DNA of 63,972 bases, the filler included, from Phoronis australis (taxonomy: Eukaryota > Animalia > Phoronida): assembly GCA_002633005.1 (NCBI GenBank). It is 12 parts of 12 records of this genome, joined end to end, with 100 filler letters (N's around TTAATTAATTAA, not from the genome) between each part and the next. Parts side by side here need not be neighbours in the genome. Positions count along the whole stretch, not along the records: positions 1 to 10,744 come from NMRA01001097.1; 11 more parts are not named here. The stretch is one strand, 5' to 3'. Positions 1-63,972 of the stretch are shown here, piece after piece. The notes under the pieces are model-generated. The model was not told the DNA's origin and searched no databases. It was given only the letters and a program-made list of their open reading frames with translations. Position numbers and translations under genes: made by a program. Within the stretch, counting starts at the first letter, position 1; every line of letters starts with the position of its first letter.

Positions 1-566
1 GGGTTCATTCTTTTCTAGGTTTTACCAGTTACCACTTTGTTCAATGTCATTGACAAGTTGACTGTGTTCTCTCTGCATTTGTTCCTAACCAGTAAAACAC
101 CATATAGGCCTACCAAAGATTGACTAATTGAATATTCCTTAAACTACTTCATACTTCAGTTGTATTTTAATAATAGCCAATTCCAATATCATTTTAATCA
201 TGTATTGGTGTTCTGTCATAATCCTATTCCTGTTTGTCAATGACACACATTCGTTAGAAATTATTTTGGACCTCGGACAGAAGTGAAACTGGACGTATAA
301 CTTAGTTTTACCATGTTTTTCAATTGATGCACCCAGCAGGTATGGTCGATATACTAAGAAAACTAGGCGACCTTCAACATTGCTGTCCAATACATGGTAT
401 TTTGTGGCTAACAAAGGAAAATATAATTAAATGTTTTACTCACATCAAATTAACAGAGAATCTGTGTACAAGTGTGATATTTCAACATTTGCATGACAAG
501 TCATTAAGATTCACAGTGAAGTTAGTGATTGTGAAGTTTGCTATAACTTGTTCATTGTTTCTGCAG

Positions 567-662
567 GACCACACCGCACTTCACATGGCAGCAGGGGCGG
601 GCAGAGCGGAGGTGGTGAGGGTGCTGGTGCAGGGTGGGGCCGATGTAGACATGCAGACCGAG
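567..662 (+). CDS. Ankyrin-repeat gene, divergent upstream exon (one ANK repeat, phase 0-0)
   Basis: ctgcag|GAC...GAG|gtaata; 96 nt reading DHTALHMAAGAGRAEVVRVLVQGGADVDMQTE, which matches the ankyrin consensus TxLHxAAxxGxxEVVxxLxxxGADV. Confidence 0.85.
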
Positions 663-1227
663 GTAATAGAAACTACTTGAGACGACATTAGAATTAAGAC
701 AATGTTATCTTTATTACAAAAGCTGTAGACTATCTGAAGTTTAACTAAATATTTTGTGTGTAAATACACTTTTCATATCTCATGATTTCAACATGTATTT
801 TTCAATCTGTACCGTGTACATGCATCTTAAGAAACATTGAGGTTTGAATTGTGTCAACAATATATTTGTCGACTTAACGTTGATTCTTTTCTATTCTTAA
901 TGACAATCGTCCATTCAACATTACAACTTTATATTAAACACGAAGCCAGAAAATCGGTGAAGAAATACAACATGGCGGGATCGCTGTCAAGTTATGGAGG
1001 AACTCTGTAATTTCTTACAGTCGACGTCTACAACATGTTCTGTTGTTACAGCAACGTTTTAAAATCTGTAACACTTGGTTCTTGAAATCATTACAAGTAT
1101 TCTAGCGTCTTAGAGGGGTCAGTAATGTTTCATTTATGTCACCTTACAAGTTCACTTTCCCCCGTTTATGTTAATTAGCTCTAAACGTTGATCGTCCATT
1201 CACACATCTCCATTATATATTACATAG

Positions 1228-1326
1228 ATGGGCGAGACACCGCTGCACGAGGCAGCACGGGGTGGTCATACAGACACAGTGAAGGTGCTGATGGCCAACA
1301 AGGCCAGTGTAGATGTACGTGATAAG
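1228..1326 (+). CDS. Ankyrin cassette exon A (99 nt, phase 0-0)
   Basis: catag|ATG...AAG|gtaagt; MGETPLHEAARGGHTDTVKVLMANKASVDVRDK. Confidence 0.9.
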
Positions 1327-1685
1327 GTAAGTAATGACACACAGGTTGTTTAGTTGAACTAGTTGTTTACACACACGATGATTAAAACTGTTTAGGAACA
1401 AGTTTTGTTGATATTTTTCACAATTTATTGTCCAAAAACAATGACAAGTTCAATGTCGTCTGCTTTTCTTGGTGAAGAACCAAAGCTGCGTAGAGTTGTA
1501 ACATGTTCTGTAACGGTTTAAAATCTGTAACACTTGATTCTTGAAATCATTACAAACATTGTAGCGTCTTAGAGGGGTCAGTAATGTTTCATTTATGTCA
1601 CTTTACAAGGTAACTTTCCCCGTGTATGTTAATTAGCTCTAAACGTTGATCGTCCATTCACACATCTCCATTATATATTACATAG

Positions 1686-1784
1686 TTGGGCCGGACACCG
1701 CTGCACTGGGCAGCAGAGGGTGGTTATACAGACGTAGTGAAGGTGATGTTGGCCAACAAGGCCAGTGTAGATGTACGTGAATGG
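1686..1784 (+). CDS. Ankyrin cassette exon B (99 nt, phase 0-0)
   Basis: catag|TTG...TGG|gtaagt; LGRTPLHWAAEGGYTDVVKVMLANKASVDVREW. Confidence 0.9.
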
Positions 1785-2149
1785 GTAAGTAATGACACAC
1801 AGGTTGTTTAGTTGAAATAGTTGTTAACAAACACGATGATTTAAACTGTTTAGGAATACATTTTGTTGATATTTTTCACAATTTATTGTCCTAAAACAAT
1901 GACAAGTTATATGTCGTCTGCTTTTCTTGGTGAAGAACCAAAGCTGCGTAGAGTTGTAACATGTTCTGTAACGTTTTAAAATCTGAAGCACTCATGTTGA
2001 TTCTTGAAATCATTACAAGTATTGTAGCGTCTTAGAGGGGTCAGTAATGTTTCATTTATGTCACCTTACAAGTTCACTTTCCCCCGTGTATGTTAATTAG
2101 CTCTAAACGTTGATCGTCCATTCACACATCTCCATTATATATTACATAG

Positions 2150-2248
2150 AGGGGCGAGACACCGCTGCACTGGGCAGCATGGGGTGGTCATACAGACATA
2201 GTGAAAGTGATGTTGGCCAACAAGGCCAGTGTAGATGTACGTGATGAG
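2150..2248 (+). CDS. Ankyrin cassette exon C (99 nt, phase 0-0)
   Basis: catag|AGG...GAG|gtaggt; RGETPLHWAAWGGHTDIVKVMLANKASVDVRDE. Confidence 0.9.
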
Positions 2249-2605
2249 GTAGGTAATGACACACAGGTTGTTTAGTTGAACTAGTTGTTAACAAACACGA
2301 TGATTAAAACTGTTTAGGAACAAATTTTGTTGATATTTTTCACAATTTATTGTCCAAAAACAATAAGTTCAATGTCGTCTGCTTTTCTTGGTGAAGAACC
2401 AAAGCTGCATAGAGTTGTAACATCTTCTGTAACATTATAAAATCTGTAACACTTTATTCTTGAAATCATTACAAGTATTGTAGCGTCTTAGAGGGATCAG
2501 TAATGTTGCATTTATGTCACCTTACAAGTTCAATTTCCCCCGTGTATGTTAATTAGCTCTAAACGTTGATCGTCCATTCACACATCTCCATTATATATTA
2601 CACAG

Positions 2606-2707
2606 ATGGGCCGGACACCGCTGCACAAGGCAGCACTGTGTGGTCATACAGACGCAGCGAAGGTGATGTTGGCCAACAAGGCCAGTGTAGATGTACGTGA
2701 TAAGTGG
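2606..2707 (+). CDS. Ankyrin cassette exon D (102 nt, phase 0-0)
   Basis: cacag|ATG...AAG TGG|gtgagt; MGRTPLHKAALCGHTDAAKVMLANKASVDVRDKW. Confidence 0.88.
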
Positions 2708-3260
2708 GTGAGTAATGACACACAGGTTGTTTAGTTGAACAAGTTGTTTACACAACGATGATGAACACACAACATGTGACTTGGCTGAATCATTCAATGA
2801 TTTAATTAATCGTGATTTATGATTTCATTTTAAACATTGACATTTTTGTTGCATTCCACCGCCCGTGACGTGACGTGCACGCGACTTTAATTAATTATAA
2901 ACAGTTTTTAGTTCACCTAGACTTGCACAGTGACTTGGTTCTTTACTTGCATTTCCACAGCACTCATTAAATGAATGTCGCTCTGTTGTAATGTATAAGA
3001 TCAAGTTGTTATATTTAAAACACTCTTTTCAATCACGTGACCACATCAGATCAGAGGAACGTTTAAAAAATCCTGCGCAAGTTATGTCTGAGTTTAAATG
3101 TCAGGTTTTAGTCTCGTCCTGTTGAGTCACACCCTTCATAAGTATTGCAACTGGTGTTGAAGTTTGAACTGGGAAAGTATAAAACTCGACCTGTTCACCC
3201 ACCCACATCACTCCTGTATAATGCTGATCAACATTATCTATTTTTGTTCACTTACTGTAG

Positions 3261-3362
3261 TTGGGTAACACACCGCTGCACGCGGCATCTGAAAAAGGAC
3301 ACACAGAGGTAGTGAAACTGCTGTGCAGGGAAAGCAGATGCGACGTCAATGCCGTCAACGAG
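3261..3362 (+). CDS. Ankyrin-repeat gene, divergent downstream exon (102 nt, phase 0-0)
   Basis: ctgtag|TTG...GAG|gtattg; LGNTPLHAASEKGHTEVVKLLCRESRCDVNAVNE. Confidence 0.88.
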
Positions 3363-4939
3363 GTATTGCAAGAGTGTTGTACTTCTTGATTAGTTAAGAC
3401 TGAAATAAATGTGTTTTAAATGGACTATGAATTTGAGAATTCATTCATTCGTAATAAATATCAAAAATGATCCATCTCCTACTTACAAAGAATCTCTTCT
3501 TCACTCCACGTACATGTACCTCCCCAGATCACTCAGTGGATCAAAGCAGCTTGTCTAATCGTAATAACTTGGAAGAAATAACCAAACGCGCCATCAATGG
3601 TCGACAACAGCCACAGGTTCAGATTTCCTCGCTTCATTAATTATAACACATGTATGTTTTTAATCGGTTCACTGCAAGGAATCAGATGCGCGTTTAGGAA
3701 GGAAATCTTGGAAGGTTTTAGTCTTGCTTTGTTTAATATAACGATAATTTAGCAATCAATTTATCCATGTGTTTTAACCCCATGGCTTAACCGTACATGT
3801 ATTTCAACCCCACCACACAAGCGTGTTTGTTCCTGCCAAGGTCGGATTTACTATTGTATGATGCTGAAATCTAGGGCGTGACTGAGGCAAAGTCCCGGGC
3901 AGTCCGTCGAAAGCACAAGTCCTTTTACCACGGTGCCAAGCCGAGCACTCTGAATCTGGTAAACGAGCTGTAATCCACAATACATGTAAATCCAAAGTCT
4001 GTGTATACATGTGCAGGTGCTTTAAATTGTGTATACACTGAAACTGGATAGTTTACGATTTTTGCGTGAATTTTGTTGTCGGAAACAGTACCGTGTTTTT
4101 TACCTGTCGTCTGCTTCACTTGTTTCAAAAATATGGCATCGTGCTTCATCTCGTTGATCTCTCGTCTTTTTGTTATGTAAGCAAGTTTTATTGTTTAGCT
4201 GCGGAAACTTTTAAAGTTATCAGGATGTATTTCATCATTTCAATGTGGGGCTTGTGTTGAGGTACGTGATTTCTTTTTGAAACATCTTGATTAGGTCTGG
4301 CCGTGATTTGTGTTGGTGGCCACGTTATCAAAAGTTTCATGTGTCAAACATACATTAACCAGTCCAAACATCTCATTTACTGCTTTTAAAATGTACAACA
4401 GAAACTTCAAAATGATGTAGGAACTTATCTGAGGTCCACCACATTGGAGAATGAATACACCTGATGTTCGGAACTGATTTTACAGTTTTGTCGGTAGTGC
4501 TCACACGGTACTCTGAGTTTGAGGATTTGTTCATTTATCAACAAACTATTTCATCAAAAAGACCTACATCTTGCTTTAAAACCACTTCTGTACATATTTA
4601 GTTTCAGTTATTAAATCGAAGCGCCATTGATTTATTTATATGCCATGGAATGTGTTGGTGAAAGCCATTTTCATTCAAACTGCTATTTCTGCTCTATGCC
4701 TTATTTTTTAAACTTCCTCTCGCGCAAGCCAGTGATGTCGGGCTATTTTGCTCTGGGAATCCCTTCATGATCGCCACATGCAGTAACAAAGCGATAAATA
4801 CTGACTGCTTGTTATAAGTGACACGTTTTGTACCCTTAAAATATCAACACAATTATTTAAGTTTGCCAATTTCAAGCTAAAAGAATTCAAATTTATGCCG
4901 GGATATCTGGCAGAAAAATAGATTAATTACAAATGGGTG

Positions 4940-6510
4940 CCTGCTTCGCTAAAAAAATTGAAATTGACTAATAAATCACTTAGATGGTAATTTTTATGTT
5001 TCAAAAGTTCAGATTGATGCCATTATTTGTGTCTCGTTGTTTAAACAAAAGATAGCGGTATGTGAGTCTCGATGGTGTACATGTGTCGGTGAAGTTCACT
5101 TTACTGGTAAACATGGTATTTATAAGATTATATATTTATTACCGAAGTTAACAAAACATGCCTTCAGTAGAGCAAAAAAGTAAAAATACTTATAACTGAG
5201 TGCCAAACACACCACGGTGAGTCGTCTAGCGCTCGTGAGCTATCATTCAAACCCGTACTAAACAACCCACTGTACTTTTTCATCACATGTTCAAGCCATG
5301 TGGCCTCAGAATATTGTAGACTATTGAGTAGAGATAGTAAAAGTATTTGCCTATATCCGTGATTCATGAAAAAAATGAAAAGTTGGCGCTGGGAAATGAT
5401 CCAATACATTGTGTTTCCGATAGAGAACAGTACATTTTCCAGTTATACTGATCGTGGCCAACTGTCGCATTTTTTGATTTTTCCAGCAGTGCACACCGTG
5501 AAAATGTTCAGGTTTACTGACTCATGGTAAAACCGGCACATTACAGGCTATAGCCCTCACTTTCAGTTCTGCTAAAGAAAAAAGGCACTCATATATTTCC
5601 AGTCGGCTAAACACAAAAGCTTCGAACTGTTGTGGTCATTACAGCACCCGTAATGTTCGTTCGTCTAAACGGGTCGTTTCTTCTGTTGCTACGATTATCT
5701 CACCCGTTTGCTGGCAGACCCAGATTTGCCGCTTTATATTAAGGTATCAATTTTCCTTCTCTAATACTGACAACTATTCAGTAGCTGAACGAAATGACAT
5801 TGACTATGTGTCATGAATATTGTTATTTTGTTAGTTTTCACAGCGCAGACTCCTTAGTGTCTCTTGTCTACAGGCATCCTAAGTGTCGACGTTTTTAACA
5901 GTTGATGAAGAAATTCATTTCTCAGATTAATACGCATGCCAATAGTGCCTGTACTTTCCTCACGCGTTCAAATTCATTTTATTGAAACAAAACATTGAAA
6001 TTCGGAAATATAAAAGTATAGCCCATATAATAGACGTAATTGACATTTGACATGGACTTTGACGTCCATTTATTATTCCTCCCATATTTACTCAATAACG
6101 GATTTTTACAGTACCTAACTTAGTTTGCCCGCTGATGGCCACGCGTGTCCTTTTCAGTAAACCGTCATGTAACGCTTCAATAAAGCATGATGCTGTTTCT
6201 GGATTCCAAGTTGGACATCCTTTATCAATCATTGTGGCGCACGGAAGAGAAATGACACGTCTTTCTTTTCTCCGGGACTGCAAAGTCCGAATTCTTCCAG
6301 TCAATGCATACAGTATGGACGGTTTAAGAAGTTAATTCCACACGCCGTGTATGTCCAACACGCTGTACGCAAAATGGTTGTGAGTCCTTACGTATCGGAT
6401 ATTTATTTGGTTGGAAACTCTAAATATTGGCATCTGAAAAAATCAACTTTCACGCAAACTACTCTCAGAACGCAGCCAATGTTGTCCATAAAGTGAACGT
6501 TTGCAAATCT
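4940..6510 (+). repeat. Diverged non-coding duplication, copy 1 (paralogue of 8470-10735)
   Basis: Collinear blocks, e.g. ttgaaattgac-aataaatcac...tcaaaagttcag, ctcgtgagctatcattca, gtttcttctgttgct...gcagacccagattt, and tatttggtt-gaaactc, occur in both copies. Confidence 0.8.
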
Positions 6511-8469
6511 ACATTTTGTGGAATAATTGAATTAGACAGCCGACAAGAATTAAATCAAACAATTTCGGGTGCGAAAATGGACTTTTGCGGTATTACTTGG
6601 TAAACTTGTCGTGTAGATTTCTAGAAAAGATTCTAAAAATGTGCCAGTCACGAAACAAACAACGCTAATTTTATAAAGATGGTCGATTGCTAGAACGTGT
6701 GGAATATTTGAGCTTATTTGAAAGAAACGCACAGCAGTAGACGCGTGCATTTGAATCGTTTCATTCAATGTGATGGTGACACATCAGTTTACATAGCGTC
6801 TGAGAATGGTTAACGAACGAACAGTCTTGAAAGTAATTTTTGAAAAACGTGTCAATGTCGCAGTTGTCAAACAGGTAAAACACCAATGTAAATCACATTG
6901 TGTAGCAAGACAGAACTTTAAAAAATAATGAAAACACTTTCCGACTTAACTTTAATTTTCAAGTGTTGTTTTCTCTTCATCTAAGCGCGAAATATTCGTA
7001 TAAACGTTGGTGCTGATTGTCCAAGTTCCCTCAGTTTTAGATCACGACATACATTACATGTATAATTTATACTGACCTCAATTTCAACATAGCTATAATT
7101 TTGTACATAATCTGACTCCATTTCCGGAACATTTACTTCCATGTTCACTAAAGATATGTTAGTGATTGGTGGCAACATGTTATTTTTGGACCACATCTTA
7201 TGTTCTCATAAGTATAAACAATAGTTTCAAATTGCCTTTATTATTCAGTAAAAAGCTACCAAAGTTCGTTGGATTACAAATTTATTTTTGTGAATGAAAT
7301 ATATCCTCATCGTTTCTTTCGGTTTGTATTTTGCAATTTTTTCTAGCTATCTTCACTGAAATTGTCACCAAAGTATCATTGACACAAACCTGTTCAGCTA
7401 TTTAATGTTAGTTGTGCCAGTCCGTTCAACTTTGCATACATTAGTCGTGCTTACATGTCGACGGGCGCCACCATTCGCAATAACTGTTATGTCAGCAAAA
7501 GTTTCATTGATTTTCTTATACATGCACAGTGTACACAATTCCAATTATTTGCCTTGTGAGCCAATATGTCTGTTTTATACATTTTTACCTTATGTGCACG
7601 AAGTTGCACAAAGGCGTGGATTTAAAAAATTACAAAAGTATACAAAAATAATTATGCGCACATATACAACGGATTTCCACCTGTGCCTATAAGCAAGGCA
7701 TAAGCATGCGTCTACAAGTATATGTGAAACACTTAAGAAGGAAATTTTCCTTAGTTTCTTTATTTCCTAAGCACGGAACGCACTTGTAATGTTGTGCAGT
7801 GGGTTACGATTTCCATGGTTTACTCGAAAGAATTAAAGTGCATTACAATGTGACAAGTAAATGTGTGGCACGCATGTAAAGCATATGCTTAAGCGGTCGA
7901 ATAAATGTCAATGGCAATCTGACTATTCGTGTATTCGATCAGCAACACAGATGTTGATACCTGAAGGCTATTCCTACTGTGACAGAAGAATGGCCAAATT
8001 CAGTTGACATGATATAGACCGAGCATCTGCTTGAGCGAAATCAGTTTGCAAAATTTAAAAAAGAAAGGACCAAATAGTTTACGTAAGCCACTGGTGTGCC
8101 AGTTGCAAATGACTAACGTTCATTGAAAAATAACGATCACACCCAGTGGGCTCAAGGATTAGGATCATTCATTATGATTATTAAAAATGAATAAGATTAT
8201 ATGGCGTATCAATTTTGTTTACATTCCATACATGTACATTTTTCACCTGCCTTATCGAGAGTCGCATCGCTCTTCTAACACCCAAAATAGCTTGACAGCA
8301 ACAAAGTATCCGTTAGATTTGATTAAAATACATCAAAGTTGCTTCATTTTGTCCTCGATTAAAAATCAGACAATTTCTTTCGCTAATCTGACTGAAAATA
8401 GACCACTTAGCTTTTATTTACATATGCAGTTCAACCAGGAATTGAAATGGTGCTAATGTGTACTGTGTT

Positions 8470-10735
8470 CAGCTTCACTAAAAACCTTGAAATTGACAAA
8501 TAAATCACCGAGATGGTATTTTTTATGTTTCAAAAGTTCAGGTTGATGCCCTATTTCGGTTGTTTAAACAAAATATGGCGGTATGTGAGTCTCGACGGTG
8601 TTCATGTGTCGGCGAGGTTGCCTTTACTTGTAAACATGGCATTTATAGGATTATATATTTATTACACATGTTCAAAAAAACATGACTTTAGTAGAGCCAA
8701 AACGGTTAATTTTAGAGCGATAAAACGAGAAATAAAATCTAGGAGTGGAATCCTCGTTTTCCCAGGTTTTTACAAACTCGCAAGGGAATAACAGACTATT
8801 TCGTTTGCTCAGTTGCAGTTGATTCGGCGAATTTAGTTAGTCATGGTGAATGCGCTTTTGATCATTTTCATCATTTTGTTTTTCTTCAGACTTAGGCGGA
8901 TATATTTGATTACAAGTTGTTAGACATCTTGATGAGCTTAGCAGTATCTTGCCTCACTCTTAACGTTAATAATGCAAATGACAAATCTGATTAAAACATG
9001 TCACAATCATACAGGTAAAGTTGGTTGCGCTGTGTAAAATACAAAGTACATGTAGGTGTCGAACACACCTTGGTACGTCGTCAAGCACTCGTGAGCTATC
9101 ATTCATAAACTGAGTAAACAACGTGCTTTTGCATCACGTGTTCAGTCCATGCCACTTTAGTGTATTCTAGTTTTTTAAGTAGTTATAGTTATAGTGTATG
9201 GATTATCGGTAAATAAAAAATCCAATGCTTAGCTTTACCAATAGAGTACAATGCACACACAATCCTGCTCTTGACAAACTGTCGTATTTTTATTTTTCCA
9301 GCAGTCAAAGTGTTCTTGTTTTTAACTCACGGCAAAACTAGCATATCACGTAATATGTCGCTCGAGGAGGCAGTGTGGCCTGGTTGATAAGTGCCCGCTT
9401 TCTATACTCGAGGTCGTGGGTTCAAGTCCCACCATGTCACACTGCTAAACCCTTGAGCCAGGTTTCCAGCTCCTCAGCTCGGTTTTAACCATATATTAAT
9501 AAAGCATAAAAATATTTCCAGGTGATCAGTGCAATGGGTCCACATGCGAGGCCTGCGCCCGCCTGGTACTACGTGTATCAGACAGCCTGCAATTTTTAAT
9601 ATATCGCTCACTTTCCGTTCTATTAAAGAAAAAAAACAGGATGTATATTATTTTACGACACTCTTAAGTTTGCAGTCGACTAAATTCAAAAATTTCTGGC
9701 GCTTGGGCGTTACGACACTCGTAATCTTCGGTCGACAAAAACGCTGTAGGTTAGTTTCTTCTGTTGCTGTAATCATTTCACTCGTTCTTTCAGCAGACCC
9801 AGATTTTCTGCTTGTTATCAAGATGTCGCTTTTCTTTATCTAACACTGACAACTATGACAGGAGGTGATCTAAGTAACATTGACTAATTGTCAGGATATA
9901 AGTTATATTTTTATTTTTCACAGTGCAGACTCTTTAGCAACATGACAATCGTAAAATAGGTGGCAGTGTCACTTGTTTACAGTAATGCAAATTATCGCTG
10001 TTTTCATAATTTATTAAGAAGTTACCGGTAGTTCATTTTTATGATTACGCTTTTCAACAATGTCTTCGCTTTCCTCACCCGTCCAAAGTCATATTATTGA
10101 AACATTATATTATGTAAATGTAGTGTGGAAGTTTTTAAAAAGTCATACAGGTATAGACTACACAAAAGACGTAACTGACATTCGTCTTTGAACTAACAAT
10201 CCTAGATTTAATCAAGAACTGCTTTTCCAGTAACTCAGCAACAAAGAACATTGTGATGGGTGCGCTCTCTTCAGGCGCGAAATACCGACCATAGGTGTCC
10301 TTTGATGAAACCGCTATATAACTCTTCAATAAATCACAGTCTGGATTCCCAAGTTGCACATTCTGTACCAATCTGAAGTAAAACTGAGGTTTGATGTTAC
10401 CGCTCAATTTGGCCCACGGTAAAGGAATTGTACGTCTTTCTTATTCTCCGCCACCAAACTCTTCCGATTTGTGCATACAGTATTGACGTTTTATGAAGTC
10501 AAACACGAAATTGTCCGCAACTGCATTCCACTCATTGTGTATGTTCAATAAAATTCAGCCTACTGTAGGTAAAATGATTGTGACTCGTAATGTGTCGAGT
10601 ATATATTTGGTTAGAAACTCCAAAGATTGGTATTTGACACTCCCTCAGTTCGCACGCAAATCTGTTGCAGAACGCCTGCAGAACATCGTGCAATCTTGTC
10701 CATACCGATTTTAAAACAAACACTTTCAAATCTGC
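8470..10735 (+). repeat. Diverged non-coding duplication, copy 2 (with extra insertions including a SINE)
   Basis: Collinear similarity to 4940-6510; runs almost to the segment end. Confidence 0.8.
9364..9596 (+). mobile_element. tRNA-derived SINE, full length
   Basis: A-box-like TGGCCTGGTTGATAAG and B-box GGTTCAAGTCC. 13-bp TSD taatatgtcgctc (9351-9363) / taatatatcgctc (9597-9609). Absent from the paralogous site near 5550; second copy at 24483. Confidence 0.8.
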
Positions 10736-10744
10736 AAGCTCTGC

Positions 10745-10844
10745 NNNNNNNNNNNNNNNNNNNNNNNNNNNNNNNNNNNNNNNNNNNNTTAATTAATTAA
10801 NNNNNNNNNNNNNNNNNNNNNNNNNNNNNNNNNNNNNNNNNNNN
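10745..10844. other. Artificial contig spacer (first of 11)
   Basis: 44N-TTAATTAATTAA-44N, giving stops in all six frames. Identical spacers start at 19333, 21952, 32791, 35604, 38020, 43007, 51828, 55207, 57819 and 62853. Confidence 0.97.
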
Positions 10845-11011
10845 TCCTAGCTGTCTAACCTTTACTGTAGTGTGTGACAGTGTTACTAACTAGTCGTCTA
10901 CAAGAATTTAACACGCTCCTAGCTGTCTAACCTTTACTGTAGTGTGAGACAGTGTTAACTAACAAGGCACCTACAAGAGTTTAAGACAGTCCTAGTTATC
11001 TAACCTTTACT
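10845..11011. repeat. ~72-bp minisatellite (2+ units, truncated at segment start)
   Basis: tcctagctgtctaacctttactgtagtgtg... recurs at 10845, ~10917 and ~10990. Confidence 0.75.
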
Positions 11012-11393
11012 TCCAGTCTTTTCTTTCATGACCCCTAATTTTAATCTTAATACCTTCATGATATGTCATCAGAGTCCTTTCGGCTGTTACATGTACCCGA
11101 AGTTATTTTAAAAAGATAATCAAGGCTTTCCCGTAAAGCTCAAAGATTTTAAATGGTATAGTAATTGATTATGGGGATATTCATACAGTTTGCAGTGTGT
11201 GCAAATTTGAAAGTGTCATGATAGAACTAGCTCTTACCACGCCCACCAAAAACCGTGCAATTAATAGACAGCCAACAGAAGCTCAGGGTTAGTACACGCC
11301 ACCGCAATATCACCACCACCGACATGATTAGTAAGTTAGTCACGCGTGCGAGTGGACTATAAGAGGGTGCGAGACTGAAGCCGATGTCAGTAC

Positions 11394-14300
11394 CTGTGCT
11401 TGAGCATCAGCGTGAAGGGCGAGCGTTCGCTGGAGGTCACCGTCACAGCGGGACAGCTGTGACTGCAGACGACCGACCTGTTGAGATACAGGGGAGACAA
11501 CACAGTCAGACATGCAGCAAAACATGAACGGAGTTAACAAGGTGTGATGCTCACAGACAACACTGTATCTTGAGGAAATTAGTTTATAGAACACCGGTTT
11601 GAGAGGTAGAGCAAGTTGCACTCGATCAGTTGCTCCAGTGTCGTCTAAACACAAACTGGGGCAAGGCGGAAAGGATAATTTCTGTTACGCATCTCTTACT
11701 GGATCAATAGTCAACGTGCCGCTCATTTGAATAACATGCTACACACAAACGTTCCACGACAAATCAGCAACAAAACAACAATATGCATGACAACAAGACA
11801 AAAATGTGACAAAAAGCCAGCAAAACATGCAAAGGGTGACCATGCTAGTCATTCTCAGACTACAATGAAACGGGGGAGGGGGGATGCAGTGAACAAATAT
11901 CAAAGGGTAAACAATTAAATCTTTTGATTACTATGTTACAGAAGACTAAATCAAAATAAATGTGACTCTTTTTTCCATTGAGGTAAACCACCAAACATTT
12001 GTCACTTTCAATTAAAAACTAAGACCAATCTTCGTGCAGAGGGGGTCGTTTTTGAACATAACAAAATTCTATTATCTCAGTCTATCATTATCACATAAAC
12101 GAACTGTCAATCATGGTCCAGAAGTTCCCCAGTAAAAACAAGCCAAATCACGACACAAGATTCATCACATTGTCAAAAGAGAGGAAAAATTTTGTCATCA
12201 AATTGTCGTGCTAGTGTCATTCTTTATTGAACTCTATTTAATCTGGAATGACCCGACTCCAGCATGACCTCAGATCATGACCCTAGTCACACACCTCTGA
12301 GTTTGATTCATCTGCCTGTGCACGTGTAACCGCCAGTTCTTCTTCCAACTGGCTGATCTTCCTCTCAGCACGTTGAAGCTGCAATGTCAAGAGGTCATCA
12401 TACAATCCGATACCGTCACCAGGGGCGGCTAATGTCCCAGGCATTAAAATCGATAGACACAAAAGTCAAGGGATGAACATTCAAAAAACGCAAAACAACA
12501 GGGTTTCTTAATAAAATGAAACTTCTTAAAACTTTAATGAGGAGATTGTTTAGTTCAATGCAGGTTTTTACTCACAAGCATATTAGTTTTCAAAAATGAC
12601 TGTGAAAAAATCTGTTCCCGTTTGAAATTATTAATCGCAATCATCGTGTGTTCCAGTATTCGCTTCCTCATCTTTTCAAGTAAAAAAAAATTGTGAGCAA
12701 TTCCTGGCTTTTGCCTCCGCTATCAGGGAATATGTAGTAGGACTAAGAAATACGTCATTACACATCCTGGCATTTGACACACTTGGGAGTTATACGCAGG
12801 ACTTCCCCGTCTCTCACAAAATCCTTCTGTGCTTAAATATTCAGTAAAAGGAGATACTGAACACTAGATATACTGAGTAAAAAATCATATTGTAGACATC
12901 TTCCTCATTGAGAATAATAACATATTTAGACTAAAATTGTCCAATGGATGTGAAGTGCTGAGAAAATCGAAGACAAACCACAGGTCATTAGAGATGAGTG
13001 ATGAGAAAGTAGTATGTACAGGGCAAAATATTGACTAATAAATGTAAAGCATTGATAAGTAAAATAGTAGATAGAATTTTGATCTTAAGATTATTAGTGT
13101 TGAGAGTTATAACTTTAATGGTGGACAAAGTATTGGCAAAAGGTGTGAAGCAGTGAGAAAGAGAAGTGGAAAAATGTTCTCAGCAGAATAGGGTAGACAA
13201 AATACTGATAATCAATTGTTAGTGTTGCCAATAAGTAATAATGATAAGACAAAATATTCACAAGTAGGACAGAAAATACAAAGTGTATAGACACTAGAAG
13301 TAGTGACCATTATATGTAGAAAAAATAATGATCACAAGAACCGTGAAAAGTGTTATTAGAATAACAGACAGATCAACAAGAACTGAGACTACAAAGCAAG
13401 ATAGATGTTAACTTTAGACTCAGTCTCTGTTTCAATGCAAGGTATGGCTATTAAGTTTAAACAGGTATGCACAAACAAGTCTACCAGCCGAGGATAATCT
13501 TACAACTATTGTAACAGTCCGTGATGATGCGCGACAGATAGCCAACACCCAAGTGGAGTCCAGTTATGTCTGATGAGTGGACAAGATACTTGCCACTCAA
13601 CAACTGACGAAACATAATATACAGGGTGATTCTCCCGAAACAGAGTCCAACTTGAAATTTTTGATAATTATTTCTACTTGACCTATGGAGCCTGTTTTGG
13701 GAGAATCACCCTGTATATCATGACTATTGACAAGAAGGTGAAATTGGGAATTTCAAACTGCTCTCAAATTTGACAACCTACTAACAGTCATTTCCTGAAC
13801 GTAATGGACAACCTTAAAACACACAGGGTGGAAAGCTGTGAGCTATCCAACACACAGGCTTACAGCCAGGTGACTAAAGTGTGGCAAGGAAATGGAATAC
13901 TCAGTAACACGGTGTGTGCCAAGGCAATGGCACGTGTTAAGCATGAAAAGCAAACGCACACAGCAGGTTTGTACAATATGTGGTTATAGCAACTGGAAGA
14001 GAGATTGAATGTTAGTAATTCACACGAGGTACAAATGAAACCTCAAGGGACAGACTACACGGGCCGAAATCGTAACCAAAAGATTGCATACTGGCTATTG
14101 CTGTCTTTTCAGTTTGGGTTAAACGAGGCGTGTTTCATGCGTCTCATACGATTGTGATGAGAATCAAATATGTTAGCTAATATTGCTTATTTCTAGAATT
14201 TGGGACAAGCTCCAACATTGACCAAAATTATTTCGTTACAGTCCCAAATTGAAGAATTTTTACCTAGTAGTTATTACGTACAATTATGCAATCTCTTGGC

Positions 14301-17300
14301 TAAGCTATTTCTGCCCTATCCTGTCCAGAGACATGGTGAACAAGCCAGAGGGTACAACACATGATGTTACCTCCTCGTCTGCTACCTTCTGACGATGGTC
14401 CAGTTTGTCCAGATTGTTTTTGTGTTTATCCAACTAAAATCAAGGCACCACATACACGGTGATACAGGCATTGGACAAAACAAGCGCACCCTAGCGATTC
14501 AGTCACATATGCGAGTCAAAACAAGCATTCAATGTACACTGTTAGAGCTTCAGGCTCATGCAAGTTAGCAGAATGAATAAGCATGAAACTACGTCCGTGT
14601 TTGACTAAATCAAACTTTTGTATTACAAACTGCACCCAGCCAGTTATCTTATGAAGCTGACATTGAAAAGACGTCCCATAAAAATAGATAACTTGATGGA
14701 ATTTTTACAAGATGTCTGACTTTCCCTGCTGCCACGTGTCTGCCCACCCAACTCACTTCAGTCACAGCGTCCTCGCGCTTCTCCTGCAAGCGCAGGACAT
14801 CCACGCGTAGCTTTTGTATGGTGTCATCCCTCCTCGCCAACTCAGACTTGAGCAGGTCCGTGTGTGTCTGAGTCGACTTGGTGCTGTCTCTCAGCTTGGC
14901 CTGGAGCGTTCCAATCTTTGTAAACGAGGGAGGCAGGAGTTAATAATGTATAATGAAAAACATTATGGGAGCAAGAAAAAGAACACACAACTCTTGCAAA
15001 GTCTACTTAAAATTATGTGTAACGTGATTATCCAAGGAAGAAGTGTAAAATTTGTTTTATTGTGGCAATTAAAAAGTAATCAGACAACAAAATTGGCAGC
15101 TGATTAGTTAGTTACATGATATTTAAAACAAGTACAAATTGACGCAGAACAGTTTCATTTAAAAATATTATAAAAATATCCATGTAGGCATCTCTAGTTC
15201 CCTATCATAGTAGATCGGAAATGAAGCTGTACAGCTGAAGCTGTGAGAAGTGTGGATAGCTGCACTATGAATCTATTATCAGGGAATTCAGAGCGATAAA
15301 TTTAGACAGTTTTAGTGTACATCAAGATCGATTTTTCAATCATGATACAAATTCCTTTAACAAACGCAACAATGCAAAACAGAAGTTAACCAATAATTCT
15401 GCCCAGATGCAATCATAAGACTTCTGATTTCTGAACGGGACATTTTTCATAAGACATGGTGCTTACAAATTTAACAATAATAATAAAAAAACACGAGGCA
15501 GACAATTGATCATTCCTACCTCATCATTAGCCTTGCGTCGCTGTAACTTTGATTCTTGTAAGTCTTTCTCCAGTTGCTGTATACGTCTCTCATAATGGTT
15601 CACCTTTTGGGACAGAAACACACATTTAAAGGTGTTTATCATTAGTAATATCATTTGACCAGGCAACGAATAGTTCATTTCTGAATGACTAAGAAAAAGA
15701 ATGGAATCTTCTTTTAAACCTTTAAAAACCATATCACATGGTGACCGATTAATGAACTATATTTCAAAACTGTAACTAAGGAAAATGAATAAATAACACA
15801 ATAAGCATATTTCATTCAAACAAAGCATAAAAATTGCATACAACCAAGTTATTGAAATGTTGCCTTAATTTCAAGATGTTAGCAATGACTGACATCCAAG
15901 GATGGATTGCAAACTTCAACATGACAGGATTTTCTTAGAAAGTGCCAGAATGAGTCAATATTTTGTATAAAGCATAAATTTCCAGAACGGCTTTAAGACA
16001 TGCTCATGAAATCCTTTATACAGCATATCTAACAGGATCTGGAATTTTTGTTGCATGCACGCAGAAACTGCAGAATTATTAGCTGTGTGTCATCGAAATT
16101 TTGAAAAAACTTCCGCAAACACATTCGTGTTAAATAGACCTTGGTGCATTGAAACAACGTACTGTGTGCACCACAACTCATTATACCCTCTTCCAAGTAC
16201 TACTTACATCATGTTTAGCCTGCGTTTTCTCTTCCTCGACTACACTAAAATCTGTCTTGAGCTGCCTGACAGCATCGTTACACTTGGCAAGCTGAAACAA
16301 AATCAACAAGTGTTACTACCAAAATGAATTAAAAAAAGTGTCAACGATTTTACATTTGATTCAAGCAACACAGTTGGGTTAAACAAACAGTTAAGTCTAA
16401 CCACAATGCACTGCAAACATCATCCACTTTCATGACTCCACACTTCTTAGATTGAGATCATAGAGTCAGAGTGCACTCAACTGCAAGGTACCTAACAAGA
16501 ACATCAAGACAATGATAATCCAGTGATTCATTAACAAGAACCATCAAATAACACAACACACTACTAACTGCAATGTTATGCACATAAACAGAATAGACAA
16601 ATGAATTTCAATATTCATTTACACCAACACATGAACGTAAATCATCAGCGCATTCAAAAATAATGGATGAAGATGACAAGAGGTTCACACATGAAATAAA
16701 TCACTGCGAGTGAAAATGAGCTGACAGTTTGTATATACGAGTTTGGCAATTCATAACACTTGTTCATGCTCTTGTTCATATGACTTGACGTATGATTCAG
16801 TGGTTCATGCACACAAATCAGTGGTTTGCACACGTGATTCAGTTGTTCACGCGGATGATTCAAGGCTGGCATTATATTGAACAGTACTAACAAACAGAGC
16901 AGTGATGTGTGTTTCAGCCAACAAAGAGATATCAAGGAACAGGATTAACAGCAGGTTTTAAGATGCACGGCTAGAAGCAGACAGATGCCCTGCAGATACA
17001 CTGATCTACAGCACCTCATCCACTCACAGACTTGCGCGTATCCTTGATGTCCAGATTGAAACACTGGTTCAAATGCTGCAGTTTGTAGACTCTCTGTGAC
17101 AACTCGCCAGTGACATACATCATATCATCCAACTCCTCATCACCAGAGTATCCAGACTCACAAATAGATATTTGACTAACAACACTGTCCATGGTGTAAT
17201 AATAGGAACAAACTACTGTAATAGCATTTCGAAATACCACCTGCTCTTGACTGTACTGCCAAGACAAAGTCAGTGAGAATGAGTATGTGAAGTGTAGGGA

Positions 17301-18705
17301 AATCCAGATCTGTGTTTATATTGTAGCAAAATCCAATACCCAAGTGTTAGGATTTGACCACCTTACACTCAGGGCACATTAAGAATCACCGAACAGCTAG
17401 GTACTGAAAATCCCGAAATGTTTGTGACAACAACAAAAGTAACAGACAAACCCTGTAGAATCACAACATGAAAAGCACACAAGAAACTCTTAACAAATCA
17501 TGATACAATAAAAATGAACAGCATTCATTACATTGCTCCTCCAAAGAAATATTGTTTGAATTTTGTTCCTAGGTAGGCATTACAAAGTTTACAGTAACAC
17601 AAGGGCATGGCAGACCCGTACAACAAATCTGTCATGTCAACAAACTAATCCACTAGGAGCTCCTAAGGTTGGTAATTCAAAACCCTTACACCCATTCATG
17701 GTATGTTTAAAATGGGCTTAGTGGACAATTAAGGTCAGAGATTGAGTAAACAAAATCAAGGCAATGCTAAAAAAGAAAGGGTCCGTTATATCAACAAAAT
17801 AGTGAGTTGAGTTTATGTCAAACCATTCAACCATTCGGTTTCTGTCACAACAACCAACATGTTTTTCATTTTCAGGACAAACAAAACACATAATTAATAT
17901 CAATACTCTTTTAAACAAGACATACTAGAAAGTCAACAAAGATGATTGTGAAACCCCTATTGGCTGAATGAGTCGAGCAACCAAGCCTGTTGACAAACAC
18001 TTAAAGCAAGATGGAATAAAAAACACCAGACAGCTTGAATTGGCATGCCCTCTGGCAGTCACCAGACTAACAACTCATTTCTTTGGGTAAATTTCCAATG
18101 AATTTAAGATTAAGTAGGAACTTATCGACAAGTGTGCATATTTAGCCAAATGCCAACAAAACTACAGAAATTAACCCAGTCTGTAAAAGCAATTTTTTTC
18201 CATCACCTTTTCTAACGTTTCGAGGAGATCTCATCTTCCAGCATTTGCGACACTCTTGAATGGCCTGCGACTGCTTTGGAAGCAACAGCACCTCTGGGAC
18301 GTTCATATACCCCATGATGCATTGCAAACAATACGTTTCCAGGGGTTCAGTTATGGAATAATAAAGCTACTTAATCAATTTTACCACAATGGGTAGGTGC
18401 AACAGCAAAAAAAAACCCTTGTTAAGACCAAAATGACCATTAGGAGGTGCCGTGATAGTCAAATTCATACGCAAATTTTACGGTTCCGGCATTTTGCCAT
18501 CAGGTGTACTACAGAGAATGCCACTGCATGCTTACAGCTGTGCACAAAGCAAACTGACCTCAAGAGAAGATTCTTTCTGCTTCTCCTGCAGAATGTTAAT
18601 AGTGTGGTGAAGGTTCTCTATCTCAGAGTTACGCAGCAGTATCTCAGTTTCCTCATCCTTCACTTTCAGTTTGAGTGACGAGATCTCGCGCTCCTTCGAC
18701 TCCAA
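11394..18705 (-). CDS. Long coiled-coil protein gene, partial; at least 7 phase-0 exons
   Basis: AG/GT-bounded in-frame exons: 18559-18705 (LESKEREISSLK...SSLE), 16208-16291 (LAKCNDAVRQLK...KHD), 15520-15603 (VNHYERRIQQLEKDLQE...), 14757-14915 (IGTLQAKLRD...AVTE), 14371-14433 (LDKHKNNLDKL...), 12295-12378 (LQRAERKISQLEEEL...), 11394-11477 (VGRLQSQLSRC...). Heptad pattern, no stops. Family not identified. Confidence 0.85.
13622..13713. mobile_element. Tc1/mariner-type MITE
   Basis: 22-bp TIR CAGGGTGATTCTCCC(G/A)AAACAG (1 mismatch), flanked by TA on both sides. Confidence 0.8.
14061..14316. mobile_element. MITE with imperfect ~30-bp TIRs (GGGC...GCCC; possibly PIF/Harbinger)
   Basis: GGGCCGAAATCGTAACCAAAAGATTGCATA versus reverse complement of the right end, GGGCAGAAATAGCTTAGCCAAGAGATTGCATA. 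No clear TSD. Confidence 0.55.
17028..17192 (-). CDS. Candidate alternative first (or cassette) exon of the coiled-coil gene
   Basis: accATGG start context; MDSVVSQISICESGYSGDEELDDMMYVTGELSQRVYKLQHLNQCFNLDIKDTRKS, then a phase-0 gtgagt donor. Confidence 0.45.
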
Positions 18706-19432
18706 CTGTAAAACATCAAATGAAATGTACCTAATCAACAGTGCCGTGCAAAGTGCACATCTACGTGACATTTTTAAAAACCCTCTTATGGAGACAGTGT
18801 CCTGTGTAAATTGAAAACACTCTGGAAAAAACAAAATCCTGGAAGTTTAAGATTTCATGGCTTCAAACCAAGATCAATCAATTGCAAACACAGAAATAAC
18901 TAACTGTTTAGCAGTAGTAACAATATTCACTGTTTCATGAACAGGAATGTGACATTCTCAGAAGGCAAGATGAGTACTTGCATTTGAAGGGGAAAGTGCC
19001 CTTGTCCTGTGAACCCAAAACCGCCAGTTGTCACAAATCTCCCGCTGATCCAACTATTTCATTTGTGATTAATCAGTGCATCAACAGTTTCTGTCACTGT
19101 CTGTCTTAAAAAAACTATAGAATCAATGTTATTGTTACTAGATCTGCTCAATGTTCATGCCCAGACTTTTTAACTTCTGAGACAGTGTACATATAGCAGG
19201 GCTTGGAATGACCAATGACAAGAAAACGCGGAAACTTTTACGGCCCAAACGATGCGCGCTATCCAGCTTGAAATGGTCGATGTGAACCTTCCCCCGACAA
19301 AAATGGGGAGGACTAAAAAAAAAAAAAAAACGNNNNNNNNNNNNNNNNNNNNNNNNNNNNNNNNNNNNNNNNNNNNTTAATTAATTAANNNNNNNNNNNN
19401 NNNNNNNNNNNNNNNNNNNNNNNNNNNNNNNN

Positions 19433-20598
19433 CTTGGAGTGGCTGATATAGATAAGCCATGGTTTACTAGAAGCATTAGTAAACGTATGAAACGTAACTC
19501 TTGTACAAATCTTTTTCAGCTGCAAAGCCTCGCCTCTCGTGTTTGTTAGGGTGGGAAATGGCGAAAAACTTTCTAATACAGCTCTGATTTCATTTACACG
19601 CCAAGTATGACTTCAAGTTCCTGCTCACCAGTCGTCTCAACCAGACTTGCGTCGACAACTTCTTCAGCATCATTAGGGGAAAAGGGGGCCAGCGAGACAA
19701 CACAGATGCAAGGGAATTTAGAGCCGCCTTTGGTCAGGTATATGTCATGCAGTTTGCATATGCTATGTGCAGCACAACTTAAATTGATTCTTGTCAGTAT
19801 GCGATAAATGTCTGGAATTACCTTGTTCTGTGATGTTTTACCTGAACACTTAATATCTTTTTTGAGAATTAATTTTCGAAGAATAGAAGAGTCTAGTATT
19901 TTTTGGATCCGCCGAATAATCAAAATAATTTCATGTACATGCAGGTGATGGTCGATGCTCTCGTACTGTGTGGAAAGAAAGACAACTATAAGGACGATGC
20001 AGACGTGTTCCAGTCAACATTTAGTGGCAACGATGTTAACCATTACGTCCTGCCAGCAGACACATAAACACCACACCAACCACAAGGTATTGACCATATT
20101 CTGACAGTACGCTCTCTGTCTCAGGACGCTAGTACACTCTGGATTCAGGAGCGTAATGTCGTTACCTATATAGGAGGGTACATTGTCTGTAAACTGTGCT
20201 CTGTCGTTTGCTCAAGCTGTGCGCGCCATTTGTGCGACAAGACAAGTGTAAATGTCAATAATGTTGACTTCATTCAGAGAAAGAAAGTTGAAAGTGCCGT
20301 CAATGGTTTGGTTATGTCATCCCAAGAGGTAATTGAGTTGTTATCCAGCCTCGATCTGCGGTACAGGGAAATCATTGACGAGGCAATAAACCGTGACGGA
20401 ATCACTATCACCTGCTCTGTGTAAGGATGTAGGTGCCTTTCAGCACTCATGTTCTTAGTGCAATACTGTAAGAGCTATATAAGTTTTGTACATGTTTTTC
20501 TGAACATCAGACTGCACTTAATGTTGAAAACATTCAACAGAAACCTCCTGGGTAAAAGAAATGAAAGAAAAGTGCTTATTAAAGTTTAGCCATCTTAA
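19433..20598 (+). pseudogene. P-element/THAP9-like transposase pseudogene (C-terminal part, intron-containing)
   Basis: CLLGWEMAKNFLIQL*FHLHAKYDFKFLLTSRLNQTCVDNFFSIIRGKGGQRDNTDAREFRAAF matches the P-transposase motif LLTxxxxQDxxENxFxxIRxxGGxxDNP. After an intron (19738-19944): VMVDAL..., ERNVVTYIGGYIVCKLCSVVCSSC, FLNIRLH. In-frame stops present. Confidence 0.8.
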
Positions 20599-23500
20599 CA
20601 CTAGTAACCACCAATTTCAAATCGTGGAGCAACCTGTGGGTATTGTCAAGAAATGTTTCATTGTTTTAATTTTTACAATAATTCATGTTTTGGATAGCTT
20701 AGCAATATTGATGTGTTCTCATGTGTTGTTCTACGGCAGAATCGACATACTCATTGTGCATTGTAATTTCTGTTTGTTTACCTGATTAGACCGATATACT
20801 AAGCTTGGTTTGCTCCGCCTGTTAAAGATATATTTGTTTGACATGAGATCACACTGGCCTATTCTTCTCTTGCTTTTCCAACTAGACGGATATCCTAGCT
20901 CGGTAAGCTCTGTCCGTCAAACATATTGGTAAATCAAGAATGTACTTTGTGCTCAAGTCAAGAATCTATTGTTACAGTATATGACAGCTTATGGTTAGGG
21001 AGGTATCCTAGCTCGGTTAGCTCTGCCTTCTATAGATACTTTTTTGTCAATGTGTGTCTACTAAAATTATATGTGAGGGAACATGAGAATGGAATACAGT
21101 GTGGTAGTGATGAATTGTCTTGCTTTCTTTTTCTTACTTGTGTTACACCTAGTGCACAAACCAATTGTCTGCACTGGTAGCAGCCTGGCGTATTCAATAG
21201 GGAACACATTCAAAATTGTTGGGTGTACATGAAACGAGCACTGTGCTGGGAGCACTTTGTAATGAAAAGTTGAAAAACACCCTGGATGGTACTGGTGCAT
21301 GATGGCCAATAGTCATTACAAGCAAAAGTCCTTGGGGTCATGCACAAAACGAGGGCCAAATCTTATCACCACCTCAGCACATGTTGTCAATGGTCAGGGG
21401 AACAACCAAAATTTGTGACGATGGGAGGGGCTCAACACTCATGTGGCACACCCCACTGGTTTTTACCTGTTTAGCACTCCTGCCATGTACCCCCCTGGGA
21501 GGGGGTCAACACCCACCTGGATTGCACTCCTCCCTTGTACCCCTTTGCTGGCACCTGGGGATGACTCCCCCCTGAACCCCCAGGAGCAATCACTAAAATT
21601 ATGCAGGTATGAAATGTTATAAGGAACGGTAATTTGCCTTATTAAGAACTCAAACAAGAAACAAAACCATGATGGCTTTTGAAGGGAGCTTCAAGAGAAT
21701 GAAATCCAATACACTTTGGCACGTAGACACACTTACTCACAACGCTGATAATGTAACGTCTGAGGTTACTAGTACCTTCCAACACGTAAAGAAGCAAACT
21801 AGGAGTTGTAATAACTGCTCGACAACAAAGGAAAAAACACAGATAGACTGGGAGTTGACCGTCTACCTCCCAACGCTAAGGAAAGAAATAACTATGCAGG
21901 AGTTGTGGCACAGCTTGTGGACGTCGTTGGACATCGAGGACTTTAGTTGCCNNNNNNNNNNNNNNNNNNNNNNNNNNNNNNNNNNNNNNNNNNNNTTAAT
22001 TAATTAANNNNNNNNNNNNNNNNNNNNNNNNNNNNNNNNNNNNNNNNNNNNGGGGGGGGGGGGTGAGGAGTCTATTGCCAAGGACGTGGGATAGGGCACT
22101 GAAGAGGGTCCCGCGCAAACTGTGCTGCGGATCACATGACGAATCACGTGACACCTCAGTGGCCTGATGAAGTCCTCGTAACGTAGCCATCTCTATATAA
22201 TCGTAAGTCCAGTAATTTATTTATTAATTTTTTCTACCACTGTAACAAACGATGATCTGAAAGGTCAGATGGATATTTTGGACTTGAAACCAGTGCACTC
22301 ACTGAACGATATAACTTGAAGCTTCGGTGCCAACGACAAGGTAAATCTGCAGACTCGTTCTTGTAGGGCCTGTATAAATTAACTAACTTGTGCAATTGTG
22401 GAGCGATTGTTATCAACTGCTTTACATCTTTATAGCTTTTTTTCGACCGTCTGCAGGCGAACACGGACTTAACGTTGGTTTAAAGGGTACAGGGTTCCAG
22501 ACATGGATTTTGCTGTGGATAAGCCCACCCGATGAAACGCCAATGGATGTTTATTCAGAACATCATGTCAAATATACATGTATATGCTCATGGGCGTTTC
22601 TTTGGTATTAAAACTTCTGGTATCAAGTGTCCAGATCCCGGGATATTCATTGGGAAAATGTGCTCTTAAAACCTTAAAATCTTGTTTTAGGAAGACAATA
22701 AGTTATTGATTCCCAAATAAAGTTGTTTAAACTTGCAATTTTCATGGCCTGAAATTTAAAGTGCTGTTTGCTGAACTCTATTTTTGAGGCTCTAAAAATT
22801 AAAGAACTGGAGAGTCGCCTAACCGACATGAAAATTCAAAAACTTGTATAGTTGGCACGTCTAAAGCTACCATTTAAGACTATCTGATGAAATTTGTATT
22901 TTGCTTTGCTCCTATAGTTCTATTTTGTAAAACATAGCATGCAAATGGTGTTTTTGTTTTACTTTCTCAGAAATGTATACAGCACTTTTTGGAATGTTTT
23001 TCCTGTTTGTCATTGTAAAAATCAATTCCATTGTATATTTGTGTTGCCAATTTTCACTTAACACGTGTAAAGTAAGGCAGGGTAATCCCAGACCCCTGTT
23101 ACATTACTTACTCATTGGAAATGGGAAAATATTAAAATGAAAAATGTGTATTTTGTGTGTGCTGTGCTATCTGATAACCACTAAAAATACGGCTGACCGA
23201 ACACCTTTCATAACTCGAGTCTTCTCTCTCATGTTCTCTGATATCAAATGCTGTGGTATTTTGTTTCAGTTGTTGGTTTACTTCATGTTATTATCTGTCT
23301 TTCTTCTGCATGCGATAATATAACACTTAAAATTGCATTCCCTTCACTGAGTATAAAGTACAAAAACTTAGTTTTTAAAAATGTAGTATACAAGTTTGAT
23401 TGCGAACATTGAATATCTGTTGACATCACAAAACCCAAAAGAAAATAACAGTGCCAACTGGTCCTTCCAAGTTTTGACTTCAATTCAATCGCAGGTTGTC

Positions 23501-23819
23501 TCTGCACTACTCAATATTGAAACTGATTTTGGCAAGTGAATATTCACGCTCAGTGCGATAATGAAAATTAGCTGTTTTCTGTTTAAAGAGCTAGAGAAGA
23601 GTCCTGTGGGAAGAGTTCACTTTTACAAAATCACGTTCTAGGTAAAACTCTTAAGTTCCATATTACTTTACAAATATTCTACGTATTTGTCGTATTTTCG
23701 ACATATCCAGGATCCTTTTTGTTTAGAAGATGCTCAGACCCTGAAAGTGAGAAATGGACATTAGGTCTTAATGACCATGCCTACTTTCATAATCATAAGT
23801 ATCACTCGTCAAAAAAAAA

Positions 23820-24185
23820 AATTGGAGAACACGTCAATTGGGTCGACATGGAGAGCACGGTGTGCAGCGATTGAAATTATAGGACTCTCTTTTGTTTGCA
23901 TTCAAGAAGCCTGTTTTGAATGTGCATCAAACGGGGTCATCGTGCTGCACTTGTTTGCGCGATATTCTTGTTACCCCTTCCATTTGTCAGTTTTAGCAGT
24001 ATTCCACATCTGCTGCGTCTCTTTGGGTATTTCACTAGCTTTTGCTCTGTGGTGATATTATTGAGTCATTTTGTTTCCACTTGAGAATGAAACAAGTATG
24101 TATCGAAATATCATTTGTCTTTTAATCATGTCTCTTGGTCAGTTACTTTACCAATGTTCTGTTGACTTCTGCACTTTGTTCCGAG
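23820..24185 (+). mobile_element. 3' fragment of a Penelope-like element (ORF end plus terminal repeat)
   Basis: ...KKPVLNVHQTG followed by cacttgagaatgaaacaagtatgt-tcgaaatatc, homologous to 28125-28345. Confidence 0.6.
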
Positions 24186-24482
24186 GATGCGAACGGAATG
24201 GAATGAAGATTGTTAACAGCAACGAGTGCCAATAATAATCATAAATATATTTAGAAGTTTCCCTACAATGTACTGTTGGCCTATGATACATTGTCAGGTT
24301 TAGGCATGAGCCTGCCCCCCCCCCGAGCTGCCGCAAGCAAAAGGAAACAGCAACAGCAACAGCATGCACCGTGAGTAACTGGGACCGCTAGCGCCGGAAT
24401 CACGTTCGCTTTTTTTAGTCCACCAATACATTTGCAGAACGCAAGGTCCACATCACCTGTCCGCTTTCATTACTCATGATCA

Positions 24483-24668
24483 TGGGTTCAAGTCCCACCA
24501 GGTCACACTGCTAAACCCTTGAGCCAGGTCTCTTGCTCCTCAGCACGGTTTTAACCCTATATTCATAAAGCATAAAAATATTTCCAGATGATCAGTGCAA
24601 TGGGTCCACATGCAAGGCCTGCGCACGTCTGGTACAACGTGTATCAGACCACCTGCAATTATTTTTTT
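24483..24668 (+). mobile_element. 5'-truncated copy of the tRNA-derived SINE
   Basis: High identity to 9417-9596, from the B-box to cctgcaatt. Confidence 0.8.
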
Positions 24669-25699
24669 ACCCCTCCAACTTTCGGGTCGCCTGTGCACAT
24701 ACAATTGCGATTTGCCCAATTCCACGAGCGACATGTTTGGGCTTCCCTTATTGTATTCTAGATGCGCCACTGTGATACTATTGACGGAAGTTTTTGACAC
24801 TAGGGTTGTGCAAATGATATATATGTCAATGTCGGTGAGCCTTTCCTCCCCCTGGAACAAAGCTGCGTGAATTACACAAATATTTGTTGTGTAACATTGT
24901 AACGAATTCATTTTTGTTGGTTAATACTTTTACTTATGATTATGAGCTGATTCGTACGGTACTGAATTTAAACAAACACTAATACTACTTGCAGCAAAAA
25001 ACAGCTGATGCGACTTAAGTGTAAACATGGGAAATGGGAAAATCAGTTGAAGACGTTTCTGGCTTTAATATTCCATAACATGTCTGAATCATCTTGTGAA
25101 GGTTTTAAATTACATGAGAGAGAACTTCAAAAAATCAAAAAAGTCGACGCATTACTTATTAAGTAATTAATTAATTTGGTTAATAACCAAATCTTGAAAC
25201 GAGGGAACGGCTGCTCCGTGAAACCGGAAGTTTTCTATTCTGCGTTTGCAGCGCCCTCGTATGGTAAGTGCTTATGTCTCTTGGTCCTTGACATGCTCAA
25301 CTCTCTCTAACGGGAGTTGGTAGTCCCTATCTATAGTCTATGGTGACAAAACTCCGACTCTGTGTCAGGTAGTCTTTAACTGCGAGTCCGAAAAATGCCG
25401 GCTGACCAAAGAACTATCCATAAGTTCCGTTGCCTGTGCAATTTCACGGAGCCTCTCTAGTATTTCTTGATCACCGTATTCCGATTCGAAGTCTTGATTG
25501 CAAGTTGCCATGATGACGTTTATTCTGCGTTCTGTTTCAAAATGAATTATTCTCACTCTAACCAATGCTTATATAAATCTGGAACAAAGTCTGTCTCATT
25601 AGATACAATTTATAATACCTTTGGAGTATTCGTGAATGGAAATGTTTTAAGAAGTCAGCAATGAATAAACCCAGACATATCCTCAAGTTTTCTTTGCTT

Positions 25700-26133
25700 G
25701 TGAGGTATGCAAGGAGGAGAGGGTACAGCTTTTCCAGACTCTCGAACAATACCCCAATCTTTACAAAAATATTCTGAAACTCCGCAATTGTGTAACAAAA
25801 TTAAATTCTTTCTATATGGATGTCAAGAACTTAACTCGAGTGAAAATAAGGTTTTATTTTAAATAGTATCAGAATTATTTGATAACATTAAATTTCTTTG
25901 TGTGAGGACAATTTTATACATCTGTATGAAAATGAATTATTTACATTCGTATTCATATATCATTGTAATCTTAACATCAGTTTTTTATTTATGTATACGT
26001 GTACAATAATTGTATACACATGTAGATTTCTTTGTATTTTTTACCCCGATCTAATGCCTCTTGGCGCTTTCTGGGTTATGTATATTCATTGTATTCTGAC
26101 GATTTCGTAATAGACAATAAAAAATAAAATAAA
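25700..26133 (+). mobile_element. Degenerate 3' end of a CR1/L2-like LINE
   Basis: FLYGCQELNSSENKVLF-like C-terminal motif, followed by a UTR ending in aataaaaaataaaataaa. Confidence 0.4.
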
Positions 26134-26359
26134 CCACTGCGTTACAGGCTTCAGATGCAATAAAGGTAATTGACCGGACACAGAGGCCGTGTGAGCGTAT
26201 GCTTAGTCAGCGTTTGCTAACATCTTGCTGTTGTAAAACAATATCTCGATTTTACATGTTATGGTCACATGTTAGGGAAATCGTTACTTTGATATACAAA
26301 TACATTTTTCACATCATTGTTACTTGAACTGGCTTAACTTCCTGAGCAAGTTTTCGGTT

Positions 26360-28410
26360 ATACAGAATTTGTTAAATGCACGACACTTTTCATTGTTCAC
26401 AGTCTTTATTCCGTTACGTTCGTACTTTCGGAACAAAACTATACTCTCAACTAAACGTAGATACAACAACTGACCTAGCGAGATAATTAAAAGACACACG
26501 ATATTTCGAAACATACTTGTTTCATTCTCAAGTGATAGTATTGTTATTCGCCGCGCCGAAAAGTCTGCCCAGTATGTTATTTTAAACAAAGATGAATATT
26601 CCGATAAACTTAGTCTATTAATATGTGACCCTTCCAAGTTTACCAGCATTAGTCGGTCACCCCTCATTGAGTTCAAACGTGAATTGAATCGTCACATTAG
26701 GGCTCTAAATGCTGAGGCTGGTCGTCGCATTTTCTCCGAAATCGAAGGCGATTACTCCGAAGGTTATCTCTATGGTAACCCCAAAATACACAAAAAGATG
26801 TACCTCTACGGCCGATAATATCCCAAATCCTGGCGCCTACGTATATGTACAAGACAGCGAAGCTTCTTGATAACATCATTAAGCCGCATTCAGAGCCGTT
26901 ACTCCATTAAATCTCGTGAGGATTTCATTGACATTTTGCGCACACAACTGCCATCCCCCATTACCAACATATTTCGCTTGACGCTTAGTCTTTGTTCACC
27001 AACGTACCGGTGGATGAGACCATTACTATCATTTTGGATAGTGTATACCGTCATCCAAATTTAAAGCAACCCGACATTTCACCAACTCATATGAGAGAGT
27101 TGTTGACCATCTGCACAACCAAAGTATCATTTCGCCATATAAATGAAAATTGTTTTTGCAAAAAGAAGGTCTGAGCATTGGCTCTCCTCTGGGTCCCACT
27201 TTCTCGGAATTTTATATGTCTGAAGTGGAAAAAAGGGCTAGCAATGTGATTGGTGGTATTCCTATCTATGTACGTTATGTAGATGATATTTTTGTTTATT
27301 GTGCCTTTGATGACTTGTTATCAGTACGTGATGAACTTGAGCGTCACTCTGTATTGAAGTTTACCCACGAGCTCCCTGTAAATGACAATAGTCCATTTTG
27401 GACGTTCTTGTGAACCATTCTCCATCTGAATTTTCTACATCGGTTTATCACAAGCCTACTGATAAAGGTTTCTGTCTCCACGCCAAAAGTGAGTGCCCTG
27501 AGCGGTATGAGGTCGCCGTTGTGGTCAACTTCCTAAAGAGGGCGTATTCGGTGTCGTCCAACTGGCTATTGTTCAAAGAGGTAGATCGCATAAGACAAAC
27601 ACTGGTGAATAATGAGTATACCAAAGCTTTTGTGGATTTCCATATTAAGGGATTTGTGTCCACAATTAGCTATGAAGTCCCTGCAAGTCGGACTGGTGTC
27701 ACCAAAAATATATTTTACAAAAATGTCATGTCTAATAATTACCTCGAAGACCCACACGCCATTAAGACAATTATAAGGGATACTGTTAAAGTTTTAAGCC
27801 TGATGATTACCTCGATGTTATTATTTATTATCGGAATAGGAAGTCCTCAAACATGATCATGAAAAATAACATTTCTAAAGCGAAAGTCCGCCCCGTTGCA
27901 CATTGTAGTGTTGTTTATGAGTTTGTAAATATGCCCTATGAATAAATGTCTTCGTTCAAACTTCAAACAAATGTTACATTGGTCAAACGGTTTGCAGTCT
28001 TTCCCGTTGGTTATCCATGCATCTTCAAAATGACGCCATTCAAGATCCTTTTCTGCAATGCCACGCACTTAAAATTACCCGTCATGTGCTGCGTTTTTGA
28101 AACTATTAGAGTAATTTTTAATTGCTTTTGAGAAGCCTGTTTTGAATGAGCAGCAAAAAGGGTCGCGCCACACGTGTGTCACTGTGTGTGTCGTCAGCAT
28201 ATACTATGTGGTGGCATCACTGCGTCGTTTTATCTTCACTTGAGAATGAAACAAGTATGTTTCGAAATATCTTGTGTCTTTTAATTATGTCGCTAGGTGA
28301 GTTACTGTATCTATGTTCAGTTGAGAGTAGAGTTTTGTTCCGAAAGTACGAACGTAACGGAAAAAGCCTGTGAGCAATGAAAAGTTTTGTGCATTTAACA
28401 AATTCTGTAT
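26360..28410 (+). mobile_element. Penelope-like retroelement (frameshifted RT, GIY-YIG remnants) with inverted terminal-repeat copy
   Basis: RT motifs YLYGNPKIHKKDVPLRPIISQI, SLFTNVPVDETI, GSPLGPTFSEFYM, YVRYVDDIF, VYHKPT; ORF end KPVLNEQ. 26360-26535 is the reverse complement of 28236-28410. Confidence 0.9.
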
Positions 28411-30515
28411 GACATCATTGTTACTTTCCCTGGCGGTTCTGTAAAAGAGCAAATTGATTTCGCGGCCCTCGACAAATGAGTACATTTGCATTTGCGTTGC
28501 TAATTCACTAAAGTAATTACGTACACATTATTTCTTTGGCTCACTAGTATAGTCTTTACGTGACTGGAGGTTTATGTTCGTGATGTCCAGTCTCGGCGGC
28601 CGCAACGGACCTGAGGAACTGCCTGGAATAACAAGCGTTTTGTGTGTTTAGAACTGAAACACATCGCAAGTCTAAAGTGATTCACTGAGGCTTTGATTGA
28701 AATTTACGTCTTATTAGTAGCTTATGTTTCTTCATCGTCAATCAGGTACCGTTTTCTTTGAAAAAAATGAAGTAATTTCTTTAATTGCACAGTGGAGCAG
28801 ACAACAGACACAAAGTGGTGGTGCCTAGCGCCACTGCCGCTCCGCTGGGATGTCACGCACATATTGACCGGCAGCGCCATTACTTAGCCATAGTTCCGTT
28901 ACGATTGCGCCAGCGGTCTGAAACGTACACGTGAGCCCTTCCCCCCACACGCACACACAGACTTAAATTGCACACATTGCTAATTTTGTTTCAGCCGTAT
29001 AATATTAATTGCCATGGTTAATTGAGAAATTCAACAATTCCCCACGGTCTTGTTGTTTTATTTTTTGCGGCAGCCAGGGGGTGAGAGGGGCTGCTCCCCT
29101 AAATCCACCTTTGAGTTTAGTCTCTGAATTCGTGCACATATTAAATTCGAGGATATCAACGAGTCTCTGTTTGTAAAACTTTTTGACATGTAATGATAAG
29201 CCATTAGGAAATAATTATTTAATCTCATATGTTAGAACTTGTTCAAAATACCGATTTTTAATATGCCTTAAAGTTTCGTTTGTAAGAATTTGCTACCAAC
29301 TGATCATTATGTGTCTGACTAGCAAAGCGTTGAAACTGCAATGATCCAGTCGATTAGGTTGTTTAAAATGGGTACCGCCATGACTGGGGAGTGACCAGGA
29401 TGAGTTGAAAGACACTGGTGCATACGCTACGTAAACTGTTAGTTGGTCCTAGTCTCCGGATGGCCCGTGAAGGATTTGCTGTACGTAAGATGTGACCCAA
29501 AATGGTAAAACACGACTGTGGCTTTTTACATTGAGGACACGTCGTCATGTTAAATTATATGGGACATATCAATAGTATAACTGATATTTTTTAATTGACT
29601 GAGATTGTACATTTATATTTTACAGTGCATGGGGGTTACATGCAAAGGAAGTAGGATCAGCTTAGCTAATTTATCAACAACCAACGATGCCACCCACGAA
29701 CTGTCCATTTCATCCCCACGTAGCCAACGTGGCTCAAATTTGAAATGTAATTGGTTGATTCTATTTCCTTACTTGAATCAACGTTGAAGGTATCGAGCTG
29801 AGTAAATGAGAATTTTCAAATATATTTCGTGTCTTTTATTTTGTCTGACTTCTGGTGTATCATTTGTGGCACGTTGAATGATCTAAATTATATTGCAATT
29901 GCTTTCAACTGGTTACCTGGTGGTTTGATTTAGCTCAAGTCGGAAGTTCGTACGTGTCTTTCGGGGGTAACCCATCACAGGACTTATCTGGCAGTGTTCA
30001 TATATGATACATGGGGTAATGCTGAATATTTTACAACTGGGTTCATGCGGTCACATCTTGGGTTGATCAACCTCAGCTTTGGCTCCTATTGAAGTCATCG
30101 AGCTAATGTTCTTTACCTGTAAAACTGTTCTGCCGTTGTCAATTTAAAACAGTGAATTACATGATAGACTTTTCAGGTGGTTGTCAGAGATGTTGATCTA
30201 GCTCAATATTTAGGTGCCATTTTTATGGCCCTCTTAAGCACACATCCATTTCGTCCATCAGGATATTAAGGAGTACTGTGGCACCTTTGAAGATTGGTTA
30301 CCTTTTCATTCCCAAAAAACTCTCGTTTATATTCACTCTACTTCAATATTTACCTACACGTAGGGATTCTAAAGGGTCTCAAAACAATCAGTACGACAAA
30401 TAACAAACATTGTTTTCACATTTACAATGTGTGAAATTCATGACGTCACTTCGTAAAGTTTGATGCTTTTGCACGAGCGCATGGGAGAAAGAAAAATTCC
30501 CTTTATGTTTTACAG

Positions 30516-30614
30516 ACTGATCAAACCCTGTTGCACTACGCAGCTGTGGGAGGCAACGCCAAAGTTTTCGAGTTAAGTTTGCGGCATGTCGCAGATGTCA
30601 AGTCATGTGACAAG
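30516..30614 (+). CDS. Isolated ankyrin-repeat exon (99 nt, phase 0-0), possibly decaying
   Basis: ttttacag|ACT...AAG|gtaagc; TDQTLLHYAAVGGNAKVFELSLRHVADVKSCDK. Confidence 0.7.
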
Positions 30615-31744
30615 GTAAGCATGTTCAAATACTATCATTGAACGAATGAATGGAAGTTTAATTGAATACATGATGCATTGTAAACATCGTTTTCCACCCT
30701 CCTGCATGTACCTTGGGGTTGATGCAAATGTGAGCACGCACAATCAGCCTAAATGAATCGGGAGTACATTATGGTGGGCCTTTGAGGGGAAAGTGTCGCG
30801 GTAAAATTACGCTCGTAATTACGAGCGTAAAATTAATTAAATTTCAGGAGTGTCGCCGTACAATTACGCTCGTAATTTCGTAATTACGAGCGCCAGTTAA
30901 GTATCAGTCCACGAATCCACCGACCACTGTACAGCCAACAAGCGGCAAGGTGGGGGTCAGCCATTCAGATCCATGTTTAGTCTGATAAATCACATTAGGG
31001 ATGAGAGAAATTGGGTGAAGTATGACACCACAAAGTTTGGTGGTTTAGGAGATACAAGGGAAGTGTTCTGGGGGGAAAATGAGCCAATTTCTTGATGTGG
31101 AATGAGTAATTTTTAACCAAATGTTCTACTCCAGTTTCTGCTTCCAAAAGAATCGTTTCTGAACAATTTTGATATCACAATGACCAACGTCAGTAAAAAC
31201 GGCACCGACACTGAAATATCGGTTACCATGGTAACACTGGAACTGTTTCCGTGGAGGTACATTTCTTTCTTGTGAAAAACTAGCAGTAAGTTGTACCCTT
31301 ATGGCGAAGCTGCCCCCGCGAGAAAACTAAAAATAATAACATGGACATGTAGAAGACTCCATGCCTTTGAAATTAATACAGTAAAAACTTTGGTAGCCCT
31401 TCAGGCAGGCTGGTAATAGGTGTCGAAATTTCACTATTTTCAGACCGCGTATGTGTATTTGTCATGTTAAACCAGTCACTAGTTGCGCGCCGTTTCTACG
31501 CATTAATATGCCGTGGTTTAGCACAACAATTAAAACAAAAATGGTTTGCTCAAATGTTTTTAATTAATTTTAAGGACACTAGCATTTTACACTAAAATAT
31601 GAAATAATACTAAATTTGTTCATCCAACTCGTCTGATTACCAAACTAAAGCTTACAATCCGTTAGTTGAATGATGGCTGACCTAAAGTGCGGGTTTGCGA
31701 ATTTATCTATTTAACTGACACTGCCAGTCGCATCGAATGTGGTA

Positions 31745-32103
31745 TTTCTACAAATTGCGGAGAGAAACAACCTTGGAAACTCTTGGGAAATGCACAAGGA
31801 ATAGAGCGAGAGATTTCAGCACCTTATAAGAGTAAGTGGAGCTGATGTGGAGGTGGAACGTGTCCTCCTGAGAAGTAGTCTGTCTCAGTGTCTGCCTCGG
31901 AGGCAGCTGTGCAGCAGGAGCTACATAATCTACCGTATTCGATTCACTTGCCCGAATCATCGTTACAACACTCGAGATATATTGGCATCGCCAAAGACAC
32001 TGAGTACATACACTGCACACTAGAGGAGAGATCTGATTAGAGGTCTGAAAAATGACCACAGACGTTAAGTCAAGGTTCAACGTCCTGCTTCGTGTGAGCT
32101 CAG
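31745..32103 (+). pseudogene. Possible decayed death-domain-like exon
   Basis: Fragments in shifting frames: FLQIAERNNLGNSWEM, EAAVQQELHNLPYSI, TLEIYWHRQ, DLIRGLK, ending at CAG|gtagga. Loosely fits the death-domain pattern (IAxxLGxxW...LxxW...LxxAL); stops and frameshifts present. Confidence 0.3.
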
Positions 32104-34244
32104 GTAGGAATCACTAAACTCCAGGGTCTGAGGAATATTTATAAGCACGTCATTCATGCAAAAATACTTTTATTGACACACCGTGATTGCTTATAACTTG
32201 GGCCTTATTGCTTAATCATATCTTATTGAAATGTATTGATGTTTATGAAACTATATGTATACATTGGCATAGAAAATAGGTAGTCATCATAACTTTTCGT
32301 GACAACCACCAAATGTGTAACATGACTTCTGCCCATGAACTACTTTTAGAGAGTAGGGAGTATGTTATGTCTGCCAATGAATTTCTGCGATAATGAAGTT
32401 AATTAAACATGCTAAAACCGTCAAAAATATTGGTGACTCCACTTTAGCTTGGTGTTCTTATTTCTGAGCCAAAATGGCCACATTAAATTTAATATATTTA
32501 ATTTTTTCATTAATACAATTTTAGGAATCAGGAAAGGCATATGCTGAAGAAGTGGCTTCTGCTGAAATTGGAGACCTGCCGATTATAAGTAAAGGTTGGG
32601 TATTGAAACGTTCACAACCAGCAAGAAGGTACCCTTCTGGACAATTAAGTGAGGGAGCTAGAGAGAGGCCGAAAAGTCTACTCCCAGAATACCTGTAATA
32701 CCTGTCACGGACAGGATCATTGGGGATATGCCGGTGCATTATTCCCCTCCCCAGACCATACCCGTGACAGCAGAAGGCGCAGAACTCCAGNNNNNNNNNN
32801 NNNNNNNNNNNNNNNNNNNNNNNNNNNNNNNNNNTTAATTAATTAANNNNNNNNNNNNNNNNNNNNNNNNNNNNNNNNNNNNNNNNNNNNTGTAACAGAA
32901 AATACGTGAATACTGAACTTGGTATTTAGAAAAGCAGTTCAGAGACAGTTATACAGTTGGTACAGCTTTTAACACACACAAATAGTAATCTCTCTTCAAT
33001 TGAGTCCAAAGATAAATAGTGAAATAGTAAACATGTTTTTGTTTTGTTTTGTTTTTCTGTTTCCTAAAACTTCTATTACACAAACCGTGGTCAACCAAAG
33101 AAAACATTTTAAATTTTGTGGTTTTTTGACGAATTTGACAACATAAAATTCTTTTTGTCCACCAAACTATGCTAAATTGAAGAGTTTTTACCATAAGGCT
33201 TGTTTGGATAACTAAATTTTGACTAAACTAAGGTTAATAGTACTAGCAGAAAGCAGAAACACGGTTACTCTAATACCCCGTTTACATGACATGAAATTCA
33301 GGTAGAAGTTGTTCCGGATACTTGTTTTACCACAACAACTCGACTCCACAAATGCAATCTCACATCAGTTTTTCCCCAGGTCAGAAAGTCACGTAGACTA
33401 TTCTAGGTCAACATGTCACACCAGAATGCCACGGCAACAAAACAAGAACGCACTAAACAGGCATCCCAGGTGTCACACATGTGAACTGGCATTGCATGAG
33501 ATTCTTGGACACTTCATTTTTGAAGACACCAGTTACCACTGGCATATGTAATGCTACAATATCCACCTTGTTCTGGTTTTCAGTTGCGCAATGTTGGTAT
33601 CAAATTGGAAAAAACCTATACTGGGAACAGCTTCAATCAATTTTCAAACCTTTGTAAATGCATCTGAAAATAGCCAAAAGATTAACCTGGAGGTTTTTAA
33701 AAAGCAAGTTAAGTCTATGACACTAATAAAGTATTTTTAGGCAAGAACAGGAAAGGCAGACTGACCTAGAAGTCCAAAAAACGAATGTGCAAATAACGAC
33801 TTCTTATTAAGTGGTGATGTCATCCATGACTTGTGCATTAAATCAAATTTTCAAGCTCGACCCCTGGATCTGCCTATTACAGAATGACAGGTAGAAACAC
33901 AGCACAGACAAATAATCAATATTCAAAGAAAATGTACATTTAAATCTACATATTAAATTCAACATCATGGGACCGTGGACCACTGCGAAGTCTCAACTTT
34001 CCAGAAACACGCAAACGTGGATTGCAAAACCAGAGAAACATAACACGAATGGAAACCTCACACCAACTTCAATTCAATCCTACATAGCAAGCACGTGAAT
34101 TTGAGGTGAAACATAGTGAAGTTTAGTCACTCACCACCTTGATACAGAATGCAGTATTTTCTGACCAAAATCCCCATCAGGTATGCTATCTTCACATAAT
34201 GGGTAAGGGGGCACTGGCATATTCGACATACAGATCAGTGCAAT

Positions 34245-34686
34245 ATGGTGATAAGTCACTAACTCCACATTTTGCTCACATCCCAATAAAAAGACTTTTC
34301 GTAATCCTAATGTGAAACAGGCTAGTGTCTACTCAACCCAAGCATTCCCACAAGATGCATGGTTCATCATCAACCAGGTGGTACTTTCAGAATCAAAACA
34401 CTTCACACCGAACTCACATCCCATGTAAACCAACTGGATTCCATCCAGCGCATTGCATTATGGCGATAAGTCATCAACTAATTTCACAGTGCATCAAACA
34501 AAAAACTTCACGTTGCTCCCATCCCAAGAAAAAGATTTTTCGTGACCTTAACGTGAAACAGGCCGACGTCTACTCAACCCAAACATTCCCAATTCCCACA
34601 CAAGATGCACCCCCGTTCATCATCCCGGTAGTACTGTTAGAATCACGACACTTCACACAGAACTCATATTCCACGTAAACCAACTG
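34245..34686. repeat. Diverged two-unit tandem duplication (~200-230 bp) in an intron
   Basis: gataagtca...catcccaa...gtgaaacaggc...tctactcaaccca...cacttcacac...gtaaaccaactg occurs twice. Confidence 0.75.
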
Positions 34687-34725
34687 CATGCTATCCGAAC
34701 GTGAAACCGTATGATATGTACTCAC

Positions 34726-34843
34726 CCGGAGGCATCCCCATATGCTGCATGCCAAGGCCCTGGGCCAGGAGGTAATTCCTTTGCTGTAAATGAAATTGCT
34801 GCACAAGCTGTTGTTGCTGGGCCTGCAGCTGTTGAATTTGTGC
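34726..34843 (-). CDS. Glutamine-rich exon resembling the FoxP Q-rich region
   Basis: tttctag|GCA...CCG G|gtgagt; AQIQQLQAQQQQLVQQFHLQQRNYLLAQGLGMQHMGMPP(G). Exon is well supported; FoxP identity is tentative (no forkhead domain in this segment). Confidence 0.55.
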
Positions 34844-37800
34844 CTAGAAATAGATGAAGAGCAAATGACAGATAGCAACCGGAGACGCCTCCTATGGGCC
34901 AAGTTAGGCCAGGGTAGTTTTCACTAAGCTCTTCTGAAAAATTATGACATAACGGCTGAAACTGAGTGGGAACCAACGGTAGAGAAACTTGTTACACTCT
35001 TCGTAAAAACCCCCACGGATGGTGTCGCATTCAAGACCTTTTTGGCAAAGCTGTAAGCTTCCACTCGTTCCCGGTCCACTCATAAAGATAAGCACGTTTC
35101 ACGTGTGCTGACTGTTGTTGTGGCAAATGCAGATTTCACAAAATAAATGAAGGAATTGTGAACCAAAGGTATTTAATCTAAGAAAACTGTTACAAATTTA
35201 AAGTTTAGAAGTCAACACAAACTTTGAAACCAATTTTGGGGGAATTATTATCTAACTTTGGTACTCACACTGGTGACTTCTTGGCGACTTGGGATTTTCC
35301 CAGGTCGCCAAATACCTGCAATGCTGAGAGAATGTCTTGGATTCTGACATCCAACCATAATTCCAACAACATTTCCGGAATAAAAAAGGAACACCTCAGG
35401 TTTTGCCTTCCAAGGCAAATAGCGTAAAGCAAAGTCATGAAGTGCGCTTCCGTTTGGTAAAATACATCCGGTGTCTACAGGTGCTCCCAGTGATTTATTG
35501 GAACAGTCACATTTTAGTGAGTACTTACCAAGTAAAGTTCACTATTTTTACCACGTAATAAAACAACAATAAAAGTTGGAATTTCACTCAGTGCATTAAA
35601 AATNNNNNNNNNNNNNNNNNNNNNNNNNNNNNNNNNNNNNNNNNNNNTTAATTAATTAANNNNNNNNNNNNNNNNNNNNNNNNNNNNNNNNNNNNNNNNN
35701 NNNACTCTATCAAAAATACTAAAATTTAGCAAAGATAATATAACATAAACAAATTTTGTTTGGTTTCCGAATTCTGCCTTGCTGACCTGTTTTCTCCTGT
35801 TCAGTTCTACACAGTGTGCTATACTGTTACAGTTCTAGTGATTTATACAAGTACATGAGTTCAATGTGATATTGGTCTTCTGTATATCTTTGTCAATAGA
35901 TGGCGATACAGTTTCATATATTGCTTCCTTCATGTTGAAGTCTGTTGGTAGCATGCTGAGTATCATATCCTGTTCATTAAACTCTGAAAATTACAGTTGT
36001 TGAATTAACAAATATACTTTGCTTTGCTAAATCAGAATTAAGAATATCATTTTCCCATGTCCATAAGTTGTTACCATTTAAGGTAATGATTCCTGTCTGC
36101 CATTAATCATCGGCAGCTGATGAGGGATGAATTGAGTAAGATGAGTGTAACTTGATTAAATGTAAAACTAAACCTTATACTTCCAGTTGCAGCTGAACAT
36201 CAGATGGTAGTCACATGGTTACTGCATCCTATTTACATCTTGGGGTATTTTGACTAACATTTAAATTTTATCTGTTAATAACACAAAATATTCTTATTAT
36301 GTCAAAAGCCCCCCTTAAGGGCATTCCTCTTTACATGGTAACTATAACAGACTTACAATCACTACTGGTCCTAAGGATGTTTTTCACAGATAAGAGTGAA
36401 AAAAAACTGTTCCTGCATTATGCTGTCAAGCCACCCAAGACTGTGTTGATGAGAAAGGGCATTCCCTGTTGGAATGGTAACCATGAGACTTGCCAAAACT
36501 CCTGATTTGAGAGGGGGGCAGACACGCGACCCATCATTTTAGAAATTGTGAATACCTAACAAATCCGGATGTTTTTAAAATGTTGCTGTTAAACATCTTT
36601 CTGATAACCCCAATCTTTGTCATGATAAACAAAAAAAAGTTCTTTATCTTTTGATTTGCTGGCACACCCCCTGATACATTTTAAAAGTTACTGTATAATG
36701 CCACTAATCTTGTCATTGTCAAAACATTGCGGGCAGGAGGGTTGGGGTTGACAGCAAATTTAGGGTTGAAAAGCGAAACTGCTGGCAACCAGATTGGGAG
36801 TTGTGGTGCTAGGAATTAAGGTTTGATTTAAAAGGTTGGCTAGTTATGTTATAATGTTGATGGCAATTATTGTTATTATAATGATAATGGGTATAATGGT
36901 AGTGATGATTAGATCTAATGGTAATGAAGTACAACTTGAGAGCGCACAGAGAAGACAGGTAGCTGTCAATGTGTTCCAACTCCTCCACAGTGCAACATTA
37001 CTTAGTCCCAAAGTATCCTGAGGAGAACCTAGTGCACCTTGGTCCTGTCTTGCTGTTTCTGTTTTGCTTGCCATCATCTACTCAAACTGACGACACTGTG
37101 ACTAACTAGTGGCACTCAGGCCAGAATGCTAGCATTCTAGTTCTGCAACAAGTTGATCAATTTTTAAAGCCACATTCAGCACCACCATAAAAATCTTGAT
37201 ACCTCTGAGAATGAATTTGGAGAATCTCAGTAAGCTGTTAGTTAATGCAATAACTGGAATCAATAAGCTTGTTCTCAAATAGCACATCACGACTCTCTTT
37301 CTAATGTATTTACCCACAATGCAACATGTGTATGAGACTTTCTGTTTCTTCAGATGCAATTGTATTAGTCACTTCCACATATCCTAATTATTATATAATT
37401 TACCATTGCTATGTAGACAAACTTGTATTCACTACTATAGCCAAAGGTATTCATCCTGGATGGGCCAATTGTTGATAGGTGTAAAATTGTTGATAGGTGG
37501 GGGGAGCTGAATTGAATGGCAACCAGGGGAGAGGGGGGGGACTTTGGAATGAAATGACTGAGCTGAAAGAACGTTTTCACTATAAAGGACATCTGCGGGT
37601 CTTGGCATACTCATATTGGCTCTGGCAGTGCTTAAATGATTATTTTGTATCGCAACGTTCATGACACGACATTTTAAAAAGTAGATCTGTCGTACAATGT
37701 ATTGCCGTACCTCCACGACTAGGAGAGTTCAATCCAAGTTGGTTCTATGCCTTCTGTCTACCTCACACACTACATTCCAACTTTAAAGACAGACAAAGAT

Positions 37801-38119
37801 GTGATTCCTTATCATTGCTCAAAACCTGTAAAGGGAAAGACAGGTCATGTGGGGTACAGGAAATATTTATAAGATATTAGTAAATGACCATCATTTTATA
37901 AGTCATGTCACATGTTCATGCAGTCAATTATGCTCCAGGCTGCAATCATTAGCAAAATTTCCACATGTGTTGGCTTTTAGTAGGAAAATGGAAATTAAAT
38001 CTTGAAAACCTAAGAAAACNNNNNNNNNNNNNNNNNNNNNNNNNNNNNNNNNNNNNNNNNNNNTTAATTAATTAANNNNNNNNNNNNNNNNNNNNNNNNN
38101 NNNNNNNNNNNNNNNNNNN

Positions 38120-39428
38120 GCACTCACTAAACAAGTGCGAGACCTGGAGGCAGAGTTGGAGGAAGAGAGGCGCCAACGGACCATCAGCAGCTCTAGCCAG
38201 AAGAAGATGGCTGCTGACTTTGCAGATATGGAGGCACAGCTGGACATGGCCAACAAGGTGAAGGAGGATGCCATGAAACAGCTCAAGAAGTTGCAGGTAT
38301 ATGGTTGGGTTAGGGTGCAATTTGGTCAGATTTGATTGTATGGGTGTAGGCAAGGTTGTTGGATGGGCTATCCAGACATTAATCCAGACTACTTTGTGTT
38401 GTGTCCACATGGATGACCTGAGTTGTTATCAGTAGTTTGTATGTAGTCGGTCATAGCTTGGTTTGAATGCAAAATGATCAATACTCAACAATTTGTAGGG
38501 TTTGTTATTACTTGTTGCATAATTTACAAATATGTAAAGAAAAACATATATCACTGCTGTTTTGTTGTATGAGCAAGGTTGAAGAACTGGCTGCAAAAAC
38601 CATAAAACATGGAAAAGGTTATTGTGATCCTGTATTCTATCAATAGAACCAGATGAGGGACTTCCAAAAAGACCTGGAAGATTCTCGCAGTGGCAGAGAA
38701 GAGGCACTGATTTCTGCCAAGGAGCAAGAGAAGAAGGCTAAACAACTGGAGGCTGAAGTGTTCCAACTGACAGAGGACCTGTCTGTGTCGGAGAAAGCCC
38801 GCCGCCAGGCACAGGCTGAGCGAGATGAGCTCCAAGATGAGATCAGCAGCAGCGCCACTAGCAAGTGAGCAGGGATAGTTTAGACGCATTATTGTGTGAG
38901 GAAGGGGCTCTGTAGGGGCATTATTGTATCAGTAAGGGGATAGTGCTGAAGCATGAGGAAAGGGTAATGTAGGGGCATTACTGTGTGGGACAGGGTCAGT
39001 GTAAAGGGCATTACCGTGTGGGACAGGGTCAGTGTAGGGGCATTACTGTGTGGGAAAGGGTCAGTGTAAGGGCATTACTGNGTGTGGGGGCATTACCGTG
39101 TGGGAAAGGGTCAGTGTAGGGGCATTACTGTGTGAGACAGGGTCAGTGTAAGGGGCATTACCATGTGGGAAGGGTCAGTGTAAGGTGCATTACTTTGTGG
39201 GAAAGGGTCAGTGTAAGGGCGTTGTGTTAGTAAGGGGTTTAAATTAATTTATGGTCTAATGCCAAAAGATTTCACTGCTTATATGTTAATCATTTGTCGT
39301 TAAGGTCATCCTTGGCTGATGAGAAGAAAAGACTGGAAGCTCGTGTGCTACAGCTTCAAGATGAGATAGAAGAGGAACAAACCACGGCTGAACTAATCTC
39401 GGAGAAACTCAGGAGAGCCATTGCCCAC
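38120..39428 (+). CDS. Non-muscle myosin II heavy chain (MYH9/MYH10/zipper-like), rod/tail exons, partial
   Basis: Exons 38120-38296 (QVRDLEAELEEERRQR...KEDAMKQLKKLQ), 38647-38864 (NQMRDFQKDLEDSR...ERDELQDEI...), 39305-39428 (DEKKRLEARVLQLQDEIEEEQ...). Compatible splice phases (0, 2); clearly similar to the NMHC-II tail. Confidence 0.92.
38895..39225. repeat. ~27-28-bp G-rich intronic minisatellite
   Basis: Unit ggggcattactgtgtgggacagggtcagtgta, repeated with variants. Confidence 0.9.
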
Positions 39429-40052
39429 GTGAGTCTAGACGGGGTATTTCTGTATTAAAATGGAATATGGAACAACATATTTATTAAACTGCTTTAATAA
39501 TAATGCTTGCTTATAGTTTGTCCTAATGACAGGTTTGGCATTGAACTTGGTCGTGCCATAAAGTTGTTATGCAGAAAAGGAATAGAGGTTGCCTTACTTC
39601 TACATAGGTCTGTACAGCTGGATACCATAGGAAGATTTGAAGACATCGTGCATGGTTACCATTTGTAGAGTTTTTAAACTTCAGGAAGATTGCATTGTTA
39701 CATTGGCAACTTTGGCCTCCAAGATACCATCTTGCATAAGGGCTGTTCCAGCAAAATCTGTATGGGAGGTGAGGGAAGGCACTTTTATTTCGTACCCACT
39801 GCCCATATTTTTCATTTATTTCTCCAACCCATGACCCATAATTTTTTAATTATTTTTAATAGGTTGAAATATAAAATCCAACACTTGCAAACAAATTGCC
39901 TTCAGGAGGACCTGTTAAGAACTTAAATGATTGACAGACAAGAACTAGTTGTCTTGTCCAATATTGTCAAAAACTAAAAGTAGCCTGTGTGCAATACTTT
40001 TGGCAGCCACCAGGTGTCTCTATTCACCATGTGTCTATAATTTCAATGAACA

Positions 40053-42057
40053 TTTTTATGCGCCCACATATTTATATGTGGACGCATTATGCCGTCATCT
40101 CTGTCCGTCCGGGCGGCGTCCGTCCGGCGTCCGTCCGGCGTCCGTCCGGCATCCGCTGCTCTATCTCCAAAACCCTTTGACATACGTTCATGAAATTTAG
40201 CACATATGTTCCATTCATGAATGGGACGGCATGTGCGAACTTTCGGACGGATCCGACTACCGGTGTGCCCCCTAGTGGCAATTTTAGTTTTTTACGCTTA
40301 CCTTTGTATCTTCAAAAGTCCTTATTGGATTTTCATGAAATTTGGTATGTAGGCACCTAGTAGTGAGATGACGCTATCCTGCCGTTTTCAGATGGATTCG
40401 ACATAGTTTGCGCCACCTAGTGGCCATTTTTAGTGTTTTCGAGTCTGTTTTTGTGCTTCCACCCCTCTATCAACCAAACCGCTCAAAGGATGATTGTGAA
40501 AATTGGCATGTATGTGCTTACTATGTAGAGGACGGTTGACGATGATTTTCCGACGATTTCGACTACTGTGGCGCCTCCTAGTGGCAGTTTTGTTTTTTTT
40601 GCGCCTATGGCTGTATCTCCTAAACCGTTCGCAGGATCTTTACGAAATTGTGTAAGTATATTTATATGATGTTAACAACGGAAGATGACGACTTTTGGAC
40701 GGATCCGACTACCGGTGTGCCCCCTAGTGGCAATTTTAATTTTTTTACGCTTACCTTTGTATCTTCACAAGTCCTTATTGGATTTTCATGAAATTTGGTA
40801 TGTAGGCACCTATTAGTGAGATGACGCTATCCTCCCGTTTTCAGATGGATTCGACATAGTTTGCGCCACCTAGTGGCCATTTTTAGTGTTTTCGAGTCTG
40901 TTTTTGTGCGTCCACCCCTCTATCAACCAAACCGCTCAAAGGATGATTGTGAAAATTGGCATGTATATGCTTACTATGTAGAGGATGGTTGACGATGATT
41001 TTCCGACGATTTCGACTACTGTGGCGCCTCCTAGTGGCAGTTTTGTTTTTTTGCGCCTATGGCTGTATCTCCTAAACCGTTCGCAGGATCTTTACAAATT
41101 GTGTAAGTATATTTATATGATGTTAACAACGGAAGATGACGACTTTTGGTCGGATCCGACTACCGGTGTGCCCCCTAGTGGCAATTTTAGTTTTTTACGC
41201 TTACCTTTGTATCTTCAAAAGTATTGAACGGATTTTCATGAAATTTGGTATGTAGGCACCTATTAGTGAGATGACGCTATCCTACTGTTTTCAGATGGAT
41301 TCGACGTAGTTTGCGCCACCTAGTGGCCATTTTTACTGTTTTCGAGTCTGTATTTTTGCGTCCACCCCTCTATCAACCAAACCGCTCAAAGGATGATTGT
41401 GAAAATTGGCGTGTATGTGCTTACTATAAGGAAGACAGCTGACAATGATTTTCAGACGATTTGGACTACTGTGGCGCCTCCTAGTGGCAGTTTTGTTTTT
41501 TTGCGCCCATGGCTGTATCTCCCAAACCGTTTGCAGGATCTTTACTAAATTTAGCAAGTGTATTTATGTGATGTTGACAACGGACGATGACGACTTTAGG
41601 ATGATTCTGACTACCGGTATGCCTCTAGTGGCAATTTTAGTATTTGCCTCTAGTGGCAATTTTAGTATTTTACATTGACCTCTGTATTTTCATAGGTCTT
41701 CAGGTGTATACTTTGTGTTACTTCGTGACTATGAAGGAAAAGTTCCAAGTAGAAATTTGTTTCTGGCATTCTAATGCTGTGCTAATCTCGTATGTTGGTA
41801 AATTTGTTTTTAATTCTATGTTTCTGTGGTGCTTTAAGCAACTGGTGTATAGGATGTGCTTGTATTATGAAGATTACTCACATTTTGCCCCTAGCCTATT
41901 GAGGAGACAAGGACCATGCCTTTCCATTTTGCAAAGTACAACATACTACATATATGCCCTCCACTGGCCACTTTATGGTACCAATAAACAACCCTAGAAG
42001 GATACCGTATGCGGTGCAATTGTGGGCGCATTTCAACGCTCTGCGTTGCTCTTGTTT
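40053..42057 (+). mobile_element. Non-autonomous Helentron-associated (HINE/DINE-1/pearl-like) element with internal satellite
   Basis: 5' subterminal ATGCGCCCACA with nearby inverted TGTGGACGCAT; (CGTC)n microsatellite; central ~452-bp tandem repeats; 3' TGTGGGCGCAT plus hairpin CAACGC-tct-GCGTTG; T-rich flanks. Confidence 0.75.
40180..41665. repeat. Higher-order satellite: ~452-bp unit made of three ~145/145/161-bp subunits, ~3.3 copies
   Basis: ggatccgactaccggtgtgccccctagtggc recurs at ~452-bp spacing; each subunit contains CCTAGTGGC. Confidence 0.92.
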
Positions 42058-42825
42058 CAATTATAAGGATCTATGAATCTCAAACTGTCTCCACGAACTC
42101 TTTTATACTTCTATGTCAAGTGAATATTGGAACTTGTTTATCTTACTCCTCATACTTTTTATTTAAAAATCATCAATTTTCTTATATATGTTAACACCAG
42201 TTTAGTGTTGCAGAACTTTTCAATTGAATAGGACTGCAGACAAACAGTTGGGTCAAATCAAGTTGCCCATGACTTGATTACTGGCTTAGTGAACATATTG
42301 CTCTCTGTTCACTGGCAATATGGGCTTTTTTGTATTGGGATAAGTTAGGATATATGCCAATTGCATTTTGTTGAGTTTTGACGGCTGAAGTAACCAACCT
42401 GTCAACATTCACAGGTCAAAAAATACCACCCATTTTTAATGCATCACTTCTTACAAGAACAACCACCCATAATTTGAGTTTTTTTCTGAAGACCACCACC
42501 CATGATTTTTTATTTCTACTGCTGTCCCCCCCCTCCGACACGGATTTTACTGGAACAGCCCTAAGTTATATAGCAAATACAGTTCACTTCTAGACAACAC
42601 TATGTTTATGCATTGGTAAGTGGGTCCTTCTAGGTACCATCTCACATTATATCAATTATGAGAAACGGTTCACTTCTAGGCAACACTCATTTGTCGGTAC
42701 TCAGGGAGAGATGTACCAATACTTGTACTGGTGATGTGTGGGCTGTCCTCTCTTGCCTCCCTTGTATTGACCGTTTGTGTGCATGAACACTGAGTTGTAG
42801 TGTGTTCAATGGTTTGACAGTGAAG

Positions 42826-43006
42826 ATTCCTCCATCAGTCTATGTACTCTGTTCACATGTTTATTCCTCCATCAGTCTATATACTCTGTTCACATGTTTA
42901 TTCCTCCATCAGTCTATATACGATGTTCACATGTTTATTCCTCCATCAGTCTATATACTATGTTCACATGTTTATTCCTCCATCAGTCTATATACTCTGT
43001 TCACAT
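42826..43006. repeat. 37-bp minisatellite (~5 units, truncated by spacer)
   Basis: Unit attcctccatcagtctatatactctgttcacatgttt. Confidence 0.92.
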
Positions 43007-43728
43007 NNNNNNNNNNNNNNNNNNNNNNNNNNNNNNNNNNNNNNNNNNNNTTAATTAATTAANNNNNNNNNNNNNNNNNNNNNNNNNNNNNNNNNNNNNN
43101 NNNNNNAACATGGGTAAATTTAATTAATGTCATTTGCTTGTAACGATCTCTCTTAAACTGAGAAGTTTGATTATGTTGGTGTGGTGTCGACTGATGATAT
43201 CACTTTACGCATAAACTCTGCTACACCATAGAAGTGGAGGAGCGTCTTGTGGCCAGACTAAACCGTATCACCGTTGGCCGTAAGTTCCACTTTCCATAAA
43301 CATCTTGATGCACAACGCACCAAAGCAGCCAAGCATGTTTATATCGCAACTTTATTGTTCAGGAAACCAAGTTAAGTTACTTCTAGGCATAGACTTAGCT
43401 CGAAAATGGACAACGTTAGCTTATGCCATGTTTACAACCATTCTCCAATTTTTACACCAGTTATTTAAAACCTTCAACATATCTTGCATGTCATTTTCAT
43501 TTACAGACAGAAGTGCAATATTGTCGGCATAATGAGGAACTGAAATATTGCTTGGGCCACATTTGACACCTTAACCCAATTGTTCAATTTCCAGTGCTAA
43601 GTCATTTATATATAAGGCAAAGAAACCCGGTGATAAAACGTTCCCCTGACGGACACCATTTTCAGGAGTGAACCAACCACTATACGGAATGTCAACTAAT
43701 CAGATATAGCTCATCGGACTTCTGTAAA

Positions 43729-44051
43729 TGTTAGAGTATGATCTCATATCCCAGTGAGTGCATGTGTAGGAGTAGTTCAGAGAATTAAGACTTATGTAAT
43801 ACACCCCCAACATGAGGAATTGTAGTAAACATATGTTTGTTCAGTATATCCTGTTATGATTCATGTATGTCACTATATAAGTGTATGATCGCATGGATTG
43901 TAACAGACTCAGTAGTATCAGCAGAAGAGTATGTAATAAAACTATTATCCTCCTTCAGACTAGTATTATCCTTGGACCGCGTTCTCGCACTGTGTCGCGC
44001 ATTCAACGTTCCTAACCGAACAGAATGCCTTTCACTGCTAGCACATCAACA
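43729..44051 (+). mobile_element. Solo LTR inserted in the LINE
   Basis: TGTT...AACA ends, 5-bp TSD GTAAA (43724-43728, 44052-44056), internal TATATAA and AATAAA. Removing it restores the LINE frame (RMVY|RSP...GWF...GVRQG). Confidence 0.8.
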
Positions 44052-45396
44052 GTAAACCATACGAATTGAATCATACATTCTACCCACATTATTTTGCTGT
44101 AATTTATAAAACAGAAGTTCATGGTTTGTCCAGTCAAAAGCTTTTTTTCATGTCCAGAAATGTCACAAATGTAGAAAAGTTAGACGACTTTCTTGTTTGA
44201 GTAATTGATGACAGGACATATAAGTGATCAATACAGGACTGTTGGCTTCGAAAACCGGTTTGCTCGTCAACTAAAATAATGTTCTGTTCACAGAAACCCA
44301 TAATTCTATTATTCAGTACAGTACTGAAGAGTTTATAAAAATTTGAAAGCAGACTAATCCCACGGTAGTTCATTAAATAACTGGGTTAGGAAAACAGCAA
44401 TAGTTTCGAATCTTAACACCCCATAAGATATAGTCATAGCCGACGGCTTTGTTATTCTTTGTTTTCATAATAACATTTCTGACGTCATCAATAGAGATTT
44501 CACAATTTAAGCCATGAGCAATTATATAAGAACAATCATTTTCTAGCTGCTTGCGCAAATTTAAGGTTTCCAAATAAAATCCGTCATTAAACAGTTCAGA
44601 ACAGCGTTTAAATAATCCTTTTTCCATTTATTTAGAACAAAATTTTTATCAGAGTGTATTTTATTACTTGAATCCAAGACTTCCAGGGGAAATTCGCTAA
44701 ACTGATTTGGTCCCAGTTTTTTTAAATTCCCAGAAATCCTTAGGATTTTTAGTATACAGTTTTTGAATTTCAATCTGAACCTTCAACTGGTATGAACGTT
44801 TCCCGCATTTGAGTTTTCAGTCAAATTTATATTGAGTAAACAGAAATAATTGTTAGTAATGTGACCAATTCCCGCGTCCTCTTTGACATCTTGAAAGTTG
44901 TTTTTCAATGTACTTTAATTTTCCACAAATCGCTAAGTTCCGAATTCCAATAAGACTGGTTCCTTTTAAAATACGTTCTTAGTTAGCTACTCGGATAATA
45001 ATCCTTGTAATCCAGCAAGGAATCCATTTCCTTAATGTGGGCGGATGCAACCCTCTTCTGCATCTGTGGCAGATTGTCACCCACTTTTACAGCTCAACAT
45101 ATTATATAACTTTTGTAATTATCCATATCTGTAGTAGTTTAGTTTGTTGTTATATATGTGACCTTTTATCTCAGCCTCACGTGTTGTTTTACAGTAAACC
45201 AGCTTCGGTATCGCTTCGCAGTAAACGCATATAAATGACTGATACAATATATCAAGTTGATTCTGAGGTTCATAAGATAACAATAATGAATCAATTAAAC
45301 ACAAATTTCTTAATTAAATGCACGTCATTACTAAATTCTGCCGGGATATTGGAGTTGTCATATTTACTATTTTCGAAAGAGTATTTGAATCTAATG

Positions 45397-45647
45397 CAGT
45401 GGCGGATTTAGGGGGGCCAAGGGGGCCATGCTCCCTCCTAAAATTCTCTCAGATAGCATTTGACAGTTGGGGTTGCGAATTGCATGCGCGCACCCAGGGG
45501 GGGCTTGGGGGCGAATGCACAATGCATAGGCCTTTAACAAACCCCGTTTACCGCTTTTTTAGAATGGGCGTATGCATGTGGCGAAATTCTGGTTATTCCT
45601 GTGCCCTACCCCCCACCCCTTAACTCAAAATCCAGGATCCGCCCCTG
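45397..45647. mobile_element. hAT-like MITE with 5-bp TSD
   Basis: TIRs CAGTGGCGGAT.../...ATCCGCCCCTG; TSD TAATG on both sides. Similar right ends occur at ~52140 and ~55411. Confidence 0.75.
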
Positions 45648-46779
45648 TAATGGCCTGTCGATACCAGGTACCGGTAAACATATACCAGGCGAGGGGATTT
45701 TAAACTTTAAAACAATAACAGAATGATCTGGGGCTTTACATCTTGGCCCAAGCAATGCGTGGATATGTAACATATCAATAATGTCAGAAATCTTAGTACA
45801 GAAAACGATACACAATTCTTCAGATTATTTTGGTCAGTTAAGATCCAATCTACAACAGCATTTCCATTACCGATTTTGCGTTACTTCGCAATATGTCGCC
45901 AACTATTTCATATAACTGAAAGAACTAAGTGTCTGGACATATATTTGGTTGGTCAAACATTTCATTGGGACTACAAGTAAGTGATGCAAGCTATTTTATA
46001 CATGGTACAGGTATAAAACACTCAACATGGAACAGAAGTACAGTGTGAGGCATGAAAATCTTCTATTTGTATCCAAATTCAGGACTGATGTTGACCCATC
46101 CATGAAAACAAATTGTGATATTGCAGTCCAAAACTTTAGAAGTAAAACACACCTTGAATACAAACTAACATCAAAATATACCAATGGGCTGGTGACATGT
46201 ATGTCAATCAGTGCGAATCCAATGCTGAGGACAGGGAAATTTGGACTGCATTCGAAATTAGGGCAGCTATCCAAGAAAATGCACAAATCATCCATGTAAG
46301 AAAACAAGACTCTATAAATGAACACGGTGACTTTACAATCTTAAGCAATGTCAAAGGAACAGCAAGCGAAAAACTGCAACAGCGTAATGAAATTCGGGAC
46401 AAACNTTAGAAAATGTGTTATCACAGACAAACCTATTAACACTTCACTGCCAAATTTCACCGCTTGAGAAACACTGAAAGCCCAGAGGCACGAAGCTCTC
46501 AGGTGCACCATTCGCCCGATAAACTATCAATACCGTGCACCATCGTGCTCGTTTTCCCACGAATGCATTTTCTGCAGCAAACCTGAAACCAAGTATGGCA
46601 GCAATCTTCACAAGGAAATGTAATAATAGCTGAGATAAGATGAATTAACGTATTAAGTGACGTCTTTTTATTTAAATTTTCATTTCATTATCCACAAACG
46701 TGTGAGGTATATCGTTTTGTTGTAGGTTGCCCAGTATCAAGCCGAGAACTGTCCCAGATTCACGTTCCATGTTAAACTC

Positions 46780-47601
46780 CGGATTGTACTAAAAACCCCT
46801 CGATCCGCACGCCACTGACGACCCCCTCGACCCACGACCTCCTCGACCCAGTTTAAACAAGCTCGGTTCGATCTGAACATAGAAAAAGCGTTGACTAACA
46901 GGACCATCTAGTCTGGCCGTGAGCTCGTCTGGCTTTCCCTGTTTTTTTTTTGCAATTAATAAAGTCGATTTGGCAAGTTTCAAAGCCAAAAGCAGAAAAA
47001 AAACGCGATCAAATCATATCAAAGACCTACCAACGTTACAAATGTCGTTCCCGCAGAGTGTAATCGTATCGTCTGCTCTTCAGATTCAAGTTTTTGGGAG
47101 AGTGTGAGGAACCCACGAAATTGTAATTTCTTCAGTAAATACATTTTGAAAAACAAACTGTTAACTAAAAAGTATCTCAACGTTTCATGTAGTATATTGT
47201 AAACGAGTATACAACAGAAAACATATTATAAAAATGTGAAATGATGTGCATTCACGTTAACATACTATCTCCGTTTAGTAGAACAAGGCCATTGGTAGCT
47301 ACTCGTGGAACCATTTCCATGGCAACAATACCACGCTCACAATACGCTATATCACTGATCTTGCCCTTACGCCACTTTCTGTTTTAACCACCAAACGTGA
47401 GCTAGATCGGATTCTTGTGTAAGTAAGTCCTATGAAATAGTTACTCCTAGACGTAATACGATTATGAAATGTATAAAAAGAGCAGAATGCATCTATTACC
47501 ACAGGTTGTGGGTCATGGGGTAGTGGGTCGTGGGGGTTGTGGGTCGTGGGGGTTGTGGGTCGAGGGGGTTGTGGGGATCGAAGGGGTTTTAGAACAATCC
47601 G
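46780..47601. mobile_element. Non-autonomous TIR element with subterminal short repeats
   Basis: CGGATTGT(A/T)CTAAAA-CCCC-TCGATCC inverted at both ends, followed by cgaccc(c/a)-type repeats. Confidence 0.7.
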
Positions 47602-47611
47602 TTCAATCCTA

Positions 47612-49619
47612 GACATTGGGTGAGCTATTGAACATGCTAGAACTCATGAAGTAATGTCCGATACCTGTGTCCCTATTCTTGGAACACCAGGTATTTTTTC
47701 CAAGGCAAACAAAGCCTCCATTTCGCATTATCTTCTGAACGACATCGTGCCAGAAGACATTCATTGTCCTGAGGATGTTCTGTTCATCCAAGATGGTTTT
47801 GCTCTTCTCCCCACACGTTAGCTAATCTCCTCCAACATGTGGTAATGTCTGTTTACAAGTACTTGATCAAACGGTGTCGAAGAAGCACTTCTTGTTCTCA
47901 ACTGACAGTTACTACCCTGAATCTATCAAAGGCCAGGAGCAGTTGTGACGTGGCAGTTCAAAGAAAATAATTTTGGGTGGACCAGCTACACATAAGCCGT
48001 ATGACTTCAAAACTTTTCTTGCAAACGATGACAACAAAAGCAACTTTGCCAACTGTTACTGCAAGTCTGGAGTGGTGAGAAGGCAGTTTCCAGGTAGAAG
48101 AAAACCGAGATGGCCATCCTGATTGTAGGCGGGCATCCGATGGCGATGAAGTCTATAATATTTTTCTGAACAGAACTTTCTGATTATTTCTTACTTTACT
48201 AATTTGCGATGTCATAATGTAATAATAAAAGTGATTTGATGTTTCCGGTTCATACTCAGGAGATCACACATATCTACAGTAACCAATAAGAGCCTGACAT
48301 AAGAATTGTTTTGTACCTCCAGTACGCTGCCTCACTTGGGTACAGAAACGACGTCGTCAGAATCCCTGACACTGATGTGTGTCATTTTGCTGCTGGCATG
48401 CTATAAAGTTGACTTTATATCTAGATACAGGTTCTGAGGCGACTACTGAATCTCTCCGACCTAGCAAAATCCTTGGGAAAATACTACTGTGAGGCTCTAC
48501 TTGGATTTTATGTATACACTGGAGAAGATTGCAACAGTGCGTTTAAACATAAAGAAAATGTTGGCCCCCTTAAAAAGCTAGAAAAGAATAAAAATTTGAC
48601 TTGTATTCAGGCAACGTGACGTTGATTTGGCGGTAAGTTGAAAGAATTATACTGCCTCACGTACGGTCAGAGTCGTGAGTCATCGATAGATGCTACTCGT
48701 GCCAAGATGTTACGTCAAAGGGTTGATGACGATGAATTCCTCACAACTCCAAGAATGACAATGCTCGACTTACCTCGTGCCAGTCTGAACAGAAACCTCT
48801 CATCCAACGAGTAAATCACCTTATCACCTTGTACAAGCGTGCTTGCGAACCCATAAATGAGAAGCCAAAACCTTGTGACGAAGGACAAGTGAGGATGCGG
48901 ACTGATGGAAGAGTATTTCAACCTGTGTGGTCGTGTTGTCCTATCTTACCAAACTTACTGATTGATTTCTTGCTCACCAATGTTTGTGAAGTGGACACAG
49001 AAGAGGAAAGTGGGGGGTTGTAAGGAAGTTTCACGGAAAGCAATGAAAGTGACATAGAGTGTTAGAACATGTAATCAGTGACATCAACACCTAATGATTG
49101 TCCATATTTCTATAGCTATTTCCCCGCGTTTTTTCCTTGACATTTGTTGAAATTTGGCTCGTTAAAGAGCTGATTATATAAACACTGAAAGTTGCACATT
49201 CAGTGTTTATATTGGCTTATGTAAACTTTCAGAGTATTATTGATTGTTAGTAACCGTATAATACAAGTAAGATGTAATAGATTAGGAAGAAAATTATTAC
49301 ATCGTAATGCTTGACCCTCAAAATATCGGTTTTGACACTTGATTTGTTCATTTACAAGAACAAGAAAGTGAGATATCATCATAACAAAAAATCGGTAATG
49401 GCGGCATTAATTTGCATAAAAACGCACGTGGGACACTTTTTCGGCTTGTTAACATCTTTCTTGATTTCCACACATATTTTTCTTTGCAAAAATGCAACTT
49501 AAAAGTTGAAGTCCGGGGGGTGCACGGGGGGCCATTTTTCGACTCAACTATGGTGAAACATGGGGTCTGGCATCTACTCCAACTCGATCATCGCATTTCC
49601 CACTTTGACACAGGGAGTA
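47612..49619 (+). mobile_element. Academ-like DNA transposon remnant (decayed XPG/PIN-like nuclease region and right end)
   Basis: Frameshifted peptides FIQDG, FSTDSYYPESIKGQE, DFKTFLANDDNK, SNHKEPDIRIVLYLQYA, PDTDV, YTGEDCNSAFK. Ends ...CACAGGGAGTA. Possible N-terminal remnant (HECIFCSK) near 46560. Confidence 0.6.
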
Positions 49620-50201
49620 ATGTCGCGCCAAGCAATGCTGTGTTGTGAAATAGAAAAAATGTAAAAGTATCGAATGAATGAAAATGTGGTTTTGAGGTTT
49701 AATCTAGTGTTGTCGATAACTTTAAAAAGTATTGAGTAGAAATAAATGAAATCAGTCAGAGCTTTGTAATCTAATTACATCTAACAGCAACGATTCAAAT
49801 GTTTACCTGGACATGTACAGAGGTGAGCTGCATTTGTGAGGCGTTGCTATCGCAACCCAGACTTCATAGTTTGCAATCATCACTTCTTCGTCAGTCGCTG
49901 TTGGCCGTTTTGAATGGAGCCCCCTTCAACTAGACTTTTCCAGCGCCCCTTCGACCTCTTCCACCTCTGTTGCGTAGAGTGTCTATCATTGTCTGTACAG
50001 AGTCTAACAATTCTTTTGAGATTTTTGTACTTCTCACTGCTTTCTTTCTAATGTCGATCTGCCATAGAATGACAACTTTTGAGGATCATTTGAGCATGTG
50101 CACTAGTGATAACCCGTGATAGCGCTGTGTTTTAAAATGCCAAGTTTAAAAGGGATATACTTCGCTCGGCTGGATTCAGGCAAAGAGTAAATCAAGACCA
50201 A

Positions 50202-50448
50202 GAGCCTGTTCCAAGAAACTGACTTAAGTTCATTTTAGACTTAAGTTTAAGATTTGTCTTAACTTCCAAACTTTGAAACTTCCACATTAGGTAAGTAAGT
50301 CCAAATTAAGACAAAACTTATGTCAAACACTTAAAACAAATTTAAGATCTCTTTCTTGAAATGGTTTGAGACAAATTTAACTTTTATTTTAAAATTTACA
50401 AAAATTTAAGATTTGTCTTAGCTAAGTCAGTTTTGTTGGAACGGGCCC
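50202..50448. mobile_element. PIF/Harbinger-type MITE
   Basis: TIRs GAGCCTGTTCCAAGAAACTGACTTA / reverse complement GGGCCCGTTCCAACAAAACTGACTTA; 3-bp TSD CAA. Confidence 0.7.
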
Positions 50449-52329
50449 CAAGTCTCAACTGAAAAAACAGTATCATTGACAACATGACTAAAGTGTGAGT
50501 TACGTGATGATCCGGCTCACCATCGAAATACAGGTGTAGTGCAGCTCAAATTGTGCCGCAATTCTGCCATGTGCTTAACTGGTGATTTTGAGATACACCA
50601 TCTTTCATAATCAATTGAAGTCGTCTGTCCTCGAAATAGTTGTTCAGACAGTCAGACACTTCCGTGTGAATTTATTAAGTTTACTTTGAAATTAATAAGA
50701 CGCCAGCTTTCTTTTACCAGTGAAAAGCAAATCGAACCCTGTAAAACAAATAACGTTCGCGACCTTTCGGAATGCAGAACTTCTGTCAGACAAGACACTG
50801 AAGATGTTGTAATGTACATGCTAATTGGTCCTTTCAGGTTTTATAAATATTATCAAACCAATGAACGGCATACTTCTTTTCGCGATGACAGAAGGGTTGG
50901 CGAAAATAGTCGTTTATTATGAGGTAACAATAGATTAAGTAACATAAAATGCAATCTCAGGAAAGATGTACTTGTAGACAAAGCTAAAACCAAGAAACTT
51001 AGGTGAAAATACAATTCCTCAAAACGGAGATATAGATCTAAAATGAAACTACAATGCGTTGCACAATGACCCCTAAGTGCAAATTAAACTCCAAGTTGTA
51101 TCGGCTCAGCAAAGATCAGTCTTACAACCTTTGATGCCCCATGACCAAGAGGTGGATATGCTCGAAAGTTATTTTTTGTATTTTCTACTAGGAAATAAAG
51201 GTGCATTGTACACCAAATATTATTTTAGATATCTACTTTCACAAGTTTAGCATGAGGGCAACAGTCGGATGTAACCTGCCAGAAAGCTCATTATTCAGTG
51301 GAGAAAACTTGTTCTCAAAATTCGGGCAAGTTACATCCAGCCATTACCAGCACCGAGTACTCCAGAACATAATGTTTAAGTTTCGCCAGCCATTCTTTGC
51401 AAGACCCACAGCTTGCCCCAAATCAAACCATGCCTCTAGGGCTTTTTATACATTCCAGACTCGATTATTCTGAATCCACGCTGGGTAATAAAACTCAACC
51501 AGGACCATAAACTCTTTGTTAAACTATGTTTAGTTACATGGTACCTACTGAGACAGTTGTATGACTAAGAGCAGGGATCACATACCATGTATGTCAATTT
51601 CAAAAGGCTTATTGTGTGTGAATGACACCCATCATTTACAACCGTCTGCAAAATTTTAAGCCACTATGCGGACTAGTTACTCCCGCCAAGCCCAAAATGT
51701 AAGCATCATAAAAATGGCCACTAGATGGTGCAGAATACATCGAACCCACCAGAAGATGGAAAGGCATCAGTCATCGCTCCCAAATAGAAATCTATTTAAG
51801 AAATTTAATGAAAATTCATCAAGAAACNNNNNNNNNNNNNNNNNNNNNNNNNNNNNNNNNNNNNNNNNNNNTTAATTAATTAANNNNNNNNNNNNNNNNN
51901 NNNNNNNNNNNNNNNNNNNNNNNNNNNGGGGGGGGTGGGTTAGGATTGGAGCGAATCCGAGGCGCGTAGCGCCGAGCAAAAGGAAGGTCGGGAGGGAGTT
52001 TTCCCCCTCCCATATAAGTTTTTTTGTGGTTTTTAGTAGCTGATTTCGTTTTTCTGGTGAATTTTTTTCAATTTTTATTTTTGATCCTGTCCCGAGGGGG
52101 GGGTTTGAACCCCATGAATCCCCCTGTAGATCCGCCTCTGCAACTGGTAGTCGCGACGGCAGACTAGAGCGTCTGCACCCTAGCAGATCCCGGGTTTGGG
52201 TCTCAGTTGCGGCAGAAATCTTTTCAGACTTGCATTCATGGGGTTACGTGATGTGACCACAGGTGGTGTGCTGACCGTGACCAGACTTAAAAATGTTTGC
52301 GAAATTTTTACGTTAAAATAATCATCTAA

Positions 52330-53290
52330 TAGCAAATGTCTGAGAGAGAAAGTAATTCGTGGACTCAAAGCAGACATTTTTTGTATCATTGAAAGCCATT
52401 TGGCTGTAACCCATAGTATTTTTGTAGATGGTTTAGTATGGCCATAATAGAAACACTGCATGGCGTGCTATTAGACCGTCTGTGGGATAGGAGTATTAGT
52501 TAAGTCAACTTCAGTACAGAAATAAATGGTTAAGGTTGTTGATAAATCTCGTGATGGTTTAGTAAATTTGATTTCTGATTTCAAGTTTGTTATATTTGTC
52601 TGTTATTTACCTCCAGAAAATTCCCCTTGGGGATGTGACCCGTGCACTTGGTGGGCGCGGAAAGTTGAGTGAGAATGTGGAATCGTGTTATAAATTTCGA
52701 GGAAGATAGACATATGGAATATTTTAGTGGGACTACACAACCTGTACTAATAATTGGACTTCTGAAGTTTTGAACATATTTGAAGAATAAGTGATTTCGG
52801 ACTGTTTTCATAACTTCAATAAATCTCTCTCACTGTAAGAATATGTTGCATGATTTGACTTGTAATAAGTGGCTGTTTGAACGCCATTCGAAACCAATGT
52901 TTTGATGATGAATGTTTTTCATACTGAGCCTTACGTGCCGTTCGACTAACTTGGCCTAGTTGGTCAATTCTTGCTCAAATTAGAACCGGAACCTTGCATG
53001 ATTGAGGTTTGCCAGGCGTTTTCGTTCTGCAGAATTTGATGATAGAATTTGCTGTCGTTGTCACACTCAGATCGGGTTGAAACCGAAGTACATTTTCTGA
53101 TTGAGAGTGTTTTCTTAGATGCCACTACACACCTTTTACACTCAAGTTGAGATTAAATATCCACAATTTCGTGCAGAAAGCTGTGAATGTAAATTAATCA
53201 CTATTATGCAAAGACGTTATCAGGAAAACTGCATTCTCCATAGGTAATATTTTTGAGGTAGGAAAATTTTCATTTATTAATGATCACTCT
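52330..53290 (+). mobile_element. Internally deleted, degenerate LINE (AP-endonuclease and C-terminal fragments)
   Basis: FCIIESHL, FVIFVCYLPPENSPWG; later SILAQIRTGTL, DDRICCRCH, ETEVHFL. Confidence 0.6.
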
Positions 53291-56200
53291 TAGCACTGTG
53301 CTCTGTTTTTGGTCCTCTTACAATACGTGTACACTTGTTTGTTTTTCGTTTTTTTCATGTATGTAATGTTACTTATAAGCCACGTGGTTCGCTGCGTGTT
53401 CCTGTTTTGTTAGGTATTTACTCTTTTAATCCACCTGTACGAACACATGTCACTAAAAAATTTCATACTTAGTTTCAGCCATTGAAAATCAAACAATTTT
53501 GGTAATTATCGTTATACGAAATGTATGAAGAATTTAACTGTGAATACAATTTTCCAAACATTTTAAAGTCTGCTCAGCACACCCCCTGTGGTCACATTAC
53601 GTAGCCTAATTAATGTAAGTCTGAAAACTCCAGTGTGCCCCAACTGGGACTCAAACCCGTAATGTAAATATATATATATACCCGGTACTCTATTAAATGT
53701 TATTTTATGAGGTCTGCACACTACAAACTGAGCTAACAACAAACTACTTTGTTTCAGTATTAATTTTGGTTCTGCAATTTGACAAAATAGTTCACTTGTC
53801 AGTTGTCACTACATTGTGTGCTAAATACAAATTACAATTAATGTAGTGTATCACTAGAACTGTTGCTGTCGTGGTTTCGACAAGAGTCTGATGTATTTAA
53901 ATAATCTATGTTAGTGTCTTGCTATGTTGTGTTACACCAATGTCAATCACTTCATCCAACTTGCCTTTGCCTAAATGTTTGTATTTGTGAGGGCAAAATA
54001 AAGATGTACGTACGTAGGTATGTATGTGTGTATGTATGTATGTAGTATTGTGTGCCCGTGTTACCAAGGACTATTTGACGATATTGGTTTTGGGCAAAAC
54101 AATTTGAAGAAAACTTAGCACAATTGTTGTTAACATTTTGTATTAACTTAAATACAGGAGTCCAACGTTGTGATAGAGGGTCATTTGTTAATAGATAAAG
54201 AATACAACTTATCTTCACTTGGGTTGTAACGTGACGAAAACATTGCGGGCCAAAGGTCCAATCTGTTTACTCGAAATCATTCTAGGCATTTTCTGTTCTT
54301 TTTTGTGCGAACTCATCATAAGTGTGTATGGCTGGAGTTCATAATGGGCCAACATGGATGACTCGTGGTGACGGTAATCCTTGTGTGCTCTTGATGACCC
54401 CAGCATTAAGGCTAAACGTTGGAGTCTAAACTTCAGTTTTTACTCGAAATCGGCTAATTTTTAGCTCGAATTTTGACGTCATCATGTGTGAAGTTGGACA
54501 AGAAAGTCATGCAGTAAACTCTAATGTACTTGAGCTTAGACTAATCGACACTTCGCTTAGAAAGAGAATAGAAAATTCCAACAAAAATTTAGTTTGATTT
54601 CGAATAAAAAGATTAGACCCCATCCCTGGTCTGAGCTCCAAATCAATGATTAGTTTCAAAAACCTAAAATGTACTCTTGCCATATATTTCTAAAATACGT
54701 GATTGAGATAAAGTCTGGTTTGGGAAAATATCTCATTTACCGCCTATGACTAGGAATTGTAGTGTAACGCCTTCAATTGTATTTATAGGAAGAAATTCTT
54801 TCGATACATTCAAAGTAAAAAAACATATTTATGTAAGTGTGCATGTGAAATATTTAATAGGTAGCCGTTTGTTTGATTTATTAACTTGTGTTACACTTGT
54901 CACCTGGTTATGAAATGTGCCCATTGTTAGTGCGTGTTCTGTGTATGTATGTGTCAAAAAGTTGTAATGTCCCATGGCTGTCATTTGTGTAAAATTGGAG
55001 GTTTCACGATGTGTTATTAGTGTACTGTGTTAACTGTATCTTACAAATAAATTGCAAAGTATCAAACATCGCTATTTAATAACAAGCTGATAAGTCATTT
55101 TTGCATCTAGCTGACATGACTGCACTTAAAACGTGTACTGGGTTGTTCAAACTGATCGATAAAGATATATTTCTACAAACCTTGGACTTTGCATTATAAT
55201 TGTGGTNNNNNNNNNNNNNNNNNNNNNNNNNNNNNNNNNNNNNNNNNNNNTTAATTAATTAANNNNNNNNNNNNNNNNNNNNNNNNNNNNNNNNNNNNNN
55301 NNNNNNTCCCAGATTCCGTTTGGCAGTTCGGGGGTGTGAATGTCTGACGGACAAAATCCTGGCTAATACTCTGTCCTGCCCCCCACCCTAAAAATCCTGT
55401 ATCCGCCCCTGCTGATATTTATGGTTTGTGCGCTGTTCTCCAAAACATTGTTAGGAATTGTAGTTAAAATGTTTCACTTTCGCATGAAAGGCTATCAAAA
55501 ATAGGACGCAAAAACTCTAAAGTTGCATCAAAAAAGAAACAACATTTTTGAGATCTCATCATGAACGTTTATATCAGATAGAATTTCATAAATGTAACAT
55601 TCTTTTCTCCAAAATTTCACTATAAAGACATGGTCACATGGGCCATTTAATGGCAGATTGGTTTATGGTCAAATACTACAGATTTTCTATTGTCTGAAAA
55701 TATACTCTTGCAGGGTAAAATCTACAGTTTTGTAGATATTTGGCTAAATACAACGATTTGGCAGGAAGGACCTACAGTACCCTTAAAATTCAGAAACTGA
55801 AGCACAACCCACTTGACTAGAACACTTTGACAAAAATAGACTAGACGTAATATTTAATTGAATGAAAGGATGTACAACACAGAGCTATATTGCTAGTGGA
55901 AGAGGGAGCAACAATTCTTCCTGGGTACCTTGTCCTTATATTCAATCATTGATTGACTAATCGCGTTTATGGAGGGTCAGTCATTCCTTTTTTGTAAGGC
56001 AATTTCAGAGTATGCTTGAGTAGCAAGTCAACTGATTGATAATTCCTGCCTGTGAAATGTCAATGAAACAGTTCAGAAACGAGCAAACACGCAAAATTGT
56101 CTTTCATTGCCGTCAAAAACCGCAGCTGAACTGAAGTCCTGTGAGCTAAGCTGCAGTGCTACAAAGAGAAAGACAGTCAAAACTACGGTACCAGGCCTAC

Positions 56201-56904
56201 TTACTCGCACGCTTGTCGTTAGATTTGAATGACGGCGCCAAACGCATTTCACAGATGCAGTTTCAAATACAATGTGACTTACCTCTTCTACCGTCAAGGG
56301 CATACATATTCTGTATTCTTTGACCAACATTTCAATAATTCGTTTTAAATTCTGACGCACGACCGCACGATTCCTCTATCTTTATTTATCTCCATGACCT
56401 CGTTTCAAGTTCAAAGGTTGGCACGCATGTGCGGAGTTTGGGTACTACAACTTTGCCATCTTTTGGATTTTGATAAAACTATATGAGCCGGTAGTCACAT
56501 TGTCAATCGAATTTTCAAACGAAATACAGTCCTTGCCTTTTTCATACAAAAAGAAAAAAAAACGCTGGAGCCTATAAGTATTTTAATACTCACTCGATCT
56601 CACAAAGAGTAAGATCGAGTAAAGTAGAATAATTCCCCAGAATAGGTGGCCTAGGAATTTTGATTTTAGTAAGTTTACTGGGTGTAGGAAACGGGGAGAG
56701 GGCCCGCACGAGTTCAAGCAACCCTCTCCCTACTCAAGAAATTGAAAGGTCGAAGGAAGCGGGATGGGGCGAAGGCCTACCATGGGCCTCACCTAACGAA
56801 TCTACTTGTCTGATATATGACAATTTTCTACAGCCCAATACTCCCAGAGCCTTCTAAAATCCAGACACGTCGAAAATAGATTGATGCATAGACACTAGTC
56901 TTGA

Positions 56905-56905
<1 letters not shown>

Positions 56906-56955
<50 letters not shown>

Positions 56956-57121
56956 GATAATAATGACAATGATGATGATGATAATAATGATAATAATAAC
57001 AGTAATAATAATAATGATGATGATGATGATGATGATGATAACAATATTAATAACAATAACAATAATAATAATGATAATAATAATAACGATAATAGTAATA
57101 ATAACAGTAATAATAATAATA
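56906..57121. repeat. (AAT/GAT)n trinucleotide microsatellite
   Basis: ~70 imperfect aat/gat units; explains the poly-L/I/M ORFs. May be the tail of the adjacent minus-strand LINE. Confidence 0.95.
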
Positions 57122-57710
57122 AACTATATTTATGGAGGATAAAATACGTAGATTTAAAAAGCATTCTTTAGCCAAAGGCTAATATAAAGCATGGTCCTCC
57201 CACAGCATTAAATTAAATTAAATTAAATAAATTAAGTTACATTAAATTACATGAATATTTTACAAATTAAAATTACTAATTGAATTAAAAATAAATTAAA
57301 ACTTTTGTATGGTATATAAAATGAATTTTAAAGAGGATAAATGACTGAAAACGAACGGAGGGACAGCTATGCTGACCACACCCTCGGGTAACTGATAAGT
57401 TTGTGTCTGAAGTCCTCCTAACCATCAGCCACCTTTAGGCGATTTGGTAAATCGTTCCATTGTCGAATTGCTCGAATAAAAAAGTACTTAGAGTATAACG
57501 AAGTTCTGTGCCTGGAGACAACAAAATTGTTTGAGGAAAAAAAATCTGGACCTGATTTGGTGGCTGCTTCGAGCGAGTAATAAGTTACGAGATAAATAAG
57601 CTGGTACATTATTATGAAAACACTTATGCATCATGCACAAACGCCTATATATATGTATATAAAATGTTTGTCAACAGGCATCCATCTCAGTCTGTTAAGT
57701 ATATAAGAAT
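57122..57710 (-). mobile_element. 3' end of a CR1/L2-like LINE
   Basis: HRTSLYSKYFFIRAIRQWNDLP (FFxRxxxxWNxLP motif), followed by a UTR running into the (TTA)n repeat. Confidence 0.65.
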
Positions 57711-59021
57711 TTCGCTTCGGTGAATTTCGACCAAGGCTGAAATTCTGGAAATCTCCGATCCTCCTATCAGTCCGGGAGTCAAGTGCTGTTTTTTGAATTA
57801 ACCTGGATTTGCTGGATANNNNNNNNNNNNNNNNNNNNNNNNNNNNNNNNNNNNNNNNNNNNTTAATTAATTAANNNNNNNNNNNNNNNNNNNNNNNNNN
57901 NNNNNNNNNNNNNNNNNNTTTAACAACACGGCAAATGCACGGCTGGTTCCCAGCAGCACGTACGCAAAGGGCGGGAACTTCAGCTTTCAAAGTTTGCCGG
58001 TAGGACCGCAACTTCTGACCTTCGGCCTGGTTAAAAGAATCTCTTGGCGTGCGCCGAGTGAAAACGTTGAGTTCACGATTTTGGGAACTGAAATAGGGAC
58101 TGCTCGAAGTTTGATAACGGGAGTATTTGTTCGAGTTGGAAGGAATTAAACACATCGACAACCTCCTAAGGTGTTCCTCTATGCGCAAAAGGTATTTATA
58201 ACAACGTGACTTTGATGGTTTAGTCGGTGCGAGGCATAATTCGCCGAAAAGCTTCTGGCGTATGGAGCGCCTTAGGAGCTGCATCGCCTCTGGTTTGGGC
58301 CAACAGAGGCGATGGTTATTGCCTAATCTTGAACATGATCAATCTTACACAGTAAACAATAAAACCTGTTTTTATACTAGCACGAACCCACACTTTGCTT
58401 TATTGTTATTTTCACCGTTTTCCTCAGCTCAGTTTATTATTAACATGCGCCAACGAGTAAGGATCGATATTACGATCGTTTGTTGTAAACGGGAAGAAGA
58501 AGAAGAAGTTCGTTCTGGATCACTCCGAACCAGGCCTTTATGCAGCGTACGCCCTGGCAAGGACGCCCAGTGTATCCTCTGGACGCCCACTATCAATAGG
58601 AAGCTTTCAAGTTTGGACAAACACATTGTAATGATTAATAGGAAGCCTATGAAGACTCACAGTGGTGGCTCTTTTTTCAAAGCAGGAAGAAATATACAAT
58701 GTATATACAAAGTATATACAATGTTGCTATGCTCATACCTGGTTGATAGCATTGTAAAAGTCTTGGTCTACACAGTTTTTTTAGTAAAAATGCTCACTAC
58801 AGAAGGCTGTTTTGTAAACTTAGATGTAAAAACCTTGGTCTATTTAAAAGATCTATGTGTTTGGGGGGATTGTTGGGGGTGGGGGGGTTACGTGTCAGAA
58901 TCATGGTCGCCCTGGAATATTATGGGATCCCCATTTTGGACACCCTATTTTCGAAATCCTGGATAAAGGCCTGCTCCGAACTGTGTTCCACTAAGTTTTG
59001 TTATCAATATTTTTATGGTAC

Positions 59022-61336
59022 CAGGGCTCGACATAACGAGCTGCAGGTCGCATTTGCGACCTGAAATTTGGAAATGCGAGCTGAGATTTTTGTCAGCTCG
59101 TATTAAGTCGCAAAATGCGACCTGCATTTTCCAACGAATGCGAGCTGAGTTTTTACACTTCTCGGCAGATACCTAGCAAACATAAAGCAACTCTAGTTAA
59201 TCTGACCGTTATTTGGTTGTTGCCAAATCCAAGTTCAAAAGAACACTAACCGAGAGCAGCCCTCCCGATGACTTGTAAGCAAGTCGCGTGAACATCGGAT
59301 ATGCAGAATCGATCTTTGACGCGTTTTATTGGCTAACATTTTCGGCCACTTTTGCAAATTTCCAGATTTGCCTAAGAAAGTTTCGGGCCTCTGCATAACA
59401 CGTGATAAAATGTCACAAAACAGCGCTGTTTCTACTAATTCTTAAGCGATCAACTTACCAAACTTTGTGGTGGACAAATATGTTTACTTTTCGCTCAAGA
59501 TGTCCTTATTACATGTACCAAATATCAACGACAATATCCCTGATATCGCACTGCGGCAAGAAATTCTCAAACCCCTTTACTCGTTTCTGGTGCTACGTGC
59601 GCAAAATATGATTGGTCTTTCATAAGTTGTTGTAAACGTAAAGTGTAGGCCTACTCCAGCGATTCAAGTGCGTGAACTCATGCCTGCGCACCACTTCAAA
59701 GCTGCACATCAAAAGAGAACAGCGACATTCCTAAATGAAAGATTATACCGGCTTGGCTCTGTTAAGCACCTGGGTGCAAGTGGTTTATTTGAAAATGAAC
59801 TCATACATTTCCGCCGGCTATAACAGACCCGATGCTTTACGATATTCCCCGGGGCCGATATATATTTTCCTGTTCCTATGTTTCTCGTGGTCGATATACT
59901 CTAAACCCTGTATTCTATGCCCATAGCCAGCTATTGCAACAAAACGGGTACTAGATACGAAATTGTGGTTAGCGAACTTTTTATTCTTCTCTTCATACAC
60001 CTCCACCCCGGCAACTTTTCGCTCCCTGAACCACTGTCGCCGTGAAATGTTCAGACTCCAATAGAAACAACCTTGTTGCGGTTGACGCGGGCAATTAAAA
60101 ACAAAATTATTCCGGGTGGCTAAAAATGGTACAGTGTAGGTGGTAATGATATCCAAAAAGTCACCCCTACTAGATGGAGTTTGCCTCGCAAAATCGTATT
60201 ATTATAACGTTTCTTACGATTGCAGGGTTTTAATATCTTGTTACCGCAAACACTCAGGTTAACGACTATGCTCACGCACAAGCCTACTCCCTACCTTTGA
60301 AGTGTTTCATAATAAGCGCTCACTGATCTACTAAGAGTTTCCCCTTAAATTTTGAGAATTTCCAATTAAGCGCCCACAGTTCAGGCTAGCGCCCATCATA
60401 GCACACTGCAAACGACCGCGTGTGGTTTAAAATTGACATGCAGCTTATATGGTGTGTCACTTTCATTTTACACAACAAATTCAGTATTCGAAAAACCAAA
60501 TCCCGGCTTTGTTTTATACCTCCGAAAGAAAGTTAACACTAGTGACATGCATGTCGTTTTGTGACTGACCTATTTTTCCCGTACTTGGAAGGTATTGAGG
60601 AGCAAACTCGCCATTACCCGATGGAAACCCGCACGAAGGGAGTCGGGAATTATTTCGAGGCTATTCATTTCATGGAAAACTAATTGTTGAGTTGGTAAAC
60701 AGCATGAGTATCACATTTTTATTGGGAAATTTGCACTGAATTGTTCCCGCGTATCCAAATAGGTCATTCGGTTAGGGCATCATTTCACGGATTTTTTTTT
60801 CGACAGATGTTTTTCAAACGTTGAGTTAAATCGCAAAATTTGGTATGTGAACACAAAGTGGAGGGAATTTGCACTCCGAGTTAGTTTGACTCTTCAACGA
60901 CTTTGATGACAGCCAGTAGCAGGTCAGACCTAGCAAAATCCAGGATACTTTTTCAACGGGCATTTTCTCCTTTTCACATCGCAAACTTAGCTACTAGAAT
61001 GCACGAGTCAGTTAGACAGCACTGATTCAACTTTCACGTCAGCAACTTTTGTTGCGCTCTAGAGCCTTTTAAGGCGATCGTGAAGAACAGTAATGCCATA
61101 CCTCCATGAACGAAGTCAATTTTGCGATCTGAAATTTGTGAGTATTTAACGCTGCAGGCAAGAGCATAATCTAAACATTTTCTCGATGATCTAAAAAATC
61201 AATTTTGTTGTGTAAAAATGGAGGGAAATTTTGTGACCTGGCATTTACAAATGCGAGCTGAATTTTGAAAATGCTACCTGGGATTTTGGCTAGGTCGCAA
61301 AATGTGACCTGGCAATTTTAATAGCGTCGAGCCCTG
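59022..61336. mobile_element. 2.3-kb non-autonomous hAT-like DNA transposon with 5-bp TSD
   Basis: Perfect 11-bp TIR CAGGGCTCGAC; TSD GGTAC (59017-59021, 61337-61341); multiple subterminal TGCGA(C/G)CTG repeats at both ends; no transposase ORF. Confidence 0.85.
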
Positions 61337-61384
61337 GGTACTAATAGTACAAGTAATTTCATGAAAAACAATTTCGAATTGTAA

Positions 61385-61785
61385 CAATACAAGTACTTAC
61401 CACAGCTTGATACCATACTTGAGCAATACAAGAACATACCACAGCTTGATACGATACTTGAGCAATACAAGTACTCACCACAGCTTGATACCATACTTGA
61501 GCAAATACAAGTACTTACCACAGCTTCATACCATACTTGAGCAGTACAAGTACTTACAAAAGCTTGATGCCATATTTGAGCAATACAAGTACTTACCACA
61601 GCTTGATACCATACTTGAGCAAATACAAGTATTAACCACAGCTTGATACCATACTTGAGCAAATACAAGTACTTACCACAGCTTGATACCATACTTGAGC
61701 AAATACAAGTACTTACCACAGCTTGATACCATACTTGAGCAAATACAAGTACATACCACAGCTTGATACCAGATTTGAGCAAATA
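61385..61785. repeat. 37-38-bp minisatellite (~10 units)
   Basis: Unit aatacaagtacttaccacagcttgataccatacttgagc(a). Confidence 0.93.
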
Positions 61786-61859
61786 ACTTTCTGGAAAGAA
61801 TAACATAACTTCATTCATTGGAGCTTAGGGACACATCCTGAACCCCAGTTAGTATTCTT

Positions 61860-62852
61860 TGTAGCATTGAGTAGTGTACTGTATATAAAGATGATTTCTT
61901 TGTTGGTATTTATTATCTGACCAGTAACCTTGACACTACTTATCGCTACGTCATCAATTTGTGTGTTATACCAAGAGCGGCCTCTAGGGTAAACTAAAGT
62001 AACTACATTACATCTCTCCCTCCTTACGAATAGACGTTACACAATCGAGACCGTCAATACAAAAATCAAATAATAAAACTGCCTTTAGCAGATGAGCAAA
62101 CAAACATCTATGACTAGAACGACTAAAGTCTATCAAACATAGCGGCACTAAATGTCCATCACGAAGTCCTCATATTTCGCAGGCGCGTTCCTAGTTCTGC
62201 TCGAACGACGTAACTGTGGTTCGTCACTTGCAGTCATCTCCTTGGATGAGGTATCTTCAGATCCTGGTTCTGGTTGAGACTTGTCACAAAGGTCTGGTAT
62301 TTTCTTCATGTGCGATGAATTTCTGGTAACCACATGACCATCACGTGCTGCGGTGATCATATTTCCTTTCTTCTCAACCACTTCGTAAGGTAAGGGTTTA
62401 TATGGTGTTGAGAGCTTGTTGGTTTTCTCTTGCTTAACTAGAACTGTGTCTCCAGGCTGCAAAGGACACGTTTTGTTAGCGTTGTTACGACTATCAGCAA
62501 TGTCCTTCATGTATGTTTTCATACGAGCATCTCTGGTGCGAGCAAAATCAAGCTTCTCTTCAAAGGTCACCTTCTTCGGCTTTGTAAGTGTTGGAAGTTC
62601 CGTTCTGAGTTTTCTGCCATTTAGCATTTCAGAGGGAGACATGCCAGTGGTTGACTGGGGTGTTGCTCTGTAATGACGCAGAAATGTATACAGTTCCTGC
62701 TTCCAACTTCCTTTCTCCACCGTGGCTGCACGGATTGCCTTTTCAAGAGTTCTCATAAACCTCTCTGCCTCACCATTTGCCTGGGGGTAACGTGGAGTTA
62801 TTTTCTTGTGTTTAAAACCAACAAGTTTTGCCCAATTTGCAAACTCCTCACT
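61860..62852 (-). mobile_element. 3' part of a Ty3/Gypsy LTR retrotransposon: integrase C-terminus, PPT and short 3' LTR
   Basis: Open frame 62148-62852; PPT AAGGAGGGAGAGA directly before an LTR TGTA...TACA (62012 to 61860) that contains AATAAA. Confidence 0.88.
62148..62852 (-). CDS. Gypsy Pol integrase, C-terminal part (truncated by spacer)
   Basis: ITPRYPQANGEAERFMRTL...FLRHYRATPQSTTGMSPSEML.GRKLRT...PGDTVLVKQ...PY...RNSSH...LRRSSR. Confidence 0.9.
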   Translation of the reverse strand, partial: SEEFANWAKLVGFKHKKITPRYPQANGEAERFMRTLEKAIRAATVEKGSWKQELYTFLRHYRATPQSTTGMSPSEMLNGRKLRTELPTLTKPKKVTFEEKLDFARTRDARMKTYMKDIADSRNNANKTCPLQPGDTVLVKQEKTNKLSTPYKPLPYEVVEKKGNMITAARDGHVVTRNSSHMKKIPDLCDKSQPEPGSEDTSSKEMTASDEPQLRRSSRTRNAPAKYEDFVMDI

Positions 62853-63701
62853 NNNNNNNNNNNNNNNNNNNNNNNNNNNNNNNNNNNNNNNNNNNNTTAA
62901 TTAATTAANNNNNNNNNNNNNNNNNNNNNNNNNNNNNNNNNNNNNNNNNNNNGGGATTTTCTCAAAACATTGTCAGACGGTTGAATTAAAAAAATGACCC
63001 CACCTAATTAACGCACGGGACCTCGGATCTGTCTTGCATGCGTTTTTGTTCGTGTGTTATCATTTCAGCCGCAGGTGAAATGATAACTTAATTCTTTTGA
63101 CGCTAAATCAACTAATCAGCGCATTTCATATGAAACATTTTGTGTACAAAATGGCCAAAAGGATTTACACGCGAGCGCCAATGCCACCGGGATCTTTACT
63201 TTTCTACCTCTAAATATTCTACAAATGTAGCGTGTTTGATAAGTCAACATTACACTAGTCTGGCGTCTGGGGTTCGTTCACGGGAAGTCAGGTATACATA
63301 CGATAATATGGTTCCTGAAGTACACGAGGATTTAAATATAACACGTGCATTCTAATATCTGTACTTTAAAATGGTCATTATCGGAAAGAAAAGCGATTTT
63401 CGGAGACCAGCTTCATCGCGGAGTTCAGCCTGCAACCCCGCGGTCGAAAGTCGAGTCGAGTTAAACCCCGGGACATAGTCCTTGTCACAAGATCATTTGA
63501 TTTTTACGGTTAAAACTAACTAACAGATCGTCTGCGTGACTTGAAGCACACAGCTTTCCTTAGGTTATGTTTTTGACACTTGTTTGTTGGCAATGGCCAG
63601 TGTGGAGTTGAAAATGCATTTCGTATCATGGGGCATGTTTTACGGAATTTTCTATTTAGATGGTCAGTTGTTTGACGCGTTTCAAGTAAATTCACATATA
63701 T

Positions 63702-63865
63702 ATAGATTATTACATGGCGAAGTCGTTATCCCCCGTTATCTAGAGCCCGAGTGGATTTTGGAGAATTATCGCCCGAGGGGCGTTAGCCCCGAGGGTGATA
63801 ATTCTCCAAAATCCACGAGGGCTCTAGATAAGGGGGATAACGGCTGAGAACATGTAATAATCTAT
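63702..63865. repeat. Long imperfect palindrome (foldback/MITE-like)
   Basis: Arms atagattattacatg...cgttatcccc..ttatctagagccc..gtggattttggagaattatc pair with their reverse complement around a centre near 63783. Confidence 0.85.
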
Positions 63866-63972
63866 TTATACCACATACTAAACGAGAAACATTGCAATGA
63901 ATCGATTTACCTTTTCTGACTCTCCACGGCTTTGTAACTACTTTCTATGTCAGAGGCCCGGGGTCGGAGGTC

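What the first reader, a model, noticed from the sequence alone, without database searches (positions are those of the whole stretch)
567..3362. Candidate variable-receptor system: tandem single-ankyrin exon cassettes, hypervariable at target-binding residues (natural DARPin-like array)
Seen: four ~460-bp cassettes each hold one phase-0 ankyrin exon, flanked by two divergent ankyrin exons. Introns and scaffold codons are nearly identical (codons 23-31 invariant; one synonymous difference, AAG/AAA, across the four exons). Radical changes pile up at codon 1 (M/L/R/M), 3 (E/R/E/R), 8 (E/W/W/K), 11 (R/E/W/L), 17 (T/V/I/A) and 33 (K/W/E/KW). Established: positions 33, 1 and 3 (beta-turn) and 8, 11, 12 (helix 1) form the concave binding face of ankyrin repeats and largely coincide with the positions randomised in DARPin libraries. 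Concerted evolution with positive selection of repeats is known for fungal NLRs (HET-E WD40, ANK/TPR) and for single-repeat exons in Ectocarpus ROCO-LRR and NB-ARC-TPR genes. Inference: an analogous diversifying immune or allorecognition receptor in an invertebrate animal. I do not know of such an ankyrin exon-cassette system being described in animals, but I cannot verify novelty. Effector domains are not visible in this segment.
Basis: partly seen in the sequence, partly recalled or inferred. Interest (0 to 1): 0.9.

Follow-up and report, generated by a model that had tools for sequence, protein, structure and literature searches.

The report
Hypervariable single-exon ankyrin cassettes
A spliced gene, likely from an invertebrate animal, carries four near-identical exon-plus-intron units, each coding one ankyrin repeat, that have changed about twelve times faster than their introns at the six residues predicted to line the binding face, as expected of a likely fast-evolving immune sensor whose signalling end is not in this sequence.

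Summary
Six phase-0 AG..GT ankyrin exons lie at 567-3362; the middle four sit in a 458-bp exon-plus-intron unit (3.7 copies, introns about 94.5% identical). Exon codons 33, 1, 3, 8, 11 and 12 equal the six surface positions randomised in a published ankyrin library. They carry 15 changes at 12 first/second positions and 0 at 6 third positions, against 24 in 228 intron sites (11.9-fold, p=2e-10); the other codons change at the intron rate. RNA of the same species label shows a + strand, spliced multi-copy family with exon orders and junction residues absent from this contig; expression of this very copy is not shown. No effector domain or orthologue was found. Among 27 retrieved proteins with the same fixed-scaffold, variable-face pattern, 12 of the 16 with another domain carry ROC-COR, STAND, death-fold, TIR or GT4-conflict domains (lancelet, abalone, brachiopod among them), so an intracellular non-self sensor is likeliest (0.6). 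The principle is known from fungal NLRs and brown-algal one-repeat exons, and this scan noted a sea-urchin ankyrin case before. New variant: the ankyrin exon-intron cassette as the unit. Polymorphism between individuals is untested.

The parts
567..662 (+). Divergent ankyrin exon (32 codons, phase 0-0), upstream of the cassettes
   Evidence: AG..GT; Pfam Ank 34.8 bits; 20 of 32 residues match one ankyrin-3 repeat
663..1227 (+). Intron; its last ~175 nt (from about 1053) belong to the repeated unit
   Evidence: a paralogous version about 10% divergent is abundant in RNA
1053..2762 (+). Tandem array of a 458-bp exon-plus-intron unit, 3.7 copies, both ends inside introns
   Evidence: Tandem Repeats Finder, 91% matches, score 2849; alignment
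1228..1326 (+). Cassette exon 1, one ankyrin repeat; face residues (codons 1,3,8,11,12,33) M,E,E,R,G,K
1686..1784 (+). Cassette exon 2; face residues L,R,W,E,G,W
2150..2248 (+). Cassette exon 3; face residues R,E,W,W,G,E
2606..2707 (+). Cassette exon 4 (34 codons); face residues M,R,K,L,C,K plus an extra W
   Evidence: RNA joints also show cassette exons with one extra codon (table 5c, read by hand)
3261..3362 (+). Second-type ankyrin exon (34 codons); in RNA of the family this type is also repeated and followed by cassette-type exons
   Evidence: Pfam Ank 44.2 bits; joints 3360>3263 and 3362>1237
3363..10744 (+). Long intron or intergenic DNA up to the contig end; no further exon or domain recognised
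   Evidence: RNA depth at most 6.5 per bin beyond 3590 except at a repeat at 9335-9693

Best explanation
This is the ankyrin binding domain of one member of a multi-copy gene family built from one-repeat exon-intron cassettes whose binding-face codons are under selection for diversity, and it likely serves as the variable sensor of an intracellular non-self (immune) receptor whose signalling domain would lie off this contig. Shown: cassette structure, excess of replacement changes at the six face codons, transcription and in-frame exon-to-exon splicing of family members in several orders. Inferred: the cassettes multiply by unequal crossing-over with breakpoints in introns and exchange short tracts by gene conversion; because every exon is phase 0-0, any gain, loss or swap keeps the frame and rebuilds the continuous binding groove; selection keeps new face residues. 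Inferred by analogy only: the ligand is a pathogen or non-self protein and the output is a ROC-COR, STAND, death-fold or TIR domain.
For: Face codons: 15 changes at 12 first/second positions, 0 at 6 third positions, against 24 in 228 intron columns (11.9-fold, binomial p=2.4e-10); without the two splice-adjacent codons 10 at 8 positions (p=1.2e-7); other 27 codons 6 at 54 (1.06-fold, p=0.82); random six-codon sets reach 15 with p=1.2e-5. Neutral simulation 0 of 50,000 at 1x and 2x the intron rate, 0.0017 at 3x (seven-codon set). The six codons are positions 2, 3, 5, 10, 13, 14, described as one exposed surface, while 26 and 33 (invariant here) are described as outside it (PMC3308923 passages; register from DARPin alignments). 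Conflicting two-two splits in the exon (3 sites one way, 2 another) against 0 of 18 in the upstream intron suggest conversion or recurrent change. RNA: stranded depth on + (first mate on -) in 3 of 3 raw runs; joints cassette>cassette, cassette>second type, second type>second type and second type>cassette; the 12 of 141 junction rows shown add R, D, V, L at codon 33, S, G, W at codon 1 and L, W, M at codon 3 (read by hand). Analogues: 39 of 228 retrieved multi-repeat proteins have scaffold identity >=0.75 and 27 of these face identity <=0.5; of the 27, 12 carry ROC/COR, nSTAND3, NACHT, Death, CARD, TIR or GT4-conflict, 3 a kinase, 1 a weak AAA, 11 nothing else. PMC13449251 section 12: internally conserved repeats are enriched in ATPase-bearing (NLR-like) proteins, odds ratio 4.78.
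Against: No effector domain in the contig (0 of 64 segments above a Pfam cut-off) and no orthologue (best scaffold identity 19 of 27), so the immune role rests on analogy; the 27 analogues were retrieved by similarity to the cassettes and include non-animals, and 2 of the Roc matches are just under the curated cut-off. Only four copies were compared; the face positions are variable in all ankyrins, and I had seen the data before fixing the position set (the set recalled first gave 12 changes at 12 positions). Scaffold codons change at the intron rate, so purifying selection on them is not demonstrated. Amino-acid identity among cassettes is about 75%, under the 85% used to define high internal conservation. 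Only 19 of 3325, 16 of 3094 and 19 of 3441 laid reads are 99% alike over the whole contig (mostly repeat reads), and some exon letters of this copy are replaced in nearly all reads (1734: 61 of 64, 56 of 65, 86 of 86), so this copy is not shown to be expressed. General repeat evolution also shows accelerated divergence without an immune role (PMC5120217 passages).
Confidence: 0.6

Rival explanations
1. Selection for new binding faces is real but the conflict is not immunity: the family binds fast-evolving self or selfish partners (gamete recognition, transposon or drive proteins, symbiont control) or is a secreted or kinase-linked adaptor, as PRDM9 zinc fingers diversify for a non-immune reason.
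For: No effector seen; 15 of 27 analogous proteins carry a kinase, a weak AAA or nothing else; PRDM9 horizontal dN/dS 2.7 (PMC5120217 passages).
Against: Among analogues with a second domain 12 of 16 are immune or conflict type, including all named lancelet ones (3 of 3) and the brachiopod one.
Confidence: 0.2
2. The family is a diversifying sensor family, but this copy is a silent fragment or sequence donor rather than a working gene.
For: No downstream exon found in 7.4 kb; few reads match at 99% and several exon letters of this copy are rare in RNA; none of the 15 of 89 joints shown leads from 3362 to a downstream place on the contig.
Against: All six exons keep splice sites and join without a stop (199 codons, repeat spacing 33,33,33,33,34); the RNA comes from other samples, so alleles may differ; the contig simply ends at 10744.
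Confidence: 0.1
3. The cassettes are alternative modules chosen per transcript or rearranged somatically (Dscam-like or lamprey-VLR-like), giving each cell its own receptor.
For: All exons are phase 0-0; RNA shows many exon orders, and joints differ between samples (1326>3263: 0, 0, 25 reads; 2702>1237: 10, 16, 0; 3360>3263: 22, 11, 0).
Against: Cassette-to-cassette joints rule out strict mutual exclusion; paralogues and alleles explain the orders without somatic change; no inverted or dead intronic copies were found.
Confidence: 0.05
4. Relaxed constraint or a local mutation hot spot at surface codons, with no selection for diversity.
For: These positions tolerate change in all ankyrins (established); only four copies.
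Against: Relaxed constraint caps the rate at the neutral (intron) rate, yet it is 11.9-fold higher; third positions of the same codons show 0 changes in 6.
Confidence: 0.04
5. Assembly artefact.
For: Draft assembly of short contigs; no DNA read check of the array was obtained.
Against: Each unit has private substitutions (3, 9, 5, 9 of 228 intron columns) and private indels; RNA independently shows cassette-to-cassette splicing.
Confidence: 0.01

Closest known systems
Internally conserved ANK repeats of fungal NLRs (Podospora Pa_3_8560; PMC4986451, passages and section 17 read; PMC13449251, passages and section 12 read)
   Same: Homogenised ankyrin scaffold with positively selected sites on inner helices and beta-hairpin (five positions there, six variable here).
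   Different: No NACHT or other NTPase seen here; the unit here is an exon plus its intron; amino-acid identity about 75%, under their 85% threshold; repeat-number polymorphism untested here.
[quoted passage not shown]
   Same: One repeat per phase-0 exon, exon shuffling between copies, diversifying selection on the binding surface, candidate immune receptors.
   Different: Ankyrin rather than LRR or TPR; no inverted or dead intronic exons found; ROC-COR or NB-ARC not seen; likely animal.
Invertebrate ankyrin-array proteins in databases: Branchiostoma belcheri P0105 (ANK-ROC-COR-GT4-CARD), P0022 (ANK-Death), P0231 (ANK-GT4), Lingula anatina P0237 (ANK-TIR), Haliotis rubra P0077 (nSTAND3-ANK)
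   Same: Fixed scaffold and variable face at the same positions (scaffold/face identity 0.89/0.15, 0.81/0.33, 0.83/0.30, 0.78/0.19, 0.83/0.43).
   Different: Not orthologues (different scaffold sequences); their exon structure and selection were not tested here. PMC8195603 (passages read) proposes ankyrins as invader-recognition modules in such marine-invertebrate expansions but the passages seen give no repeat-level analysis.
Exon-modular LRR domains of vertebrate NLRs such as NLRP3 (PMC6642158, abstract read)
   Same: Animal immune sensors with repeat modules matching exons, allowing in-frame skipping.
   Different: LRR, not ankyrin; the abstract reports splicing control, not homogenised cassettes under diversifying selection.
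DARPin and related synthetic ankyrin libraries (PMC3308923, PMC8683736, PMC8229355, passages read)
   Same: Same scaffold register and the same six variable surface positions.
   Different: Natural, genomic, intron-separated; no capping repeats identified; binding not tested.
PRDM9 zinc-finger array (PMC5120217, passages read)
   Same: Animal repeat array homogenised within a gene, with positive selection at contact residues.
   Different: DNA-binding zinc fingers, non-immune; single-exon minisatellite (recalled).

Membership tests
Fungal-type NLR/STAND sensor with internally conserved ANK repeats | Tandem ankyrin repeats | tested here: met
   6 of 6 exons above Pfam Ank cut-off
Fungal-type NLR/STAND sensor with internally conserved ANK repeats | High internal conservation (>85% amino-acid identity over >=100 aa) | tested here: not met
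   Scaffold 0.87, face 0.33, about 0.75 overall; DNA identity 85-91% in exons, about 94.5% in introns; threshold
Fungal-type NLR/STAND sensor with internally conserved ANK repeats | Positive selection on concave-face positions | tested here: met
   11.9-fold over intron rate, p=2.4e-10; simulation; counting test on four copies, not codeml
Fungal-type NLR/STAND sensor with internally conserved ANK repeats | STAND NTPase and effector domain in the same protein | tested here: inconclusive
   None on this contig; the gene runs off the available sequence
Fungal-type NLR/STAND sensor with internally conserved ANK repeats | Repeat-number polymorphism between individuals | not tested
   No DNA of another individual was laid; RNA joints differ between samples but individual and tissue cannot be told apart
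Brown-algal-type exon-shuffled receptors (LRR-ROCO, NB-ARC-TPR) | One repeat per phase-0 exon | tested here: met
Brown-algal-type exon-shuffled receptors (LRR-ROCO, NB-ARC-TPR) | Shuffled repeat-exon order among copies | tested here: inconclusive
   RNA joints in orders absent from this contig, but these may come from paralogues or from exons beyond the contig end
Brown-algal-type exon-shuffled receptors (LRR-ROCO, NB-ARC-TPR) | Inverted or inactivated repeat exons inside introns | tested here: not met
   Six-frame HMM search and two-strand exon scan found none on this contig
Brown-algal-type exon-shuffled receptors (LRR-ROCO, NB-ARC-TPR) | LRR or TPR repeat with ROC-COR or NB-ARC | tested here: not met
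   Repeats are ankyrin; no ROC-COR or NB-ARC seen
Invertebrate ANK-ROCO / ANK-Death / ANK-TIR / nSTAND3-ANK expansions | Fixed scaffold with variable face positions | tested here: met
   Same per-position profile as P0105 and P0022
Invertebrate ANK-ROCO / ANK-Death / ANK-TIR / nSTAND3-ANK expansions | Linked ROC-COR, death-fold, TIR or STAND domain | tested here: inconclusive
   Not on the contig; no orthologue among 280 proteins
Dscam-type mutually exclusive exon clusters | Only one exon of the cluster per mRNA | tested here: not met
   Cassette-to-cassette joints, e.g. 1776>1228 in 14, 7, 0 reads and 2702>1237 in 10, 16, 0 reads
Canonical ankyrins (ANK1-3) | Collinear, conserved, individually distinct repeats | tested here: not met
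   First exon 20 of 32 to one ankyrin-3 repeat, but cassettes only 13-15 of 33 or 34 and not in order

The most novel reading that the evidence does not exclude
An animal keeps a genomic DARPin library: single-ankyrin exon cassettes are exchanged within and between many loci and combined by in-frame splicing, so that each individual expresses its own repertoire of intracellular sensors, the ankyrin counterpart of brown-algal LRR exon shuffling, and probably the hidden rule behind the ankyrin-ROCO, -Death and -TIR expansions of marine invertebrates.
Probability: 0.25. Interest if true: 0.85.

Novelty: new variant of a known kind. Interest (0 to 1): 0.6.

Why it matters
Invertebrates lack antibodies, and how they generate broad intracellular recognition is open. 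A family whose unit of evolution is a one-ankyrin exon with its intron, hypervariable at exactly the positions that protein engineers randomise, offers a directly testable route: count cassettes per individual, read the isoforms, find the effector and the ligands. The same face-variable pattern in lancelet, abalone and brachiopod proteins suggests a widespread, little-analysed class. It would also be a natural guide to which residues work on ankyrin binding faces. The general principle (homogenised repeats, selected contact residues) is already described in fungi and brown algae, which limits the surprise.

Tried and rejected
No whole genome is held for this window, so copies could not be collected genome-wide. 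A site-by-site table of read variants on one cassette was not obtained; diversity across the family and between individuals stays open. Protein searches with single exons or their alignment returned generic ankyrin proteins, none an orthologue. An exact 23-nt exon motif found 0 matches in metagenome contigs. AlphaFold of one 33-residue repeat without alignment gave a single long helix, pTM 0.44: uninformative, as one repeat does not fold alone (PMC8229355 passage); the face assignment rests on alignment and literature instead. Rfam on 1-10744 gave 1 weak partial match far below its gathering score. The first exon-finder run printed nothing because its settings were too strict; it was rerun with a positive control. 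Canonical ankyrin orthology, strict mutual exclusion and assembly artefact were considered and rejected (see rivals). Ten literature searches listed no paper on selected single-ankyrin exon cassettes in animals; most subscription papers and all supplements were not seen. PMC12373286 (passages; 0 occurrences of 'ank') and PMC9334734 (passages) added nothing. One paper id recalled from memory was not held. Look-ups of earlier findings by sequence and by place found nothing.
Full report
Context. The window is 12 pieces joined by an artificial N44-TTAATTAATTAA-N44 spacer; only 1-10744 is contiguous with the finding, and no genome is held. GT-AG introns, 37-40% GC and the named look-alike proteins suggest an invertebrate animal; this is an inference and was not tested.

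Observation. Six phase-0 exons with AG..GT ends lie at 567-662, 1228-1326, 1686-1784, 2150-2248, 2606-2707 and 3261-3362; all six pass the Pfam Ank cut-off, and joined in order they give 199 codons without a stop, with repeat spacing 33,33,33,33,34. A phase-0 exon finder returned only these six acceptors in 500-3420. The middle four belong to a 458-bp unit repeated 3.7 times (1053-2762) whose ends lie in introns. Full introns differ at 19-20 of 356-359 sites; exons at 9-15 of 99, with pN 0.105-0.20 and pS 0-0.065.

Selection. Alignment with DARPin chains fixes the register: exon codons 33, 1, 3, 8, 11, 12 are repeat positions 2, 3, 5, 10, 13, 14. PMC3308923 (passages) randomised exactly these six as one exposed surface and kept positions 26 and 33 constant as outside it; those two (codons 24, 31) are invariant here. 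The six codons hold 15 minimum changes at 12 first/second positions and 0 at 6 third positions; the shared intron flanks hold 24 in 228 columns (11.9-fold, binomial p=2.4e-10). Dropping the two splice-adjacent codons leaves 10 at 8 (p=1.2e-7). The other 27 codons hold 6 at 54 (1.06-fold, p=0.82). Random six-codon sets reach 15 with p=1.2e-5. With the position set I first recalled (2, 3, 5, 13, 14, 33) the count was 12 at 12 (p=1e-7). Neutral simulation on a star tree with intron-derived rates never reached the count in 50,000 runs at 1x or 2x rate, and did so in 0.17% at 3x. Relaxed constraint cannot exceed the neutral rate, and a mutation hot spot would hit third positions, so selection for new face residues is the best reading. 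Limits: four copies, counting tests rather than codon models, data seen before the set was fixed, and no demonstrable purifying selection on the scaffold. Codon 17 (T/V/I/A) is variable but not a face position; it shows all four combinations of two sites, and the exon has conflicting two-two splits (3 against 2) while the upstream intron has 0 of 18, which points to short conversion tracts or recurrent change.

Transcription. Three raw RNA runs and one contig set with the same species label as the DNA holders were laid on 1-10744 at 85% likeness (about 18-19% of each raw run read). Depth over the array is stranded to + in 3 of 3 raw runs. Of 89 joints 15 were shown: cassette to second-type exon (1323, 1326, 2246 > 3263), cassette to cassette (1776>1228: 14, 7, 0 reads; 2702>1237: 10, 16, 0), second type to second type (3360>3263: 22, 11, 0) and second type to cassette (3362>1237: 14, 13, 0); 1326>3263 occurs in 0, 0, 25 reads. 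The last two orders do not exist on this contig, so they come from paralogues, other alleles or exons beyond the contig end. The 12 of 141 junction rows shown (11 from the contig set), read by hand, add R, D, V, L at codon 33, S, G, W at codon 1 and L, W, M at codon 3 to the residues of the four cassettes. A loose end at 2205 (64, 40, 208 reads) marks a related exon subtype with another second half. Against: only 19 of 3325, 16 of 3094 and 19 of 3441 reads are 99% alike (most laid reads are from a repeat at 9335-9693) and some letters of this copy are replaced in nearly all reads, so the family is expressed but this copy is not shown to be. Sample differences cannot be assigned to individual or tissue. 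No DNA reads were laid, so polymorphism is untested.

Linked domains. Of 89 open segments of 45 or more codons on the contig, 64 were scanned (the 25 left out lie within 306-3415, over the array); none passed a Pfam cut-off. Four protein searches gave no orthologue: best scaffold identity 19 of 27 among 280 proteins. The first exon matches one ankyrin-3 repeat at 20 of 32, but the cassettes match at 13-15 and out of order, so this is not a canonical ankyrin. The retrieved set is informative as an analogy: of 228 proteins with five or more in-register repeats, 39 have scaffold identity of at least 0.75 and 27 of these face identity of at most 0.5. Of the 27, 12 carry ROC/COR, nSTAND3, NACHT, Death, CARD, TIR or GT4-conflict domains, 3 a kinase, 1 a weak AAA and 11 nothing else (two Roc matches just under cut-off). 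Named animal members are lancelet P0105, P0022, P0231, brachiopod P0237 and abalone P0077, P0203. The set was retrieved by similarity to the cassettes, includes non-animals and is no random sample.

Mechanism. Shown: cassette anatomy, face-restricted excess of replacements, spliced expression of a family in several exon orders. Inferred: unequal crossing-over in introns changes cassette number, conversion reshuffles codons, phase 0-0 symmetry keeps every product in frame, and the stacked repeats present a new groove. Inferred by analogy: an intracellular non-self sensor coupled to a signalling or cell-death domain off the contig (0.6). Rivals: non-immune arms race (0.2), silent donor copy (0.1), per-cell choice or somatic shuffling (0.05), relaxed constraint (0.04), artefact (0.01).

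Comparison and novelty. [quoted passage not shown] PMC13449251 section 12 already states that internally conserved sensor repeats occur in animals; PMC8195603 proposes ankyrins as invader-recognition modules in marine invertebrates; PMC6642158 (abstract) describes exon-modular LRRs in human NLRs; PMC5120217 shows accelerated repeat divergence generally. Ten searches listed no paper on selected single-ankyrin exon cassettes in animals; subscription papers and supplements were not seen. Earlier notes of this scan describe a sea-urchin hypervariable ankyrin death-domain gene and several non-animal cases; they are unchecked leads. That one ankyrin repeat per exon also occurs in canonical ankyrin genes is recalled, not checked. 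Verdict: real, under diversifying selection, a new variant of a known kind; interest 0.6.

Noticed in passing
window 10745-10844 and ten more spacers: The window is 12 unrelated pieces joined by an N44-TTAATTAATTAA-N44 spacer; features beyond 10744 are not neighbours of the array.
   Followed up: yes
window 30516-30614 (+): Another isolated 99-nt phase-0 ankyrin-like exon with the same boundary register on a different piece (Pfam Ank E=0.02, under cut-off), unrelated in DNA to the array.
   Followed up: partly
window 662-1220: A paralogue of this intron, about 10% divergent and preceded by a different ankyrin exon end, is abundant in RNA (depth 143.8 in X7; a 577-nt contig in X8): intron retention, an alternative end, or pre-mRNA; it also shows one intron attached to different exons.
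   Followed up: no
window 2205: 64, 40 and 208 reads follow the cassette exon to codon 19 and then continue with a different ankyrin second half: a further exon subtype or a chimeric exon.
   Followed up: partly
window 9364-9594: Highly transcribed dispersed repeat (depth 400-560 in RNA), SINE-like with a B-box-like motif (label recalled); a second copy at 24458-24675 is 88% identical. Rfam gave no passing match.
   Followed up: partly
window 4943-6437 and 8472-10637: Old degenerate duplication of non-coding DNA, five blocks at 63-84% identity.
   Followed up: no
window 40239-41645: A 450-bp tandem unit, 3.1 copies, 93% matches, on another piece; no ankyrin exon found there.
   Followed up: no
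window 62151-62849 (-): Open frame with a weak integrase match (rve_3, E=0.0022, under cut-off), likely a retrotransposon remnant.
   Followed up: no
P0105, P0022, P0231, P0237, P0077: Lancelet, brachiopod and abalone database proteins with homogenised ankyrin arrays variable at the same face positions and joined to ROC-COR-GT4-CARD, Death, GT4, TIR or nSTAND3; their exon structure and selection deserve the same test.
   Followed up: partly
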